Source of the DNA: an uncultured bacterium | GTDB lineage: Bacteria > Actinomycetota > Acidimicrobiia > Spongiisociales > UBA5794 | DNA length: 64,000 nt | Assembly (NCBI GenBank): GCA_963801165.1 | Contig: CAWDDT010000006.1 | Span: forward strand, 576,001-640,000 | Direction of reading: 5' to 3' | Shown: in pieces, positions 1 to 64,000 of the stretch | How positions within the stretch are numbered: position 1 is the first letter of the stretch | Layout: each line of letters opens with the position of its first letter | Program-made: the position numbers and the translations under genes | The notes under the pieces: model-generated | The model's database searches: none | What the model was told of the DNA's origin: nothing | What the model saw: the letters and a program-made list of their open reading frames with translations, nothing else

Positions 1-2
1 AG

Positions 3-629
3 CTTGCGTCGTCGGGAGTGAAGGGAGAGAACCGGCGGACGATCGCCGCAGTGCTGGCGATCTCACTGGAACCGGCACAGGCAATCCGCCGTTGGACCGA
101 GGCGCGCCAGGCGCTCGCCGCGCTCGGGCTGGTTGGCGTCTATGCGGACGTCGCAGCTGCGTTTGGAGCGTCCGACCCGAGAGGCCCGCGGACCTTCGCC
201 CTCGCTTATGCCGCCCAGCGGCAGGCGCTCAGCCGCAGCAGCATCGACGACGCCGATCGCTTTGCCCCCGAGCTCGCCCACCAGGGCACCGGCGGTCAGA
301 CCGACTCGTGGAGTGGTCAGCCTATCCCTCGCGGTCTCATGCATTTCGACCCGTTCACGTTGCTGTTCTACCACTGGGTCATCACCAAGGGCAGCAGCGG
401 CGCCTACGGCTGGGAACCCACCTACCGGGACACGTCCTGGTCGCACGACTCCAGTTCATGGTGGGGCGGCGGTGGCGGTTTTGGCGGCTCCGGGTCGTGG
501 GGTGGCGGCTCGTCATGGGGCGGCGGCTCGTGGAGTAGCGGCAGCTTTGGCGGGTTCGGTGGCGGCGGGGGATTCGGAGGAGGAGGAGGAGGAGGAGGAG
601 GCGGCGGGGGCGGAGGCAGCAGTTGGTGA
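3..629 (+). CDS. Hypothetical protein with Gly/Ser/Trp-rich C-terminal tail (5' partial)
   Basis: Frame is open from the window edge; ends ...GGFGGGGGGGGGGGGGGSSW*, a tail type seen in DUF2207/TPM-like membrane proteins; TGA overlaps the next GTG. Confidence 0.6.
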   Translation, partial: LASSGVKGENRRTIAAVLAISLEPAQAIRRWTEARQALAALGLVGVYADVAAAFGASDPRGPRTFALAYAAQRQALSRSSIDDADRFAPELAHQGTGGQTDSWSGQPIPRGLMHFDPFTLLFYHWVITKGSSGAYGWEPTYRDTSWSHDSSSWWGGGGGFGGSGSWGGGSSWGGGSWSSGSFGGFGGGGGFGGGGGGGGGGGGGGSSW

Positions 630-1393
630 CGATCACGTCAACCGACAACCCCCGCATCAAGGCCATCGCCAAGCTGAAGAAACCCCGGGAGCGCCGACGA
701 ACCGGCCTCTTTCTGATCGAAGGTCACCGCGAGGTGGAGCGGGCAATCGCCGCCGGGCTCACCATCGACACGCTGGTGGTGTGTGATGAGCTGCTGGGGA
801 GCGCACAGGTGTCGACGGACCAACTCGATGTGCTGAGAGTATCAGCCGGGCCGATGGGCCGCATCGCTGTCAGGGGCAACCCACCCGGGGCGATCGCGGT
901 CGCCGAGCAATTCGTCACGCGACTAGAGGACCTGCAACTGAGTGAGAACCCGCTGGTGCTGATCGCTGAAGGCATCGAAAAACCGGGCAACCTGGGGGCG
1001 ATGATCCGTACCTGCGACGCCGCCGGGGCAGCTCTGGTGGTCGCCGATGCCGGGACCGATCTGTTCAACCCCAACGTCGTCAGGGCGTCGCAAGGCTCGC
1101 TGTTCACAGTCCCCATCGCCGTCGCCGAAGCCGGGCATGTGATCGACTGGCTCGCCACCCACGGAATCTCGGTCGTGGGTGGCTACCCGGATGCCCCGAA
1201 CACCCCCTGGGGCGCCGACCTGACAGGCCCGACCGCGGTGCTGGTGGGCGCCGAGGACGACGGCCTCTCCAGCATCTGGGACGGTGTGGCCGAGCCGGTG
1301 CGAATCCCGATGGCCGGGACCGCCGACAGCCTCAATGCGTCGGTATCGGCTGCGTTGCTGCTGTACGAAGCCGTGCGGCAACGCAGCCGCTGA
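626..1393 (+). CDS. TrmH/SpoU family RNA 2'-O-methyltransferase
   Basis: ITSTDNPRIK, EG.RE, IEKPGNLGAMIRT, GAEDDGL and IPMAGTADSLNASVSA SPOUT motifs; GTG at 626 overlaps the upstream stop (GTGA). Confidence 0.92.
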   Translation: MTITSTDNPRIKAIAKLKKPRERRRTGLFLIEGHREVERAIAAGLTIDTLVVCDELLGSAQVSTDQLDVLRVSAGPMGRIAVRGNPPGAIAVAEQFVTRLEDLQLSENPLVLIAEGIEKPGNLGAMIRTCDAAGAALVVADAGTDLFNPNVVRASQGSLFTVPIAVAEAGHVIDWLATHGISVVGGYPDAPNTPWGADLTGPTAVLVGAEDDGLSSIWDGVAEPVRIPMAGTADSLNASVSAALLLYEAVRQRSR

Positions 1394-1402
1394 CCGCTCC
1401 GA

Positions 1403-1450
1403 ACTCTTGCGTCGGAAACCGGAACATGTTCCGTTCTAGGACGCCAGAAC
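1403..1450. repeat. 48-bp palindromic REP-like element, copy A
   Basis: ACTCTTGCGTCGGAAACCGGAACATGTTCCGTTCTAGGACGCCAGAAC; aligns with copies at 2119, 2743 and 22249. Confidence 0.8.
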
Positions 1451-1456
1451 CAGGCT

Positions 1457-2008
1457 CTACGGCTTTGTGAGGGACCAGATCCCGTCGTCGCGCAGCATGC
1501 GGTTGATCAGGTCGAGGCGGTACACCGAGTTGCCGTAGTTGGCGGCCGCGGTCGTCTTGATGTGGAGCGGCGGACCGCCTCTCACGACGGCCGGGACATC
1601 ACGCACCCCCAGCTTGCGGATCTCCTCGCTGCCAGCGATCAACAAGTCCAGCCCCGGTTCCAGAGCCTGGGAGATCACCTCGTTGCCGTCGATTCCCGCC
1701 ACCCGGGCGGCCACGGCCAGCGTCGTGTCCTTGCAGGGATCGTCCGTCTCCTGGTAGCGCAGCGTCATCATTGTCACGTTGAACCGCTGCCACGCTTCGG
1801 GATGAGCCTCCCGAACCGCGGCACAGGCCGCCAATGCCCTCACCCTAGGCGGGATGGGTTGCTCCCGGTCGATATCGGCGACAAGGAACTCCTCCCATGT
1901 AACGCTCACGTTGACCGTGCTGTCGCGGGATGCCTTGAGCGCTGTCTGGTAGACACGCCACACGTCGTACGACTCAAAATCGAAGAAGATCCGGCCCGTG
2001 AAGTCCAT
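1457..2008 (-). CDS. DsbA/FrnE/GST-kappa-like thioredoxin-fold protein lacking CxxC (paralog 1)
   Basis: MDFTGRIFFDFES...GVRDVPAV (cis-Pro loop); 183 aa and collinear with 2173-2724, which fixes the start at ATG 2008. Confidence 0.7.
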   Translation of the reverse strand: MDFTGRIFFDFESYDVWRVYQTALKASRDSTVNVSVTWEEFLVADIDREQPIPPRVRALAACAAVREAHPEAWQRFNVTMMTLRYQETDDPCKDTTLAVAARVAGIDGNEVISQALEPGLDLLIAGSEEIRKLGVRDVPAVVRGGPPLHIKTTAAANYGNSVYRLDLINRMLRDDGIWSLTKP

Positions 2009-2118
2009 GGGAAGAGAGGCTAACGCGACACCGATTTCGATGTCACCGCCGTGCCATTCAACATGTTGGATTGGGACCAGCACGGCCGGGCATCACCGAA
2101 TACTCGCTGGCGTTCCGA

Positions 2119-2166
2119 ACTCCTGCGTCGGAAGCCGGAACATTTTCCGTTCTGGGACGCTAGAAC
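2119..2166. repeat. 48-bp palindromic REP-like element, copy B
   Basis: ACTCCTGCGTCGGAAGCCGGAACATTTTCCGTTCTGGGACGCTAGAAC; flanks (ccga...caggct) shared with copy A. Confidence 0.8.
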
Positions 2167-2172
2167 CAGGCT

Positions 2173-2724
2173 TTAGGGCTTGCTGAGCGACCACACCGCG
2201 TCGTCACGCAGCATGCGGTTGATCAGATCGAGCCGGTAGACCGCATTCCCGTAGCCGGCAGCGGGCGTCATCCGAACATGCACAGGTGGACCGTCTCGTA
2301 CAACGCTGGGAACATCGTGGACGCCAAGCGTGCGCGCCTCCTCGCTGGCTGCGATGAGGAGATCAAGCCCGGGATCGAGCGCTCGGGCGATGACCTCGTC
2401 ACCGTCGAGCCCGGCCACCCGCGCGGCAACCATCAGCGTCGCGTCCTTGCGGGGGTCGTCCTTCTGCTCGAAGATCAGCGTCAGCATCGCCTGGTTGAAG
2501 CGCTGCCAGGCGTCGGGGTGAACGTCCCGCACCGCGGCACAGGCGGCCAGCGCCCGCACCCTGGGCGGAATCGGTTCTTCACGGTCGATCTCCGCGCCGA
2601 GGAACTCCTCCCAGGTCACGCTGACGATGGCGTCGGCGTCCCGAGAAGCCTTGAGCGCCGTCTGATACAGACGCCAAACGTCGGCGCTCTCGAAGTCGAA
2701 GAAGATCCGGCCGGTGAACTCCAT
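2173..2724 (-). CDS. DsbA/FrnE/GST-kappa-like thioredoxin-fold protein lacking CxxC (paralog 2)
   Basis: MEFTGRIFFDFESADVWRLY...GVHDVPSV; close paralog of 1457-2008; TAGCCT -10 six nt before the ATG. Confidence 0.7.
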   Translation of the reverse strand: MEFTGRIFFDFESADVWRLYQTALKASRDADAIVSVTWEEFLGAEIDREEPIPPRVRALAACAAVRDVHPDAWQRFNQAMLTLIFEQKDDPRKDATLMVAARVAGLDGDEVIARALDPGLDLLIAASEEARTLGVHDVPSVVRDGPPVHVRMTPAAGYGNAVYRLDLINRMLRDDAVWSLSKP

Positions 2725-2742
2725 CCCGGCAGGCTACCCGCG

Positions 2743-2790
2743 ACTCTTGCGTCGGAAACCGGAACATATTCCGGTCTGCGACGCCAGAGT
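2743..2790. repeat. 48-bp palindromic REP-like element, copy C
   Basis: ACTCTTGCGTCGGAAACCGGAACATATTCCGGTCTGCGACGCCAGAGT; imperfect inverted repeat. Confidence 0.8.
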
Positions 2791-2802
2791 GCGTTTCGTT
2801 CC

Positions 2803-2831
2803 TTGACATCGAACATGTGTTCGACCATGCT
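2803..2831 (+). promoter_or_regulatory. SigA-type promoter with an actinobacterial LexA (SOS) box in the spacer
   Basis: TTGACA (2803-2808)-N17-CATGCT (2826-2831); TCGAAC-ATGT-GTTCGA at 2809-2824 is a perfect TCGAAC-N4-GTTCGA box. Confidence 0.88.
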
Positions 2832-2837
2832 GCCAAC

Positions 2838-4469
2838 GTGGCACTTCCCTACCAGCGCACGTTCGAGGATCTCGGTACCCCGCTTCACCAAGTCGCCTTT
2901 TGTGTGCTGGATCTGGAGACGACGGGAGGGTCGCCCGCCGACTGTGAGATCACCGAGGTGGGCGCCGTCAAGTACATCGGCGGCGAGCTGACCGGCACTT
3001 TCGACACACTGGTCAACCCGGGAGCGCCCATCCCCCCCACCATCACCGTCCTCACCGGGATCACCCAGGCGATGGTCATCGAAGCGCCCCGCATCGAAGA
3101 GGTGCTGCCCTCGCTGCTCGAGTTCATTGGCACCGCGGTGATCGTCGGCCACAACATCCGCTTCGACATGTCGTTTCTCAACGCAGCCGCGTTGCGACTC
3201 GGCTACGGCAGGCTCCCCAACCAGACCGTCGACACCCTGGGGCTGGCCCGCCGGCTCATCAACGGCGAGACCCGGAGGCTGAACCTGCGCAGCCTGGCCG
3301 CCCACTTCCGGTCCCCCATCGCCCCCAACCACCGCGCCGGCGCCGACGCCAAAGCGACCGCCCATGTCTTCTGGGAGCTGCTGGGACGCGCCGGCACCAT
3401 CGGGGTCACCCACCTCGACGATCTGTTGCGGCTGCCTACGGCAAAGGGCTCGCCGCATTACTCGAAGATCGAGCTGACCGAACGGCTCCCTCGCCGGCCC
3501 GGCGTGTACATGTTCCGGGACCGCGACGGCCACGTCATCTACGTCGGCAAAGCCAAGAATCTGCGCAGCCGGGTCCGCTCCTACTTCTACGGCGACAACC
3601 GGAGATCCGTCGCTCAGATGCTGCGAGACCTCGCCGACATCGACTTCATCGTCTGCAACACAGAGATCGAAGCCGAGATCACCGAGCTGCGGATGATCTA
3701 CGGCAACGCCCCCCGGTACAACCGCCGGTCACGCCCACCGAAGTCGCCCCAATATGTGAAGCTCACCGCCGAGGAGTTCCCCCGGCTCTCGACCGTGCGC
3801 ACCCTGCGCGACGACGGCTGCCTCTATCTCGGCCCTTTTCGCTCACGCCGCACCGCCACCACCGTGGTCAACGCCATTTGGGACGCAATCCCGATCAGGC
3901 GCTGCATCACCACCGGTGGCAAACGCAGCGCCGCCTGTAGCTTCGCCCAGCTCGGTGTCGCCGTGTGCCCGTGCGACGGCTCGATCGCCCCGGCCGAGTA
4001 CCACGAGATCGTCAGCCGTCTCGTCACCGGCGTTGAGGCAGAGCCGGGGGCTCTCCTCGAGCCGCTGGTGGAGCGGATCCGGGAATACGCCCGCACCGCC
4101 CGGTTCGAGGATGCCGCCGAGCTACGGGATCGGCACCAGGCGCTGAGCCGAGCCCTCGAGGATCGGCGCAACTGGGAGGTGCTGAACGGCGCCGGGCTGC
4201 TGTGGGCCGAGGATGGTACCGGCGACAGCATCCTGATCGAGAACGGCCGTCTCGTTGCCTCCTGGGCGACGCCCGACCAGCCACCGCTCGGCGCCAGCCG
4301 GGCCGGCCCCCCGTCGCCACACCACGTCCCCGAGTCGGTCGCCGTTGCCGAGGAGGCCCGGCTGCTGTGGCGATGGCTCGACCGGCCGGACGTCCGAATC
4401 GTCGAGACAACCCGTCCCCTGGCAACCCCGCGCCGCCCGGTTCCGGTGCTCTCGTCGCTGGCGGGGTGA
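2838..4469 (+). CDS. DEDDh exonuclease / GIY-YIG (UvrC-like) fusion nuclease (Rv2191-like)
   Basis: VLDLETTG, VGHNIRFD, HRAGADA exonuclease motifs; PGVYMF...IYVGKAKNLRSRVRSYF GIY-YIG; FEDAAELRD UVR motif; leaderless GTG at 2838. Confidence 0.9.
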   Translation: MALPYQRTFEDLGTPLHQVAFCVLDLETTGGSPADCEITEVGAVKYIGGELTGTFDTLVNPGAPIPPTITVLTGITQAMVIEAPRIEEVLPSLLEFIGTAVIVGHNIRFDMSFLNAAALRLGYGRLPNQTVDTLGLARRLINGETRRLNLRSLAAHFRSPIAPNHRAGADAKATAHVFWELLGRAGTIGVTHLDDLLRLPTAKGSPHYSKIELTERLPRRPGVYMFRDRDGHVIYVGKAKNLRSRVRSYFYGDNRRSVAQMLRDLADIDFIVCNTEIEAEITELRMIYGNAPRYNRRSRPPKSPQYVKLTAEEFPRLSTVRTLRDDGCLYLGPFRSRRTATTVVNAIWDAIPIRRCITTGGKRSAACSFAQLGVAVCPCDGSIAPAEYHEIVSRLVTGVEAEPGALLEPLVERIREYARTARFEDAAELRDRHQALSRALEDRRNWEVLNGAGLLWAEDGTGDSILIENGRLVASWATPDQPPLGASRAGPPSPHHVPESVAVAEEARLLWRWLDRPDVRIVETTRPLATPRRPVPVLSSLAG

Positions 4470-4482
4470 GTACCCTGCGGCC

Positions 4483-6489
4483 ATGAAGTTCATCGTGCGC
4501 AAAGGCACAGATCCCGTCGGCAGAGCAGATGCCGCGCTCCTCACCGCGCTCGGGTTGCCGGGCGGCGGGGTCGTCTCGCTGGGCAAGACCCACGTGATGG
4601 TCAGCCCGGGAGAGACCACGTCACCGACGGCCATCATGCTCGGCGAGAGAACGATGGCCAATGCCGCCGTGAGGATCGGCGACACCGTCGACGTCAAGCG
4701 AGCGCTGCTGCCGCCGGCACGCCGCGTTGTCATCTCCCACATCGACGCCGACATCGACGCTCGCCACCTGGCGCGATCCCTCCAGGGCATCCCCGTCTCC
4801 GAGGGCGACCGGGTCGCGGTGAAGGTGGGCTATGGCAAGGATGCGTCCCCCAAGCCGATCGAGGTCCAGATAACCTCCGTAACACCTGGCCCGTCGGCCG
4901 TGGTGGGCAGCGCCACGGTCGTTCACGAGCCGGGCGAGGAGACCCAGGACGTCGTCGCCCAGCCCGCCGGCTCGCCTGCGGGTGAGGAGCTGACGACGGC
5001 CCGTGCGCTGCTCGCCGGTCTCCAGACTGAGGTCGAGGTGATGACGGGGTGGCTCTCGCTGCTCACCGCCGAGGGCGACCTGCCCGAGGCCTGGGGTCTG
5101 CCCAAGGTCGCCGGGGTGCTCCTCGAGGGCCCGGCCGGGTGTGGCAAATCCGAGATTGTCTCCGCCGCTGCGCAGACCGTAGGCAGCCCCGTACGGGAGG
5201 TCTCGCTGGAGCTGGTATTCAAGCCGGAAAAGCTGCTCGAACTGCTCGAAAAGGCGGTGAACGACCCCGGGCGACCCTCGGTGATCTTTCTCGACCGGCT
5301 CGATGCAGTCGTCGGTGAGGATGCCCTCTTCCGCAATCAGGTGGCCGCGATCATGCGCTGGTTTCTCGACGCGGTCGCCGAGCGACCGCGGCTCGCCTGT
5401 GTTCTCGGCGTGTCCTCTGTGTCTCGCCTCCCCGAGTCGGTAGCCAAATCGGCGTTCCTGCCGAGAACGCTCAGCATCCCACCACCCGACCTGCAGCGGC
5501 GCGCCCTGCTCTTCGAGGCCGCCCTGGCCAAGGTCCCGAGCGCCGATATCGACTTCAACACTCTGGCAGCCCGCACCGCCGGCTTCTCCAGCGCTGATGT
5601 GCTCGCCGCCGTTGTCCACGCGTCTGCCCTGGTGGCGCAGAACGGCGGCGAGGTTACTTCCGAGCTGCTGACAAGAGCGATCGACGAGACCACGCCATCA
5701 CTGGGATCGGTGTCCCTGGGTGAGATGCCGAGCTACGGGTTCGAACGGGTCGCCAACCTCGAGGAGGTCAAGCAGCGGCTCACCGAGGCGGTCATCTGGC
5801 AGATGAAGGAGCCGGAACGGTTCGCCCGGCTCGGGATCGAGCCACCGCGGGGCCTTCTTCTCTACGGTCCGCCGGGCACCGGCAAGACATTCGTCATCCG
5901 CGCCCTGGCTCACGAGAGCGGCGCCGCATTCTTCCCCGTCAAGGGAGCCGAGCTCCTCGACAAATACGTGGGCGAATCGGAGCGGGCGGTACGTGAGGTG
6001 TTCGCCCGGGCCCGGGCCGTTGCTCCCGCGATTCTGTTCTTCGACGAGATCGACGCACTGGCGCCGGTGCGGGGCAATTCAACAAACTCGGTGACCGACT
6101 CGGTGGTCGCTGCTCTGCTCACCGAGCTCGACGGCGTCGCCGACCGTGGTGACGTGTTCGCCATCGGCGCCACCAACCGGCGCGACCTGGTCGACCCGGC
6201 GTTGCTCCGATCGGGCCGGCTGGAGACGCACCTGTTCCTCGGGCTGCCGAAGGCCGAGTCGCGACGGGCGTTCTTCAACATCTCGGACGTGCCCCTCGCC
6301 GAAGACGTCGACGTCGAGAAGGTCATCGAGGCCACGGACGGGCTGTCCTTCGCCGATCTGTCCGGGATGCTCCGGGAGGCGGCACTCGGTGCGCTGCGGC
6401 GCGACTCCACTGCGCTTGCGGTCACCGAGGTCGACATCGACGCGGCGATCGCTCACTTCCGCGAGAAGGATCAGCCGGCAGCAACCTGA
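4483..6489 (+). CDS. Cdc48-like AAA+ ATPase (Cpa-like)
   Basis: Two AAA modules: GPAGCGKS / IFLDRLD and GPPGTGKT / LFFDEID, ATNRRDLVDPALLRSGRLE; TACCCT -10 six nt before ATG 4483. Confidence 0.88.
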   Translation: MKFIVRKGTDPVGRADAALLTALGLPGGGVVSLGKTHVMVSPGETTSPTAIMLGERTMANAAVRIGDTVDVKRALLPPARRVVISHIDADIDARHLARSLQGIPVSEGDRVAVKVGYGKDASPKPIEVQITSVTPGPSAVVGSATVVHEPGEETQDVVAQPAGSPAGEELTTARALLAGLQTEVEVMTGWLSLLTAEGDLPEAWGLPKVAGVLLEGPAGCGKSEIVSAAAQTVGSPVREVSLELVFKPEKLLELLEKAVNDPGRPSVIFLDRLDAVVGEDALFRNQVAAIMRWFLDAVAERPRLACVLGVSSVSRLPESVAKSAFLPRTLSIPPPDLQRRALLFEAALAKVPSADIDFNTLAARTAGFSSADVLAAVVHASALVAQNGGEVTSELLTRAIDETTPSLGSVSLGEMPSYGFERVANLEEVKQRLTEAVIWQMKEPERFARLGIEPPRGLLLYGPPGTGKTFVIRALAHESGAAFFPVKGAELLDKYVGESERAVREVFARARAVAPAILFFDEIDALAPVRGNSTNSVTDSVVAALLTELDGVADRGDVFAIGATNRRDLVDPALLRSGRLETHLFLGLPKAESRRAFFNISDVPLAEDVDVEKVIEATDGLSFADLSGMLREAALGALRRDSTALAVTEVDIDAAIAHFREKDQPAAT

Positions 6490-7181
6490 GCCTCGGCGAG
6501 AGTGAACCTGCCGTCGTACAGGGCGCGACCAACGATGGCGGCTTCTACATCGAGACCGGCCAGCGCCGTGACGTCATCGAGTGACCCCACTCCCCCGGAT
6601 GCGATCAGCGCCAGATCGGGAGCGAGCTCGATCACTTTGGCGAGAAGCCCGACATCAGGCCCACCCAGCGTTCCGTCCGTTGTGATGCCGGTCGCCAGCG
6701 CCCGCACCACACCCGCCGCGGTCAGGTCGGCGAGGACATCGACGAGATCCCGACCCTCGTCGAGCCACCCGGCGCCAGTCGCCTTGCCGGCGCGCACGTC
6801 GATCGCCGCCACGACCCGCTCGGCACCGATCGCAGCAACGATCTCAGCGACTACCCCCGGCTCCCAAACGGCTGCAGTGCCGAGCACCACCCGGGCGGCA
6901 CCAGCCGCGATGACGTCTTCGGCGACAGACACCGAGCGGATACCACCTCCGATCTGAAAGGGCACACCGGTGCTGCCGAGACGTCGCCACGCCCCCCGAT
7001 CACCGGAACCATCACGCGCCCCGGCCAGATCGACGACGTGCACGATGGGGGCTCCCTGCTCGCCCCAAGAGAGGAGCTGCTGCGCCGGATCGTCGCCGTA
7101 CACGGTGACGTCGTCGTATTCGCCACGTCGCAGCCGAACCACCTTCCCGCCGAGCATGTCGACCGCCGGTATCACATACAA
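6471..7181 (-). CDS. hisA: ProFAR isomerase HisA
   Basis: VIPAVDMLGGKVVRL, HVVDLAGA, QIGGGIRS, DGTLGGPD, IASGGV, AIVGRALY; divergent from the his operon. Confidence 0.93.
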   Translation of the reverse strand: MYVIPAVDMLGGKVVRLRRGEYDDVTVYGDDPAQQLLSWGEQGAPIVHVVDLAGARDGSGDRGAWRRLGSTGVPFQIGGGIRSVSVAEDVIAAGAARVVLGTAAVWEPGVVAEIVAAIGAERVVAAIDVRAGKATGAGWLDEGRDLVDVLADLTAAGVVRALATGITTDGTLGGPDVGLLAKVIELAPDLALIASGGVGSLDDVTALAGLDVEAAIVGRALYDGRFTLAEAQVAAG

Positions 7182-7206
7182 TTGCGTACTCCAGACTTGT
7201 ATTTCT

Positions 7207-7232
7207 GTGCTAACGTGTTAAAACATTAGTGC
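7207..7232. promoter_or_regulatory. Putative tandem TrpR-family (HisR/YerC) operator
   Basis: AT-rich overlapping imperfect palindromes GTGCTAACGTGTTAAAAC (7207-7224) and GTGTTAAAACATTAGTGC (7215-7232), offset by 8 bp, between hisA and yerC. Confidence 0.55.
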
Positions 7233-7262
7233 ATCTCGCCGATCAAACGAAAGGAGGCGACC

Positions 7263-7577
7263 ATGGTGATGGAAACAGAGGACTGGCGCAACGACGCTAC
7301 CGCGGCCCTCTTCGACGCCGTCGTCTCCCTGGATACCCGGGAGGAAGCGGCGCACTTCTTCCGCGACCTGTGCACCCGGCGTGAGTTGGAGGAGATGTCG
7401 CAGCGGTGGGCCGTCGTCCGCAAGCTCGCCGGCAACCGCCCCTACCGCGAGATCGCATCCGAGACCGGAGTGTCGACCGCCACCATCGTCCGCATCAACC
7501 AATGGCTCCGCCACGGGACCGGCGGCTACCAGCAGATGCTCGATAGGCTCGACCGCCTCAACCAGGAGACACCATGA
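7263..7577 (+). CDS. YerC/YecD family TrpR-related repressor (HisR)
   Basis: FFRDLCT..EL..MSQRW...YREIASETGVSTATIVRINQWL..GTGGY; SD AAGGAGG; first gene of the his operon. Confidence 0.9.
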   Translation: MVMETEDWRNDATAALFDAVVSLDTREEAAHFFRDLCTRRELEEMSQRWAVVRKLAGNRPYREIASETGVSTATIVRINQWLRHGTGGYQQMLDRLDRLNQETP

Positions 7578-8426
7578 CCGTCCGTCTCGCCGTCCCCAAC
7601 AAGGGACGTCTCCAGCAACCAGCGGCAGCCATGCTCGAACAGGGCGGCTTCTCCTACGAGAAGACCGAGCGGGCACTGGCAGTTCCCGTCCGCAACATGG
7701 ACCTCGAGGTGCTCTTCGTGCGCACCGACGACGTCGCCGAGTTCGTTGCAGACGGTGTCGCCGACCTCGGCATCACCGGCATCGACCTGCTCACCGAGGG
7801 TGGCACAGACCTCGAGATCATCGAGAGACTCGGCTTTGGCCACTGCCGGCTCACCTCCGCCGTCCCCAGGGCATCTGACATCCGGTCGCTCGAGGAGCTG
7901 AACGGAGCCCGCGTGGCGACCTCGCACCCGGTCACCACCAAGCGATTCTTCGCAGGGCGTGGCATCGATATCACCATTGTGCCGCTCAGTGGGTCGGTCG
8001 AGGTCGCCCCGAAGCTCGACATCGCCGACGCCGTCGTCGACCTGGTATCTAGCGGCTCCACCATGCTGATCAACGGCCTCCGCCCCCTCGAGGACATCCT
8101 CGAGTCACAGGCCGTACTCGTAGGTCGGCACGGCGCCGCCACCGCCAACGGGACCATCGGCCAGGTCGTCCTGACGATCCAGTCGGTGGTCGCCGCCCGC
8201 CGCAAGCGCTACGTCATGATGAACGCACCGGAGACGGCGGTTGCAGCCATCGAGGCGCTGATCCCGGGCTTCGAGGCGCCTACCGTCATCCCGCTCGCCC
8301 ACGAGGGCATGGTTGCCGTGCACTCGGTCGTCGACTCGAGCGCGATTGGGCCGGGTCCTCCCCGAGCTCAAGGAAGCGGGTGCCAGCGGCATCCTGGTTC
8401 TCCCCATCGACCAACTCATCGCATGA
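7574..8426 (+). CDS. hisG: ATP phosphoribosyltransferase, long form (+1 frameshift near 8347-8355)
   Basis: LAVPNKGRL, ADLGITG.D, LSGSVEVAP, DLVSSGSTM..NGL; canonical C-terminus VLPELKEAGASGILVLPIDQLIA* lies in the +1 frame and ends at TGA 8424-8426. Confidence 0.9.
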
Positions 8427-9727
8427 CCATGGACATACGAACCATCACCCTCGCCGACGTCGATCCCGCCGAGAAACGGGCGTTGCTGCAACGCTCTGCG
8501 GTGCCCGACCCGGAGCTGCGCATCGCGGCAGCGGCCATAGTGAAACGCATCCGGACCGGTGGCGATGAGGCGCTCCGCACCGCCAACGCCGCATACGGAG
8601 GCGGGGCGATCGATGGCACCCTGCGGGTCGACGAGACAACCCTCGCCAGAGCGCTGGTGACCGTTGATCCGGCGGTGCGGATCGCTCTAGAGAAGGCCGC
8701 GACCAACATCCGCACGGCCCACGCCCCGCAGCGACCTGTCGACGGAACCGTGGAGACGGTTCCCGGGGTCCGCATCGACCGACGCTGGACGCCGTTGCGC
8801 CGCATCGGCGTATACGTCCCGGGGGGTCGCGCCGCCTACCCGTCGAGCCTGCTCATGGGCGTCATCCCCGCTCAGGTGGCGGGAGTCCCGGAGATCGCCG
8901 TGACCAGCCCCGCGGATGACAACGGCCAGGTGTCGCAAACGATGCTGGCCGCCGCCCGATTCCTCGGGGTCGACGAGGTATACATCACCGGAGGTGCCCA
9001 GGCGATCGGGGCACTCGCCTACGGCACAGAGACCATCCGCCCGGTCGAGAAGATCGTAGGGCCGGGAAACGCCTGGGTAACGGCCGCCAAGCTCGCCGTG
9101 TACGGCGATGTCGGGGTCGACCTGCCCGCCGGCCCCAGCGAGGCCCTCGTGGTGGCCGACGCCACGGCCGACCCGCGGATCATCGCCGCCGACCTGATGT
9201 GCCAGGCCGAGCATGGTAGGGACTCGCCGGTCGCCCTCGTTACCGACGATGCCGACTTCGCAGCTGCGGTTCTCCAACAGATCGAGGAGCTACTCCCCCG
9301 CCTCGAGCGCAGCGAGATCATCGAGAGCGCACTCGGAGACCATGGGCTCATCGTCATCGTGGACTCCATCGACGAAGCCATCGATTTTGCCAACGAATAT
9401 GCCCCCGAGCACCTCACCGTCCACACGGAGGACTCGGAGAAGGACGCCCTGCGGACCACCGCAGCCGGGTCGGTGTTCGTCGGCCACTGGGCGCCCGAGT
9501 CGGCCGGCGACTACGCCACCGGCGCCAACCACGTGCTCCCCACCGGCGGTCTGGCAGCCGCGTACGGCCCGCTCAGTGTCGAGGATTGCGGCTCGTGGCG
9601 TCAGGTGCAGACCCTGACCGAAGCCGGTCTCGCCGCCCTGCGCCCCACCATCGCCGCCCTGGCCGATGCCGAGGGGCTCACTGCCCACAAGCTCGCCGCC
9701 GAGATTCGATTCGAGGCACCGCGATGA
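8423..9727 (+). CDS. hisD: Histidinol dehydrogenase
   Basis: GVYVPGG, GGAQAIGALAYGT, KIVGPGNAWV..AK, PAGPSE, QAEH, YAPEHL, GDYATGANHVLPT; ATG 8423 overlaps the true hisG stop (ATGA). Confidence 0.95.
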   Translation: MTMDIRTITLADVDPAEKRALLQRSAVPDPELRIAAAAIVKRIRTGGDEALRTANAAYGGGAIDGTLRVDETTLARALVTVDPAVRIALEKAATNIRTAHAPQRPVDGTVETVPGVRIDRRWTPLRRIGVYVPGGRAAYPSSLLMGVIPAQVAGVPEIAVTSPADDNGQVSQTMLAAARFLGVDEVYITGGAQAIGALAYGTETIRPVEKIVGPGNAWVTAAKLAVYGDVGVDLPAGPSEALVVADATADPRIIAADLMCQAEHGRDSPVALVTDDADFAAAVLQQIEELLPRLERSEIIESALGDHGLIVIVDSIDEAIDFANEYAPEHLTVHTEDSEKDALRTTAAGSVFVGHWAPESAGDYATGANHVLPTGGLAAAYGPLSVEDCGSWRQVQTLTEAGLAALRPTIAALADAEGLTAHKLAAEIRFEAPR

Positions 9728-10776
9728 GAGCTCCGAAGTACAAATGGCAGCCGACCACCGCCGAGATCGCCGCCGCCACCGGGCTTCTCCCCGAGGACGT
9801 CGAACGCTTCGACCACAACACCTCCCCGTTCCGCACCGGGTGGGCGGCCGAGGTCGCAGCTACCGCCCTGGCCGATGTCAATGAGTACCCGGGGGCGAGC
9901 TACCGGCCGCTGCGGGAAGCCGCCGCCAAGCTGTGCGGTCTCCAACCCGAGCAGATCGTTCCCGGCGCCGGTGCCGACGAGATGATCCTGCTCAGCGCCC
10001 GCGCCTTCCTCGAGCTCGGTGACACCGCGATAGCGTCCACTCCTACCTACCCGCTGTACGAGATAGCGACCGTCCAGGCAGGGGGGGTGTTCCAGCCGGT
10101 GCCTACCGATCCGCCAAGCTTCAACTACCCGGCAGATGCAGTGATCAGGGCGGCACGGGACGCCGACCTGACATGGATCTGCGCTCCCAGCAACCCCATC
10201 GGCAACGCCGTGGATGATGACGTCGTCGAAGCGGTCATCGCCGCCACAGACGGGCTGGTGGTCATCGATGCCGCTTATGCCGAGTTCGCCGACACCGATT
10301 GGTCGAGCCTGGTCGACCGGCACCACAACGCCGTGGTCCTCCGCACCATGTCGAAGGCGTTCGGCCTTGCCGGCACCCGCGTCGGCTATGCCATGGCTCA
10401 CCCCGACTTGATCACTGAAATCGATGGCATCCGGCCGCCCGGCAGCATCTCGTCGATCTCTGCTGCGATCGCGATTGCAGCGCTGCAGCGGCCGGATGCA
10501 ATGGAGAACACGGTGCGGCAGATCCAGGCGTTGCGGACCGAGCTCAGCGACTCGCTCGCCGGTCTCGGGTTCCGGGTGCTGCCGTCTCAGACCAACTTCG
10601 TGCTGTGCGAGGTGGGGCGCAACGCCCACGAGTTGGCCGGGCAGCTCATGGGCGAGGGGCTGGTAGTCCGCAAATTTCCTGCCGATGGCCCGCTCGCCGG
10701 GTACCTGCGGTTCACCGTCCGCTCTGCCGCCGCCCAGACCCGTTTGATCACGACCATGGAGAGGTACCTGCCATGA
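9724..10776 (+). CDS. hisC: Histidinol-phosphate aminotransferase
   Basis: GAGADE, PSNP.G, DAAYAEF, LRTMSKAFGLAGTRVGY PLP lysine motif; ATGA overlap with hisD. Confidence 0.93.
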   Translation: MRAPKYKWQPTTAEIAAATGLLPEDVERFDHNTSPFRTGWAAEVAATALADVNEYPGASYRPLREAAAKLCGLQPEQIVPGAGADEMILLSARAFLELGDTAIASTPTYPLYEIATVQAGGVFQPVPTDPPSFNYPADAVIRAARDADLTWICAPSNPIGNAVDDDVVEAVIAATDGLVVIDAAYAEFADTDWSSLVDRHHNAVVLRTMSKAFGLAGTRVGYAMAHPDLITEIDGIRPPGSISSISAAIAIAALQRPDAMENTVRQIQALRTELSDSLAGLGFRVLPSQTNFVLCEVGRNAHELAGQLMGEGLVVRKFPADGPLAGYLRFTVRSAAAQTRLITTMERYLP

Positions 10777-11357
10777 CCAGAACCGCGTCTCTCGAACGCA
10801 AGACCCGCGAGACCGACGTCCGTGTCACCATCGACCTCGACGGGACCGGGGAGGTCTCGGTGCGCACGGGTGTCGGTTTCTACGACCACATGCTCACGGC
10901 CTTCGGCTGCCACGGCCTGTTCGACCTCTCCGTCGAGACCGAGGGTGATCTCGAGGTAGACGAGCACCACACCGTCGAGGACACCGCACTCGTCCTCGGA
11001 TCGGCGATCGCCGAGGCACTGGGTGACCGGACCGGTATCCGCCGCTACGGGTCGGCCACGATCCCCATGGACGAGGCGGTTGCCACCGCGGTCGTCGACA
11101 TCGGGGGCAGACCCTATGCGGTTGTCGATCTGCCGTTCGCCACCGAGCGAATGGGGACGCTGGGTACGCAGATGGTTCCCCACGCCCTCGAGGCGTTTGC
11201 CAGGACATCGGGGTGCACGCTCCACGTCACTGCAACGGGCAACAACGACCACCACATCGCAGAAGCCGCCTTCAAGGCGCTCGCCTATGCCGTTCGAGCC
11301 GCGGTCGAGATCGACCCGCGCCGCCGCGGTCTCGCCTCGACCAAGGGATCGACGTGA
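10773..11357 (+). CDS. hisB: Imidazoleglycerol-phosphate dehydratase
   Basis: RKTRETD, GFYDHML, DEHHTVED, PMDEA, NDHHIAEAAFKA, STKG. Confidence 0.96.
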   Translation: MTRTASLERKTRETDVRVTIDLDGTGEVSVRTGVGFYDHMLTAFGCHGLFDLSVETEGDLEVDEHHTVEDTALVLGSAIAEALGDRTGIRRYGSATIPMDEAVATAVVDIGGRPYAVVDLPFATERMGTLGTQMVPHALEAFARTSGCTLHVTATGNNDHHIAEAAFKALAYAVRAAVEIDPRRRGLASTKGST

Positions 11358-11968
11358 CCCGGGTGGTGGTGATCGACCACGGTGCGGGCAACCTGGTGTC
11401 GATCGCCCAGGGGCTGAGCCGGGCGGGGGCAGAAGTCGATGTCGTAGACAACCCCAATGACATCGGAGACGCCGCCGGGATCGTGCTCCCCGGCGTCGGC
11501 ACCACCGGAGCTGCCATGGGCCGCTTGCTGGCGGCTGACCTCGTCAAGCCACTTCGGGAGTGGGGCAGACCGCTGCTCGGCATCTGTGTCGGGCTGCAGT
11601 TGTTCTTCGACCACTCCGAAGAGGACGGTACCGATGCGCTCGGCCTCATTCCGGGCCGGGTCAAGCTGCTAGAGGGGGCACCGCTGCTGCCCCACATCGG
11701 ATGGAACGACGTCTCGTTTGTCGACGACCCACTCTTCGCCGGGGTCGCTCCTGGATCGACGTTCTACTTCGTCCACTCCTTCGCCGGCGTACCCGACGAC
11801 GAGGGTGTCGTGATCGCCCGTACCGAGTACGGCAAGCCGTTCGTTGCCGCCGCCCGCACCGGGAACCGGGTCGGAGTGCAGTTCCACCCCGAGCGGTCGG
11901 GCGCCGCCGGGCTGCGGATGCTGGCCAACTTCGTCGCCGAGTGCGGGGAGGCACGACGTGCTGCGTAG
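11354..11968 (+). CDS. hisH: IGP synthase glutaminase subunit
   Basis: [40 protein letters not shown]. Confidence 0.96.
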
Positions 11969-12722
11969 ACGGGTGATCCCGTGTCTCGATGTGACCAACG
12001 GCCGCGTGGTCAAAGGCGTCAACTTCGTGAACCTGACCGACGAAGGCGACCCGGTCGAACTGGCCGAGCGCTACGTCCGGGAGGGCGCCGACGAGATCTG
12101 CTTTCTCGACATCACCGCGTCGAGCGATAACAGGGACACGATGCTCGACGTGGTTCGTCGCACTGCCGAGCACGTCTTCGTCCCGCTCACCGTCGGTGGC
12201 GGGGTCAGGAGCGCGGCCGACATGAGAGCCGCGTTGCGGGCCGGGGCGGACAAGGTCTCCGTAAACACAGCAGCGGTGCTCGATCCGGATCTCATCAACC
12301 AGTGTGCCGCCGCGTTCGGCTCGCAATGCGTCGTACTCGCCGTCGACGCCAAGCAGGTCGGTGAGGGCGCATGGGAGGTGTACATCCATGGTGGGCGCAC
12401 CCCGACCGGCAAGGACGCCGTCGCCTGGATCATTGATGCGGTCGCCCGCGGCGCGGGTGAGGTACTGCTCACATCGATGGACCGCGACGGGACGAAGGAC
12501 GGGTACGACCTCGAGCTACTCGAGGCCGTGCGGGCCGCGGTCTCGGTGCCCGTCATCGCCTCGGGTGGCGCAGGGACGATCGACCACTGTGTCGCCGCCC
12601 TCCAGCCGGGCCGCGCCGATGCGGTGCTGGCGGCGTCGATCTTCCATCGCAAGGAGATCGAGATCGAGGACCTCAAGGAGGGCCTGGCTGCGGCGGGGAT
12701 CCCGGCGAGGACCAAACGATGA
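11958..12722 (+). CDS. hisF: IGP synthase cyclase subunit
   Basis: [60 protein letters not shown]. Confidence 0.96.
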
Positions 12723-13345
12723 GGCCGCTCCGCTCCCCAAGCCCTCTGCACTTCGACAGAGACGGTCTCATCGTCGGGGTGGTGCAGGATGCCAGCACGG
12801 GTGCGGTGCTCATGGTCGGCTACCTCAATGAGGAAAGCCTCCGGCTCACCAAAGAGACGGGGAGGGTCTGGTTTTGGAGCCGTTCCCGTAGCGAGCTGTG
12901 GGAGAAGGGAGCCACAAGCGGCAACTATCTGAACATGGTCTCGATCCACGAGGACTGTGACGGGGATGCCCTTCTCATCGAGGCAATCCCCGCAGGCCCC
13001 ACCTGTCACACCGGAGCTACGAGCTGCTTCAGCGCCGGGCCGCCCGGCCAGGGCTTCGTGCAGCTCGAAAAACTGTGGGCGACCATCACAGATCGTATCG
13101 CCAATCCGACCCCGGAGTCCTACACCGCCCGGTTGGCCGAGGCCGGCACCGACCTCACCGGCAGAAAGCTGGTCGAGGAAGCCACCGAGACGTTGATCGC
13201 CGCCAAGAACCACGCCAGCGGCGACACTGAGGTACGGGTGATCGAGGAGGCAGCCGACGTCGTCTATCACCTACTGGCGCTGCTGGCGGAACGGAATATC
13301 CCCGCATCGGCCGTGGTTGCCGAGTTGGCAAGCCGAGCCAAGTAG
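12719..13345 (+). CDS. hisIE: Bifunctional PR-AMP cyclohydrolase / PR-ATP pyrophosphatase
   Basis: [34 protein letters not shown], then SYT..L...[16 protein letters not shown]. Confidence 0.94.
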
Positions 13346-13367
13346 CCGGGACGATCCTCACATCACC

Positions 13368-13850
13368 ATGCGCCGCATCATCCCCATCGCCGCCGTGATG
13401 CTGCTCGCCGCCGCTTGCAGCAGCCAGCACACTGACCCGGCCGACATCCCCGATCTCCCCGCAGTCACGACCGAAGAGCTGCAGCAGGTCCTCTCCGACT
13501 CGACACAGCCGACGGTGGTCAACGTGTGGGCGTCGTGGTGTATCCCCTGCCGATCCGAGGCGCCACTGCTCGAACAGGCGGCACGCACTGCCACGGACGT
13601 CCGTTTCATCGGGCTCAACGTCCAGGACGACCAGGACGGTGCCAGGGGTTTCATCGCACAGTTCTTCCCCGATGCAGCTATCGATCACCTCTTCGACCCG
13701 GCGGGTGAGATCCCCGTGAGCCTTGGTGGTACCCGCGGCGTCCCGATGACGTTCTTCTACGCACCGGGCGGTCAGCTGGTCGACTTGCATGCCGGCGTAA
13801 TCGACGAGCGCACCCTCGCCCTCCAGATCGACGAGATCCGCTCTCGCTGA
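13368..13850 (+). CDS. TlpA/ResA-like thioredoxin lipoprotein (Cys form)
   Basis: Lipobox LAAAC; VVNVWASWCIPCRSEAP; GVPMTFF. Confidence 0.88.
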   Translation: MRRIIPIAAVMLLAAACSSQHTDPADIPDLPAVTTEELQQVLSDSTQPTVVNVWASWCIPCRSEAPLLEQAARTATDVRFIGLNVQDDQDGARGFIAQFFPDAAIDHLFDPAGEIPVSLGGTRGVPMTFFYAPGGQLVDLHAGVIDERTLALQIDEIRSR

Positions 13851-14554
13851 TGGAGTTCACCCTGCTCGCCGCAGTGCTCATCGGGGTTCTCCCCGTCTAC
13901 CTCGTGCTCCGCTGGGATGGGCATCGCTGCGGCACCGGTGTCCGTGATCTCTGGGACATTGCGTTGAGTGCTGCGGTGATCGGGCTGTTCGTGGGGAGAT
14001 TGGCGGCGATGATCTCGGCAGGCGTCAGCCCGATCGCTCACCCCGCCGACATACTCATAGTGCGCGGTGGGGTCGCCACTGGCCCGGCCACCACTGCCGC
14101 CCTGGCGGCGGTCGTCTGGATGGGAAGACGGGACCTGTGGTCGGTGCTCGACGGTCTCGCCCCGGCCGCCGTCGCCGGGCTGGGAGGCTGGCATGCGGGA
14201 TGCCTCGCCCGCGGCGCCTGCCTGGGCACACCGAGCGATCTGCCCTGGGCCGTCGCCCAGGGTGGAAGCGCCATCACCAGACATCCCGTGGAGATCTATG
14301 CCGCGCTGGCTCTGATCGCGGCCGCCGTGACGCTCGTGCTGGTGCGCCCACGTCTCGAGGCTCGACCGGGATCTGCCACAGGTATCGCGCTGTTCGTCGC
14401 CGCCGCCGTCCGGCTGGCCACCGAGCCGATGCGGCCGGCGCTCGGCTCCGGACCGGTGGGCTGGTATTCGGTGGGTGTGCTCGCCGGGGCGAGTCTGGTC
14501 CTGTGGGCGCTCCGACCTGGCCGCAAGCCGGCGCCTGATCCGGACACGGGATAG
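13850..14554 (+). CDS. Prolipoprotein diacylglyceryl transferase (Lgt)-like membrane protein
   Basis: GLFVGRL, LDGLAP, GCL.RG.C.G.PSDLPWAV, RHPVEIY, RLATE motifs; coupled to the TlpA gene. Confidence 0.7.
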   Translation: MEFTLLAAVLIGVLPVYLVLRWDGHRCGTGVRDLWDIALSAAVIGLFVGRLAAMISAGVSPIAHPADILIVRGGVATGPATTAALAAVVWMGRRDLWSVLDGLAPAAVAGLGGWHAGCLARGACLGTPSDLPWAVAQGGSAITRHPVEIYAALALIAAAVTLVLVRPRLEARPGSATGIALFVAAAVRLATEPMRPALGSGPVGWYSVGVLAGASLVLWALRPGRKPAPDPDTG

Positions 14555-14644
14555 CTCGGCGGACCAAACCTCGGGCCGGTATCTTCTACGAGGTCGCATC
14601 GTGCGACAACGGCTCAGCAGGAGCCGCGACCAAAGGAGCTGCCG

Positions 14645-15424
14645 TTGTCCGATCATCTCACTGTTCGCATCCCGAAACGCACCTTGCAGGCAGGACTCAT
14701 CATCGCGATCGTCGTTGCGGTCATGGCACCAATCGCGGCTCACGCCATGGGTGGAAAGTTCACCGATGACGACACGTCGATCTTCGAATCCAATATCGAA
14801 TGGCTCGCCGGCGCCGGCGTGACCTTGGGCTGCAACCCGCCCACCAACGACCAATTCTGCCCGAACGACAACGTGAGCCGCGGCCAGATGGCGGCGTTCA
14901 TGCAGCGCTTCGCGCAATATCTCGGCGCCGAGGACGGCCAGGTCTCGAAGGCCGACGACGCCGAGACGCTCGATGGGCTCGCCCCGAGTGCATTCCTGCG
15001 CAACGACGTCATTGAGATCGCACAGGCGAGCGGATGGGTACCGAACGCAGGAACCGGCACCAGCGTAGAGTACAACGTCACTGCGGATGTACTCGGTGGC
15101 GGCGGAAACCAACTCGGGCTGATCACGCCGACCACCGTAGGGATCGACACGTACTATCTCGATAGTGTCGAGGTCTGCTACGGCGGAGCGTTCTCAGGCG
15201 GAACGATCACAGCGTCACGGGTGTACAGGTCAACGCCCTCCGGCAGCAGTGGTGCCATCGTGGACGACAACACGTCCCGGACAACGGTCTTCCCCGCAAC
15301 CGAGTGCTACCAGCTCAGTGTCGCAGATTCAACCGCGCCTTCCGGCTCCACGTACCACCTCTTCCTCAACGTCACCGGGGATGTCAACGTCGCGAGTGTC
15401 ACGAGCAGCTACCGAACACATTGA
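14645..15424 (+). CDS. Secreted single-SLH-domain surface protein 1
   Basis: Signal peptide; FTDD...IEWL..AGVTLGCNPP..D.FCP.DNVSRGQMAAFMQR SLH motif; AETLDG neck; SD AAGGAG 7 nt before TTG. Confidence 0.82.
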   Translation: MSDHLTVRIPKRTLQAGLIIAIVVAVMAPIAAHAMGGKFTDDDTSIFESNIEWLAGAGVTLGCNPPTNDQFCPNDNVSRGQMAAFMQRFAQYLGAEDGQVSKADDAETLDGLAPSAFLRNDVIEIAQASGWVPNAGTGTSVEYNVTADVLGGGGNQLGLITPTTVGIDTYYLDSVEVCYGGAFSGGTITASRVYRSTPSGSSGAIVDDNTSRTTVFPATECYQLSVADSTAPSGSTYHLFLNVTGDVNVASVTSSYRTH

Positions 15425-15632
15425 TGATCGGATGCAGCTGCCAACCCCACCGTTCCCAGAGAAGCGCTCGAGAATCCACTTCCTAGGCCCGGGATACTTC
15501 GGGTAGGTTCGGATACTGCCGGACATCAGAGGGCAGGAATCAAGGTTCGAGCTGGTAGGCCTGGTGGGGTGTATCAGGACGTGCTGAACGCGCTCTCGTA
15601 AACGTCCGCCTGATATGGGAAGGAGACCCATC

Positions 15633-16289
15633 TTGGAACTGAACGCACGTACCGGACGCCGTTGGACCAGACTTGCTCTGGCCTTCGCCGTCCTTCTAGC
15701 CGTTTCGGCACCGGTCGCAGTATTCGCTGCAGGAGGCCATTTCACCGACGACGACACCTCGGTGTTCGAATCTCACATCAATTGGATGGCAGACGCCGGC
15801 ATCACGCTCGGCTGTAACCCTCCCGGTAATGATCATTACTGCCCTGACGACAACGTGACGCGCGGTGAGATGGCGGCGTTCATGCACCGGTTTTCTCAGT
15901 ATCTCGACGCCGAGGACGGCACCCCCGCCCAGGCCGACAACGCCGACACACTCGACGGCCTCGACTCGACCGATCTGCAGCCGATGTGGGCGTTGGTCAA
16001 GGGCTCCGACGGCTCGATCATCGCTCAATCGGGCGGCATCTCGGCGACCCGCGGCTACACGGGTGGTCAGTATGTCGACTTCGGCGCAGACGTAAGCGGC
16101 CACGGGCTCGTGGCAACGATGCAGTGGGGGCACTCCGGCTTCATCTCGACCGCCATTTGTGGTGGCAACACGGACGAGACCGTCAACTGCGTAGTCGGGG
16201 ACAACACCACCGACTGGGTGTTCGTACAAACGCTCGACGAGGCAGGATCAGGAGTCGACGCCGACTACTACATCACCGTGCTCCCGTAG
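15633..16289 (+). CDS. Secreted single-SLH-domain surface protein 2
   Basis: Same SLH motif plus NADTLDG; SD AAGGAG 7 nt before in-frame TTG 15633. Confidence 0.82.
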   Translation: MELNARTGRRWTRLALAFAVLLAVSAPVAVFAAGGHFTDDDTSVFESHINWMADAGITLGCNPPGNDHYCPDDNVTRGEMAAFMHRFSQYLDAEDGTPAQADNADTLDGLDSTDLQPMWALVKGSDGSIIAQSGGISATRGYTGGQYVDFGADVSGHGLVATMQWGHSGFISTAICGGNTDETVNCVVGDNTTDWVFVQTLDEAGSGVDADYYITVLP

Positions 16290-16332
16290 CATCGACTCTC
16301 TGAGTCAACCGACTTCGGCCGATTCAGCCTGA

Positions 16333-16361
16333 GAGGGCGCCGGGCATATCCCGGCGCCCTC
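16333..16361 (+). terminator. GC-rich hairpin after SLH gene 2
   Basis: GAGGGCGCCGGG-CATAT-CCCGGCGCCCTC, 12-bp stem, no U-tract. Confidence 0.6.
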
Positions 16362-16573
16362 GTCGCGTCCGCGTAGCACGCGACGAATTCCGCGCGTGCT
16401 TCTCATCAGCGAAGCGCAAACATGACCCTTGCAGCTGCAGATTCGTGTAGGTTCTGAGGAGCTGGATACGAAGGGCGGGGCCTGAGTTCGGCTGGTAGTC
16501 CCGATGGGTGTATCAGCGCGTCAGTTCGCGCTCTCATCACGTGTATCCGCGCGACATGGGAAGGAGACCCATC

Positions 16574-17419
16574 TTGGACACGCACGCTCGCAAAGGGCTT
16601 CGTTGGACCAGACTGTTGTTGGCCCTCGCCGTCCTCTTCGCCGTTTCGGCGCCAATAGCGGTTTTCGCAGCAGGAGGCCACTTCACCGACGACGACACTT
16701 CTGCATTCGAATCGCACATCAACTGGATGGCGGACGCCGGCATCACGCTCGGCTGCAACCCTCCTGCCAACGACCTTTACTGCCCTGACGACAACGTGAC
16801 CCGTGGCCAGATGGCGGCCTTCATGCACCGGTTCGCGCAGTACCTGGACGCCGAAGATGGCACACCAGCCGAGGCCGACCATGCCGCCGACGCCGACACG
16901 CTTGACGGTGAGTCTGCCACCTACTACACCAATCCCGCCTGGGGCGTGGCCTGCGACGCAGGATCCTGCTCCGATCTGGCCATGAATACGCCCCTCCAGA
17001 TGCTGGAGATTCCCGTGACGGCACCGATGGATGGGTACGTAACCGTGGCATCCAACTACTCGGGGACTTCTGCGTCGGCCACTGCGGCGTATTTCCAGAT
17101 CTGGGCCGAGGTGGACACCAGCCCCGGCTGCACCAGCTGGTTCCTTGTACCCGGCGAATCGGTACCCGGCACTTGGGGCGTCGGGAGCATTGCCGCCGAT
17201 ATCGATTTCGGCAACCTGGCGACAACCGTGGTGACCGCGGTTGGTGCGGGCGATCACACACTGCGCCTTTGTGCGATCGCTACCCAGGCGGTCACCTCAT
17301 ACCAGGGTTCGCTTGCCATTACCTTCAGCGCCGGCGGATCAGCTACGCCCGCTGCATCTCTTGATGCCGCGGACTACTCGTACCTGGAGGATGCCTTCGC
17401 TGTGGAATCGAGCAACTAG
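16574..17419 (+). CDS. Secreted single-SLH-domain surface protein 3
   Basis: Same SLH motif plus DADTLDG; SD AAGGAG 7 nt before in-frame TTG 16574; N-terminal part is close to gene 2 at DNA level. Confidence 0.82.
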   Translation: MDTHARKGLRWTRLLLALAVLFAVSAPIAVFAAGGHFTDDDTSAFESHINWMADAGITLGCNPPANDLYCPDDNVTRGQMAAFMHRFAQYLDAEDGTPAEADHAADADTLDGESATYYTNPAWGVACDAGSCSDLAMNTPLQMLEIPVTAPMDGYVTVASNYSGTSASATAAYFQIWAEVDTSPGCTSWFLVPGESVPGTWGVGSIAADIDFGNLATTVVTAVGAGDHTLRLCAIATQAVTSYQGSLAITFSAGGSATPAASLDAADYSYLEDAFAVESSN

Positions 17420-17447
17420 CTCAACCGGCCCGTGCTTGTAGTGAATG

Positions 17448-17473
17448 GTTGAGGGGCCGCCAGGCCCCTCAAC
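17448..17473. terminator. Hairpin between convergent genes
   Basis: GTTGAGGGGCC-GCCA-GGCCCCTCAAC, 11-bp stem. Confidence 0.6.
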
Positions 17474-18041
17474 TCTGTGCAAGGAATTCCAACCTACTCC
17501 GGAGCTCGGGCGCGTCCAGCGCGCCGTACCAGCTGTCGACGACGACACCATCCTTGATCAGAACGGTGGCTGGCTGGCCCGGGATGCCGTAGAGCTGCCA
17601 GATCGAGTCGTCGAGACCCCAACGCAGGTTGTCCGAGAACAGGTGCGCCGCCTCGTCAGCCGTCGACTGATAGTCGGAACGACCGGCCACGGCGAGGAAG
17701 GTGATGCTGTCCTGGTAATCCGACGCAACTGCGTCGACGACGGGAAGTTCCGCCTGACAGACCGGTCACCACTCCGCCCAGAACACCATGTAGATGGGTT
17801 TCTGGGCTTCCGAGAGGACGAAGGTCGACCCATCGCTGAGCTCCAGCTCGAAGTCCGGGGCAGCCGGCCCGTCGGGTGCCTTGGTCGTGGCCGCGGTCGT
17901 CTCCGGAACTGCCGTGGTGGTCGTTTGGGCGCCAACAACTGTTGTGGTTGCCGCACCGTCTGCGGACAGGGTCGCATTCTCGGCACCGCCACAGGCGCCA
18001 AGCAACAGCACGAGGACACAGGCCAACAGGATCTTCCGCAT
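17469..18041 (-). CDS. Selenocysteine-containing TlpA/redoxin-family lipoprotein (UxxC), 190 aa
   Basis: ORFs 17766-18041 and 17469-17690 are one frame separated only by TGA: lipobox LLGAC, Thr-rich linker, APDFELEL, VFWAEW-TGA-PVCQAELP, GIPGQPATVLI. Confidence 0.85.
17720..17737 (-). promoter_or_regulatory. Putative bacterial SECIS hairpin
   Basis: mRNA UCGACGC-AGUU-GCGUCGG; loop begins 36 nt after the UGA and has GU at loop positions 2-3. Confidence 0.6.
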
Positions 18042-18117
18042 CCCCCGACAGTAAACGCGCCGCCCCGTCGCCGGGATCGTTCCCGCCGGTGTTCACGGGA
18101 CTTTCACAATCGAGCCG

Positions 18118-19833
18118 CTAGTCGCCCGCGGCTGCGGCTGCCCTCGCTGCCTCTTCCTGCATCAGCTCCCGGCGAAGCACCTTGCCGACAAAAGTCTTCG
18201 GCAGATCGTTGCGGAATTCGATGCTGCGGGGAACCTTGAACCGGGCCAGCCGCTCCCGGCAGAACTCGATCAGCTCGGTCTCGGTGAGGGTCTGCCCCTC
18301 ATCGAGCACCACGAACGCCTTCACCCGCTGATCTGTGCCACCGACCGGCACACCGATGACCCCGGCGTCGACCACTGCAGGGTGCTCGAAGAGCGCGTCC
18401 TCGACCTCGCGGGGGTAGACGTTGAACCCGCCCGACGCCAGGATCATGTCCTTTTTGCGGTCGACTACCGCAAACCGGCCGTCCTCGTCCATGACGGCGA
18501 TATCTCCGGTATGCAGCCAGACGGTACCGTCATCGGCAGTGCGAAGAACGTCCTCGTTCGCCTCGGGCATATTCCAGTAGCCCTGCATGACCTGGGGGCC
18601 GCTGACACACAAAACCCCCCGCTCTCCCACGCCCATCACCTTGGTCTCGGTGTCCTCATCGACAATACGGCAATCGGTACTCGGCATAGGAAAACCAATG
18701 GTCCCGGTGCGGGCGGTGCCGTCGAGCGGCCCGGCATGAGTCACCGGGGAGGCCTCGCTGAGACCGTACCCCTCCACGAGAACCCCACCGGTTGCGGTCT
18801 CGAAGCCTCGTTTCACCTCGGGTGGCAACGCAGCCGCACCAGATATGCACCAGTTGATCGACGAAACGTCGTACTTGCCACTCTTGACGTGACGATGCCG
18901 GGTGATCGCCGCATAAAGGGTGGGGACGCCGGGAAAGTAGGTGGGGCGATGAGCGTCGATGACCTTGAGCAAGCCGCCGAGATCACGGGCGTCGGGGATC
19001 AGCACCTGCTTGTGCCCGGCCGAGATCGAATGGTTCATCGACACGGTGACCGAGTAGCTGTGCGTGAGCGGCAACGCAGTCAGCATCACCTCCCGCCCCG
19101 GAACCGCTTCAGGGCTCCACGCACGCACCTGGTGGGCATTCGCCATCAGATTGGCGTGCGAGAGTATCGCCCCCTTGGGCACCCCGGTCGTTCCCCCGGT
19201 GTACATCAGCATCGCAACGTCGTCGCCGGTCACCGGCACGGGTGTGGGCGCCTCATCGCTGAGAACCGACGACCACTCATACGTGTTCTCGTCGTCGCCG
19301 ACATCGACCCGGTGCCCGTCTTTCTTCTCCCGGAGCAGAGTGAACAGCAGTTTGAGCGAGCCCTTGAAGTACTCCTTGATGTTGGTCACGATGACGTGCT
19401 CTAGAGGAGTCTGGTCGCGTACCGACCGCACCTTTTCGTAGTTCATGGACACCACGATGGCGAAGCGGCTCGCCGCGTCCCTCGCCTGATGGGCGAACTC
19501 GGCAGCGGTGTACAGCGGGTTGGAGGGAACGGCGATGGCGCCGCATCTCCAGACTGCCTCGTAGGCGATCACCAGCTGCGGGCAGTTGGGCATGTACAGG
19601 GATACCCGGTCGCCCTTCTCCAGCCCGAGACGTTGTAGACCGGCAGCAAGCCGATCTACCAGGTCGTCAAGCTCGCGATAGGTGAGGCCGTGGTCGAAAA
19701 AGACGAGAGCCTCGTTGTCGGGGTATGTTCGGGCCGACGTGCGCAGCAGGCCGTCGAGCGGGCCATCTGGCCAAGTCACCCTGGCAGGGACACCGGTCTG
19801 GTAGAGCCGGTGCCAGGGCCGGGTATCAGCCAT
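18118..19833 (-). CDS. Long-chain fatty acid-CoA ligase
   Basis: YTGGTTGVPKGA, EGYGLSE, GPQVMQGYW, WLHTGD, DRKKD, LPKT.VGKVLRR. Confidence 0.93.
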   Translation of the reverse strand: MADTRPWHRLYQTGVPARVTWPDGPLDGLLRTSARTYPDNEALVFFDHGLTYRELDDLVDRLAAGLQRLGLEKGDRVSLYMPNCPQLVIAYEAVWRCGAIAVPSNPLYTAAEFAHQARDAASRFAIVVSMNYEKVRSVRDQTPLEHVIVTNIKEYFKGSLKLLFTLLREKKDGHRVDVGDDENTYEWSSVLSDEAPTPVPVTGDDVAMLMYTGGTTGVPKGAILSHANLMANAHQVRAWSPEAVPGREVMLTALPLTHSYSVTVSMNHSISAGHKQVLIPDARDLGGLLKVIDAHRPTYFPGVPTLYAAITRHRHVKSGKYDVSSINWCISGAAALPPEVKRGFETATGGVLVEGYGLSEASPVTHAGPLDGTARTGTIGFPMPSTDCRIVDEDTETKVMGVGERGVLCVSGPQVMQGYWNMPEANEDVLRTADDGTVWLHTGDIAVMDEDGRFAVVDRKKDMILASGGFNVYPREVEDALFEHPAVVDAGVIGVPVGGTDQRVKAFVVLDEGQTLTETELIEFCRERLARFKVPRSIEFRNDLPKTFVGKVLRRELMQEEAARAAAAAGD

Positions 19834-20860
19834 CGCCACCGCTCCGCGCCGAGAAGGCGACCGCCCGGTCGAGCACGTCTTTCGCCTTCCCCGAATCGAT
19901 CGATTCGGCCGCAACCGCCATCGCCGGCAGGAAGCCCTCTGCCAGACCTCCGGCCACGATCGCCGGTGCAGCGTTGACGAGAGCGATATCGCGCTTCGGT
20001 CCCGGCTCACCCGTGAGGATGGCCCTGGTGATGGCAACGTTCTCGGCGGCATCACCACCGCGGAAATCACCCAGGGTCGCCCTGGCCACTCCGAAGTCCT
20101 CAGGCGTGAACTCCGCGTGGGTGATCTCGCCTTCGCGGAGCCTGAATATGAACGAAGGCCCGGTCGTAGTTAGCTCGTCGAGACCGTCCTCTCCGTAGAA
20201 CACAAACGCAGATTCGGCGCCCAGGTTGGCCAGCACCTCGATCATCAATCGGGCCATGCGCGGATCGGAGACCCCGAGCGCATAACGCCGCGCTCCCGCC
20301 GGGTTGCACAGCGGACCGAGAAAGTTGAACACAGTCCGGAAGCCGAGCTGGCGCCGCACCGGACCCGCGTGGCGCATCGCCGGGTGATAGTGAGGCGCAA
20401 AGAAGAACCCGAACCCGACCTCGTCGATCATGGCGACGGTCGCCTCCGGCTCCATCTGGAGGTTGAGCCCGAGCGCTTCCAGTAGATCCGCAGACCCGGT
20501 CTGCGATGACGCCGCACGGTTTCCGTGCTTGGCGATCTTCACACCGGCACCCGCGGCAATGAAAGCCGCCGTGGTCGAGATATTGAAGGTACCCGATCGA
20601 TCTCCGCCCGTTCCCACCAGATCGACGACGGGGGCGGTCACGGAAACGGCCCGGGCAGCCGCTCGCATCGCCTCGACAAAACCGGTCATCTCCTCCGCGG
20701 TTTCGCCCTTGGTTCGGAGGACGGTCAGGAATGCGGCAATCTGCGCCTCGCTGGCTTCCCCGGCCATGATCGTTGCCATCACGTCCCGAGCCCGGGTTTG
20801 CGACAGGTGATTGCCTTCGAGCAGATCGGTGAAGACGTCGGGCCAGATGACACTCGCCAT
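19826..20860 (-). CDS. trpD: Anthranilate phosphoribosyltransferase
   Basis: DLVGTGGD..GTFNIST, KHGNRAASS..GSAD.LE, FAPHYHPAM, RTVFN.LGPL.NP, DGLDEL. Confidence 0.96.
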   Translation of the reverse strand: MASVIWPDVFTDLLEGNHLSQTRARDVMATIMAGEASEAQIAAFLTVLRTKGETAEEMTGFVEAMRAAARAVSVTAPVVDLVGTGGDRSGTFNISTTAAFIAAGAGVKIAKHGNRAASSQTGSADLLEALGLNLQMEPEATVAMIDEVGFGFFFAPHYHPAMRHAGPVRRQLGFRTVFNFLGPLCNPAGARRYALGVSDPRMARLMIEVLANLGAESAFVFYGEDGLDELTTTGPSFIFRLREGEITHAEFTPEDFGVARATLGDFRGGDAAENVAITRAILTGEPGPKRDIALVNAAPAIVAGGLAEGFLPAMAVAAESIDSGKAKDVLDRAVAFSARSGGDG

Positions 20861-20941
20861 GGCGGGACCCTAGCAGCACAGATTGTGCCGCGAATTTCCA
20901 ACCTCAACTAGATGAGGCGTCAAAGCAATTGAGGCGCACCC

Positions 20942-21214
20942 TCAGGCGATCATCCGCTGTAGGTTGCGCCGCTCCTTCTCGGTCATGCCGCCCCAGATGC
21001 CAAAGCGAATCCGCGCCTCGAGCGCAAACTCGAGGCAATCGAAGCTCACCGGGCACCCCTCACAGACCCGAATCGCATCTTGCTCGCCTGTGATGGTCAA
21101 GGGAAAGAAGATATCGGGATCTTTGTCCCGGCACACGGCAAATGCTGCCCATGGCCGCTCCTCGGTTATAGGAACGGGCAACGCAGAGTGCATTTGATCA
21201 AGAATATTCTTCAT
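20942..21214 (-). CDS. whiB: WhiB-like Fe-S transcriptional regulator
   Basis: W...A.C...DPDIFFP...C..CPV..DCL.FAL...FGIWGGM...ER; subfamily not determined. Confidence 0.9.
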   Translation of the reverse strand: MKNILDQMHSALPVPITEERPWAAFAVCRDKDPDIFFPLTITGEQDAIRVCEGCPVSFDCLEFALEARIRFGIWGGMTEKERRNLQRMIA

Positions 21215-21385
21215 TGGCCACCCCCGTGAGGTGTGGTGCGACGCCGTACCTCGGCCGCGCACCCCTTTAAGACGTCTCCGCCCCCGGTTTGGTTCCCGCC
21301 GCTCGAATCGGCTCCGCACGTAGTGAGGAGCCGGAGCACTACAATCGGGCGTCTACGCAACGACACACACGGGGGAGGCAAGGCC

Positions 21386-21841
21386 CTGCTCTACTTCGCA
21401 TACAACGCTCGGATCTCGCCCACCGAGATGAATGAGGTCGCACCCCACGCCCGGTTCGAGTTCATCGCACATCTCCCCGAATGGGGGCTCGAGTTCCCGA
21501 TAGCGAACGAAACATGGGGCGGTGCTCTTCCTGCCGTGAAGCCAGAGTCCGGATCGACCGTCTGGGGCGCCGTATATGAGATCCCCGCGACGGATCTTGA
21601 CAAACTCAACGCGGTCGAGGCCCGGGAGCAGCGCGCCGCGATGACTGTCGAGGCCATGGACCGTAACGGACGACGCCACCAGGTGGTGGTTCACCTACTC
21701 GACGGCGACGCGTCGGTCAACGGCAACGGTTCCAGCCGCCCATCTGCCGACTACCTACGACTCATGGTCGACGGGTCGCGGCACTGGAGTCTGCCGTTCG
21801 GTTGGATCGCTGGTCTCGAGGAACATCTCGAGAAGTCCTAG
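21386..21841 (+). CDS. Gamma-glutamylcyclotransferase (GGCT/AIG2)-like protein, probable CTG start
   Basis: (M)LYFAYNA, VWGAVYEI, RPSADYL..M..G; GGAGG 7 nt before CTG 21386 and TACAAT at 21340-21345. Confidence 0.72.
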   Translation: MLYFAYNARISPTEMNEVAPHARFEFIAHLPEWGLEFPIANETWGGALPAVKPESGSTVWGAVYEIPATDLDKLNAVEAREQRAAMTVEAMDRNGRRHQVVVHLLDGDASVNGNGSSRPSADYLRLMVDGSRHWSLPFGWIAGLEEHLEKS

Positions 21842-22243
21842 GTGTCCCAGCAGGTAAGGCCCGCTGAATCACGCCGCCCGGCCGTTCGCTGGGGAGCGGT
21901 CGCGATCGGTGCGATGGCCGGCCTGGTTCTCTCGCTGCTCACCTTCATATTCCTCGGGGTGACCGGGCTGATTGCGCCCGGCCGCGGCGACGTCTTCCTG
22001 CTGTTCAACCAGTTCCTCTCTCTCGTGGTCGCCGGTTACGTCGGGGGACGGCTATCCGACTCGCCGGAACTACACGGGGGTCTGTCCGCCCTCGTGGGCG
22101 CCCTGATCTCCGGGCTCATCTCACTGAGCAACACTGACGCCGGTTTGCCCGGCATCATCACGCTGACTGTCGTTGCCGCCGTGCTCGGAACCGCCGGCGG
22201 GGTCCTGGCCCGCTGGCACAAACAGGCGATCGAAGACCGCTAG
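21842..22243 (+). CDS. Small integral membrane protein (about 4 TM)
   Basis: Hydrophobic Gly-rich helices (VRWGAVAIG, AGYVGGRL, HGGLSAL); abuts the upstream stop. Confidence 0.7.
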   Translation: MSQQVRPAESRRPAVRWGAVAIGAMAGLVLSLLTFIFLGVTGLIAPGRGDVFLLFNQFLSLVVAGYVGGRLSDSPELHGGLSALVGALISGLISLSNTDAGLPGIITLTVVAAVLGTAGGVLARWHKQAIEDR

Positions 22244-22248
22244 CCACG

Positions 22249-22297
22249 GCTTTTGGCGTCGGAAACCGGAATATGTTCCGCTTTCCGACGCAGGAGT
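22249..22297. repeat. 48-bp palindromic REP-like element, copy D (inverted)
   Basis: Reverse complement reads ACTCCTGCGTCGGAAAGCGGAACATATTCCGGTTTCCGACGCCAAAAGC. Confidence 0.8.
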
Positions 22298-22413
22298 GGA
22301 TACGGCCGGCAATTTTCCCGTCCATATGGGGACTTCTGGCCCTATTTGCATCTGCATGAGTGGGCATAGCATGCACAGTGCTCAAAGCTATGCATCATAT
22401 GCAGGAACGCACA

Positions 22414-23178
22414 ATGGTTCTGCTGACCACCAAACAAGTACAAGAACTCTTCCGCGTAGATAGGTCGACGATCTATCGCATGGCCGAGGACGGACGTCTC
22501 CCGGCCGTGAAGGTCGGCCGCCAATGGCGGTTCCCGTCGGACCATGTCGAGAGTCTTCTTGGCCAGCCGGAGACGCCCAAGACGGCGCCAACCACCGAAT
22601 CGCTCGCCGAGCGTGCCGCAGCCCTCGACCGTGTACTCCCCGCGGACACGGCCCAGGCCGTCGCCGACCTGGCCGCCGACCTGTTCGGGGTAATGGCGGT
22701 CGTCACCGACATGAGCGGCCGGGCACTCACCAACGTCTCCAGCCCGTGCGGATATTTCAGCGCCGTATTCGACGGCTTGTACACCCCCGATCGCTGCTCC
22801 GATGGATGGCGACGGCTCGGCGAGGAGATAGACCTCGAGCCTCGCTTCGTCCCCAGCCATCTCGGATTCTTGTGCGCACGGTCGTTCATCCGCATCGGCG
22901 CTTCACTGGTCGGCATGGTGATCGTCGGTGGCGTCGCCCCGGAGCTCTGGCCACCATCGTCAGCAGAGATGGAGGCGGTGGCCGCCGAGACGGGAGTCCC
23001 GGTTGTGACCATCGAGGCGCACATCAAAGAGGTCTACTGGATCGACAGAGCGCACCAGGACTGGATCGTCACGAACCTATCGCGAGTCAGCGATCTCATC
23101 TCGCTGCTCGCAGACGGTCACGGAAAGCTTGTCAAGAAACTCGAGTCAATCGCCGCTCTCGCCGGAGCGGCGTCATAG
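22414..23178 (+). CDS. HTH_17 (excisionase/BldC-like) + PocR sensory domain regulator
   Basis: LLTTKQV.....VDRSTIYRMAEDGRLPAVKVGRQWRF; C-terminal V.D..G..LT..S.PC.YF...RC...SHLGF.CAR PocR-like domain. Confidence 0.8.
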   Translation: MVLLTTKQVQELFRVDRSTIYRMAEDGRLPAVKVGRQWRFPSDHVESLLGQPETPKTAPTTESLAERAAALDRVLPADTAQAVADLAADLFGVMAVVTDMSGRALTNVSSPCGYFSAVFDGLYTPDRCSDGWRRLGEEIDLEPRFVPSHLGFLCARSFIRIGASLVGMVIVGGVAPELWPPSSAEMEAVAAETGVPVVTIEAHIKEVYWIDRAHQDWIVTNLSRVSDLISLLADGHGKLVKKLESIAALAGAAS

Positions 23179-23196
23179 GAAGCAAGGAGAACCCAA

Positions 23197-24438
23197 GTGA
23201 AGAGACTGCTAGTGCTGGGAGCAGGAACGGCCGGAACCATGGTCGCCAACAAACTCCGTCCCCATCTCGACGAGCGGGATTGGACGATCACGCTCGTTGA
23301 CCAGAACGAGACTCATTACTACCAACCGGGGTTCCTGTTCCTGCCTTTCGGTGGCTACAAGCGAGAGGAGCTCGAGAAGCCGAAGCGCCGGTTCATCCCG
23401 CAGGGTGTCGAGTTGCTGATGGGCGAGATCGATCTCGTCGAGCCGGAGAAGAATCAGGTCAAGCTGGTCGACGGCACCGAGCTTTCCTATGACTACCTGG
23501 TGATCGCCACCGGCACGCACCCCACCCCGGGGGAGACACCGGGACTGGGTGACGACGAGTGGCGCAAATCGGTATTCGACTTCTACACCATCGACGGGGC
23601 CGAGGCTCTCAAGGCGAAGCTCGACACCTGGGAGGGCGGCAAGCTGGTGCTCAACATCATCGAGATGCCGATCAAGTGCCCGGTCGCCCCGCTCGAGTTC
23701 ATATTCCTGGCCGACTCGTTCTTCCACGAGCGTGGGATGCGCGACCATGTGCAGCTCGAATACGTCACTCCCCTGCCGGGCGCTTTCACCAAGCCGGTGG
23801 CGGCCCGCTACCTCGGCGACATGCTCGAGGACCGCAAGATCAAGCTGGAGTCCGACTTCTTCCTGGAGCGAGTCGACACAGAGAACCATCAGCTCGTTTC
23901 CTACGACGAGCGCACCATCGACTACGACCTCCTGGTGACCATCCCGGTCAACATGGGTGCGGAGTACATCGCCCGTTCCGGTCTCGGTGACGAGCTGCGA
24001 CACGTCCCGGTCGACAAGCACAACTTCCTGTCGACCACGCACGACAACATCTTCGCCCTCGGCGACGCGGCCGCGCTGCCGACATCGAAAGCCGGATCGG
24101 TTGCCCACTTCGCCATCGACATCTTCACCGAGAACTTCCTCGAATACATCGAAGGAAGACCGATGAGAGCGAAGTTCGATGGTCACGCCAACTGCTTCAT
24201 CGAGTCCGGCAACGGCAAGGGCATGCTGATCGACTTCAACTACGACACCGAGCCGCTCCCCGGCAAGTACCCGTTGCCCGGAATCGGCCCCTTCTCGCTC
24301 CTCCAGGAGACCGAGGCGAACCACTGGGGCAAGCTCATGTTCAAGTGGGTGTACTGGAACGTGCTTCTCGAGGGACGGGCCATGCCTATTCCTGCGCTGA
24401 TGTCGATGGCGGGGAAGATCCGTGAGGACATGCGATGA
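23197..24438 (+). CDS. sqr: Sulfide:quinone oxidoreductase (type III-like)
   Basis: LGAGTAG FAD motif, HYYQPG, YDYLVIATG, IKCPVAP, FALGDA, SKAGSVAH, HANCFIESG; SD AAGGAG. Confidence 0.82.
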   Translation: MKRLLVLGAGTAGTMVANKLRPHLDERDWTITLVDQNETHYYQPGFLFLPFGGYKREELEKPKRRFIPQGVELLMGEIDLVEPEKNQVKLVDGTELSYDYLVIATGTHPTPGETPGLGDDEWRKSVFDFYTIDGAEALKAKLDTWEGGKLVLNIIEMPIKCPVAPLEFIFLADSFFHERGMRDHVQLEYVTPLPGAFTKPVAARYLGDMLEDRKIKLESDFFLERVDTENHQLVSYDERTIDYDLLVTIPVNMGAEYIARSGLGDELRHVPVDKHNFLSTTHDNIFALGDAAALPTSKAGSVAHFAIDIFTENFLEYIEGRPMRAKFDGHANCFIESGNGKGMLIDFNYDTEPLPGKYPLPGIGPFSLLQETEANHWGKLMFKWVYWNVLLEGRAMPIPALMSMAGKIREDMR

Positions 24439-25169
24439 CGACGCTGTCCCCCACGGCAACCGCTGCGCTCGAGGCCAAGATCGATGCCCTCACCGACCAG
24501 GTCGCTTTCCTGACCCAGGAGGCCGAGCTGGCCAGACGGCGCCGCGAGTTCTGGACCGATCTCCAGAGCGACGTGATGCCGATCGCCGGGGACTTCCTCC
24601 AGGTCCTGGAGCGTGAGCTCGACGAGCTCAGCTGCAACGTGTGCATGGCGGACTTCGGCGATCTGCTACGCAGATTCGTCCGCGTAGCGCCGATCCTCGA
24701 TCAGGGTCTCCGCTATCTCGAGATGTTCGCCGATCTCGCATCCGACATGATGCCGCTCAGCGAGCACGCCTTGAGCGTCGCCACCGATAGGCTCGTCGAA
24801 CTCGACCAGAAGGGCTATTTCGGCTTCGCCAAGAGCTCCTGGCACGTCGTAGACCGGATCGTCACAGGCTTCAGCGAGAACGATGTGGAAGCCCTCGGTG
24901 ACAATGTCGTGCTCATCCTGGACACGATCAAGGAGCTGACCCAGCCCGAGATCATGGCCGCCCTGCACCACATGATCGAGGCCGTGCAGAGGCAGCAGGC
25001 GCAGATGGATCACGAGGCCGAGAGGCCCCCCGGCCTCTTCAAGCTCGCGATGCGGCTGCGCGATCCCGAGGTCCGCCGCGGGATGAACCGGGCGCTCAAC
25101 ACGCTCGGCGCCGTCGCTGAGGTCGACCCCAACCAACCAGTTTCGGATACCAAGACAACCAACCCTTAG
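24435..25169 (+). CDS. DUF1641 domain-containing protein
   Basis: Helical protein ending in PPGLFKL...LRDPEVRRGM; LGDNVVLILDTIK; ATGA-coupled to sqr. Confidence 0.75.
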   Translation: MTTLSPTATAALEAKIDALTDQVAFLTQEAELARRRREFWTDLQSDVMPIAGDFLQVLERELDELSCNVCMADFGDLLRRFVRVAPILDQGLRYLEMFADLASDMMPLSEHALSVATDRLVELDQKGYFGFAKSSWHVVDRIVTGFSENDVEALGDNVVLILDTIKELTQPEIMAALHHMIEAVQRQQAQMDHEAERPPGLFKLAMRLRDPEVRRGMNRALNTLGAVAEVDPNQPVSDTKTTNP

Positions 25170-25179
25170 GAGGTAGCAA

Positions 25180-25494
25180 ATGCCAGTCATCAAGATCGCC
25201 GGAGCCGACGTCAGCGTCGACGGCGAAGGCTTCATGACCGAATACGACCAGTGGAACGAGGACATCGCCAAGGAGCTGGCCGGCAACATCGGTGTCGAGC
25301 TGACCGACGGCCATTGGCAGGTCATCAAGTTCCTGCGTGAGGACTACAAGGAGCAGGGCGAGACGCCGATGTTGCGGCGGGTCTCCAACGTCGGCGGAGT
25401 TCCCACCAAGCAACTGTTCGAGATGTTCCCCAAGAAACCGGCCAAGAAGATGGCCTACATCGCCGGTGTCCCGAAGCCGCAGGGCTGCGTCTGA
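25180..25494 (+). CDS. tusE: TusE/DsrC/DsvC family sulfur-relay protein (single C-terminal Cys)
   Basis: VDGEGF...WNE.IA..LA, HWQVI.FLR, LF..FP, AGVPKPQGCV; lacks the second Cys of true DsrC. Confidence 0.88.
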   Translation: MPVIKIAGADVSVDGEGFMTEYDQWNEDIAKELAGNIGVELTDGHWQVIKFLREDYKEQGETPMLRRVSNVGGVPTKQLFEMFPKKPAKKMAYIAGVPKPQGCV

Positions 25495-25528
25495 CAACCG
25501 ACCGTCCGATCTACAAGGAGTACGAGTC

Positions 25529-26041
25529 ATGACATTTGTTCCCGACTTTGGTGACGATGGTGGCGATCGGAAGATCTGCTTCATCGCATCCAAGGGCACC
25601 CTCGACATGGTGTATCCGTCGCTCGTGATGGCCAACGCCGCTTTGGGCGAGGGCGTCGAGACGCACATCTTCTTCACGTTTTGGGGCCTGGACATCATCA
25701 CCAAGAAGCATATGGACAACCTGCAGTTCACCTGGATGGGCAATACGGCCATGCACCCGACCGGCAAGAAATTCCATATGCCCCAGGGCATGGCCGGGCT
25801 ACCGGGCATGACCGCCATTGCCACCAAGATGATGAAGAAGCAGATTGCCGATCTCGACGTCCCGGACGTCCCCGAGTTCATTCAGATGATCTCCGACGCC
25901 GGAGGTCATCTGTGGGCGTGCAAGATGTCCGTCGACATGATGGGCTTGACCAAGGACGACATGATCCCCGAGGTCGAGGGCGTCATCTCGGCAACCGATT
26001 TCATCGAACTGTCAGACGGCGGCCAGATCATATTCACCTGA
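25529..26041 (+). CDS. DsrE/DsrF/DrsH-like (DsrE2-type) protein
   Basis: ASKGTLDM.YP.L.MA, IFFTFWGLD, WACKMSVDMM; SD AAGGAG. Confidence 0.87.
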   Translation: MTFVPDFGDDGGDRKICFIASKGTLDMVYPSLVMANAALGEGVETHIFFTFWGLDIITKKHMDNLQFTWMGNTAMHPTGKKFHMPQGMAGLPGMTAIATKMMKKQIADLDVPDVPEFIQMISDAGGHLWACKMSVDMMGLTKDDMIPEVEGVISATDFIELSDGGQIIFT

Positions 26042-26062
26042 GCAACCGGGATCGACCAAACT

Positions 26063-26093
26063 GAACGGGACCCAACCGGGTCCCGTTCTATTT
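26063..26093 (+). terminator. Intrinsic terminator after the sulfur operon
   Basis: GAACGGGACCC-AACC-GGGTCCCGTTC followed by TATTT. Confidence 0.7.
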
Positions 26094-26125
26094 GCCTTCG
26101 GAATCAAGCGACGATAGGAGCTGCC

Positions 26126-26518
26126 ATGTCCGACTACTCATTCTCGACGACCGTCGCAGGACCGATCGAGACTGCCCGGGAGAAGGTCGCCGCCGCCCTG
26201 GCAACGGAGGGTTTCGGGATCCTCACCGAGATCGACGTAGCCGCGACCATGAAGAAGAAATTGGACATCGACTTCGAGCCGTATCTCATCCTGGGGGCGT
26301 GCAACCCTCAGCTCGCACACCGCGCCCTCAGCGCCGATCCCAGCATCGGAGTTCTCCTCCCCTGCAACGTCGTGCTGCGAGACAGTAAGGGCGAGATCAC
26401 GGTCGAGTTCATGGATCCGGCGGCAGTGCTCACACTGGTCGAAAGAGAGGGCATCGCCGAGATCGCAGCCGAAGTGAAGGGAAGGCTCGTCCGCGTGAAA
26501 GAAGCCCTCGCCGGCTGA
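26126..26518 (+). CDS. DUF302 domain-containing protein
   Basis: EGFGILTEIDV...MKKKL, YLILGACNP..A..AL, IGVLLPCNVV. Confidence 0.88.
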   Translation: MSDYSFSTTVAGPIETAREKVAAALATEGFGILTEIDVAATMKKKLDIDFEPYLILGACNPQLAHRALSADPSIGVLLPCNVVLRDSKGEITVEFMDPAAVLTLVEREGIAEIAAEVKGRLVRVKEALAG

Positions 26519-26542
26519 CCTTTCCAGAATTACGATGGTGCC

Positions 26543-26917
26543 GAGCCCGGGAGACGACCGCGTTCGGCGCCGCCGACCCGTTCGGCGCACCGACCGAGGA
26601 AAGTCCGGACTCCGCAGGGCATGGTGCTGGGTAACACCCAGGCGGGGCAACCCGACGGAAAGTGCAACAGAGAGCAGACCGCCGTAACGGCAAGGGTGAA
26701 ACGGTGGTGTAAGAGACCACCAGCGCTCCGGGTGACCGGGGCGGCTAGGCAAACCCCACCAGGAGCAAGGCCAAGCAGGGAGTGAGCTGCCCGCTCGTTA
26801 ATCCCAGGTGGGCCGCATGAGCCCGTCCAGCAATGGCGGGCCTAGATAGATGGTCGTCGCCGGGCGCCGGTCCTCGGACCGGATGCCGGGTACAGAATCC
26901 GGCTTACGACCGGGCTC
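26543..26917 (+). ncRNA. rnpB: RNase P RNA, bacterial class A
   Basis: GAGGAAAGTCCGGACTCC, GGAAAGTGCAACAGAGAG, GGGTGAAACGG..TAAGAG, GGCAAACCCC, ACAGAATCCGGCTTA; P1 GAGCCCGG/CCGGGCTC; -10 TACGAT at 26531-26536. Confidence 0.97.
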
Positions 26918-26920
26918 ATA

Positions 26921-26952
26921 GGAAGGGCCCCCGAGCATTCGGGGGCCCTTCC
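26921..26952. terminator. Terminator hairpin after rnpB
   Basis: GGAAGGGCCCCCGA-GCAT-TCGGGGGCCCTTCC, perfect 14-bp stem. Confidence 0.8.
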
Positions 26953-27030
26953 ACTTCTCCGCCAGCTGTAATCTTCAGGGGTGTGCTACCAACTCCAGGT
27001 CAGGCCCGGAGCCTCTCTAGCACCCTTCTC

Positions 27031-27873
27031 TCACTCATCGCCCCAGCCACTGACGACGGCGTACGCACCCGAGGACCCGGTGCCTTCGTCCGAGTGATGT
27101 CGGAACATAGCGAGGAAAGCAGCGCGCGGCTCATGACCGTTGGAGAGCGGCTCCAGCGTGATGCCGACTCTCAGCTCCGCCCCCGACGGGTGAACAAACC
27201 TGACCACTACCTCTTCGAGATCCTCGTCTTCCTTCTCGATGGCAAGGCGCCACCGTTCCATATCGGCGGGGTGGCACATAGCGACAAGCGGGACTCCGAT
27301 GACCTCGCTCAGCGGCAGTCCCAGCATGTCCGCCGCGTCCTCCTCGGCAAACAGGAGCGCACCCTCTCTATCCAGGATGGCAACTGCGGTCGGGTTCTCG
27401 TCGCTGGAGAGGGCATCTTCACCCGTGATCGGCGAGGTTGTTTGAGCCTTGTTCTTGCTGTGGCTCTCGGAACTATGACGCTGGATGGCAAGCTGCACAG
27501 ATCGTGCCAGCGCATCGGCGGTCACGGTGCCCTTGACGAGATAGTCCTGCGCCCCGCGGCGAACGGCACGCAACGCGAGGTGGTCGTCCTTGTGGGCGCT
27601 GAGTACGACAATGGGAACGTGCGGAGCGTTCAGCAGCATCGAGTCGACCGCCTCGAGCCCATCAGCATCGGGAAGCACCAGATCCAGGAGCACACAGTCT
27701 GGAGCGGATTCGCGTATGGCCTCCAACGCAGATTCGAGCCGCTTGACATGACGAACCGGGGCTTCGTCCCCCCATGCCTCGCTGAGCATCGTCAGAACCA
27801 GACGCGCATGAAGCGTGTTGTCTTCAACCACCAGGAGATCCGGTGGCCCGTTGCTCATATTGTCTTGTTCCAT
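27031..27873 (-). CDS. Response regulator receiver + PAS domain protein, no output domain
   Basis: LLVVEDN, DCVLLDLVLPD, PIVVLS, GAQDYLVKG; then AILDREG...LG....EVIG...HPAD PAS motif. Confidence 0.82.
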   Translation of the reverse strand: MEQDNMSNGPPDLLVVEDNTLHARLVLTMLSEAWGDEAPVRHVKRLESALEAIRESAPDCVLLDLVLPDADGLEAVDSMLLNAPHVPIVVLSAHKDDHLALRAVRRGAQDYLVKGTVTADALARSVQLAIQRHSSESHSKNKAQTTSPITGEDALSSDENPTAVAILDREGALLFAEEDAADMLGLPLSEVIGVPLVAMCHPADMERWRLAIEKEDEDLEEVVVRFVHPSGAELRVGITLEPLSNGHEPRAAFLAMFRHHSDEGTGSSGAYAVVSGWGDE

Positions 27874-28146
27874 CGTCTGGGCCCTCCGCTGGATCAGCGC
27901 CTCTCGATGAATCGGCCGGTTGTGCCGTTGCCTTGAGCCGGTAGTGCCAGGGGTGTGACATCGGCCCAATTACCGCCAGGTGCGACCTCGTCGTGATGCC
28001 CGAGAATACATCCACCGAGCAGGCACTCAGCCAGAGCTGCCCACCCTCGCCCGATTGCCGGACCGCCGCCCTCGTGTCGGCGCAGACGTGCCAGGATGGG
28101 AGCCGCGCCATCTCCCCCATGGCCGCTCGCATGAGAAAGGAAAGCC

Positions 28147-29133
28147 GTGACCCAATTCGCCTATTTCTGCGGCCATGAGCAATGGCAGCCTGAAACACTC
28201 GTCGAGCATGCGGTCCTTGCAGAGCAAGCGGGTTTCGACTTCCTCGTTGTCTCCGAGCACTTCCATCCATGGGTCGACGACACTTCGGCGGCGGGATACG
28301 CCTTCTCGACGATCGGCGCCATGGCCCAGGCCACCTCCCGGGTCAACATCGCAACCGGCGTCACCACGCCCCTGTTCCGGTACCACCCTGCCGTCGTTGC
28401 GCAGGCAGCGGCCACCCTTGATAGGTTGTCGGGCGGACGGTTCCACCTCGGCGTTGGCACAGGTGAGAACCTCAACGAAGGCCCGCTCGGCTACCCCTTC
28501 CCCGGCTACGCGGAACGGGCGGCTCGCATGAGGGAGGCGCTCCAGATCATGAGACGCCTCCTCGACGGCGAGAAGCTCGACTTCGCCGGCGACTTCTACC
28601 AGACCGACCGCGCCCGGCTGTACAGCCCGCCGATCGGACGAGTTCCGATCTGGCTCGCAGCGGGCGGACCTAAGTCGGCTTCCCTTGCCGCCGAACTCGC
28701 AGATGGCATCATCACCAGTGTCAAGAAGCCGGCCGACACCTTCGAGAAAGTAATCGAGCCCGCCCGCACGGCAACCGCGGGCGCCGGCAAGGAGCAGCTG
28801 CCAGTGATGGCTTCGCGCTGGTCCGTCCGTGCGGACAACGACGATGAAGCGTGGGAGGCACTATCGGCGTGGCGTGGGTTGCGGGCGCCGGGGCGCCTGG
28901 AGGCAGTCGATCCCCAGGTGTTGCGGGAACGAGCCGACGCCATGGACCGCCGCGAGGTTCTCGAGAGCTACTCGCTCGTCGCTACGGCGGCCGACTACGT
29001 CGACCAGTACTCGCCTCTGGTCACCGACCTTCACGCCGACATCGTTGTGATCCAGACGACATCGCTCGATCAACCGGACACCATCGCAATGCTGGGCAGA
29101 GACGTCCTTCCCGAGCTGCGCGGTCTCCTGTGA
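28147..29133 (+). CDS. F420-dependent LLM-class oxidoreductase (G6PDH/Fgd family)
   Basis: HEQWQP..L, SEHFHPW, TGVTTP.FRYHPAVVAQ, LGVGTGE.LNE, AAGGPKS. Confidence 0.9.
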   Translation: MTQFAYFCGHEQWQPETLVEHAVLAEQAGFDFLVVSEHFHPWVDDTSAAGYAFSTIGAMAQATSRVNIATGVTTPLFRYHPAVVAQAAATLDRLSGGRFHLGVGTGENLNEGPLGYPFPGYAERAARMREALQIMRRLLDGEKLDFAGDFYQTDRARLYSPPIGRVPIWLAAGGPKSASLAAELADGIITSVKKPADTFEKVIEPARTATAGAGKEQLPVMASRWSVRADNDDEAWEALSAWRGLRAPGRLEAVDPQVLRERADAMDRREVLESYSLVATAADYVDQYSPLVTDLHADIVVIQTTSLDQPDTIAMLGRDVLPELRGLL

Positions 29134-29139
29134 TGTGCC

Positions 29140-29802
29140 TCAGGAGACGTCGGCGGTGAGCTGCCGGATGTATTCGATCTCGAACGCGAGATTCTTGTTA
29201 CCCTGATCGAGCGCAGACGCCGCCTCGAGACCCGGGAGAACGGCGTCGGCGTACGCAGCTGCTACCTCGCTCGCATGCTCCCCATGCAACGCGGAGTCGA
29301 GATAGTCACCCAACGGGCCTATCAATGCAGGTCCCACGGTGGCTGCAAAGTCGATCTGCCAGCCCGACTCGCCACGCCGCAGAACGATCCTTCCCTCGCT
29401 CGTCGAAGTCGAAATGGCCACCGCGACGTGGTCTGCAATGCCCGGTACCGGCTCGAGGTTGCCTATCACGACCGCCGAGAGCGGCTCACCGCGGATCGCG
29501 GCGAAATCGTCCCGGAAGGACGTCCAGTATCCCGTCGCCAGGTCGTCTCCAAGACCGGTCGTCAGCAGACCGACCAGGTCATCCGATCGCAGGCTGTTCT
29601 CGACCGCAGCCACCACGGCCAATCCCGCAGGCTCGACGAGCGGCTCGAGCGTTGCCACGTCCGGCCCTTCGAGCGCCTGCAACCAGTCGGCGACCACCTG
29701 GGTCGGCTCGAGGTCGCCGACAACCGTGGTCGTGGTGTCGTCGGCTCCCCGCGCGCAGCCGGCAAGCAGTAAGACAGCCACAATCGACAGTACAAAACGC
29801 AT
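29140..29802 (-). CDS. Hypothetical lipoprotein
   Basis: Lipobox LLAGC; TAGCCT -10 six nt before ATG. Confidence 0.65.
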   Translation of the reverse strand: MRFVLSIVAVLLLAGCARGADDTTTTVVGDLEPTQVVADWLQALEGPDVATLEPLVEPAGLAVVAAVENSLRSDDLVGLLTTGLGDDLATGYWTSFRDDFAAIRGEPLSAVVIGNLEPVPGIADHVAVAISTSTSEGRIVLRRGESGWQIDFAATVGPALIGPLGDYLDSALHGEHASEVAAAYADAVLPGLEAASALDQGNKNLAFEIEYIRQLTADVS

Positions 29803-29860
29803 CCCCCCAGGCTACCGACGTAGAGTCGCCAACTGAACCTGGGGACCCTACACTCGCCGG

Positions 29861-30217
29861 ATGTCCGCGACCCCCAGCCGTGCCATCATCCTCGGCCTCG
29901 TCGCCGGGACTCTTGCGGGGCTGCTCGGTATCGGGGGCGGCATCGTCATCATCCCCGGTCTCGTTCTCTGGCTCGGATTCGGCCAGCACGAGGCTTCGGG
30001 CACCTCGATCACGACCGTCATCGCCACCTCGGCGGCGGCCCTCATCTCCTTCGCTTTCGACGGGTCGGTCGACTGGCATGCCGCGGCGCTGATCGCGATC
30101 GGCGCCCTCACCGGGGCCTCCATCGGTACCCGGATCCTGCACCTGATCCCCGCCAAGGTGCTCACCAAGGCCTTCTCAGTGGTCGCCATCATCGCCGCAG
30201 TCAGAATGGCGCTTTGA
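29861..30217 (+). CDS. Half-size TauE/SafE (TSUP) transporter subunit 1
   Basis: GLLGIGGG.VIIPGL, ASGTS, G.VDW; 118 aa. Confidence 0.8.
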   Translation: MSATPSRAIILGLVAGTLAGLLGIGGGIVIIPGLVLWLGFGQHEASGTSITTVIATSAAALISFAFDGSVDWHAAALIAIGALTGASIGTRILHLIPAKVLTKAFSVVAIIAAVRMAL

Positions 30218-30573
30218 TGCCGGACGCGATTGCGTTCATCCTGCTCGGCCTGTTTGCCGGATTCGTCGCCTCGACCCTGGGTCTCGGCGGCGGCTTCATC
30301 TATGTACCGATGCTTGTCGTCTTCTTCGCCTTCGAACAACACACCGCACAGGGCACATCGCTTGCCGTGATCTTGCCGACCGCGCTTGTGGCGGGCTACC
30401 TGCACAGCAAGCGAGGAAGGGTCCGCTGGCGAACGGCGCTGCTCATGGGTGCGGGTGGGATCGTCGGTGGCTTCGCCGGGTCATTTCTGGCGCTGCGTTT
30501 GCCCGCCGACTTGCTGCGCAGGCTGTTCGCCGTTCTGCTAGTGCTTGTCGCGATCAGGATGTTCAACAAGTAG
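30217..30573 (+). CDS. Half-size TauE/SafE (TSUP) transporter subunit 2
   Basis: LGLGGGFIYVPML, AQGTSLAVILP, GRVRW; TGATG overlap with subunit 1. Confidence 0.8.
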   Translation: MPDAIAFILLGLFAGFVASTLGLGGGFIYVPMLVVFFAFEQHTAQGTSLAVILPTALVAGYLHSKRGRVRWRTALLMGAGGIVGGFAGSFLALRLPADLLRRLFAVLLVLVAIRMFNK

Positions 30574-31105
30574 CGTCACCTTCGATCGGCACATCGACGC
30601 GACCTGTGCGCCACAGCCTCGCCCGTTGCTCGGCGTCCGACAGCCGGGCGGCAGACCACAGATACGCCAGGTACCCCAGCCCCACGACCTCGCCGAGCCA
30701 GACCTTCCAGTCGCCCAGGACCGCTCCGACATATCCCCCCACGGTCGCAGGGCCGGCAGGCGAGAAACTCCATCCGAGCAGCGGCCACCACAGCGTCTCC
30801 GGGTCCAGCCACATGGCGTCGAGCAGGATGTGCAGCAGTAGACCAATGGCGAGGGGCATCCACATCTTGCGGGGGCGCCCGCGCCGGGTCGACATCACCA
30901 CGGCAACCATCACGAGGGCTGCCAGCAGCAACCCGTGTGTCACCAGACGCACGCTATGCAACCTGCTGTAGAACAACAGCCCGACCGGTGTGTCGATGAC
31001 ATCAGGAAGCAACGCTCCGAGCAGGAGAATCCTCAGATCCATCCGGTCATCACGAAACGTGTAGCGGGCAATGGCGATCGAAGCGCCGGCATGCCAGAAA
31101 AGCAT
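30563..31105 (-). CDS. Membrane-bound metal-dependent hydrolase (YdjM-like)
   Basis: H near the N-terminus, GALLPD..D, THGL, LHILLD, LWWP. Confidence 0.72.
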   Translation of the reverse strand: MLFWHAGASIAIARYTFRDDRMDLRILLLGALLPDVIDTPVGLLFYSRLHSVRLVTHGLLLAALVMVAVVMSTRRGRPRKMWMPLAIGLLLHILLDAMWLDPETLWWPLLGWSFSPAGPATVGGYVGAVLGDWKVWLGEVVGLGYLAYLWSAARLSDAEQRARLWRTGRVDVPIEGDATC

Positions 31106-31114
31106 CTCGTGCGA

Positions 31115-31825
31115 TCAGACGGCGAGAATCCGGCGGCAGTGGATACACCGGGGCGGGTCGGAGCGCTTGGCCTCGCTCACCTCCGGTGCGGTCAGCTTGA
31201 GATGACAGCCGCCACACGTGTTGTCGGTGAGCGAACCAACGGCGACGCCCTCCTTGGTGCCACGCAGTTGCTCATACAGACCGAGGAGGTTCTCGTCGAT
31301 CAGACGGACGATATCGGCCTTGCGCGCCTCCTTGACAGCAAGCTCGGCGTCAATGCCTGCCCACGCTTTCCTGATCGCGCCCTCGAACCCGGACCTCACT
31401 GTGCCGGCTTCCTCGTGTCGCGCCGTCAGGTCGGCTACAACGGCTTCCTGTTGCTCACGACTCTCCATCAGTTCGAGGACCTTGTCCTCGGCATCGCTCC
31501 GCTGCTTGGCCAGCATCTCGACCTCGCGCCGGAGGTAGTCGGCGTCGCGGGCGCTCAGCCCGCCTGCGTACAGCCGGTTCTGCTCCGCTTCCAGCCGTTG
31601 GGCTGTGATCTCCATCTCGCCTTCGGTCTTGTCGAGCTGGAGCGCCGTCTCCTGCATCTCGGTCCCGGCGGCGTCGAGTTGTTGCCGCAATGTCTCGAAT
31701 TGCTCATGCGCAACGCGGTATTGGTCGAGCTCGGGAAGCGATTGCCTCTCGTGTAGAAGACGATCGATCTGGAGGTCTACTTCTTGCAGATCGAGGAGGT
31801 CGGCAAGACTCTGTAGTTCCTCCAT
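31115..31825 (-). CDS. Coiled-coil C4 zinc-ribbon protein (DUF164)
   Basis: LLDLQ.VD.QID, long coiled coil, CGGCH...RCIHCRRIL; usual neighbour of Nif3 in actinobacteria. Confidence 0.9.
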   Translation of the reverse strand: MEELQSLADLLDLQEVDLQIDRLLHERQSLPELDQYRVAHEQFETLRQQLDAAGTEMQETALQLDKTEGEMEITAQRLEAEQNRLYAGGLSARDADYLRREVEMLAKQRSDAEDKVLELMESREQQEAVVADLTARHEEAGTVRSGFEGAIRKAWAGIDAELAVKEARKADIVRLIDENLLGLYEQLRGTKEGVAVGSLTDNTCGGCHLKLTAPEVSEAKRSDPPRCIHCRRILAV

Positions 31826-31827
31826 GC

Positions 31828-32916
31828 TCACCGTTCCTTCCACGGGTCGGCGTCGATATCGGTCATGTCGACGACATCACCTGCCATTTGTGCGACCGCA
31901 GCGTACAACGATCGCACGCCCGGCCGTTCCGTGGCCGCATGACCCGGGTCGATCACGGCCAGCCCGCGCGCGACTGCGTCGCGGGCCTGGTGATGCCCGA
32001 TGTCCCCGGTCACCACAACATCGGCATCGACATCTCCCAACATCGACCCACCCGAGCCGGGGATCACCGCCGCGGTGGCGGCTATGCCCGAACCGGCGAC
32101 TCGCACCACCCCTCCGAGCCGCTCCGCGACCCGGCCCGCCAGCTCGGACACGGCGACCGGTCGCTCGAGACGACCGACCCTACCGATGAACCCGGCGTTG
32201 GACCGGGCCTCGATCACGTCATAGGCGGGTTCCTCGTAAGGATGAGCGGCCACCAGCGCGGCGGCGACACGATCGGCCCGGGACACGAGAACCGGCATCT
32301 CGATGCGTGTCTCCGGCTCGTGGTTGATCACGCCAGGCGATCCGACGACCGGTGCGGCGCCTTCGGCGGGCAGGAACGTGCCCTCCCCTTCGCTCCGGTA
32401 GGAGCAATACGCATACCGGCCGATGATCCCTGCGCCCGCCTGCGCCATCGCCGCGGTGATGCCGGCCACGGCCCCAGCGGGTGCGAAGGTAACGATCTTG
32501 GCCGTATCTGGACCCCACGCAGGGCCGAATCCCGATGTGTCGGTGAGCCCGATGGCCTCGGCGAGACAATCTGCCGTCCCTCCCGGCGCAACGTCGAACG
32601 CCGTGTGGGTCGTGACTACCGCAACACCGGCCCGGATCAAGCGGAACGCCCGGCCTGCTGCTCCGGTGCCGGCAACGAGAGTCCGGGTCGGCCGAAACAG
32701 GAGAGGATGGTATGCGACGACGAGATCGACATCGATGGCGATCAGCTGATCGGTGATATCCGGAGTGATCTCGTGGCAGACGGCGATCCTGGTGACGGGA
32801 GCCGCCCGGTCACCCAGCTGAAGTCCGACTGGATCCCATCCCGCCGCCTTACCGAGGTTGAACATCTCCGTCAAACGGATAGCAAAATCTCCGACGGTGC
32901 CTGGCTGTGTCGTCAT
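31828..32916 (-). CDS. Nif3-like dinuclear metal centre hexameric protein
   Basis: WDPVGLQLG, YHPLLF, HTAFD, GAG.IG.Y..CSY, HPYEEPAYD, VTGDI.HH, GHAATE. Confidence 0.92.
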   Translation of the reverse strand: MTTQPGTVGDFAIRLTEMFNLGKAAGWDPVGLQLGDRAAPVTRIAVCHEITPDITDQLIAIDVDLVVAYHPLLFRPTRTLVAGTGAAGRAFRLIRAGVAVVTTHTAFDVAPGGTADCLAEAIGLTDTSGFGPAWGPDTAKIVTFAPAGAVAGITAAMAQAGAGIIGRYAYCSYRSEGEGTFLPAEGAAPVVGSPGVINHEPETRIEMPVLVSRADRVAAALVAAHPYEEPAYDVIEARSNAGFIGRVGRLERPVAVSELAGRVAERLGGVVRVAGSGIAATAAVIPGSGGSMLGDVDADVVVTGDIGHHQARDAVARGLAVIDPGHAATERPGVRSLYAAVAQMAGDVVDMTDIDADPWKER

Positions 32917-32958
32917 GAAGCCGATGCTAAACCCAACGGTTACCCGGGTCGCCCCCGA

Positions 32959-33504
32959 CTATCTCAGGTTCTTGGTCACCCGGGCCACACCAGAATCGAC
33001 CGACGCCTTGCCAAAGGCTCGCTTGGCCAGAACACGCTCGACGGCATGGTTGCTCGGCAGGTAGACCGCTTCGAAACCCATGACGCCCCGTTCGATCGCA
33101 GCCAGCTCGAGAATCTCGAGCATCATCGTTGCGATCCCCAGCCGGCGCCAGCCCGTCTTGACGACTACCGCCAATTCGGCGAGGTTCTCCCCAGACGGCT
33201 CAAACCGGGCAATGGCGACCGGCTCCCCCTCGACAAAGCCGACAAGCGCAAAACGGCGCCGGTAGTCCACCTCGGTGAGGAAACGAAGACGCTTGCTGTC
33301 CAGCCTGATCGCCGGGTTGAAGAATCGGTGATAGAGAGTGTCGACGTCGGCAGCGGCCACTTCCTCAGCCAGAAGCGTGACGTCGCCGGGAACCACCGGA
33401 CGGAAGTAGATCCTCCGGCCATTGGGCAGCTCGGCTTGCCGCTCGTAGTCGAACGGGTAGCCGGCTGGTAGCCCGGTGCGGGGTCGTAGGGGTGTCGTCA
33501 TCAT
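32959..33504 (-). CDS. GNAT family N-acetyltransferase
   Basis: RPV.P.D, TLYHRFF, LTEVDY...ALV, AELAVVV...W..LGIAT, N..V. Confidence 0.85.
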   Translation of the reverse strand: MMTTPLRPRTGLPAGYPFDYERQAELPNGRRIYFRPVVPGDVTLLAEEVAAADVDTLYHRFFNPAIRLDSKRLRFLTEVDYRRRFALVGFVEGEPVAIARFEPSGENLAELAVVVKTGWRRLGIATMMLEILELAAIERGVMGFEAVYLPSNHAVERVLAKRAFGKASVDSGVARVTKNLR

Positions 33505-33580
33505 GCTCTATTACCATTGTAAGCAGAACGCTTGCAATAGCAAGCACTATCGGTAATTACCCGTCGGCATGAGCGACGCC

Positions 33581-34528
33581 TCAATAAACCTCGGGGACGA
33601 ACGTCTGATCCGACATCGGCGGCCGGACATACCCCCGGTTCTCCTGACGCGGCGGCAGATCGATCGACCGGGGCGTCCGGTCCTCGTAGGGGATGACGCT
33701 CAGCAGATGGCTGATGCAGTTCAGCCGGGCTCGCTTCTTGTCGTCGGCGTTGACCGCATACCAGGGGGCCTGCTTGATGTCGGTGTGGGCGAACATGATG
33801 TCCTTGGCGCGGGAGTATTCGACCCACCTGCTCCGGGACTCCAGGTCCATCGGGCTGAGCTTCCAACGCTTGCGCGGATCTTTGATCCGAGCCCGGAAAC
33901 GACGCTCCTGCTCCTCGTCGCTGACCGAGAACCAATACTTGACAAGGATTATCCCGCTGCGAACCAGCATCCGCTCGAACTCAGGTGCGGTGCGGAGGAA
34001 CTCCTGGTACTGCTGTTCGGTGCAGAAACCCATGACGGGCTCGACCAGTGCCCGGTTGTACCAGCTGCGGTCAAACAGGACTATCTCGCCGGCGGCGGGG
34101 AGATGGGCCACATACCGCTGGAACCACCATTGGGTTTTCTCCCGCTCGGTAGCTGTTCCCAGTGCCGCCACCCGGCACACCCTCGGATTGAGCCGTTCGG
34201 TTATCCGCTTGATGACGCCGCCCTTCCCGGCTGCGTCCCGACCCTCGAAGATGACCACGACCCGCACGCCCTCGGCTTTGACCCACTCCTGGAGCTTGAC
34301 GAGCTCCATCTGCAGCCGGCGAAGCTCCTTGTCAAAGAACTTGCGGTCGAGCTTCGCCGGCGGTGCGCCCTCGTCGGTGTCGGGGTGCAGAACTGAATCG
34401 AGTATCGAGGACTGCGCGTCCTCGGGCTCCGTCAGCGACTGTACCGGCGCCCCGAGGTCGGCCTCGACGAATGGGACGTCGGAATCAGCCGGTTCTAGCT
34501 CGGTCGTCTCGCTGGTCTGCTCAGTCAC
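33581..34528 (-). CDS. ppk2: Polyphosphate kinase 2
   Basis: FEGRDAAGKGG.IKR, LFDRSWYNR, KYWFSVS, WKLSPMD, DDKKRARLN; start uncertain. Confidence 0.95.
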   Translation of the reverse strand: MTEQTSETTELEPADSDVPFVEADLGAPVQSLTEPEDAQSSILDSVLHPDTDEGAPPAKLDRKFFDKELRRLQMELVKLQEWVKAEGVRVVVIFEGRDAAGKGGVIKRITERLNPRVCRVAALGTATEREKTQWWFQRYVAHLPAAGEIVLFDRSWYNRALVEPVMGFCTEQQYQEFLRTAPEFERMLVRSGIILVKYWFSVSDEEQERRFRARIKDPRKRWKLSPMDLESRSRWVEYSRAKDIMFAHTDIKQAPWYAVNADDKKRARLNCISHLLSVIPYEDRTPRSIDLPPRQENRGYVRPPMSDQTFVPEVY

Positions 34529-34766
34529 GATGACCTCTCTGTTGGGCCAGTTCATCATACCGAACCGGTCCACGCCTGCGCCGCCGCGCGATTCCTCCGA
34601 GTTTCAGTAAACCGTAGCCTTCGTGGTGGTGCTGCCTGGAGCCGTCATCGAGGGGGTGCCACCAGCGGTGGCGACAAGACAACCGCCGACGAGCAGATCA
34701 CGACACGGGAAGCGCCACCCGGCGTCCCCGTTCACGAATCGTTCACCGTTCGGTGAACACAGCTCG

Positions 34767-34792
34767 GGAAGGATCGTCGCATCGGAGAGGTT
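34767..34792 (+). promoter_or_regulatory. Putative SigR/SigH-type ECF promoter upstream of msrA
   Basis: GGAAG-N18-GTT, one mismatch from the GGAAT/C-N18-GTT consensus; msrA is a known SigR/SigH target in other actinobacteria. Confidence 0.55.
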
Positions 34793-34834
34793 GCACCGCG
34801 TATCGTAGGCAAAGTCGAACCGAAGGGACATCTC

Positions 34835-35473
34835 ATGTGGCTCAAGAAGACAAACATGCCCACAGCCGATACCGCGCTGCGCGGCCACGCGGACGCGATG
34901 CCCGTGAAGGGTGTCCACTTCGTCAACGGCAACACGATCGTCCCACCGTTCCCGGAGGGCATCGAAGTTGCTTTCTTCGGGATGGGTTGCTTCTGGGGCG
35001 CCGAGCGCATCTTCTGGCAGACACCCGGGGTCTTCTCGACCGCGGTCGGCTATCAAGGAGGCTTCACCCCGAACCCAACCTACGAGGAGGTCTGCTCGGG
35101 ACGTACCGGCCACACTGAGGCTGTTCTCGTCGCCTACGATCCCAAGCAGGTCAGCTATGAACAGCTACTGCGTGTGTTCTGGGAGGGTCACGATCCAACC
35201 CAGGGGATGCGCCAGGGGAACGACGTCGGGACTCAGTATCGCTCGACGGTCTATACGGCCAATCCTGCGCAATTCGCGGCTGCAGTGGCCTCGAAGGACC
35301 GCTACCAGGCCGAGCTCCGCGATGCCGGCTATGGGGCCATCACGACGGACATAGAACCGGCCCCGGCCTTTTACCACGCCGAGGAATACCATCAGCAGTA
35401 CCTGGCGAAAAACCCGAACGGATACTGCGGAATCGGCGGTACCGGGGTTTCGTGCCCGATCGGTCTCACCTGA
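34835..35473 (+). CDS. msrA: Peptide-methionine (S)-S-oxide reductase
   Basis: [50 protein letters not shown]. Confidence 0.97.
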
Positions 35474-35517
35474 TATTGCCGCTCAAGGAGGAGCGGCCGC
35501 ACGCCGACTTACAGGTC

Positions 35518-36630
35518 GTGAACCGTCCAAAACTGCATTCGGTCGAAGCAGGCACGCTCCTGCCGGAGCCGACGTTGGCGATCCTCGCCGACTCGGTGAT
35601 GACACACGTCGTCGACGCCACCCAGGCGTACGTGGCCATCCTCGATGATCGGCGCGAGATCGTGTACGCCAACAAGGCGCTGCTCGGCGCATTCCACGAC
35701 GACCTCTTCAGAGCACTCGGTTTGCGGCTTGGGGAGCTGTTTGGGTGCAGAAATGCCCACGGTGACCCCGACGGTTGCGGCACGACGCTCGGCTGCCAGG
35801 AGTGCGGGGCAAACCGGGCCATCCGGGCCGTCGGGTCGAAGCCGCAAATCCAGGAGGAATGCCGCATCCTCCGCGAGGACGGCGAGCCCATCGATCTGCA
35901 GGTGACCGTCGCCCCGCTCGCCTTCGGCTCTCAGCAATACACGCTCGTCACCGCCATCGACATCAGCGACCGCAAGCGCAGAGAGGCGCTGGAGCGCATC
36001 TTCTTCCACGACATCATGAACACGGCGTCGGGCGTGCAAGGGCTCTCGACGATGATCCGATCCGTGCCGGCCGGGGAACGCGACGATCTCCTCGATCTAC
36101 TCGAGTCGGCCTCGAACCAGCTGATGGGGGAGATCTCGGCACAGCGTGAGCTACTCGCCGCAGAAGCAAGCAAGCTCGAATCCGTCCCCCAACGCGTCCA
36201 TTCCCTACAGATGCTGCACACGGTGGCCGGTCTCTACTCCACCCATGACGTGGCAACCGGGAAGATCCTCGTCGTCGACCCGGCGAGCAGCGACATCGAG
36301 TTCTCCGCAGACCCGGCACTCCTCTCCCGGGTGCTGGGCAACCTCACCAAGAATGCCCTCGAGGCGAGCCACCCGGGCGAGAAGGTGACGCTTGCGAGCA
36401 AGCAACTCGGCGACACGATCGCATTCACGGTCCACAACGCTGCCTTCATCCCCCTGCGCAAGCAGACACAGATCTTCATGCGCAGCTTCACGACCAAGGG
36501 GGACGGTCGGGGTCTGGGAACCTACAGCTCGCGTCTCATCACCGAGCGCTATCTGGACGGCGAGCTGGATTTCGAGAGCACTCCGGACGCCGGAACCACC
36601 TTCATCGCCACCTACCCGCTCTCGCACTGA
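35518..36630 (+). CDS. Sensor histidine kinase with Cys-rich PAS-like domain
   Basis: GC-x9-C-x5-C-x2-C; FFHDIMN H-box; NLTKNALEAS; FTTKG.GRGLG; start approximate. Confidence 0.85.
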   Translation: MNRPKLHSVEAGTLLPEPTLAILADSVMTHVVDATQAYVAILDDRREIVYANKALLGAFHDDLFRALGLRLGELFGCRNAHGDPDGCGTTLGCQECGANRAIRAVGSKPQIQEECRILREDGEPIDLQVTVAPLAFGSQQYTLVTAIDISDRKRREALERIFFHDIMNTASGVQGLSTMIRSVPAGERDDLLDLLESASNQLMGEISAQRELLAAEASKLESVPQRVHSLQMLHTVAGLYSTHDVATGKILVVDPASSDIEFSADPALLSRVLGNLTKNALEASHPGEKVTLASKQLGDTIAFTVHNAAFIPLRKQTQIFMRSFTTKGDGRGLGTYSSRLITERYLDGELDFESTPDAGTTFIATYPLSH

Positions 36631-36694
36631 CCGCAGCCTCACCCGCGTCGCCTGATTAGAGTCTCGGGGCCGATACATCAATCCGGAGACGAGG

Positions 36695-38200
36695 ATGAGC
36701 GATAAGCCCGAGGCCGACGACAAGGACACCAAGACCGACGAGGCCAAAGAGCTCCCTCCCCCGCCTCACCACGAGGAGATCTCGACCGAGACAACCCATA
36801 CGGTCTCGATCGGCAGCGAAGAAGTCGAGTACACGGCCACAGCAGGCAGGCTCGTGCTCACCGAGGAGGAGGGCAAGAAGAAGGCTTCGTTCTTCTTCGT
36901 CTCGTACACCCGAAACGGTGTCTCCGATGTCGCCGCCCGGCCCATTGTGTTTGCCTTCAACGGAGGCCCGGGGTCCTCATCTGTGTGGCTCCACCTCGGC
37001 CTGCTCGGACCACGCCGGGTTCTCATGGATGATGACGGGATGCCCTACCCGCCTCCAGGGCGGCTCGTCGACAACGAGCACTCGCTTCTCGACGTCGCCG
37101 ACCTTGTGTTCATCGATCCCGTCGGCACCGGCTTCTCCCGAGCCATCCCCAGCGACGAGGCGAAGAGCTACCACCACTTCAAGAAGGACATCGAGGCCGT
37201 TGGTGAGTTCATCCGGCTATATCTCACCCGCCACAAGCGGTGGGGGTCACCGAAGTTCCTCGCAGGCGAGTCGTACGGGACGACCCGGTCTGCGGGTCTC
37301 GCCGGCCATCTCTACCAGCGTCACGGGCTCGTCTTCAACGGTCTCGTGCTGGTCTCGTCGATCCTCAACTTCCAGACGGCCGGCTTCGACGGGGCGACCG
37401 GAACGTTCCGCCGCGGCAACGATCTCCCCTACATCGTGTTCCTTCCAACGTATGCAGCTACCGCCTGGTACCACGGCAGGCTGGGAGCGAAGGATCAGAA
37501 CCGGGACCTGCGCGAGTTCCTTGGCGAGGTCGAGGGATTCGCAGCGACTGAATACGCTCTCGCTCTCTTCCAGGGTGCCGGCCTCCCCGAGGCCGACTTC
37601 AAGAAGATCGCCAGGAAGGTGGCCCGCTACACCGGTCTCTCGGAGACATATGTAGGCCGCTACGACCTGCGCATCGAGATCCTGCGGTTCTGCAAGGAGC
37701 TTCTCCGTGACCAGGGCCGCACCGTCGGACGCATCGACGCGCGGTACACCGGCATCGATCGTTTCGTCGACGGCGACGCTTTCGAGTCGGATCCTTCCAC
37801 CGACGCCACCATGGGGGCATACACCTCGGCGCTCAACGCCTACATGCACGACGAGCTCGAATACGAGAGCGACCTCCCTTATGAGATTCTGAGCTCACAG
37901 GTCTGGCAGAACTGGGATTACGAGGACTTCAAGAATGCATACGTCGATGTGTCCGAGACATTGCGCAACACGATGAGCCGCAACAAGTTCATGAAAGTGT
38001 TCGTCGCCAACGGCTACCTGGACCTGGCGACCCCGTATTTCGCCACCGAGTACACCTTCAACCATCTCGGACTCGACCCGAGCCTGCGTGACAACGTGAC
38101 TATGGAGTACTACGACGCCGGCCACATGATGTACGTCCACATCGACTCGTTGGCCAAGCTCGCCGCCGATCTGCGCGTGTTTGTGAACAACGCTTCTTGA
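36695..38200 (+). CDS. Peptidase S10 family serine carboxypeptidase
   Basis: FNGGPGSSS, FIDPVGTGFS, GESYG, G.LDLATP, AGHMMY. Confidence 0.93.
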   Translation: MSDKPEADDKDTKTDEAKELPPPPHHEEISTETTHTVSIGSEEVEYTATAGRLVLTEEEGKKKASFFFVSYTRNGVSDVAARPIVFAFNGGPGSSSVWLHLGLLGPRRVLMDDDGMPYPPPGRLVDNEHSLLDVADLVFIDPVGTGFSRAIPSDEAKSYHHFKKDIEAVGEFIRLYLTRHKRWGSPKFLAGESYGTTRSAGLAGHLYQRHGLVFNGLVLVSSILNFQTAGFDGATGTFRRGNDLPYIVFLPTYAATAWYHGRLGAKDQNRDLREFLGEVEGFAATEYALALFQGAGLPEADFKKIARKVARYTGLSETYVGRYDLRIEILRFCKELLRDQGRTVGRIDARYTGIDRFVDGDAFESDPSTDATMGAYTSALNAYMHDELEYESDLPYEILSSQVWQNWDYEDFKNAYVDVSETLRNTMSRNKFMKVFVANGYLDLATPYFATEYTFNHLGLDPSLRDNVTMEYYDAGHMMYVHIDSLAKLAADLRVFVNNAS

Positions 38201-38218
38201 CCTCGGTGGGGTGAGCAG

Positions 38219-38445
38219 GTGCGTGTTCTGCTGTCCGACGGGTCGGGGCTGGCAAGCAGACAGCCTGCGACGTGTCTTGCGGCAGGCGGCCACACAGTCG
38301 GCGTGCTGTCAGCCGCGTCACTGGCGCTGACCCGATTCCCCCGAGCGGTACGGCGCAGAGGTGGTTCGCCGCCGGGTCGGTTTCTGCGTACGCGCTCACG
38401 GCGGACGGTGGCGCCAGATCATCGCCGCCGCCCACAACGAGAACG
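38219..38445 (+). pseudogene. Internally deleted remnant, possibly of an ATP-grasp family gene
   Basis: N-terminus MRVLLSDGSGL.SRQ.A..L...GH.V.VL...LTRF joined directly to C-terminal-like WFAAGSVSAYALT..G/WRQI across frames; family recalled from motif memory only. Confidence 0.4.
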
Positions 38446-38516
38446 ACCGAGGTCCACCCTGCAATAGCCATCTGCCGATACGTCAAGAACCGGGGCCAAC
38501 CCGTCGATACAACACA

Positions 38517-39716
38517 ATGGCCTCTGCCCATCTGCACAATCCAGAAGTCGACCTCATCGTCTCGGCAATCCCGGTCCCCCTCTTGGTGTCCGACTACACC
38601 CCCATCATCGAGCGATTCGGCGGTGTGAGTGGGGAAACGCTCCGAAGCATGCTGCTTGAAGACACGGCGCTCTTCACCGAGATGCTGAGCCTGCCGCGCG
38701 CCGTAGCCGCTAGCCCGGCATGGATCAGGCTTTACGGGTCACCGCTGACACGCAGTCTCCCGGAGCTAACCGACCGCCATTTCTCGCCGGCGACATATCC
38801 CGAGCTGCACAAGACACTCATGGAGCAGTTCACGGCCCCGTTCCGCGGGATCACGTCGATACGCCGCGAGCACACGGCTCCGACGCTACTCGGCGATGTC
38901 ATCGTACGCTCTCATTGGAGCGCCTCGATAGATGCTGGAGGCCCGCGCTGGGACCAGATCGTCATCGTCGATATCGATGTCACGGACGTACGGACGGCAC
39001 AACATGACCTCGAGACCATTCTCGAGACCAAGGACCAGCTCGTTCATTCGAAAGATCAGCTGATCGCAGCGGTTTCCCACGAGATCCGCACTCCGCTCTC
39101 GGCGATCGTCGGATTCGCCGAGCTGCTGAGAGACTCACAGACCCTGTCCCCAGGCGAGCGACATGAGATGATCGAGCACCTCGTTCAGCAGGGTGCCGAC
39201 CTCGCCGATATCGTCGACGACCTGCTTGTCTCGGCCAAGACCAACCTCGGACAACTCGAGCTCGCCAAGGTCACCGTTGACCTCGCTGCCGAAGCCGCTC
39301 GGGTCGTCAAGAGCTTGCCCGGCACGGGCCGGGTTGCCGTCTCGCTTCCCGTGCGCAGCGTCAAGGGAATCGCCGATCCGGCCCGGACACGCCAGATCAT
39401 CCGCAACCTGATCACAAACGCGATCCGCTATGGAGGCTCCGAGATCGCTGTGGAAGCATCAGGCGCCAACGGAACGGCCGCGCTTCGGGTTCGGGACAAC
39501 GGTGCCGGCGTGCCGATGGGCAAGGTCGAATCGATCTTCAAGGCGTATCAACGAAGCGACGAGCCATCGGGCTCCGTGCCCGCGTTGGGCCTCGGGCTCC
39601 ACATCTCACGCACCCTGGCACGCCGTATGGATGGTGAGCTCACCTACCGATACGAGGACGGCGAGTCGGTCTTCGAGCTGACGCTGCCGCGCGCAGCAAC
39701 GTCCGACTCGGTGTAG
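38517..39716 (+). CDS. Sensor histidine kinase
   Basis: VSHEIRTPL, RQIIRNLITNAIRYG, VRDNGAG, LGLGL.IS..LA..M.G. Confidence 0.9.
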   Translation: MASAHLHNPEVDLIVSAIPVPLLVSDYTPIIERFGGVSGETLRSMLLEDTALFTEMLSLPRAVAASPAWIRLYGSPLTRSLPELTDRHFSPATYPELHKTLMEQFTAPFRGITSIRREHTAPTLLGDVIVRSHWSASIDAGGPRWDQIVIVDIDVTDVRTAQHDLETILETKDQLVHSKDQLIAAVSHEIRTPLSAIVGFAELLRDSQTLSPGERHEMIEHLVQQGADLADIVDDLLVSAKTNLGQLELAKVTVDLAAEAARVVKSLPGTGRVAVSLPVRSVKGIADPARTRQIIRNLITNAIRYGGSEIAVEASGANGTAALRVRDNGAGVPMGKVESIFKAYQRSDEPSGSVPALGLGLHISRTLARRMDGELTYRYEDGESVFELTLPRAATSDSV

Positions 39717-39761
39717 CCGAAAGCCCCGTGCGTAGGATCTGCTGCGATCGACTCGTCCCGG

Positions 39762-40259
39762 TTACTCCCCGATCTCAAATACAAAGGCGCTGAGGAACAC
39801 GCCGGGCTCCGGGGTCCGATCGAGTGCAGGCTCCCTGCGGAATCCCATTGCCGGATACATCGCTTGTGCGATCCGCTGGAGTTGAGAGCTGTGGACAACC
39901 ACCCGCCGCCTACCGGCGCGACGGGCTCGATCCAGACACGCTGCCGTCAACGCCTTCCCCAGCCCGAGACCCTGAAAACGCGGGTCAACAGCCAGCATCC
40001 TGATCCCCGCCGCTTCCGGATCGTCGAACTCCGACATCGATGTGTACGGGCCGGGAACATACGTCGCCACGCCGGCGATCTCGCCATCCAGCATCGCCAG
40101 CAAGATGTCGTTGTCGATAGCCCTCCCGGCCACATCCGCCAGCCGGTCGTAGTAGGCGTGATCATCGGGGAGACCACCCAGCTCCCGGTAGGCGCACACC
40201 GCGATCGCACCCAGTGCAGGGTATTCCGCGGGATGTGCGACTCGGACTTCTGCGGGCAC
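39762..40259 (-). CDS. GNAT family N-acetyltransferase
   Basis: IRMLAVDP.FQGLGLG, A..MY..MGF.R. Confidence 0.88.
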   Translation of the reverse strand: MPAEVRVAHPAEYPALGAIAVCAYRELGGLPDDHAYYDRLADVAGRAIDNDILLAMLDGEIAGVATYVPGPYTSMSEFDDPEAAGIRMLAVDPRFQGLGLGKALTAACLDRARRAGRRRVVVHSSQLQRIAQAMYPAMGFRREPALDRTPEPGVFLSAFVFEIGE

Positions 40260-40300
40260 GTAGCCTCCAAACGGCGGGCCAATGTTACGCGGATGAGACG

Positions 40301-40858
40301 TCAGGATGAGAACGCACCGGCCAGATGGTCGATACCGAACTCAAATGCTTGGTCGACATCGCCGCCCATTCGAAACGCATCTGCCAACTCCATTGCGACG
40401 AATCCGTGCGCCCACGCGGTGATCGTCCGCGCCGCCTCCAGAGAGCGGTCCTGACCGGCGAGCGCGGCCGCAATCGTCAGTACCGCACGGCTCGCGGCCA
40501 TCAGATGCACCGGGTCGGCGCGCCACTCCTCGGGTAGCGGAGCGAAAATCAGCCGGTAGGTCCCGGGGTGTTGCTTGGCGAAGAGACGGAAGGCACTCGC
40601 GACGGCTCTGAGATCGTCTTCCGGAGTCGGCGCCCTTCCCCTGCCGTCGAGGGCCGCGGCGAGGTCGTCGACCACGTCCTCCACTATCAGCTTGACCAGC
40701 GCGCCACGCGACGGCACGTGCTTGTAGAGAGACGGCGGACGCACCCCGACCGTGGCCGCGACTCGCTGCATCGTCAGGGCGTCGAGGCCGCCCGCCTCGA
40801 CGAGCGCACGACCGGCGGCAACGATGTCTTCACGTGAGGTGCGGGAAGGGGTCGGCAC
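40301..40858 (-). CDS. TetR family regulator with WHG domain
   Basis: LTMQRVAA.VGV.PPSLYKHV HTH; AWAHGF. Confidence 0.92.
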   Translation of the reverse strand: MPTPSRTSREDIVAAGRALVEAGGLDALTMQRVAATVGVRPPSLYKHVPSRGALVKLIVEDVVDDLAAALDGRGRAPTPEDDLRAVASAFRLFAKQHPGTYRLIFAPLPEEWRADPVHLMAASRAVLTIAAALAGQDRSLEAARTITAWAHGFVAMELADAFRMGGDVDQAFEFGIDHLAGAFSS

Positions 40859-40873
40859 GTCTTTCTCCTCAGC

Positions 40874-40917
40874 GATAGCTACTAGTATTAGCTATCATAG
40901 CTACTGTTGCTAGCCAT
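40874..40917. promoter_or_regulatory. Two adjacent palindromic operators ATAGCTA-N7-TAGCTAT (TetR)
   Basis: GATAGCTA-CTAGTAT-TAGCTATC (40874-40896) and ATAGCTA-CTGTTGC-TAGCCAT (40897-40917) between divergent tetR and MBL genes. Confidence 0.75.
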
Positions 40918-40937
40918 CAATCGGAAAGGCCTCAGAC

Positions 40938-41654
40938 ATGCAACTCGCCCCCGGACTACACCGCGTCGGATCCGACATGGTCAACGCCTACCTGGTAGAG
41001 GACGACCGCGGCATCACCCTCGTAGATGCCGGCATCCCCGGACAATGGCCGGACCTCAGCGCCGAGCTCGCCTCCATGGGCCGCAGCCTCGATGACATCA
41101 GGGGCGTCGTGCTGACGCACGGAGACACAGATCACATCGGGTATGCCGAGCGGTTGCGGCGCGACCATGGAGTCCCGATCTACGTTCACCAGGACGATGC
41201 CCTACTGGCGCAGGGCCGCGACAAGAAGAATCCGGGGTGGGGTAGGGTCAAGATCGGACCGTTGCTCCGCTTCCTCTGGTATGCCGGCAGGCGAGGTGGC
41301 TTGCGCGTCCCACCCGTCACGGACGTGGAAACGTTCACCGACGGCGCAACGCTCGACCTGCCCGGCAATCCGCAGATCATCTCGGTACCGGGTCACAGTC
41401 CCGGGAGCGTCGCAGTCCACGTTCCCACGGTCGGCGCCCTCTTTGTAGGTGACGCCATGACTACGCGCCACGTGCTCACGGGTGTCATCGGACCGCAGCC
41501 TGCACCGTTCACCCTGGACCCGGCCCGGGCAATCGAATCGCTCGCCTCGCTGGAAAGCATCGAGGCCGCCTGGGTGCTCCCCGGGCACGGCCCCGCCTGG
41601 ACGGGGGGCGTGACCGAAGCGATCCACCTGATCCGCGAGGTCGCCGGGTCATAG
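40938..41654 (+). CDS. MBL-fold metallo-hydrolase
   Basis: LVDAG, LTHGDTDHIG, PGHSPG, FVGDA, LPGHG. Confidence 0.92.
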   Translation: MQLAPGLHRVGSDMVNAYLVEDDRGITLVDAGIPGQWPDLSAELASMGRSLDDIRGVVLTHGDTDHIGYAERLRRDHGVPIYVHQDDALLAQGRDKKNPGWGRVKIGPLLRFLWYAGRRGGLRVPPVTDVETFTDGATLDLPGNPQIISVPGHSPGSVAVHVPTVGALFVGDAMTTRHVLTGVIGPQPAPFTLDPARAIESLASLESIEAAWVLPGHGPAWTGGVTEAIHLIREVAGS

Positions 41655-41665
41655 AAGTCTGGCGG

Positions 41666-41863
41666 CTACCCGAGGAAGTGCAAGCCCATCCACGCCCACG
41701 CGGCGAACACCCCGATCCTCCCCGAGCGGGTGCGCAAGACCCAGCGCAAAACGGTGTCCAGGCGGGGCACGGCGCTGTCCGGGCGCCGTGCGATGATCTC
41801 GATGGTGACGCCCAGCAGCGCTATCACCACGTATCCAGTGAGCGTGAGTGCGTGTGTCGTCAT
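41666..41863 (-). CDS. Small membrane protein (DUF6186-like)
   Basis: 65 aa MTTHALTLTGY...RSGR.....W.W.GLHF; ATGA-coupled to the upstream gene. Confidence 0.62.
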   Translation of the reverse strand: MTTHALTLTGYVVIALLGVTIEIIARRPDSAVPRLDTVLRWVLRTRSGRIGVFAAWAWMGLHFLG

Positions 41864-42492
41864 GAGCGACGGATGAGACTGCGGCCGGCGGCAGCCCACA
41901 GCACGAAACCGACCACACGCCCTGCGTAGGTGGCGAAAACGGGATCGAGCATGTAACTGATCGTTGGCGATTCGTACGATGACTCGGCAAGAGTCGGCTG
42001 TCCGAGCAACGCAGTGAGCTCCCAAAGCCCGAGCATGAGCAGCGCCGCTCCCCAGATGAACAGACCGCGCCCCGACACGTCGACATCCTCTGCATCGGGT
42101 TGGGTGAGCCATGCCCACCCCACCACCAGGATGCCCACCAGCCCGGTCACCGCCGTCAACGGCAGGGTGTGGACACCGAATAACGCCGCGAGCAGACAAG
42201 CCGCGAGAACCGCCCCCACCCAAACACGGCGTTCCACTGCCGCCTGCAACGGTGCCGGAGACACCAGCGGTGGCGGCTCGCTCGGCAGCACCGTGCCGGC
42301 ACCCGCCCCGGCTCGAACCCGGGCCCGACCGACGCGAATACGGTCGGCCAGGATCAGCCCGGCCCCGGCGAACAGGATGGCACCACGAGCCGCGGTGCCC
42401 CCAGACAGCAACTCAACGACCCCGGCAATCACCAGGATCCAGGCCACCGGATCTCGCAAAACCATCAGCATACGATTCATGACCAGCGACAT
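41860..42492 (-). CDS. Hypothetical membrane protein
   Basis: Several TM helices; LWEL.A...QP......PTISY.LDP motif. Confidence 0.68.
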   Translation of the reverse strand: MSLVMNRMLMVLRDPVAWILVIAGVVELLSGGTAARGAILFAGAGLILADRIRVGRARVRAGAGAGTVLPSEPPPLVSPAPLQAAVERRVWVGAVLAACLLAALFGVHTLPLTAVTGLVGILVVGWAWLTQPDAEDVDVSGRGLFIWGAALLMLGLWELTALLGQPTLAESSYESPTISYMLDPVFATYAGRVVGFVLWAAAGRSLIRRS

Positions 42493-42552
42493 GGTACGAG
42501 CACCGCGCCCGGTTGGTGTCGCCGCTACTCCGGCAACCCGTCCAGAGCGTCG

Positions 42553-43722
42553 CTACGACCTCGACCAGGCGACCCAGGTTCCGTCGGACACGCGGGTGCG
42601 AGTGCCGTCGAGTTTCTGCACCCATACGCCGCTCTCGCCGTCGACGGTGCCGGGAAAGGCAAACGCCGAGCCGTCGGGCGACCACAGGGAGACACTCTGT
42701 GCGTACTGGTCGAAGAACGGCAGGAAGTTGGCGACATAAGACGGTGGCGGTCGGAACGCGGCCACCTCCGCCAGGGTCGTTCCGTCCCAGACGCTCCAGC
42801 TCGCCTCCGTATCCGAAACTACATCGAGAACCAGCAACCGGCTTCCATCCGGCGACCAGAAGAACGCACCGGCCAAGCCGTCGCTGACGGTGACCACGTC
42901 GCCGTCGCCCGGCGTCACCACCACAAGCCGGTTGGGTGACACCGCAGGGAGCGCCTGGTAGACAGCGCTCAACGCATCGTCAGTTAGGACCGACTGCACC
43001 GCGATGCGGCTACCGTCTGCCGAGGCGGCAAACACTGCAGGGCCGGGCAGCGCGGCAACCGGCTCGACCGCACCGTCCGCAGAAACGAGCACGAGACGCT
43101 GTGACCCCGAGAACATCTCGACGGCCGCTATGCCGCTCTCGGTCCATTGGGGGGCCTGGAACGATCCGGGGACAACGCCGAGATCGGACGACTCCTCGAG
43201 GTCGTTCAGCTCCAGCCGGTCGAGCGAGATGTGTGTCGCCAGCCGCGAGCCGCCGGGTTCCCAAGAGAAGTAGAGAGGGGCGCCGGCGTCGATTGAACGC
43301 GGATCGTCGAGCTGCGTGCCGTCGAACGAGGTCAAGTCGAGGGATAGCCCGCTAGTTGTATTGCGCAGAAACAGGAGGTCGTTGTCGATCGACCACGAAA
43401 AGTAGAACGAGGTCGACTCGGTGGGAAGCATCGCCGTCGTCGAACCATCGGCGGCCGCCACGTAGAGGGTTGGGGTTCCCGTTAGGCGCGAATACGCGAT
43501 GGCCGAGCCGTCGGGAGACCACACGGGTTGGAAGTAGGGCTCGCCGATCGTGGCATCTTCGGTCAAGGTGGTGATCCTCGATCCGTCGGGAGCGACCGTC
43601 GCCACGTTGCCATCGCCATCGACAATCACAAGCATCCCTCCCGCCGCGTCGTTGCCGGGCGAGAGGGTGCAGCCGGCGAACACCAGCGCAACCAAAACGA
43701 CGGATAACGCTCGCTTGCTCAT
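42553..43722 (-). CDS. TolB-like beta-propeller lipoprotein (PD40 repeats)
   Basis: Lipobox FAGC; repeated WSPDG motifs. Confidence 0.8.
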   Translation of the reverse strand: MSKRALSVVLVALVFAGCTLSPGNDAAGGMLVIVDGDGNVATVAPDGSRITTLTEDATIGEPYFQPVWSPDGSAIAYSRLTGTPTLYVAAADGSTTAMLPTESTSFYFSWSIDNDLLFLRNTTSGLSLDLTSFDGTQLDDPRSIDAGAPLYFSWEPGGSRLATHISLDRLELNDLEESSDLGVVPGSFQAPQWTESGIAAVEMFSGSQRLVLVSADGAVEPVAALPGPAVFAASADGSRIAVQSVLTDDALSAVYQALPAVSPNRLVVVTPGDGDVVTVSDGLAGAFFWSPDGSRLLVLDVVSDTEASWSVWDGTTLAEVAAFRPPPSYVANFLPFFDQYAQSVSLWSPDGSAFAFPGTVDGESGVWVQKLDGTRTRVSDGTWVAWSRS

Positions 43723-43891
43723 ACAACTGAGAGTACGGGTCTCGAACGCGATTCGGTTCCCGTTCGGAACTCGGCTTGTTCTATTTCACACGTTGTTCAC
43801 GAACACCCGAAGTGGCTGACGACGCGACACGCACAACCCGGCCTGGTTCATCGCCGGCGGGTGCGCCCGCAGGACCCGCTATCTTCGTCAT

Positions 43892-44003
43892 TGGGCATTG
43901 TGAGGGGTGGGCATTGTGAGGGGTGGGCATTGTGAGGGGTGGGCATTGTGAGGGGTGGGCATTGTGAGGGGTGGGCATTGTGAGGGGTGGGCATTGCGAG
44001 GGC
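43892..44003 (+). repeat. 16-bp tandem repeat (TGGGCATTGTGAGGGG) x6 plus one degenerate copy
   Basis: Perfect units start at 43892, 43908, 43924, 43940, 43956, 43972; variant TGGGCATTGCGAGGGC at 43988; no spacers. Confidence 0.95.
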
Positions 44004-44006
44004 CTT

Positions 44007-44471
44007 ATGGCAACTGACAGCAGAGACACCAGCATGCGGCGCCGAAGCAGGGAACGCCGAGCCACACGCGCACCGCTACGGTTGCCGGAGCGCCGCACCG
44101 GGTTCGACCGCCGTGACCCACCGGGCTGGCGTGGCCGATACCAGGCCGAGCTGAGGCAGTTCGGAAGTAGCGCGTTGGCGTTTCCGCTCGTGGTGGCCAC
44201 GATCGTGGTCTTCAACTTCATCGACTACATCATGACGATTCGGGTACTTGGTGCCGGCGGTCTAGAGCTCAACCCGATCATGCAACGGCTATTTGAGATG
44301 GGGATGGGGACCGCGGCTCTCGTCAAGCTGCTGACCGCCGGTGTCGTTGCCCTGGTCCTCCTGGCGCTCCGTCGCTACCGGCGAACGCTCGAAGTGTCGC
44401 TGCTCGTCCTGCTCGGATACAGCGCATTGACGTTCTATCACGCCTACCTAGCGATGCGTCTGCGCGGCTGA
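44007..44471 (+). CDS. DUF5658-like membrane protein with Arg-rich ERR/DRR N-terminus
   Basis: FNFIDY.MT..VL..GG.ELNP.M...VK; N-terminal ERRATR...ERRTGFDRR. Confidence 0.72.
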   Translation: MATDSRDTSMRRRSRERRATRAPLRLPERRTGFDRRDPPGWRGRYQAELRQFGSSALAFPLVVATIVVFNFIDYIMTIRVLGAGGLELNPIMQRLFEMGMGTAALVKLLTAGVVALVLLALRRYRRTLEVSLLVLLGYSALTFYHAYLAMRLRG

Positions 44472-44479
44472 TTGCGACG

Positions 44480-44647
44480 TCAGTTGGCTCGACGAGACCC
44501 GCTCGCCTTCCTGGCTGCCTTCTTGGTGGACCCATCGTGCTGGGCAACCAGGTTGGGACCGTTGAAGGGCCGGCCGGGCTTGCTCGTCCGCTTGGCGGGT
44601 TGCTGCTGACGGACCTTGGTGGCGCGTACTTTGGATGCACCGGACAT
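44480..44647 (-). CDS. Small basic protein, 55 aa (below ORF-track cut-off)
   Basis: GAGGAAG 6 nt before ATG; MSGASKVRATKVRQQQPAKRTSKPGRPFNGPNLVAQHDGSTKKAARKASGSRRAN*. Confidence 0.5.
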   Translation of the reverse strand: MSGASKVRATKVRQQQPAKRTSKPGRPFNGPNLVAQHDGSTKKAARKASGSRRAN

Positions 44648-44727
44648 AGTTGTCTTCCTCGAGTGACGACCGGGTTACGACCCGGCAGGGTGATGAGAAC
44701 GAGTCATTCTCAAATTGCAAAAGACGA

Positions 44728-44907
44728 TCAACGGTCGAATCGGTCCCAACCGTCGCGGCTGCGCCGGGAGCCCTTGCCGTGCGAAGCGTTCTTCCCGGTC
44801 CGGCGTCGATTGGGACCACTGGACTGATTTCCAGAACCCCGCTCGTTGTAGCTGCCTCGATCCCAACCTTCCGTTTCTTCGAAGGGACGGTCCACTCTGC
44901 GGCTCAT
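44728..44907 (-). CDS. Small hydrophilic Arg/Gly-rich protein, 59 aa
   Basis: GGAAAGG 6 nt before ATG 44907; MSRRVDRPFEETEGWDRGSY...SRDGWDRFDR*. Confidence 0.4.
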   Translation of the reverse strand: MSRRVDRPFEETEGWDRGSYNERGSGNQSSGPNRRRTGKNASHGKGSRRSRDGWDRFDR

Positions 44908-45149
44908 GCGCAGCCTTTCCGCTAGTGCCCGCGTACGGGATTCGTCGGCACCATGCCGAACGCGGTCAAGGTACCCGATCGCTAGTTCGCTAGCAAGCAG
45001 TTTCCGAGCGGTACGAGACCCCAAAACGAGGGACAACCGACTCTATTTCAGTTCCGCACCTCGCCTCCGGTGCGGGGCCGATGAAGACCCGCCACAACGG
45101 CGTCATATCGCTTCTCGAAGGCTCAGGCCTAGGGCGACTCCTCGAGCTG

Positions 45150-45335
45150 GGTGAGGAGAACCGGGCACGCTCGGGCTCACCGGGCAGATGGCGGTAGGCG
45201 ACGACCCGGATCGCCGTCCCGGTGGCGACACCGGCCCTGGTCGCAGCCGCGCTCATCGGCGCTCCATTGAACCCTCGCCCGGCAACGAGATCTCGCAACC
45301 CTACGGATTGCCCACGGGCGATCGGGAGCCGTCAC
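45150..45335 (-). pseudogene. Degraded TetR family regulator
   Basis: GTG 45335 overlaps the SDR stop; MTAPDRP..IRR then a frameshift to RDLVAGRGFNGAPMSAAATRAGVATGTA (TetR HTH), then truncated. Confidence 0.55.
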
Positions 45336-46270
45336 GCCCGATCTGTGTGATCGAATTGCAAGCGGGTTCCCGTCATTTCCTGCGATACCGCCCACAGCGT
45401 GTCGATGGCCTTCTGCAGACCAAGCCTGCGCAGAATCGGCCTACGCACTGGCGGCCCGTTCTGCATGAAGCGAGGGCAATAGAACTCGCCGCCTCTTGCA
45501 GCAGGGTCGGTGGCGGCGCGCAGCTGGGGCAGGCATCCATGGTCCGGTTCCATCCCGGTGCTGGCGGCGAGCCATTTCCATATCGGGGCCGACCATCCAC
45601 CGCCGCCCTCGTCAACCGTATGCACCTGGAGGTTGGTGTGTGACAGACCGGGGTGGGCGAGCAGGCTCTGTGCGGTCAGACCGCGTCTTGCGAACTCCTG
45701 CTGCAGCCCGATTCCGAAGTGGAAGTTGGCCAACTTGGCTTGCCCGTATGCCTTCCATGCTCCATAGCTCCCCTCGAGGTTGGGGTTCTTGGGGTCGACG
45801 CTCCTGCCGAAGTGGTGTGCGGTGCTGGTGACGGTGACCACCCGGGCTGCCGATGCCATCAGCAACGGCTTCATCAGGCCGGCGGTGAGCACCCAGTGAC
45901 CGAGGTGGTCGACCCCGAACTGCATCTCGAACCCATCCTCGGTGCGGCGCTCGGGCAATCCCATGAGCCCGGCATTGTTGAGCAGGATGTCGATTGTGGG
46001 GTGATTGGCCGTGATCTGCCCGGCCGCCCGACGCACCGAGTCGAGCGAAGCCAGGTCGAGCTGGACTATCTCGAGCGAGGCGTCGGGGTGGGCGGCCACG
46101 ATCTCGTCGTAGGCGCTCTTCGCCTTGGTCTGGTTGCGCACCGCCATGACGACGTGGGCGCCGGCCCCCGCCAGCGCCTTTGCTGATTCGAGACCGAGCC
46201 CGCCATTGGCTCCGGTCACGACGGCGATTTTGCCGGTCAGGTCTGGCATGTCGGCGACGGTCCAGCCCAT
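45332..46270 (-). CDS. Short-chain dehydrogenase/reductase (WWOX/retinol dehydrogenase-like)
   Basis: [43 protein letters not shown]. Confidence 0.93.
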
Positions 46271-46303
46271 GTCCTCGCTCCCTGGTAGGTGGCTGCCCAT
46301 TGT

Positions 46304-46319
46304 GAATGATCGTTTATTC
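46304..46319. promoter_or_regulatory. Imperfect palindrome upstream of the SDR gene, candidate TetR operator
   Basis: GAATGATCGTTTATTC, AT-rich; TTGACA on the minus strand just upstream. Confidence 0.4.
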
Positions 46320-46353
46320 GGCGGCAAGTGCGTGCCGTGTCAAGGCGATCGGA

Positions 46354-46580
46354 GATGGGTGCCTGGTCGCACTCCCCTACGGTTCGGAAACTGACTGGTT
46401 GTAGAACCTCATGGCGGCCGGCGCAGCCACCATCGTGCATGAGGGTGAGACGATCACAGTCGATCGGCTTCGCGTAGTTTCGATCGACGCCGTCCGTCAC
46501 GCGTTCGGTGCCGCCGACCAACAGGCTCACCGCGCCGTCGGGTGTCGCCGACTGCCTTCTCCTGCACCGGTCGGATTGAC
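46354..46580 (+). pseudogene. 3' remnant of a deazaflavin-dependent nitroreductase-like gene
   Basis: DGCLVALPYGSETDWL*NLMAAGAATIVHEG...; in-frame TAG at 46402-46404, no N-terminus, late frameshift. Confidence 0.5.
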
Positions 46581-46633
46581 CTGTCGTCGCCGGCCATTGT
46601 CATTTCCGGGCAACAGGCTGGCAGAATCGACGC

Positions 46634-47608
46634 ATGGAAGAAACGAGCTACGAGGTCGACGGCGATGTCGTAGCGGTCACCCATCCCGACAAGGTGATGT
46701 TCCCAAGGCAGGGGTGGACCAAACGCGACCTCGTCGAGCATTACGTCACATGTGTGGACGGTGCCCTCGCCGGAATCTTCGGACGCCCGACGATGCTCAA
46801 GTGCTTCCCACGGGGCGTTGGGGAGAAGCCCTACTTCAGGAAGCGGGCACCTGCATCGGCGGGAGAGCGCGTTTTCGTCAAGTTCCCTTCCGGCAGGACC
46901 GCCGGGTACTTCGTTCCCCGGACTCCGGCAGACGTCGTCTGGATGGCCCAGCTCAACTGCGTCGACCTCAACCCCTGGCCGACCCGGGTCGAGCATGTCG
47001 AGAATTCGGACGAGCTGCGCATCGACCTCGACCCCACCCCGCAGGCGACGTGGAAGGACGTGCAGCAGGTGGCGCTCGAGGTAAGACGGGTGCTCGCCGA
47101 CTTTGGCCTGACCGGCTTTCCCAAGACATCCGGATCGAAGGGGATCCATATCTATGTGCGGATCGAGCCCCGCTACTCCTTCCTCGATGTCCGCACGGCC
47201 GCGCTGGCGTTTGGTCGTGAGGTAGAGAGGAGACGGCCCGACATCGTCACGACACAATGGTGGAAAGAGAACCGGCACGGGGTGTTCATCGACTACAACC
47301 AGAACAGCCGGGACCGCACCATAGCCAGCGCCTACTCGGTTCGTCCCACCGGTTGGGTCTCGGCGCCCCTCACCTGGGACGAGGTCCCTGAGGCGGAGCT
47401 GGCCGACTTCCCGATGGTCGGATTTGCGGCGCGATATGCAGAAGTCGGCGATGTGATGGAGGCGATCGACGACCACAGCTTCCGCCTGGACGCTCTGCTC
47501 GATCACGCCCGCCGCGACCAGGCGGGCGAGCTGAGCGGCGAGCCGTGGCCGACCAGTTTCGGCAAGCCGCGGGGGCGCCGCAGCTGGTGGCCGCCTCAGC
47601 TTCCTTGA
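46634..47608 (+). CDS. LigD-type stand-alone primase-polymerase domain protein
   Basis: THPDKVMFP...TK.DL..HY, ELRIDLDP, KTSGSKGIHI, FIDYNQN.RDRTIASAYSVR, VSAPLTWDE. Confidence 0.9.
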   Translation: MEETSYEVDGDVVAVTHPDKVMFPRQGWTKRDLVEHYVTCVDGALAGIFGRPTMLKCFPRGVGEKPYFRKRAPASAGERVFVKFPSGRTAGYFVPRTPADVVWMAQLNCVDLNPWPTRVEHVENSDELRIDLDPTPQATWKDVQQVALEVRRVLADFGLTGFPKTSGSKGIHIYVRIEPRYSFLDVRTAALAFGREVERRRPDIVTTQWWKENRHGVFIDYNQNSRDRTIASAYSVRPTGWVSAPLTWDEVPEAELADFPMVGFAARYAEVGDVMEAIDDHSFRLDALLDHARRDQAGELSGEPWPTSFGKPRGRRSWWPPQLP

Positions 47609-47639
47609 GGTTTGAGTTTGGCTTGGCCAAACTCAAACC
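47609..47639. terminator. Perfect hairpin between convergent genes
   Basis: GGTTTGAGTTTGGC-TTG-GCCAAACTCAAACC, 14-bp stem. Confidence 0.7.
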
Positions 47640-47662
47640 CGACGCGCGCCAGCGAAACCTCC

Positions 47663-49057
47663 CTAGTCCCGATACGTCCAGTCCGGCCGCTTGTGCTCCT
47701 GATTACTGTCGTAGGTCACAACCCCGTCAGCGATATCGACGATCTTGGGCGTCGGTATCTCCCGTGCCGCGACGCTGCACCGACCTTCCAGGTGCACGGC
47801 GAACTCGTCGGGGAACATGCGGAGGATGCTGGAGATCACGTTCCGCTCCTGGGTCGGCAGGTAGCAGCGGCTCCCATCGGCGACGATGCGAAGCCGCTCT
47901 CCGATCACGTGAATGTCGCTCTCGGAACCGGTGCCGACACGAATGCGATCGAGCGCACGGGTGATCTGGCCGGTGCCGAGCTTGCAGGGGACACATTGAC
48001 CGCACGACTCGACGGAGAGGAAACGAGACAATGTGTGGGCAACCTCGACCATGCACGCAGTGTCGTCATAAGCAGTGAACCCCGCGGCACCGAGACCCGA
48101 CCCAATCGCCTGCATGTCCTCGTAGGTCAGAGGCGTGTCGAACCCGTCGGGGACGATCACGGCGTTCGCTACGCCCGGCACCACCGCAACGATGTCATGA
48201 CCCGGATACGGACCACCGGAAAGATCGAGCAACTCGCTGAGCGTCGTGCCCATCGGCAGCTCGCGAACCCCCGGGCTGACGACGTCGCCTACGACCGTGC
48301 ACACGATTGTTCCCGGCGACTCTTCGGTGCCAACCGTGCGGAACTCATCGGCTCCGTTGGCCAGGATCCAGGTGACTTGCGCCAGGGTCTCGGCATTGTT
48401 GACCAGGGTTGGGTTGGATATCTCGTCGCCAAGGGCGTCTGCCACGAATTCGTGTGCGTCCCATCCCAGCTGAGGTGCCGCTACAAACAAGCCGTGTAGG
48501 TACGGAGGGAGCCAGCGCGGCATCGGATCTCTGCCTTCGATGACTTCGAGAAGCGCCTTCTCCTCACCGAACAGGTATTCCTGCGGCCCGCTCACGATGG
48601 TCATCGCGATACCATCCACCCAGCCGGCTTGCTCCATCTCCTGCAACGCGCCGGCAAGACGCTGCCGCTCGATCTCGAAGGACGCCTTGAGGGCGACGAA
48701 CGCCCCAGCCGCGTCGACAGTCCTGGCGGCGATCAACATCCCCTCGAGCACCTGGTACGGGTTGGCGCGGATGAGGGTCCTATCCTTGAAGGTACCCGGC
48801 TCGCCTTCTGCGGCGTTGCAGACCGCAAACCGCGTGCCTTCACCTCCTCGCAGAATCGATCGCCATTTGACCCCGGTGGGAAATCCGGCACCTCCGCGGC
48901 CACGCAGACCCGCCCCCGCCAATTCGTCGACCACGGCTGTCGCTGTCATGTCACGCGCTCGCGTCAATGCCGTTCCGCCGCCAGCGGCAACGTAGTCTTG
49001 CAGCGAGTCGATGCTCCGTTCCGGGAGCACCCGCCTGGGATGAGTGTGATCCGACAC
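47663..49057 (-). CDS. Stand-alone NuoF-like NADH-binding flavoprotein (FMN, 4Fe-4S)
   Basis: GLRGRGGAGFPTGVKW, CNAAEGEPGTFKDR, Y..GEE.AL, NNAETL, ESCGQCVPC..G. Confidence 0.87.
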   Translation of the reverse strand: MSDHTHPRRVLPERSIDSLQDYVAAGGGTALTRARDMTATAVVDELAGAGLRGRGGAGFPTGVKWRSILRGGEGTRFAVCNAAEGEPGTFKDRTLIRANPYQVLEGMLIAARTVDAAGAFVALKASFEIERQRLAGALQEMEQAGWVDGIAMTIVSGPQEYLFGEEKALLEVIEGRDPMPRWLPPYLHGLFVAAPQLGWDAHEFVADALGDEISNPTLVNNAETLAQVTWILANGADEFRTVGTEESPGTIVCTVVGDVVSPGVRELPMGTTLSELLDLSGGPYPGHDIVAVVPGVANAVIVPDGFDTPLTYEDMQAIGSGLGAAGFTAYDDTACMVEVAHTLSRFLSVESCGQCVPCKLGTGQITRALDRIRVGTGSESDIHVIGERLRIVADGSRCYLPTQERNVISSILRMFPDEFAVHLEGRCSVAAREIPTPKIVDIADGVVTYDSNQEHKRPDWTYRD

Positions 49058-49230
49058 GACAGGTCGACCTCGTGAATGGCAAGCGCCTCACCTTCGACAC
49101 TAACCGGTATCGGATGGCTCGGTGCCCAACAAGAAGTCTGTCCGAACGTCCAGATCGGCGAGTTCGGCCGGTTCGGACACCAGGTCGCAATGTGGCTCCT
49201 GGCGCACGAGGTTTGTGCAAGCATGGGCCC

Positions 49231-50436
49231 GTGAGATCCCGGATCCCCGCAGCCTTCCGCAACCTGCCCCGCACCGTCGTTGCCCTCGGCTTCGTCAGCT
49301 TCTTCACGGATCTCTCCAGCGAGATGATCTACCCGCTGCTCCCGCTCTTCCTAGTCGACGTGCTCGGGGCGGGAGCGGTTGCCCTCGGGACCATCGAAGG
49401 AATCGCGGAATCGACCGCCGCCCTGCTCAAGGTGGTCTCGGGTTGGTGGACCGATCGGTCAAGACGGCGCAAACCACTCGTCGTCGGTGGCTACAGCCTC
49501 TCCGGGTTGGTCCGACCGCTGATCGGGCTCGCCGGGACCTGGCCCGTCGTCGTCCTACTCCGATTCGGGGACCGGGTCGGCAAGGGCCTGCGGACGTCTC
49601 CCCGCGACGCCCTGATCGCCGATGTCACTCCCCCGCAGCGTCTCGGCGCCGCCTATGGGTTACACCGCGCCATGGACCATGGCGGAGCAGTCGTGGGCCC
49701 GCTGGCCGCGGCGGGCCTCTTGCTTCTTCCGGGGATGACCCTGCGTCGTGTCTTTGTGCTGGCCGCCGTCCCCGCTGCGGTGGTGGTTGCCGTTCTGGTC
49801 TTCGCCGTACATGAGCAGGGCCGGACCGCGGAGGCAGTCGCCGAGCCGGTGTCGCTCCGGCTCGGCTGGAACGCGATGGGGACCCCGATGCGACGGTTGC
49901 TCCTGGCGCTCGTCGTGTTCACCCTCGGCAACAGCACCGATGCCTTCCTGCTCTTGCGACTCACCGACGCCGGGTTTGCGGCCACGTGGATCGCAGTGCT
50001 TTGGTCGCTGCATCATGTGGTCAAGATGGGCGCCAACCTCTACGGCGGTCACCTCTCCGATCGGCTGGGGCGGAGGAACCTGATCATCGCCGGCTGGATG
50101 GTCTATGCGGCGATCTACGCCGGATTCGGGCTGACCTCGGGCACTGCAGCCCTCGTCGCGCTGTTCCTCGGTTACGGGATCTATTTCGGTCTGACCGAGC
50201 CCGTCGAGCGGGCCTGGGTCGCTTCTCTCGCCCCGCAGGAATCAAGAGGATCTGCGTTTGGCTTCTACCACGGCGCCATCGGGCTGACCGCGCTGCCGGC
50301 CAGCATCATCTTCGGCGTCATCTACGCCGCAGCCGGCCCGGGTGCCGCCTTCGGAACCGGCGCCGCGCTCGCGCTCGTCGCCACGGCGCTGCTGCTGCGG
50401 GTGCCGGCTACCCAGCCCTTGGTGGCCAATCCGTAG
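49231..50436 (+). CDS. MFS transporter
   Basis: VSFFTDLSSEMIYPLLP, SG.WTDR.RRRK, DRVGKGLRTSPRDALIAD, G.HRAMD, GHLSDRLGRR. Confidence 0.92.
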   Translation: MRSRIPAAFRNLPRTVVALGFVSFFTDLSSEMIYPLLPLFLVDVLGAGAVALGTIEGIAESTAALLKVVSGWWTDRSRRRKPLVVGGYSLSGLVRPLIGLAGTWPVVVLLRFGDRVGKGLRTSPRDALIADVTPPQRLGAAYGLHRAMDHGGAVVGPLAAAGLLLLPGMTLRRVFVLAAVPAAVVVAVLVFAVHEQGRTAEAVAEPVSLRLGWNAMGTPMRRLLLALVVFTLGNSTDAFLLLRLTDAGFAATWIAVLWSLHHVVKMGANLYGGHLSDRLGRRNLIIAGWMVYAAIYAGFGLTSGTAALVALFLGYGIYFGLTEPVERAWVASLAPQESRGSAFGFYHGAIGLTALPASIIFGVIYAAAGPGAAFGTGAALALVATALLLRVPATQPLVANP

Positions 50437-50596
50437 CCTCGAGCTCACGCCTCACGCTTGCGAGCACGCCTAAATGCAGAGCAACCGACTCGGCCCTCAC
50501 GCCCCGCCATGACGCACATGAAGACGGTCAGCCATGCCGGCGGGTTCCGGATAGTTCCACACACCAGACCGCCCCCGATCTATATCCTTTGTGTGA

Positions 50597-53239
50597 ATGC
50601 GCATGACGCCTGCTGACTCCCTGCCGACGGGACCCATCTCGTTTCTGTTCACCGACGTGGAGGGCTCGACGCGCCTGGTCCAGGCTCTCGGCGAGTTGTG
50701 GGTGGATGTACTCGCACGCCACAACGCCATATTGAGAGAAGCCGTTGGCGCGTCGGCCGGATTCCCCATCAAGACGGAAGGCGACTCGCTCTTTGCCGTA
50801 TTCGGGGACGCCCGTGCCGCGGTCGCAGCTGCCGTGCACGCGCAGAGGCGCCTCGCGTCCGAACCCTGGCCGGAGGGTCACGATCTTCGGGTACGGATGG
50901 GCATTCACACCGGTGAGGCGGCACTCGTCGGGGCCGATTACGTGGGTCTCGAGGTACACCGGGCGGCCCGGATCGCCGATGCCGCCCACGGTGGCCAGAT
51001 TGTGATCTCAGAACCGACCGCGATCCTGGTCGAGGCGGATCTTCCCGAAGGAGCGTCGGTCCGCGACCTCGGCAAGCATCGTCTCAAGGACCTGTCCGAA
51101 CCCGAGGGGCTGTTTCAGGTGACGATCGAGGGCTTGGCCGCCGAGTTTCCGCCACTGCGTACCCTCGATGCCATTCCGAACAACTTGCCTGCGCAGGTGA
51201 CCACTTTCGTCGGCCGGAAGACGGAACTCGCCAAGGCGGTCGAGTTGCTCAGCGGCACGCGGGTTCTGACTCTGACCGGCCCCGGTGGGACGGGGAAGAC
51301 ACGGTTGTCACTTCAGGTCGCCGCCGAAGTGAGCCATCTCTTCGACGATGGCGTCTTCTTCGTTGAATTGTCCCCGGTGCTCGAGGTCGAGATCGTCCCA
51401 TCGGTCATCCTCAACGCCCTTGGACTGTCGGCCTCGAGCAAGGACGAGACGCCACGGGAGCGGCTTGTCAATCAGCTCCGCTCGAAGGCTGTGTTGCTCA
51501 TCCTCGACAACTTCGAGCAGCTTCTGAGCGCTGCGCCTATCGTGTCCGAGATGGTCCGTGGCGCGCCACGATCCAAGTTCGTCGTCACGTCCCGGGCGCC
51601 TCTGCGCATCAGCGGCGAACAGGAGTTTCCGGTTCCCCCGCTGGCAACCGGCGGAGCGGCCACCGTCGAAGCCGCGCTCACAATCGAGGGCGTTCAGCTA
51701 CTCATCGACCGGGCCATGGCGGTGCGGCCCGATTTCTCACTGACACCCGGGAATGTCGCGGCCGTGGTCGAACTGGTCGAGATGCTCGACGGTCTTCCCC
51801 TGGCGATCGAGTTGGTGGCGTCGCGGATCCGTCTGCTCCCGGTCGAGTCGATCCTCAACCACCTCGACGCCCGCATGCTCAGCTCAGGGTCGGTCGATCT
51901 GCCCGAGCGCCAGCGGACGATCACCAACGCGATCGATTGGAGCTACGGACTGCTCGGCCCCGCCGAACAGCACCTGTTCAGGCGGCTCTCGGTCTTCTCC
52001 GGGGGCGCTCGACTCGAAGAGATCGAGGCACTGTGCCTGGGCTGGGACCTCGGCATCCACCTCCTCGATGGCTTGCAGGTCCTCGTCGATCACAGCTTGC
52101 TGAGCGCGATCGCCGCACAGCCCTCTCCCCGGTTCCGCATGCTGCATGTGATCCGCGAGTTCGCCATGGAGCGGCTCGCAGAAGCGGGTGAAGCAGAGGC
52201 CGCGCAGGTAGCCCATCTCGATGTCTATACCGAATTGGTCGAGGGTGCGGCTCCCGAGCTGCTTAGAAAGGATCGTCGCCGCTGGCTAGACCTCCTCGAC
52301 GCAGATCACGACAACATCCGGGTGGCTCTGGAGTGGGGCGTGGCCAGCGGCCGCAACGAGCTGGTACAGCGTCTTGCCGCGGCATCGTGGCGTTTCTGGC
52401 AGGCGCGTGGCCATCTGCATGAGGCGAAGTGGCGGCTCGAGCAAGCACTGGCAATGGCAGGAGGGAACGACCGGCACCGGGCCAAGGTGCTCGAAGCCCT
52501 GGGTGGTGTCTATTGGTGGCGAGGCGAGATGGGTCGCTGCGTCGAAATGTACGAAAGTGCATTGGAGTTGCACCGAGCCATTGGTGACGAGCGCGAACTG
52601 GCCAACGCCTTGTACAACTACGGACTGTCGGTTGGGTTCCATCTCTCCGAGTCTGATCGATCGAGGGCCGTCATCGGCGAGGCCCGGGAGATCTACGAGC
52701 GGCTCGGCGATGAGGACGGCCTGGGTGATGTCGCCTGGGGGTTGGGCAACGCACTCGTCGCAGATCGGCAGCCTGCGGCGCTCGAGGAGTTCAAGAAGGC
52801 CGCGGCGCATTACGGCATCTCGGGCAACGAGTTCGGACTCGGATGGTCGACATTCGAGGTGGGTGGCTACTACGCCCGGACGGGCGACTTCGAGAACGCC
52901 TGGCCGCCCTTGCGACAGGCCATGGAGCTGTTCGGATCACACCAGGACGTCTCCGGCGTCGTAATGGTCGGCTCCGAACTTGCCGCCGTCGCGCTCGGGC
53001 TCGGCGACAGGTCGAGAGCGTACCGGATGGCCGGAATGGTGGACACACAACGTGTGGCTTCCGGCGTCGACCTCGTGTCGATCGACTTCAACGTTCACGA
53101 GGGCTTGGAGCGAGAGACGCTGGGCCGGCTGGAGGGAGACGACCGGGTCGCATACGAAGAGGGCAAGCGAGCCGATCTCCCCACGCTTGTGGCGTACGCG
53201 CTTGCCGGTCCCACCGACGCCGAGCGACACGTCGCATAG
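50597..53239 (+). CDS. Class III nucleotide cyclase + STAND ATPase + TPR protein
   Basis: LFTDVEGST, KTEGD, VRMGIHTGE, HRAARI; NNLP...FVGR, LTGPGGTGKTRL, LILDNFEQ, LDGLPLAIEL; C-terminal TPRs. Confidence 0.9.
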   Translation: MRMTPADSLPTGPISFLFTDVEGSTRLVQALGELWVDVLARHNAILREAVGASAGFPIKTEGDSLFAVFGDARAAVAAAVHAQRRLASEPWPEGHDLRVRMGIHTGEAALVGADYVGLEVHRAARIADAAHGGQIVISEPTAILVEADLPEGASVRDLGKHRLKDLSEPEGLFQVTIEGLAAEFPPLRTLDAIPNNLPAQVTTFVGRKTELAKAVELLSGTRVLTLTGPGGTGKTRLSLQVAAEVSHLFDDGVFFVELSPVLEVEIVPSVILNALGLSASSKDETPRERLVNQLRSKAVLLILDNFEQLLSAAPIVSEMVRGAPRSKFVVTSRAPLRISGEQEFPVPPLATGGAATVEAALTIEGVQLLIDRAMAVRPDFSLTPGNVAAVVELVEMLDGLPLAIELVASRIRLLPVESILNHLDARMLSSGSVDLPERQRTITNAIDWSYGLLGPAEQHLFRRLSVFSGGARLEEIEALCLGWDLGIHLLDGLQVLVDHSLLSAIAAQPSPRFRMLHVIREFAMERLAEAGEAEAAQVAHLDVYTELVEGAAPELLRKDRRRWLDLLDADHDNIRVALEWGVASGRNELVQRLAAASWRFWQARGHLHEAKWRLEQALAMAGGNDRHRAKVLEALGGVYWWRGEMGRCVEMYESALELHRAIGDERELANALYNYGLSVGFHLSESDRSRAVIGEAREIYERLGDEDGLGDVAWGLGNALVADRQPAALEEFKKAAAHYGISGNEFGLGWSTFEVGGYYARTGDFENAWPPLRQAMELFGSHQDVSGVVMVGSELAAVALGLGDRSRAYRMAGMVDTQRVASGVDLVSIDFNVHEGLERETLGRLEGDDRVAYEEGKRADLPTLVAYALAGPTDAERHVA

Positions 53240-53463
53240 CCGACGGCGAGCAACCGGCGGTGACATGTCGAGGAAATGGCGGCGACGGATGGTGGCCACA
53301 CACAAAGCAATCCGACACCAACGTCACAGCCATCCTGCAACGCGGTGGATAAACGCTGACGCCGTTACACCAGACTGTCACCGCAATCCTTGATCGGCCC
53401 TCGCCAGCACAATCGAAACCAGCAACCGCTTGAACGCCTCCGGCCAAACCCGTGAGGCCGGCG

Positions 53464-54099
53464 CTATGCGATATGTACCTGCAGAACTCCGGCAGCGTCG
53501 ATCCAGGCGGAGACAACAACCTCTTTGTTTCCGCCCTTGTGCCAGGTCCTGATAGTGATCGCCGACCCGTCATCCTGCACCACTTCACCCTGCCAATTCT
53601 TTTTCAGCGAAAAGTCTGCGATGCGTAACTCCCCACTGACAACCTCAAACGTCACCCAACCAGAGCCCATGTCAACAGTCACCGACTGATCCGCCGGCAC
53701 CCCATTCGCAGGGACCGTCGTCGAAGTAGTCGTCGTCGTAGGAATCGTCGTAGTTGTCGTAGTTGTCGTCGTAGGAATCGTCGTAGTAGTCGTTGTCGTG
53801 GTAGTCGTTGCAGGTATCGTCGTGGAAGTCGTGGTCGTCGTAACAGGAGCGGCAGTCGTGGTAGTCGACGGCGGAGCCAAAGTAGTTGTAACGCCGGGCC
53901 CCGGCGTAGAACCATCAGTAGTCGACGTCTGATGCGACGAAGCCATGTCGCCCTCGAGCGCGTAGAACTGTGTACTCATCGCCGAACTGATCAGATCCAG
54001 CGCCGAAATGGCCGGAACCATGAGCAACGAGACAATCAACGCGTATTCAACCATCGAAGCGCCTCGTTCGCTGCGCATCCCACGAAACATCCTTCTCAC
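53464..54099 (-). CDS. Flp/Tad-type prepilin with Thr-rich linker and C-terminal domain
   Basis: SERG^ASMVEYALIV class III signal and pilin motif; about 70-residue T/P-rich tract; beta-rich C-terminal domain. Confidence 0.78.
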   Translation of the reverse strand: MRRMFRGMRSERGASMVEYALIVSLLMVPAISALDLISSAMSTQFYALEGDMASSHQTSTTDGSTPGPGVTTTLAPPSTTTTAAPVTTTTTSTTIPATTTTTTTTTTIPTTTTTTTTTIPTTTTTSTTVPANGVPADQSVTVDMGSGWVTFEVVSGELRIADFSLKKNWQGEVVQDDGSAITIRTWHKGGNKEVVVSAWIDAAGVLQVHIA

Positions 54100-54192
54100 A
54101 ATTCACCATCCAACATCGGGTAGGGGTAACAAACGGCTTCGTTGACAACCACAACAGTGGTCAATACAGGCGACACAGCAAGGGACACAAAC

Positions 54193-54247
54193 CGTCAAAG
54201 AATCACAACGTCAAAGAATCACAACGTCAAAGAATCACAACGTCAAA
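54193..54247. repeat. 16-bp tandem repeat (CGTCAAAGAATCACAA) x3.4
   Basis: Units at 54193, 54209, 54225 plus partial CGTCAAA at 54241; upstream of the pilin gene. Confidence 0.9.
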
Positions 54248-54584
54248 TTCACCACTGAGCGACACAAAATCGCAGCACCGTGCAGCTCGAATCACCATCC
54301 GAGAATCCGCCACCAACACAACGGCAGCTTCATCGATCAGGCACTCGTACCCTGGAGCCGAATCCGGTGAACTAGCTTCCGGAATCTGCTGCACCTTCTG
54401 ATGTACACCATCGGTCGCATGCGGCACAAACCTGAGGCTTTCAACCGCGGTGAGAATCTCACAGATTACGGCGCGAGGCCGCACAATGATGTGATTCCAT
54501 GGAGAGCAATGGGAACACGCTTGCGAATCGAAAGGAGCAGCCATTCCCCCGCCCTTATTGAAGAGACCCCCTTCACGGAGCGAC

Positions 54585-55694
54585 TTATGTGTCTCCCATC
54601 CGGTGCAACAGATCATCCAAGAGTCCGGCTTCATCGACAAGGGGCTTGACGGTGCCTGCCCCCCGACGGCACCACGTGCACAGCACGCGCCCGTCCTTGC
54701 CAGGGCTTGCTGCCGTGGCGGTGCTGCAGCTTTCGCACGGGACAGTTGTGCCCGACACCAGGGCCCGTCGGTCGGCCGGATACTCGACCCGATCGCCGAA
54801 CAAGATGGCGTCGTCGGGACAGGCCACGGCGCAGACGCCACAGTCGAGACAGATCGCCGGCAAGAAGGTGATCGAGAAGACGTCCTCGCCGGTGTCCTGT
54901 TCTAGAGCGTCGGTGGGGCAGAACTTAGAGCACAGACCGCAGGCGGTGCAGCGTCCAGGATCGACCCGAGCGTCGGCTAGCGGGGCGAGGGCGGTGCCGA
55001 GGACGTCGACTGAATCGAGGTAGGTGAGCAGACGCCGGCGCGATGCGGGCAAAGGGCCTTCGCGATCGACCAGGCCCGTCGCTTCCTCTCGCAGTGAGCG
55101 GAACAGTGCGCGTCGCGTGAACCGTGGACGGCTGCCCTCGATGATCTCGTCTGGCGGCGTCCCCGAAGGCTCGGCCGAGGCGAGGCGAACCGGCTCCGAA
55201 CCGGACAGGAGCGCGTTGGCGGCTTGGGCCCGAGCGACAATCACGCTCTGAAGCGAACCTATTGGGCAGGTGTCACAGAGCGAGTCGTCGAGCACGAGTG
55301 GGCGGCTCCCGCCCGCGGAAAGTCCGAGGAGGGTGGCCTCGTCGAGGCTCCCCAGGCATCGGGTATGGGCGACCACCGACTCGACTCCGAGAGGGGCACC
55401 AGACGGATCGGAGCGGCGAGCACAAACAACACCGAGTTCCTTCGGCTGCGCCTGTTCGACAGATCGAAGAAGGGTCCGTTCGGTTCGATCGTGGGGGCCA
55501 AAGACATCGGTGGGACATACCGCGATGCATGCTCCGCACCCGATGCAGGAATCCGGGCTGAGACTAGGTGCCGGACGATCCATTGCGATGGCGCCGGTCG
55601 GACACGCCCCGGCGCACCGCAGGCATCCGGCATCTCGGTGCACGAGGTTGAGACACCGATCCCGGTTTGTTGGCGGAACCGTTGCGCCGATCAT
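54585..55694 (-). CDS. Polyferredoxin / 4Fe-4S binding protein
   Basis: C..CAGACP, CIGCGAC...CP, CTACGLC...CP, CLDCGVC...CP plus further Cys pairs. Confidence 0.85.
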   Translation of the reverse strand: MIGATVPPTNRDRCLNLVHRDAGCLRCAGACPTGAIAMDRPAPSLSPDSCIGCGACIAVCPTDVFGPHDRTERTLLRSVEQAQPKELGVVCARRSDPSGAPLGVESVVAHTRCLGSLDEATLLGLSAGGSRPLVLDDSLCDTCPIGSLQSVIVARAQAANALLSGSEPVRLASAEPSGTPPDEIIEGSRPRFTRRALFRSLREEATGLVDREGPLPASRRRLLTYLDSVDVLGTALAPLADARVDPGRCTACGLCSKFCPTDALEQDTGEDVFSITFLPAICLDCGVCAVACPDDAILFGDRVEYPADRRALVSGTTVPCESCSTATAASPGKDGRVLCTWCRRGAGTVKPLVDEAGLLDDLLHRMGDT

Positions 55695-55772
55695 CGGGGA
55701 CGTCCACGCGGCATCGTGGGGCCGGATACGATCCGGCCCCACGATCGGTGCCTAGGGAGGAGGGGCTTCGGG

Positions 55773-58700
55773 TCACACCTTCTCAACACGAACCTTCGTG
55801 TCGTAGAAGCTGGCGCTGCCCCCGATCGGGTCGGTGAGGCACACGTCACCGAGGACCGGATCGATGCGCATGGCCGGGTTCGGCACGGTGCCTGAAGCTC
55901 GCTCAGGATCTCCCTTCACGCGTTGGCCATCGATGACGACATCGTTGGACCCGTAGGCCCAATGGCCACGCCAGGACAAACCGATTGTTCCCGGGCGCAT
56001 TCCCTCCATGACCTTCACCTCGGCGACCACGTTGTACGTGCGCCCGTCACCGAGGTCGAATGCTCCGGTCGGGAGAGTGGCCGACACGATACGTGCCGAG
56101 TCGCCCGACTTGATGCCGCGGGCGTCGGCATCCCTGCTATTCATTTGCAAGTAGTTCTTGGGGGCCACTGCCTTCTGCAGCCAATCGGATCCACGGCTGC
56201 GGCTCTGTCCTTCCCAGATCTCCTTGAAAGTGATGAGGCTGAGGTCGAAGTCGCCATCGTCGATCTCGTTGCCTGCGACGTCCTTGACCTGCTGCCACAT
56301 CGGCAAGCCGTCGAACTGCTCGCCGGTCATCGAGTCCTTGACTTTGGCGACGTTCTCCACGAAGAGGTTCCAACGGCTGTTCCACTGATGGGCCAACCAC
56401 TCATTGTCTTTGTAGAGCTTGTCGCTCGGCTCGAAACGGCCACCGCGGTTGAGGAGGTAGACGACGCTCGGCCAGAGGCTGTCCGGCACCGCTCGTTTCC
56501 ACACCTCCTCGTCGAAAACAGCCTTCGGCAGATGCCTGCGAGCTTCTTGGAAGATGCGCAGTTCCTCCGCGTCCGCTGGCGGAAGGGTCTCTGAACCGTC
56601 TTCCTTGTCGCCGAACGCGAGGTTCGAAACCATCGCGAGAAAGTACTGTTCCGGTCGGTCGAAGGGATACCCTTCGCCCAATCCGTCCGTGCCGAATCCC
56701 GCCAAGCCGAGTTTCTTGCCGACGGCGATGAGGAACGCCTCGAACGAGATCGGAATCTGCTCGCCCTCAACGTCGACGATCTCGGTCAGCGGCGCCATGG
56801 TTGGCTGCCGCACCTTGCTGATCTTCGTTTCGGTCGCCGGTGACGTGTGGGGGGTTCCCCACCTTTCCATGTAAGTGAGATCCGGAAGGATGTAGTCAGC
56901 GTACATGGACGTTTCGCCGATCACGATGTCGCAGGCGACGAAGAGCGGGATCTTGGTTGGATCCTTGAGCGCCGGGATCTGCGCATGTCCCGCAGGAGAC
57001 GCCAATGCAACGGTGCCCATGTTCGAGAAGAGGAACTTCGCCTGATATGGATAGCCAGCAGCGGCGCTTGGAATGACATGCTGATAAACGTCATTGGTGA
57101 ACGGATACCACGGGCGCTTGGCGGGGAATCCCTCGAACAGGGTCGACTTGTCGTACTGTGCCTCCTGTCGGTTGATGTGGATGCCCCACTTCTTCAAGCC
57201 GCCTGGTGCCGCAGCAACGACGCTCTTCGGGAACGGCGCCCCGGTTTTGGACCCGTCTTCGTGCCAACCACCGCCGCCTGCAGTCAGTCCACCGCGGTGG
57301 TTGACGTTTCCGATCAACACGTTGAGGGTGATGATCGCCTGGCCGTTGTGGTAACCGTTGGTGTGCTGCACCGGGCCGCGATACATGTCTGTCGCCGCTC
57401 GCTTCCCGTGGCTGGTGAACTCGTCAGCCAGTTCCACGATCTCGCTCTCGCGGAGGCCGCTGATGTCGGCGTACTCGGCAAGGGTTCGCTCGTTGGCCCG
57501 GTCGCCGAGCAACTGGAAGGCCGGCTTCACGGGTATACCGTTCACGGTGAACTCGCCGAGCAGGTTGCCTGCCGTAGCGTTGTCCGCCGCCACCGGACCG
57601 GCATCGGTCATGACGACGCGGCCGCCGGTGATCGGGTTGCCATCGGAGTCCTGCGCCGGTTCGACGCCTGCATCCTCGGCCGTGAGGAACACCATCTCGT
57701 CGAGACGCACCAGATGCGTAGCGTCGGTGTAGCTCGCCTCCCCGTTGTCCTCCGCTGCAGTCATGCTCGGTGCCGAGAGGTACGAGGTGTCGTAGCGGCC
57801 GTTCTCGATGATCCACCGGATCATCCCCAACGCGAGGGCGCCGTCGCCTCCCGGGCTGACCGGCACCCATCTCCACGCCTTCGCCGCCGTCTTCGAAAGT
57901 CTTGGATCAACAACGGCGTACTTGAACCGGTTCCTGATCAACGAGTCGGTGACCTGTTCAGCCATCGGCGTCGGTCCGAAGTTCGATTCGAACGCGCCGG
58001 TGCCGAAGAAGATCACGAACTCCGCCGAGAGCAGGTCGGGCTTCATGTGATCCTTGTCACCAGTCATCTGCTTGAAAGCGATGTGGTGGCTCTGCTCACA
58101 GATTGTTGTGTGCAGATAGAAGTTCACCGATCCCATACCGTCGTAGGTGAACCGATTCATCAGCTCCTTGCGACCGTGTTCGACACGGCCGCCCAGGAAC
58201 ACGAATTGGTTGTTCACCGGTCCAAGGTCCGGATGGTCGGGGTCGATGAGCACATCGAGATGATCGGCGTTCTTGGCTTTGAACTCATCGACAGTCATCT
58301 CGCCGGCGACGACGGCGTCGGTGTCCGTGGCCAGTTCGCTTGCCAGGTCAGGATCGCGCAGCTTGTAGATGTCCTTCAAGCCGTCGACGTGACCCTCACC
58401 GAACAGGTCACCACCGTTGACGACCTGGTCGATGAACTGGTCCCACGAGATTGCCTGCCATTCGCCCTGGCCGCGCGGGCCGACCCGCTTGAGGACTTTG
58501 CGGATCCGGTAGGGGTCGTAGGCGATCTGGACGGACGACTGACCTTTGGGACAGATCTTCGCGTCGTCCTTTGCCGCTTCGGCCAGCGGGGTGCTCTCCG
58601 CCAGATTCGGGAGCAGGTTCATGGGACTGTATGGGTTCCCGTCGACCTTCACCAGCACACCGTCTTGGATCTTCGCCTTCATGGTGCATGCCGTGTGGCA

Positions 58701-58940
58701 GCTGAGACAGACGCTGTAGATCGTGTTCTCCGGGTTGTTCAGCGGGTACGGTACGTCGGCGTTGGCCACGACCGGCTCGGCGATGTTTCCTGTGATCCGT
58801 GCCAGCGCCGGCAGCGATCCGGCCATGGCGAGGGCACCACCGACCATGACTCCGGTCTTGACGAAGTCTCTACGCGTAACCGCAAAACAGTCCTCGAAAG
58901 CTTCGACAGTTCCGGACTTGTCGATGTTCTCGATGGCCAC
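55773..58940 (-). CDS. Tat-exported molybdopterin oxidoreductase catalytic subunit, TtrA/SrdA-like
   Basis: TRRDFVK Tat motif; CLSCHTAC...ICPKG FS0 cluster; YDPYRI..VLKR.G.RG.G.W; HTTICEQ; ADYILPD..YMERWG; DPIGGSASFYDTKV. Confidence 0.85.
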   Translation of the reverse strand: MAIENIDKSGTVEAFEDCFAVTRRDFVKTGVMVGGALAMAGSLPALARITGNIAEPVVANADVPYPLNNPENTIYSVCLSCHTACTMKAKIQDGVLVKVDGNPYSPMNLLPNLAESTPLAEAAKDDAKICPKGQSSVQIAYDPYRIRKVLKRVGPRGQGEWQAISWDQFIDQVVNGGDLFGEGHVDGLKDIYKLRDPDLASELATDTDAVVAGEMTVDEFKAKNADHLDVLIDPDHPDLGPVNNQFVFLGGRVEHGRKELMNRFTYDGMGSVNFYLHTTICEQSHHIAFKQMTGDKDHMKPDLLSAEFVIFFGTGAFESNFGPTPMAEQVTDSLIRNRFKYAVVDPRLSKTAAKAWRWVPVSPGGDGALALGMIRWIIENGRYDTSYLSAPSMTAAEDNGEASYTDATHLVRLDEMVFLTAEDAGVEPAQDSDGNPITGGRVVMTDAGPVAADNATAGNLLGEFTVNGIPVKPAFQLLGDRANERTLAEYADISGLRESEIVELADEFTSHGKRAATDMYRGPVQHTNGYHNGQAIITLNVLIGNVNHRGGLTAGGGGWHEDGSKTGAPFPKSVVAAAPGGLKKWGIHINRQEAQYDKSTLFEGFPAKRPWYPFTNDVYQHVIPSAAAGYPYQAKFLFSNMGTVALASPAGHAQIPALKDPTKIPLFVACDIVIGETSMYADYILPDLTYMERWGTPHTSPATETKISKVRQPTMAPLTEIVDVEGEQIPISFEAFLIAVGKKLGLAGFGTDGLGEGYPFDRPEQYFLAMVSNLAFGDKEDGSETLPPADAEELRIFQEARRHLPKAVFDEEVWKRAVPDSLWPSVVYLLNRGGRFEPSDKLYKDNEWLAHQWNSRWNLFVENVAKVKDSMTGEQFDGLPMWQQVKDVAGNEIDDGDFDLSLITFKEIWEGQSRSRGSDWLQKAVAPKNYLQMNSRDADARGIKSGDSARIVSATLPTGAFDLGDGRTYNVVAEVKVMEGMRPGTIGLSWRGHWAYGSNDVVIDGQRVKGDPERASGTVPNPAMRIDPVLGDVCLTDPIGGSASFYDTKVRVEKV

Positions 58941-60173
58941 TCAGACCACCTCCTTGCTGCGAACGATGGGTAGGAGCTGATAGCCGGCGAGGAACACCAG
59001 CCCGGCAAGCGAGACAACCCAGACAAACACGAGCCATTCGCCGACGCTGGGGAAGTAATCGAAGGACAGCCCCGGTCCTCCGAATGCCCCCTTGAGGCCC
59101 TGCAGCTCCTCGACATCGAGTCCCGGCAGGACGATGTTCAGCCGCACTGCCAGGAAGGTCGCGGCGACAAGAGCGCCGGCCCAGCCGAGCGCAGGGATCG
59201 AGCGGCTGCGGAAGACGAGAAGTGCGAGTGGAACGATGATTCCCAGAATGACATGGACGATCCAGAAGGCCCACCAGTAGGGACCGAACATGACCAGGCG
59301 AATGCCCTCTGTGACAGTCGGCACCGACGAGATCAGGCCGGTGGAGTACTCGGCCCACTCGAGCAGCACGTCCAGCGCGAGCATCCCGAGCACGATTTGC
59401 CCGAGGAAGATCACCGTTTGGCTATGAGCCGGGGTACCTCGTTCTGGGCCCCAGATGGCCGTCAGGAACGTCAGGAGCGCGCCGCCTGAAACGAGCGCGC
59501 CGACGAGGAACACAATTGGGGTGAGGCCTCCGTGCCAGAAGGGCCGAGCACCGATTACTCCGAAGAGCGCACCGACGCCCCCGTGGAACGCAACGGCGAG
59601 CGGCACCCCGATCGCACCGAGCACCCGAAGGACCCGGTAGTCAGAGGCGACGGCCTCCGGCGATCGGTCCTTGCGGCCGAAAGTAAGAAAGTTGCACAGC
59701 CTTCCCCGGAAGCCCGGATCATCGGCACAGACCGCCATGTCCGCCCGCATGGCAAACCAGAGCTCGGCGAGGAGCAGCACGAAGTAGCTCGAGTAGAGCC
59801 ACGCCATCCACCCCATCATCGACGTGAAATGGGTGTGCGTGATCAATCGATAGGCTCGGAACGGATGCCCGAGATCGAACCAGATCAGCAACATTGCCCC
59901 GAACAGCGTGACAAGCGCTGTGAATAGGGCCATCTTGCCGATTTTCGCGAGCCGCTGCACCTTGAACACGTACACAAGGGTCGACAGGAGGAACGCACCA
60001 GCCGACAGGCCGATCAGGTAGATGTATGCAGCCACCCACAGACCCCACGGAACGTAGCTTCCGTAGTTGGCCATTTGGTGGCCCATAGTGATGCGCTCTA
60101 CGACACCGAAGATTCCGACGAGGAATCCGATCGTCGCGATCGCCCAGGCGATGGTCTTGGACGTCTTGGTCAT
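58941..60173 (-). CDS. NrfD/PsrC family membrane anchor subunit
   Basis: VPWGLWV..YIYLIGLSAG, DLGHP.R, S.M.W, RPFW, P...EW; SD GAGGAGG. Confidence 0.92.
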   Translation of the reverse strand: MTKTSKTIAWAIATIGFLVGIFGVVERITMGHQMANYGSYVPWGLWVAAYIYLIGLSAGAFLLSTLVYVFKVQRLAKIGKMALFTALVTLFGAMLLIWFDLGHPFRAYRLITHTHFTSMMGWMAWLYSSYFVLLLAELWFAMRADMAVCADDPGFRGRLCNFLTFGRKDRSPEAVASDYRVLRVLGAIGVPLAVAFHGGVGALFGVIGARPFWHGGLTPIVFLVGALVSGGALLTFLTAIWGPERGTPAHSQTVIFLGQIVLGMLALDVLLEWAEYSTGLISSVPTVTEGIRLVMFGPYWWAFWIVHVILGIIVPLALLVFRSRSIPALGWAGALVAATFLAVRLNIVLPGLDVEELQGLKGAFGGPGLSFDYFPSVGEWLVFVWVVSLAGLVFLAGYQLLPIVRSKEVV

Positions 60174-60187
60174 AGTTGCACCTCCTC

Positions 60188-60907
60188 TCACACCAGGTAG
60201 TAGACCGACGGCTTGGTACCCAGCTCTTCTTTGAGTCGGATGGCATTCGGCAGCGCGGCCATCTCGGCCACGAGCGAGTCCGGGTCGTTGATGTCACCGA
60301 AGTAGTTAGCGGTCCCGATGCAGGTCGTCACGCATGCCGGGAGCAGCCCTTGCTCCAGCCGGTGGAGACAGAACGTGCACTTGCGTGCATTGCCGATCGG
60401 CGAATCGTCGTCTTCCCGGGGCCATTCCTTCCCGTACTCGAAGTTCGGCAGCAGTTCGTAGTCCATCTGCTGCGGGGAGTCCTCGGTGTAGGTGTGACCG
60501 GTATCGAACGTCCGGGCTGAATAGGGACAGGCAGTGATGCAGTAGCGGCACCCGATGCACTGGTTGTAGTCGATCTCGATGATGCCGTCTTCGCGTTGCC
60601 ATGTGGCTTCGACCGGGCACACCGGCACGCAGGGAGGCTCTTCGCACTGGAGACAGGGTCTAGGCATGAACCTTCGAGTCACGTTGGGGAACGTGCCCAA
60701 CTCGGTTTCGAGGACCGGCCGGTAGACAACACCGGGCGGTAGCTTGTTCTCGGCAACGCAGCTCACCGTGCAGGCTTGGCAACCGACGCATTTGCGCAGG
60801 TCGATCACCATTGCCCAGTGGCGCTGGTCGACGGGTTTCTCGAGTGCTCGCTCGATCTCGTGCCGCATCCGAACGAGGGCACTGTCCTGCTTGAGTAGCT
60901 CGGGCAT
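60188..60907 (-). CDS. 4Fe-4S dicluster electron-transfer subunit (TtrB/SrdB-like)
   Basis: [50 protein letters not shown]...PACV.TC. Confidence 0.93.
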
Positions 60908-61045
60908 GCACCGACTCCTCTCGTGGTACCCATCGACATTGGACCGCGGACGGTTCCAGCGCGGTAGCAGGGAAGACCCGGTTTCGTGTCGGGGCGGCCC
61001 CGGCGATTGTCGAGGCAGTGTGTAGGGGAGTTCCCCGACGTCGGG

Positions 61046-61699
61046 TTACTGGAGGACCCCCAGCTCCAGTGCCAGCCGGACGAGCGCAGCCCGGCTGTGG
61101 AGACCGAGCTTGTGCATCATGCGAGCCTTGTACGTTTCAACAGTCTTCACACTCAAGAACAGCATCGCGGCAATCTCGGCGTTGGAATGACCCAACGCGG
61201 TGAGCTTGAAGATCTGCGTCTCGCGTTCGCTCAGCGACTGGTACCGAGTCTTGTCGTTGTCCCCAGGGTGTGATACCTCTAGAGCCTCTTCAAGCAGCAC
61301 CCGTGTGTGGCGAGGGTTCACATACACTCCGCCGTCGTACACGGCCCTAATGGCGATGAGGAGCTCGTCGGGGGCGGACTGTTTCAAAACGAAGCCGGCG
61401 CCGCCGGATTCGAGCACGGTGCGGAGGTAGGCAGAATCGTCATGCATCGTCAGCGCCAGCACCTTGCAGTTGGGGAGCCGCTCCTTGATTATCGGGAGGG
61501 CTTCGAGCCCGCTGCACGTCGGCATGTTGAGATCCATCACCACCACGTCCGGCTCGAGCTCGGCCACGAGCTCCACGCAGACCGCTCCGTCGCCTGCTTC
61601 ACCGACAACTTCGAAGTCCTCTTCCGCGCTGAGGAGTGATCTCAGCCCGGCACGCAGCACGGCGTGATCGTCGGCGATCACGATGCGGATCGGACTCAT
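61046..61699 (-). CDS. NarL/LuxR family response regulator
   Basis: IADDH..LR.GL, VVMDLNMP, LTMH, GFVLK; LSERE.QI..L...G.SN.EIA..LFLSVKTVETY. Confidence 0.95.
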   Translation of the reverse strand: MSPIRIVIADDHAVLRAGLRSLLSAEEDFEVVGEAGDGAVCVELVAELEPDVVVMDLNMPTCSGLEALPIIKERLPNCKVLALTMHDDSAYLRTVLESGGAGFVLKQSAPDELLIAIRAVYDGGVYVNPRHTRVLLEEALEVSHPGDNDKTRYQSLSERETQIFKLTALGHSNAEIAAMLFLSVKTVETYKARMMHKLGLHSRAALVRLALELGVLQ

Positions 61700-63108
61700 G
61701 TCGGCACCTCGATGAAGATCGTCGATCCTTGCCCGCTGCTCTCGAAACGGACCTTGCCGCCGAGGAGCTCGGCCCGCTCGGTCATGCCATGAATCCCGAC
61801 ACTTTGACCCGACTTTCGTACTGCTTCGAAGTCGAACCCGTTTCCGTCGTCTTCGATGATGGCCTGGGTCCATCCGTCGCGCTGGGCAACGACCACGCTG
61901 ATGGTGCTACCGCCGCTATGACGGGCTGCGTTGGTCATGCCTTCCTGGACTATACGATACAGGGTGGTTTCGGCCGCGGGGGAAAGCCTTGTCGTGAAGT
62001 CGAGGTGTGTGTCGACCCTGAACTCGGGATAGAGGCTCTGAAACTCTGCCGCGTAGTGGCGGAGAGCTTCGGCAAGGCCCAGGTCGTCGAGGATGCTCGG
62101 TCTCAGCCCGCGACTCAGCTGCCTGACGGTCTGGAGCGTCTCAGCGGTCACTTCGCGTAGCTCCGATGCCAACTCTTGGGCCTGGCTCCGGTCCTCAACC
62201 TGTCCGAGGGCCGAGATCCCCAGGCTGAGAGAGTTCAGGGCCTGACCGACGCCATCGTGGAGTTCCCGGGCGATCCGCTTTCTCTCCTCCTCCTGGGCAG
62301 TGATGAGCTGTTCGAGAAGCCGGGTACGTGCTGCCTCCTTCTCTGCGATCGTTGCCTGGCTCGCCTCGAGATCCGCGACCATTGTGTTGAACGCTTCGGC
62401 AAGCACGCCGATCTCGTCCTTGGCCCAAAGCTTGGCCCGCGCCCCCAGATCGCCGGATCCGACCTGATTCGTCGTCCCGACCAGGTCGAGGATCGGTCTA
62501 GTCAGAATCCAGGTGAGGAAGATGGCCGCTCCGACTCCGAACAGGGCCACGACCAGGGTTGTCAGCAGCATCTGCCCGGTCACACCATCAATGACATTGT
62601 GCAGCCGGGTCTCGGACATGCCGACGTGCGCGGTACCAGCCTGGGCATCGAAAATCGCCGCGCTGAAGTCATGCATACGTCCGTCCGTGGTGTCATAAAC
62701 CACCCGGTCGTCTGTAGCCGGCAGCGAGAGGAGCCCCGTCGGGAAGCCCTCGTCGCCAAAGCTGTGAGCGATGACCCTGCCGTCGGGATCGACGACGAAT
62801 GCGTAGACGATGTCAGGATGGTTGCCAACGGTCTCGACGAGCAACTGGTGAAGGGCGAACGTGTCGTTGAGCAGGATCGGGTCGACGCTGCGGGCGGCCA
62901 GGTCGCTGACGACCGACGTGCCCCGGCTGTCGAGTTCGTCCAGCAACACAGCGTGCATGACCGTCCGAACCTGCCAGGTGATGCCCAGGCCCAGCACGAT
63001 GGTCAGGGCAAGAACGATACCGAGGATCTTGGTGCGGATGCTGGCCGCCCCCAGCAGCTCCCTGGCTGCTGCCGAATAGGATTCGAAGCGATTACTCGCG
63101 GCGGTCAT
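61696..63108 (-). CDS. HAMP-domain sensor histidine kinase (HisKA_3)
   Basis: Two TM helices, HAMP DEIG.LA..FN.M, QEEERKRIARELHD, LYRIVQE..TNA.RHS, IEDDG.GF, G..GM.ER. Confidence 0.93.
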   Translation of the reverse strand: MTAASNRFESYSAAARELLGAASIRTKILGIVLALTIVLGLGITWQVRTVMHAVLLDELDSRGTSVVSDLAARSVDPILLNDTFALHQLLVETVGNHPDIVYAFVVDPDGRVIAHSFGDEGFPTGLLSLPATDDRVVYDTTDGRMHDFSAAIFDAQAGTAHVGMSETRLHNVIDGVTGQMLLTTLVVALFGVGAAIFLTWILTRPILDLVGTTNQVGSGDLGARAKLWAKDEIGVLAEAFNTMVADLEASQATIAEKEAARTRLLEQLITAQEEERKRIARELHDGVGQALNSLSLGISALGQVEDRSQAQELASELREVTAETLQTVRQLSRGLRPSILDDLGLAEALRHYAAEFQSLYPEFRVDTHLDFTTRLSPAAETTLYRIVQEGMTNAARHSGGSTISVVVAQRDGWTQAIIEDDGNGFDFEAVRKSGQSVGIHGMTERAELLGGKVRFESSGQGSTIFIEVPT

Positions 63109-64000
63109 GGGCTTCGACCTGTGCCATGACTGTCCGCACACCGTCGTAGGCGGGGTCGTCTACCGAGACGAAACCGTCGATCCCGAGACTTCGGAGAACA
63201 TCTCCCGCCTCGGGATCGTCTGCCAGGGACAACAACAGGTTGCGGAGTTCCGCTTCGTAGGCGCGGGTGATGGAAGGAGATACCACAACGGGCGGGATCG
63301 TGAAGGCCGGGGATCGGTCGATGACTCTGATTCTTGACGAAAGCTCCGCGTCGCGGGCGAGCGCGTATTCGAGCACGAGGCTGTCGACACCGGCGCCGTC
63401 GGCAACATGCTCGGCAACCGCCGCGATAGCGCGGTCGTGGCTGTAGGTGAAGAATGTCGCACCGAAGAACGTGCCGGGGTTCTCACCCAATTGCTCAACG
63501 AGATACGTGGGGTACATGCGTCCGGTCGTGCTGATGGGGTCGGTGAAAGCGAACACGCTGCCACGAAGGTCGGCCATCGACTCGGCGGAACTGTCTGCCG
63601 GGACGATGAGCGTGGAGTAGTAGACCGTCGCTCCATCAATCTCAGGAGCTACCAGCAGACGCAGGCCGAAGTCGTCGTGGCCGGCGACGTATGCACTCGT
63701 ACATACGAACCCAACATCGGCCTGTCCGTCTTCGAGGAGATCGTTTATTTCCTGGTACGTGCGGCGTTGGACGATCTCAACCGGGCGGTTCAACTTCGTC
63801 CCCAGGTAGTCGGCAAGCGCTCCGTAGCTCTCGATGTTTGCCTCAGGCGACAGGATGGCTGCGACGGCGATCTCGAGCGGCTTTACCTCGCCGGTGCCTT
63901 CTGCCGGGAGCGGAAGCCGATCGGACAGATCGACAAATGGGACGGGACTCGCCTGGGCGGTCGCACACGCCCCGGTGAGAAGAGCCAGCCCGAGGAGGAG
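63092..64000 (-). CDS. PhnD/AioX-like oxyanion-binding lipoprotein (5' partial)
   Basis: Frame is open to the window edge with lipobox LTGAC; VQRRTYQEIN, GFVCTSAY, YYS.LIV, FAFTDP.S.TG, TYSHD.AI, AGVDSLV, PPVVV. Confidence 0.85.
   Translation of the reverse strand, partial: LLLGLALLTGACATAQASPVPFVDLSDRLPLPAEGTGEVKPLEIAVAAILSPEANIESYGALADYLGTKLNRPVEIVQRRTYQEINDLLEDGQADVGFVCTSAYVAGHDDFGLRLLVAPEIDGATVYYSTLIVPADSSAESMADLRGSVFAFTDPISTTGRMYPTYLVEQLGENPGTFFGATFFTYSHDRAIAAVAEHVADGAGVDSLVLEYALARDAELSSRIRVIDRSPAFTIPPVVVSPSITRAYEAELRNLLLSLADDPEAGDVLRSLGIDGFVSVDDPAYDGVRTVMAQVEAHDRRE

Follow-up and report, generated by a model that had tools for sequence, protein, structure and literature searches.

A probable selenoprotein gene for an exported thioredoxin-fold lipoprotein in Acidimicrobiia, and the hairpins downstream of its in-frame UGA

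The gene, its in-frame TGA and the encoded protein

The window, i.e. the whole stretch of 64,000 nucleotides that was analysed, carries on its minus strand a gene of 190 codons (17469..18041), which begins with an ATG at 18041 and is closed by a TGA stop at 17471-17469. One in-frame TGA lies inside it, at 17768-17766 (codon 92, or UGA92, read here as selenocysteine, Sec or U), in the context ...YMVFWAEW-U-PVCQAELPVV..., where it would provide the first residue of the active site U-P-V-C (17757..17768). The table-11 ORF list breaks the gene into 17766..18041 (91 amino acids) and 17469..17690 (73 amino acids). As judged from the reading frame, these split ORFs are one intact gene that gene callers miss, and both the frame and the single TGA described in the initial annotation were recovered. 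Three DNA runs from three studies span 17766-17768 with zero differences at the TGA; TGC or TGT in the reads would have spoken against the initial annotation, and independent assemblies show TGA. A metatranscriptome contig of 151 nt, whose origin from DNA within the library is possible, covers the TGA and both hairpins described below, also with 0 differences. Searches of the surroundings gave no Rfam match at E <= 1 over 17400-18100 and no site in a promoter and terminator scan over 17300-18300.

The predicted protein has three parts. Its N-terminus (17991..18041) is a signal peptide, basic and then hydrophobic, which ends in a lipobox (MRKILLACVLVLLLGAC) with Cys17 as the putative lipidated residue. 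Ahead of the Sec codon, a loose lipobox ([LVIMAF][ASTVIGLMF][GAS]C) is found in 82 of the 88 orthologs that are complete upstream. As for the enzymes of lipoprotein maturation, Lgt is encoded within the window (13850-14554, 67 bits) and Lsp elsewhere in the genome (111 bits). The signal is followed by a low-complexity linker rich in Thr, Ala and Pro (17868..17990; residues 18 to about 58), which is modelled with a pLDDT of 56-74 and differs in length and sequence between orthologs.

The remainder (17472..17867; residues about 59-190) is a thioredoxin-fold domain of the TlpA/ResA/DsbE type. Three Pfam families are matched above their cut-offs, namely AhpC-TSA (42.4 vs. 26 bits), Thioredoxin (36.8 vs. 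23.5) and Redoxin (36.7 vs. 26.6). The AF2 model reaches a pLDDT of 95-98 over residues 61-190 and places U92 directly before the helix 93-106, while Foldseek gave target-normalised TM scores of 0.86 to DsbF of Mycobacterium tuberculosis (3ios) and 0.89-0.91 to ResA. The more specific NCBIfam models were not reached: ResA NF002854 scored 44.9 vs. a cut-off of 170, TlpA NF047696 28.9 vs. 230, and DsbE TIGR00385 22.4 vs. 123. Lipobox and fold together bear out the TlpA-like, membrane-anchored lipoprotein of the initial annotation.

Concerning a more specific role, no CcdA, ResB/ResC or Msr gene was found near the gene in the window, and the single DsbD_TM match of the genome is below cut-off (25.1 vs. 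27.1 bits). Cytochrome c maturation of the ResA type and Msr repair of the Etrx type were both considered and set aside, as the gene context supports neither.

Hairpins downstream of the UGA

Two hairpins were analysed downstream of UGA92. The distal one, H2 (17720..17737, minus strand; UCGACGC-AGUU-GCGUCGG), is a probable functional SECIS. It has a 7-bp stem, a 4-nt loop with G at position 2 and an isolated fold of -10.5 kcal/mol; 35 nt separate the UGA from the loop, whose first base is the 36th nucleotide after the UGA, where the initial annotation had placed it. The bSECIS model (Zhang & Gladyshev 2005, after the legend to Fig. 2 of PMC13188914) specifies a loop of 3-9 nt, a stem of 4-16 bp, a G at the first or second loop base, a position 16-37 nt after the UGA and an MFE <= -7.5. 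H2 agrees with all four criteria of that model and is alone in doing so within the window gene.

The proximal hairpin, H1, survives here as a decayed remnant (17739..17754, minus strand; GGCGG-AACUUC-CCGUC) located 16 nt after the UGA, with 5 bp, -7.2 kcal/mol and no G among its first two loop bases. Its form in the orthologs is (CGA)CGGG-AGUUG-CCCG(UCG), with the 5-nt loop AGUUG, a spacing of 16 nt, a stem of 5-7 bp in 85 of the 94 distinct sequences and, in ortholog L020, a folding energy of -12.3 kcal/mol. The SECIS-like hairpin of the initial annotation thus stands as far as H2 is concerned, whereas H1, the commoner element of the family, had been overlooked.

Among the 93 Sec sequences, 66 carry H1 only (AGUU loop), 22 H2 only and two both, the other three being near misses; H2 is therefore carried by 24 sequences. 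The H1 stem persists in 16 H2 carriers, often with an AGCUU loop and still passing the generic criteria, and is gone in register in six H2-bearing sequences. Both hairpins are missing from the three Cys forms (3/3), with H1 stems of 2, 2 and 3 bp and H2 stems of 0, 0 and 1 bp.

Codon usage follows the stems. In H1, every Arg codon at +5 is CGG (88/88) and Pro+8 uses CCC in 88 of 94, while the codons of the neighbouring Arg+4 vary (CGA 35, CGG 15, AGA 4, AGG 2). The H1 pair 17-33 is GC in 58 cases, AU in 21, CG in 3 and GU in 2; covariation amounts to 0.157 vs. 0.096 in shuffles (0/500 reach 0.157), and to at most 0.091 when slid. In H2, the synonymous sites combine as C/G (7), U/A (16) and U/G (2), with no C/A, over 25 sequences grouped by peptide only; a count grouped by hairpin class was circular and was replaced by this regrouping. 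H2 carriers use TCG at Ser+15 (24/24) and neither GCC nor GCT at Ala+14, vs. GCC in 18 of 39 non-carriers. H2 and the peptide [IV]DAVA[SA]DY are completely confounded: each of the 25 sequences with this peptide carries H2, except L016, whose H2 stem contains a single mismatch.

Chance rates were estimated at 100,000 random positions of the genome (64% GC). A stem of at least 7 bp with G at loop position 1 or 2, 16-37 nt downstream, occurred at 9,505 of them, and at 127 when an [AG]GU[UC] loop was also required. Under the generic criteria H2 by itself is no more than chance (9.5% of random positions), and the 76-nt fold around the hairpins is not distinctive (z = -1.0). The weight of the hairpins lies in their conservation, in compensatory changes, in their loss from the Cys forms and in their likeness to the SECIS hairpins of the same genome. 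The latter are those of selD (GGCGCA-GGUUC-UGCGCC, loop 32 nt after the UGA), fdhA (GUCGUC-GGUCU-GGCGAC, spacing 17 nt), a peroxiredoxin selenoprotein, prx (UGUCGGC-GGUC-GCCGACA, 18 nt), and the C3 paralog (UCGAUGC-AGUU-GCAUCGG). All four have an xGUy loop, as does H2 alone in the window gene, under a rule that was derived after seeing these other genes; in position and loop, H2 resembles the selD hairpin.

A genome-wide scan for TGA codons followed by hairpins returned 3,375 raw and 69 filtered candidates, a noisy output that does not amount to a complete selenoproteome. Eighteen candidates were put to Pfam, of which two were true selenoproteins (fdhA and the peroxiredoxin); the rest came from neighbouring genes that share a frame or from frames that do not code.

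H2 is the most likely candidate for the hairpin that would direct Sec insertion in the window gene. A rather unlikely alternative is that the selenoprotein is real and its SECIS is not H2 alone, the element being instead the H1 remnant (17754-17739) or H1 and H2 in combination; H2 would then be accessory, or else a by-product, specific to its clade, of the DAVASDY peptide. H1 does run through the whole family (at least 5 bp in the 85 sequences mentioned), its 16-nt spacing comes close to that of the fdhA and prx hairpins of this genome, and the window gene retains a 5-bp version of it; both stems are retained in 16 sequences, and H2 coincides wholly with one peptide motif. The six sequences that have H2 and have lost the H1 stem in register nevertheless argue against this alternative, as do the selD loop, by which a long spacing is in use in this genome, and the codon bias of H2 carriers at Ser+15 and Ala+14.

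It is quite possible, if a little short of probable, that the SECIS has been relocated within one family, an ancestral H1 (16 nt; loop AGUUG) having been replaced by H2 (35 nt; loop AGUU or GGUC) in some clades, including that of the window. The intermediates would run from H1 only, through both hairpins and then H2 with an H1 stem without the AGUU loop, to H2 only. On the tree, H2 occurs in three clades, with a minimum of 4 state changes, and an independent-pairs test of H1 vs. H2 found only 2 pairs on supported branches, which gives it no power. The mutual exclusivity of H1 and H2 has for this reason no valid statistic; a Fisher p of 5e-16 was discarded as invalid, the sequences being related.

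Conservation of the UGA codon and the selenocysteine machinery

The codon column holds TGA in 109 of the 110 related loci and TGC in one; among distinct sequences, TGA is found in 93 of 94. The best matches (E <= 3.9e-24) all have the same single TGA (53/53) and come from 48 of the 61 related genomes, in which TGA is mostly absent from weaker paralog matches. In a class-wide sample of Acidimicrobiia, 28 of the 30 matches have the TGA and 2 have none, and the family was found in one order only. The lineage being Acidimicrobiia, the gene is actinobacterial, as the initial annotation had supposed.

Cysteine takes the place of the UGA at the DNA level (TGC) in L070, G151 and G114 and at the protein level in five database sequences (P0002-P0006, WAEWCP[TV]C), while the PDB homologs align a CxxC there. 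Such an alternation of TGA and TGC, with conserved sequence downstream, had been proposed in the initial annotation as a check among orthologs. Over 71 aligned sequences, W88, A89, E90, W91, U/C92 and C95 are invariant, and the 19 invariant columns, many of which lie past the UGA, include C95, E98, P100 and P157. Q156 and P157, a candidate cis-Pro loop in the alignment, are invariant as well. The fixed family motif is FWAEW-U-xxC-x-R-E-L-P-V.

The genome encodes a tRNA-Sec (72.7 bits, anticodon UCA), SelA (358 bits) with SelB adjoining, and SelD (397 bits), the last with an in-frame TGA of its own; selA, selB, selC and selD, which the initial annotation proposed to search for, are all there. 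SelA is present in 46 of the 48 genomes with a TGA form. No SelA match was found in G004 (80% complete), and neither SelA nor SelB was matched in G047 (98% complete), despite two TGA forms and a strong tRNA-Sec (80 bits) lying 721 nt from a contig end; assembly gaps are a plausible but unproven cause in both genomes. The two Cys-form genomes checked (95% and 97% complete) have no SelA or SelB match.

Low-level readthrough of UGA is known in bacteria, and the reading of UGA92 as Sec is drawn from sequence evidence, which leaves some room for a UGA decoded without selenium, either through a reassigned code (Trp or Gly) or through near-cognate suppression inserting Cys or Trp. Such decoding is nonetheless very improbable. 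UGA is a stop in this lineage, since TGA closes the window gene and 14 of those 29 orthologs in the first set for which a terminal stop is present; the Sec machinery is encoded in the genome, the UGA aligns with a catalytic Cys and is replaced by TGC in genomes without SelA or SelB matches, and the hairpins vanish together with it. A pseudogene, i.e. a TlpA-like gene hit by a nonsense mutation, or a sequencing error would account for the splitting by standard gene calling and for the 12 of 17 database relatives that are short pieces (106-176 amino acids, the four inspected stopping at ...FWAEW), but can practically be dismissed given the same TGA at nearly all loci across an order, a downstream half that is not evolving neutrally and the agreement of three independent runs.

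Proposed function and comparison with known systems

Taken jointly, the gene very probably encodes a selenoprotein, with UGA92 read as Sec by means of a downstream hairpin and the product an exported, lipid-anchored redox protein of the TlpA/ResA/DsbE type. SelB and Sec-tRNA(Sec) would let the ribosome decode UGA92, guided by a hairpin of the mRNA close to the UGA on its 3' side, here most likely H2 with its AGUU loop. The product would be exported and anchored by a lipid on Cys17 to the cytoplasmic membrane, on its outer side, and the flexible Thr/Ala/Pro linker may hold the domain away from the membrane. Sec would be the attacking residue of U-x-x-C and, in an exported thioredoxin domain, is thus predicted to take part in disulfide or selenenylsulfide exchange with a partner outside the cytoplasm.

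An order-wide family of Acidimicrobiia is hereby added to the prokaryotic selenoproteome. Sec machinery and mostly uncharacterised selenoproteins in this class are reported in a preprint on Actinomarina (bioRxiv 10.64898/2026.04.03.716425), and Sec use in the class is only starting to be described. In the protein database searched, the family is mis-annotated and mostly stored as fragments, three of the four short relatives inspected being named "hypothetical protein" and one SCO1-family; with such records and names, an extracytoplasmic redox enzyme goes missing from the annotated genomes of bacteria that are common in salt marsh, soil and sediment. Sec and Cys forms that go with the presence or loss of SelA and SelB provide natural pairs within the family, whose two alternative SECIS positions make the rules of SECIS spacing directly testable. 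Should the relocation be true, it would provide a natural series on the tolerance of SelB and the ribosome to SECIS spacing, and the signature exported selenoprotein of one Acidimicrobiia order.

Among solved structures, the best sequence match is 4hqs (4.8e-15), which belongs with 2yp6 and 4hqz to Etrx1/Etrx2 of Streptococcus pneumoniae, exposed thioredoxin lipoproteins according to the entry titles. Bacillus subtilis ResA (1su9, 1st9) has the same fold (TM about 0.9). Both are Cys enzymes, and unlike them the window gene has no adjoining ResB/ResC, CcdA or Msr. The best solved matches from an actinobacterium are DsbF (3ios; E 7.1e-14 by sequence, 32% identity and TM 0.86 by fold) and DsbE/Mpt53 (1lu4), which are likewise Cys and not Sec enzymes; the active-site context is WAPWCPTCQGEAPVV in the M. 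tuberculosis match vs. WAEWUPVCQAELPVV in the window protein. Oxidase-like behaviour has been reported for both DsbF and DsbE/Mpt53.

As for selenoproteins, those of NF041054 (WAxxUGC) are also ResA/TlpA-like with a W-A-x-x-U motif, but the model has 354 positions and ends its motif in UGC instead of UxxC; membership of the window protein was rejected (24.7 bits vs. a cut-off of 300). The review PMC13188914 already lists selenoproteins of the UxxC thioredoxin-fold and TlpA types, so that the novelty is smaller than the initial annotation implied. The "Prx-like thiol:disulfide oxidoreductase" and "thiol:disulfide interchange protein" selenoproteins tabulated there (Kryukov & Gladyshev 2004) share with the window family the thioredoxin fold (PF00578/PF08534/PF13098), Sec in the first position of UxxC and the existence of Cys homologs. 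In the tables compared, they are listed for Deltaproteobacteria and Clostridia (PMC1794560), whereas the window family belongs, within the class sample, to one order of Acidimicrobiia, has the fixed motif given above and is a lipoprotein. Relative to the bSECIS model, finally, this one orthologous family places its element at either end of the 16-37 nt range.

Gene structure, predicted fold and neighbourhood

On the reverse strand, the Sec gene runs in one frame from an ATG at 18041 to a TGA stop at 17471-17469. Its sole interruption is the in-frame TGA at 17768-17766, because of which the table-11 ORF listing shows it as two pieces of 91 and 73 aa. The read-through product has 190 residues: MRKILLACVLVLLLGAC..., a Thr/Ala/Pro-rich stretch, then ...YMVFWAEW-U-PVCQAELPVV.... 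The hairpin UCGACGC-AGUU-GCGUCGG, hereafter H2, lies at 17737-17720 (-), its loop starting at the 36th base after the UGA. The split gene, the single TGA and this hairpin had been described in the initial annotation, and every detail was found correct when the frame and hairpin positions were rechecked. An 8-bp GC-rich stem-loop, GAGGGGCC-UGGC-GGCCCCUC (17451-17470, -), overlaps the stop codon; it is flanked by two convergent genes, lacks a U-run and did not register in a terminator scan.

Residues 58-182 match the Pfam families AhpC-TSA (42.4 bits), Thioredoxin (36.8) and Redoxin (36.7), each above cut-off. An AlphaFold2 model, built from a 71-row ortholog alignment with C in place of U, has a pLDDT of 95-98 over residues 61-190, with low confidence for the signal peptide and linker, and residue 92 directly precedes helix 93-106. 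The best solved Foldseek matches (target-normalised TM scores) include M. tuberculosis DsbF (3ios; 32% identity, TM 0.86), B. subtilis ResA (TM 0.89-0.91), DsbE-like proteins and the pneumococcal exposed thioredoxin lipoproteins Etrx1/Etrx2; by sequence, 4hqs (4.8e-15) and 3ios (7.1e-14) rank best. The N-terminus is a lipoprotein signal (LGAC, Cys17), and of the 88 upstream-complete orthologs, 82 have a lipobox-like motif ahead of the domain. The lgt gene lies 3 kb away within the window, and Lsp is encoded in another part of the genome. Lipobox, processing genes, Pfam matches and modelled fold all agree with the TlpA-like lipoprotein first proposed.

At lower coordinates in the window are the his operon (7574-13345, +), a Cys-type thioredoxin-fold lipoprotein gene (13317-13850, +; MRRIIPIAAVMLLAAAC...WASWCIPC, lipobox LAAC) whose product is 29% identical to the Sec protein, and lgt (13850-14554, +), which the Cys-type gene directly abuts (13317-14554, +). 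Within the his operon, 7574-9727 (+) is a single 717-aa open frame with HisG, HisG_C and histidinol dehydrogenase domains, which represents one fused gene or two genes sharing a frame with no stop between them. Between lgt and the Sec gene (18041-17469, -) lie three paralogous ORFs (14645-15424, 15615-16289 and 16508-17419, +), whose only Pfam matches are sub-threshold SLH (S-layer-homology) hits (18.8-19.9 bits, cut-off 20.8) and whose relatives occur in 10 of 93 other loci. An acyl-CoA synthetase-like gene (20070-18118, -) and trpD (20860-19826, -) follow. In the flanks of the 93 other distinct loci, trpD was found at least 55 times, lgt at least 41 and the Cys-type gene at least 39, these being minimum counts, as many loci have short flanks. 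Usually, trpD and the Sec gene share one strand, convergent with lgt and the Cys-type gene. Since neither CcdA, ResB/ResC nor Msr is adjacent to the Sec gene, and the genome has only one DsbD_TM match, below cut-off, the redox partner and direction can only be inferred.

Conservation of the TGA codon and of the Sec machinery

Among 61 genomes of the same order, the window's own included, a search with the read-through protein gave 53 best matches (E <= 3.9e-24), spread over 48 genomes, each match holding exactly one TGA; one has a TAG besides. Weaker matches in these genomes (30-40% identity) are mostly stop-free. The tallies over the 61 genomes, for matches and for SelA, include two unpublished genomes (G039 and G050), on which no claim rests. 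At the Sec site, TGA occupies 109 of 110 loci (30 from the related-genome search and 80 from named public Acidimicrobiia/Actinomycetota MAG records) and TGC one; dropping 16 duplicates left 94 distinct sequences, 93 with TGA and one with TGC. The motif F-W-A-E-W-U-x-x-C-x-R-E-L-P-V is nearly invariant among orthologs. The initial annotation had looked to orthologs for the codon and for conserved sequence downstream, and both are there. TGC or TGT, which it had counted as adverse, did not occur in the three independent DNA runs compared, each from a different study: positions 17766-17768 are identical in them, all agreeing on TGA. In a class-wide sample (E <= 1e-22), 25 of the 28 further genomes from the order had the family and none of 92 from other orders did, with TGA in 28 of the 30 matches and no stop at all in two. 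A metatranscriptome library yielded a 151-nt contig that spans 17713-17863 with zero differences, only a weak hint of transcription. Sequences near-identical to 17400-18100 occur in salt-marsh, soil and marine-sediment metagenome runs (X1-X20, 16 studies); with four of these runs aligned to the window, this gives no more than a lead on habitat range.

As for the machinery, the window's genome (4.55 Mb, 13 contigs, 98% complete) holds all four genes whose search had been proposed: selC (72.7 bits; ARAGORN call tRNA-SeC, anticodon UCA), selA (358 bits), selB, whose winged-helix domain directly adjoins SelA, and selD (397 bits), with one in-frame TGA of its own. SelA was found in 57 of the 61 genomes, and in 46 of the 48 with the TGA form. 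Of the two exceptions, G004 (80% complete) lacks a SelA match and has tRNA-Sec and SelB. G047 (98% complete) has two TGA-form copies and an 80-bit tRNA-Sec lying 721 nt from a contig end, and searches there matched neither SelA nor SelB; it is an unexplained exception, the sole near-complete genome breaking the co-occurrence of TGA form and Sec genes, possibly through an assembly gap. In two genomes with a Cys form, G151 (95% complete) and G114 (97% complete), neither SelA nor SelB was found; tRNA-Sec was not found in G114 either, and the match in G151 scores no more than 50 bits, where ARAGORN called no tRNA at that level in the window's genome. In the two genomes examined, Sec-to-Cys conversion thus accompanies the loss of these Sec genes.

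Two positions of the probable SECIS hairpin

The SECIS-like hairpin of the initial annotation is real, and it is not alone: another, H1, 16 nt after the UGA, is commoner among orthologs. With the T of TGA numbered 1, H1 pairs 13-19 with 25-31 around a loop at 20-24 (typically CGACGGG-AGUUG-CCCGUCG; UGA-to-loop gap 16 nt), and its stem reaches at least 5 bp in 85 of the 94 distinct sequences. It overlaps the coding of the conserved peptide R-E-L-P-V, but codon choice in this region is more constrained than the protein requires: CGG encodes every one of the 88 Arg residues at +5, and at +8 Pro is CCC in 88 of 94, while the neighbouring Arg+4 uses four different codons. The outer pairs covary (columns 17-33: G-C 58, A-U 21, C-G 3, G-U 2). 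For the two-hairpin structure, the covariation score in the 93-sequence alignment is 0.157, vs. 0.096 for column shuffles (0 of 500 reaching 0.157) and at most 0.091 for slid structures.

H2 pairs 32-38 with 43-49 around a loop at 39-42; of the 93 Sec sequences, 24 carry it, with a stem >= 6 bp and an AGUU or GGUC loop. H1 alone, with an AGUU-type loop, was found in 66 and H2 alone in 22 (16 with an H1 stem but a non-AGUU loop, and six, the window's included, with the H1 register lost); two have both, and three are near misses (L016, H2 with one mismatch; L097, a 4-bp H1; L113, H1 with an internal mismatch). In a rapidly built maximum-likelihood tree excluding the SECIS columns, H2 falls in three supported clades, one containing every grade from H1 only through both and H1 relic plus H2 to H2 only. 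At least four H1-only to H2-only changes are needed, and only two independent pairs lie on supported branches, so no valid probability attaches to the exclusivity. When the DAVA[SA] peptide was the only grouping criterion (n=25), the two facing synonymous third positions in H2 are C/G in 7, U/A in 16, U/G in 2 and C/A in none, and Ser+15 is TCG in 24/24. Each of the 25 either carries H2 or is L016, with its single mismatch; hairpin and peptide are therefore confounded, which leaves the codon pattern as the sole RNA-level evidence for H2. The SECIS has apparently relocated between two positions within one family. In all three Cys-form orthologs with DNA available (L070, G151 and G114), neither hairpin is present in register (H1 stems of 2, 2 and 3 bp; H2 stems of 0, 0 and 1 bp) and Arg-CGG at +5 is also lost.

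Concerning the window's gene, Ala (GCG) replaces Arg+5 and H1 is reduced to a shifted 5-bp remnant, GGCGG-AACUUC-CCGUC (-7.2 kcal/mol), without G in the first two loop bases, while H2 has a 7-bp stem, an AGUU loop and -10.5 kcal/mol. By the bSECIS criteria in the Fig. 2 legend of PMC13188914 (loop 3-9 nt, stem 4-16 bp, G in the first two loop bases, spacing 16-37 nt, MFE <= -7.5), H2 qualifies on all counts and the H1 remnant fails two of them. The rival, less likely reading is that the SECIS is the H1 remnant or a composite element. Some caution applies: a generic hairpin as good as H2 turns up at 9.5% of random positions of this genome, against 0.13% once an [AG]GU[UC] loop is required.

Four other hairpins of the same genome (G000) were compared. 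That of selD (G000:C9:522433-523359, outside the window; SHGAG-U-ACKLG) is GGCGCA-GGUUC-UGCGCC, first loop base 36; its in-frame TGA makes SelD, too, a selenoprotein of this organism. Likewise outside the window, the formate dehydrogenase alpha subunit (G000:C4:40813-42963; NRT-U-HAPSV, Molybdopterin 231 bits) has GUCGUC-GGUCU-GGCGAC (first loop base 22) and a peroxiredoxin (G000:C1:48353-49141; FTFV-U-ATE, AhpC-TSA 139 bits), with Sec at the peroxidatic position, has UGUCGGC-GGUC-GCCGACA (first loop base 21), a GGUC-type hairpin 17-18 nt after the UGA in each. A second family copy (G000:C3:11696-12478, outside the window; WAEWUPVCRAELPN), 55% identical to the window's Sec protein, keeps H2 intact (UCGAUGC-AGUU-GCAUCGG, first loop base 39) with H1 decayed; a second copy is also seen in other genomes of the genus (G014 and G005). 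All four share an xGUy loop, at short and long spacings, in a comparison that is semi-independent and a loop rule framed after seeing the data. Because of the bSECIS fit, these loops and the use of both spacings, we take H2, rather than the remnant, to be probably the functional SECIS of the window's gene, provided that this gene does encode a selenoprotein.

Comparison with known selenoproteins

A database of 5.8 billion proteins returned only 17 relatives at E <= 1e-10: five full-length Cys forms and 12 pieces of 106-176 aa (26-48% query coverage), of which the four inspected (P0007, P0010, P0014 and P0018) end exactly at ...FWAEW. Where names are given, they are 'hypothetical protein' (three) and SCO1 family (one). 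The Sec gene is a member of a real, order-wide selenoprotein family overlooked by gene callers.

No NCBIfam model reaches its cut-off (ResA 44.9 vs. 170, TlpA 28.9 vs. 230), the known selenoprotein model 'ResA-like WAxxUGC' scoring 24.7 against 300. In the available text on Acidimicrobiia, TlpA, Prx-like and lipoprotein selenoproteins, the family is not described, and supplementary tables may list it. An Actinomarina preprint (bioRxiv 10.64898/2026.04.03.716425) reports, in its accessible text, Sec machinery and mostly uncharacterised selenoproteins from another order of the class, the word 'thioredoxin' being absent from that text. The Prx-like selenoprotein family is assigned to Deltaproteobacteria and Clostridia in the accessible portions of PMC1794560 and PMC5029168, which make no mention of an Acidimicrobiia selenoprotein of this type. 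The tables seen of PMC13188914 include a 'Prx-like thiol:disulfide oxidoreductase' (PF00578, UxxC) and a 'Redoxin family protein' among selenoproteins, so that, on those tables, the kind is already known. What appears to be new here is an order-wide family within that known kind, the SECIS relocation being apparently its most novel aspect.
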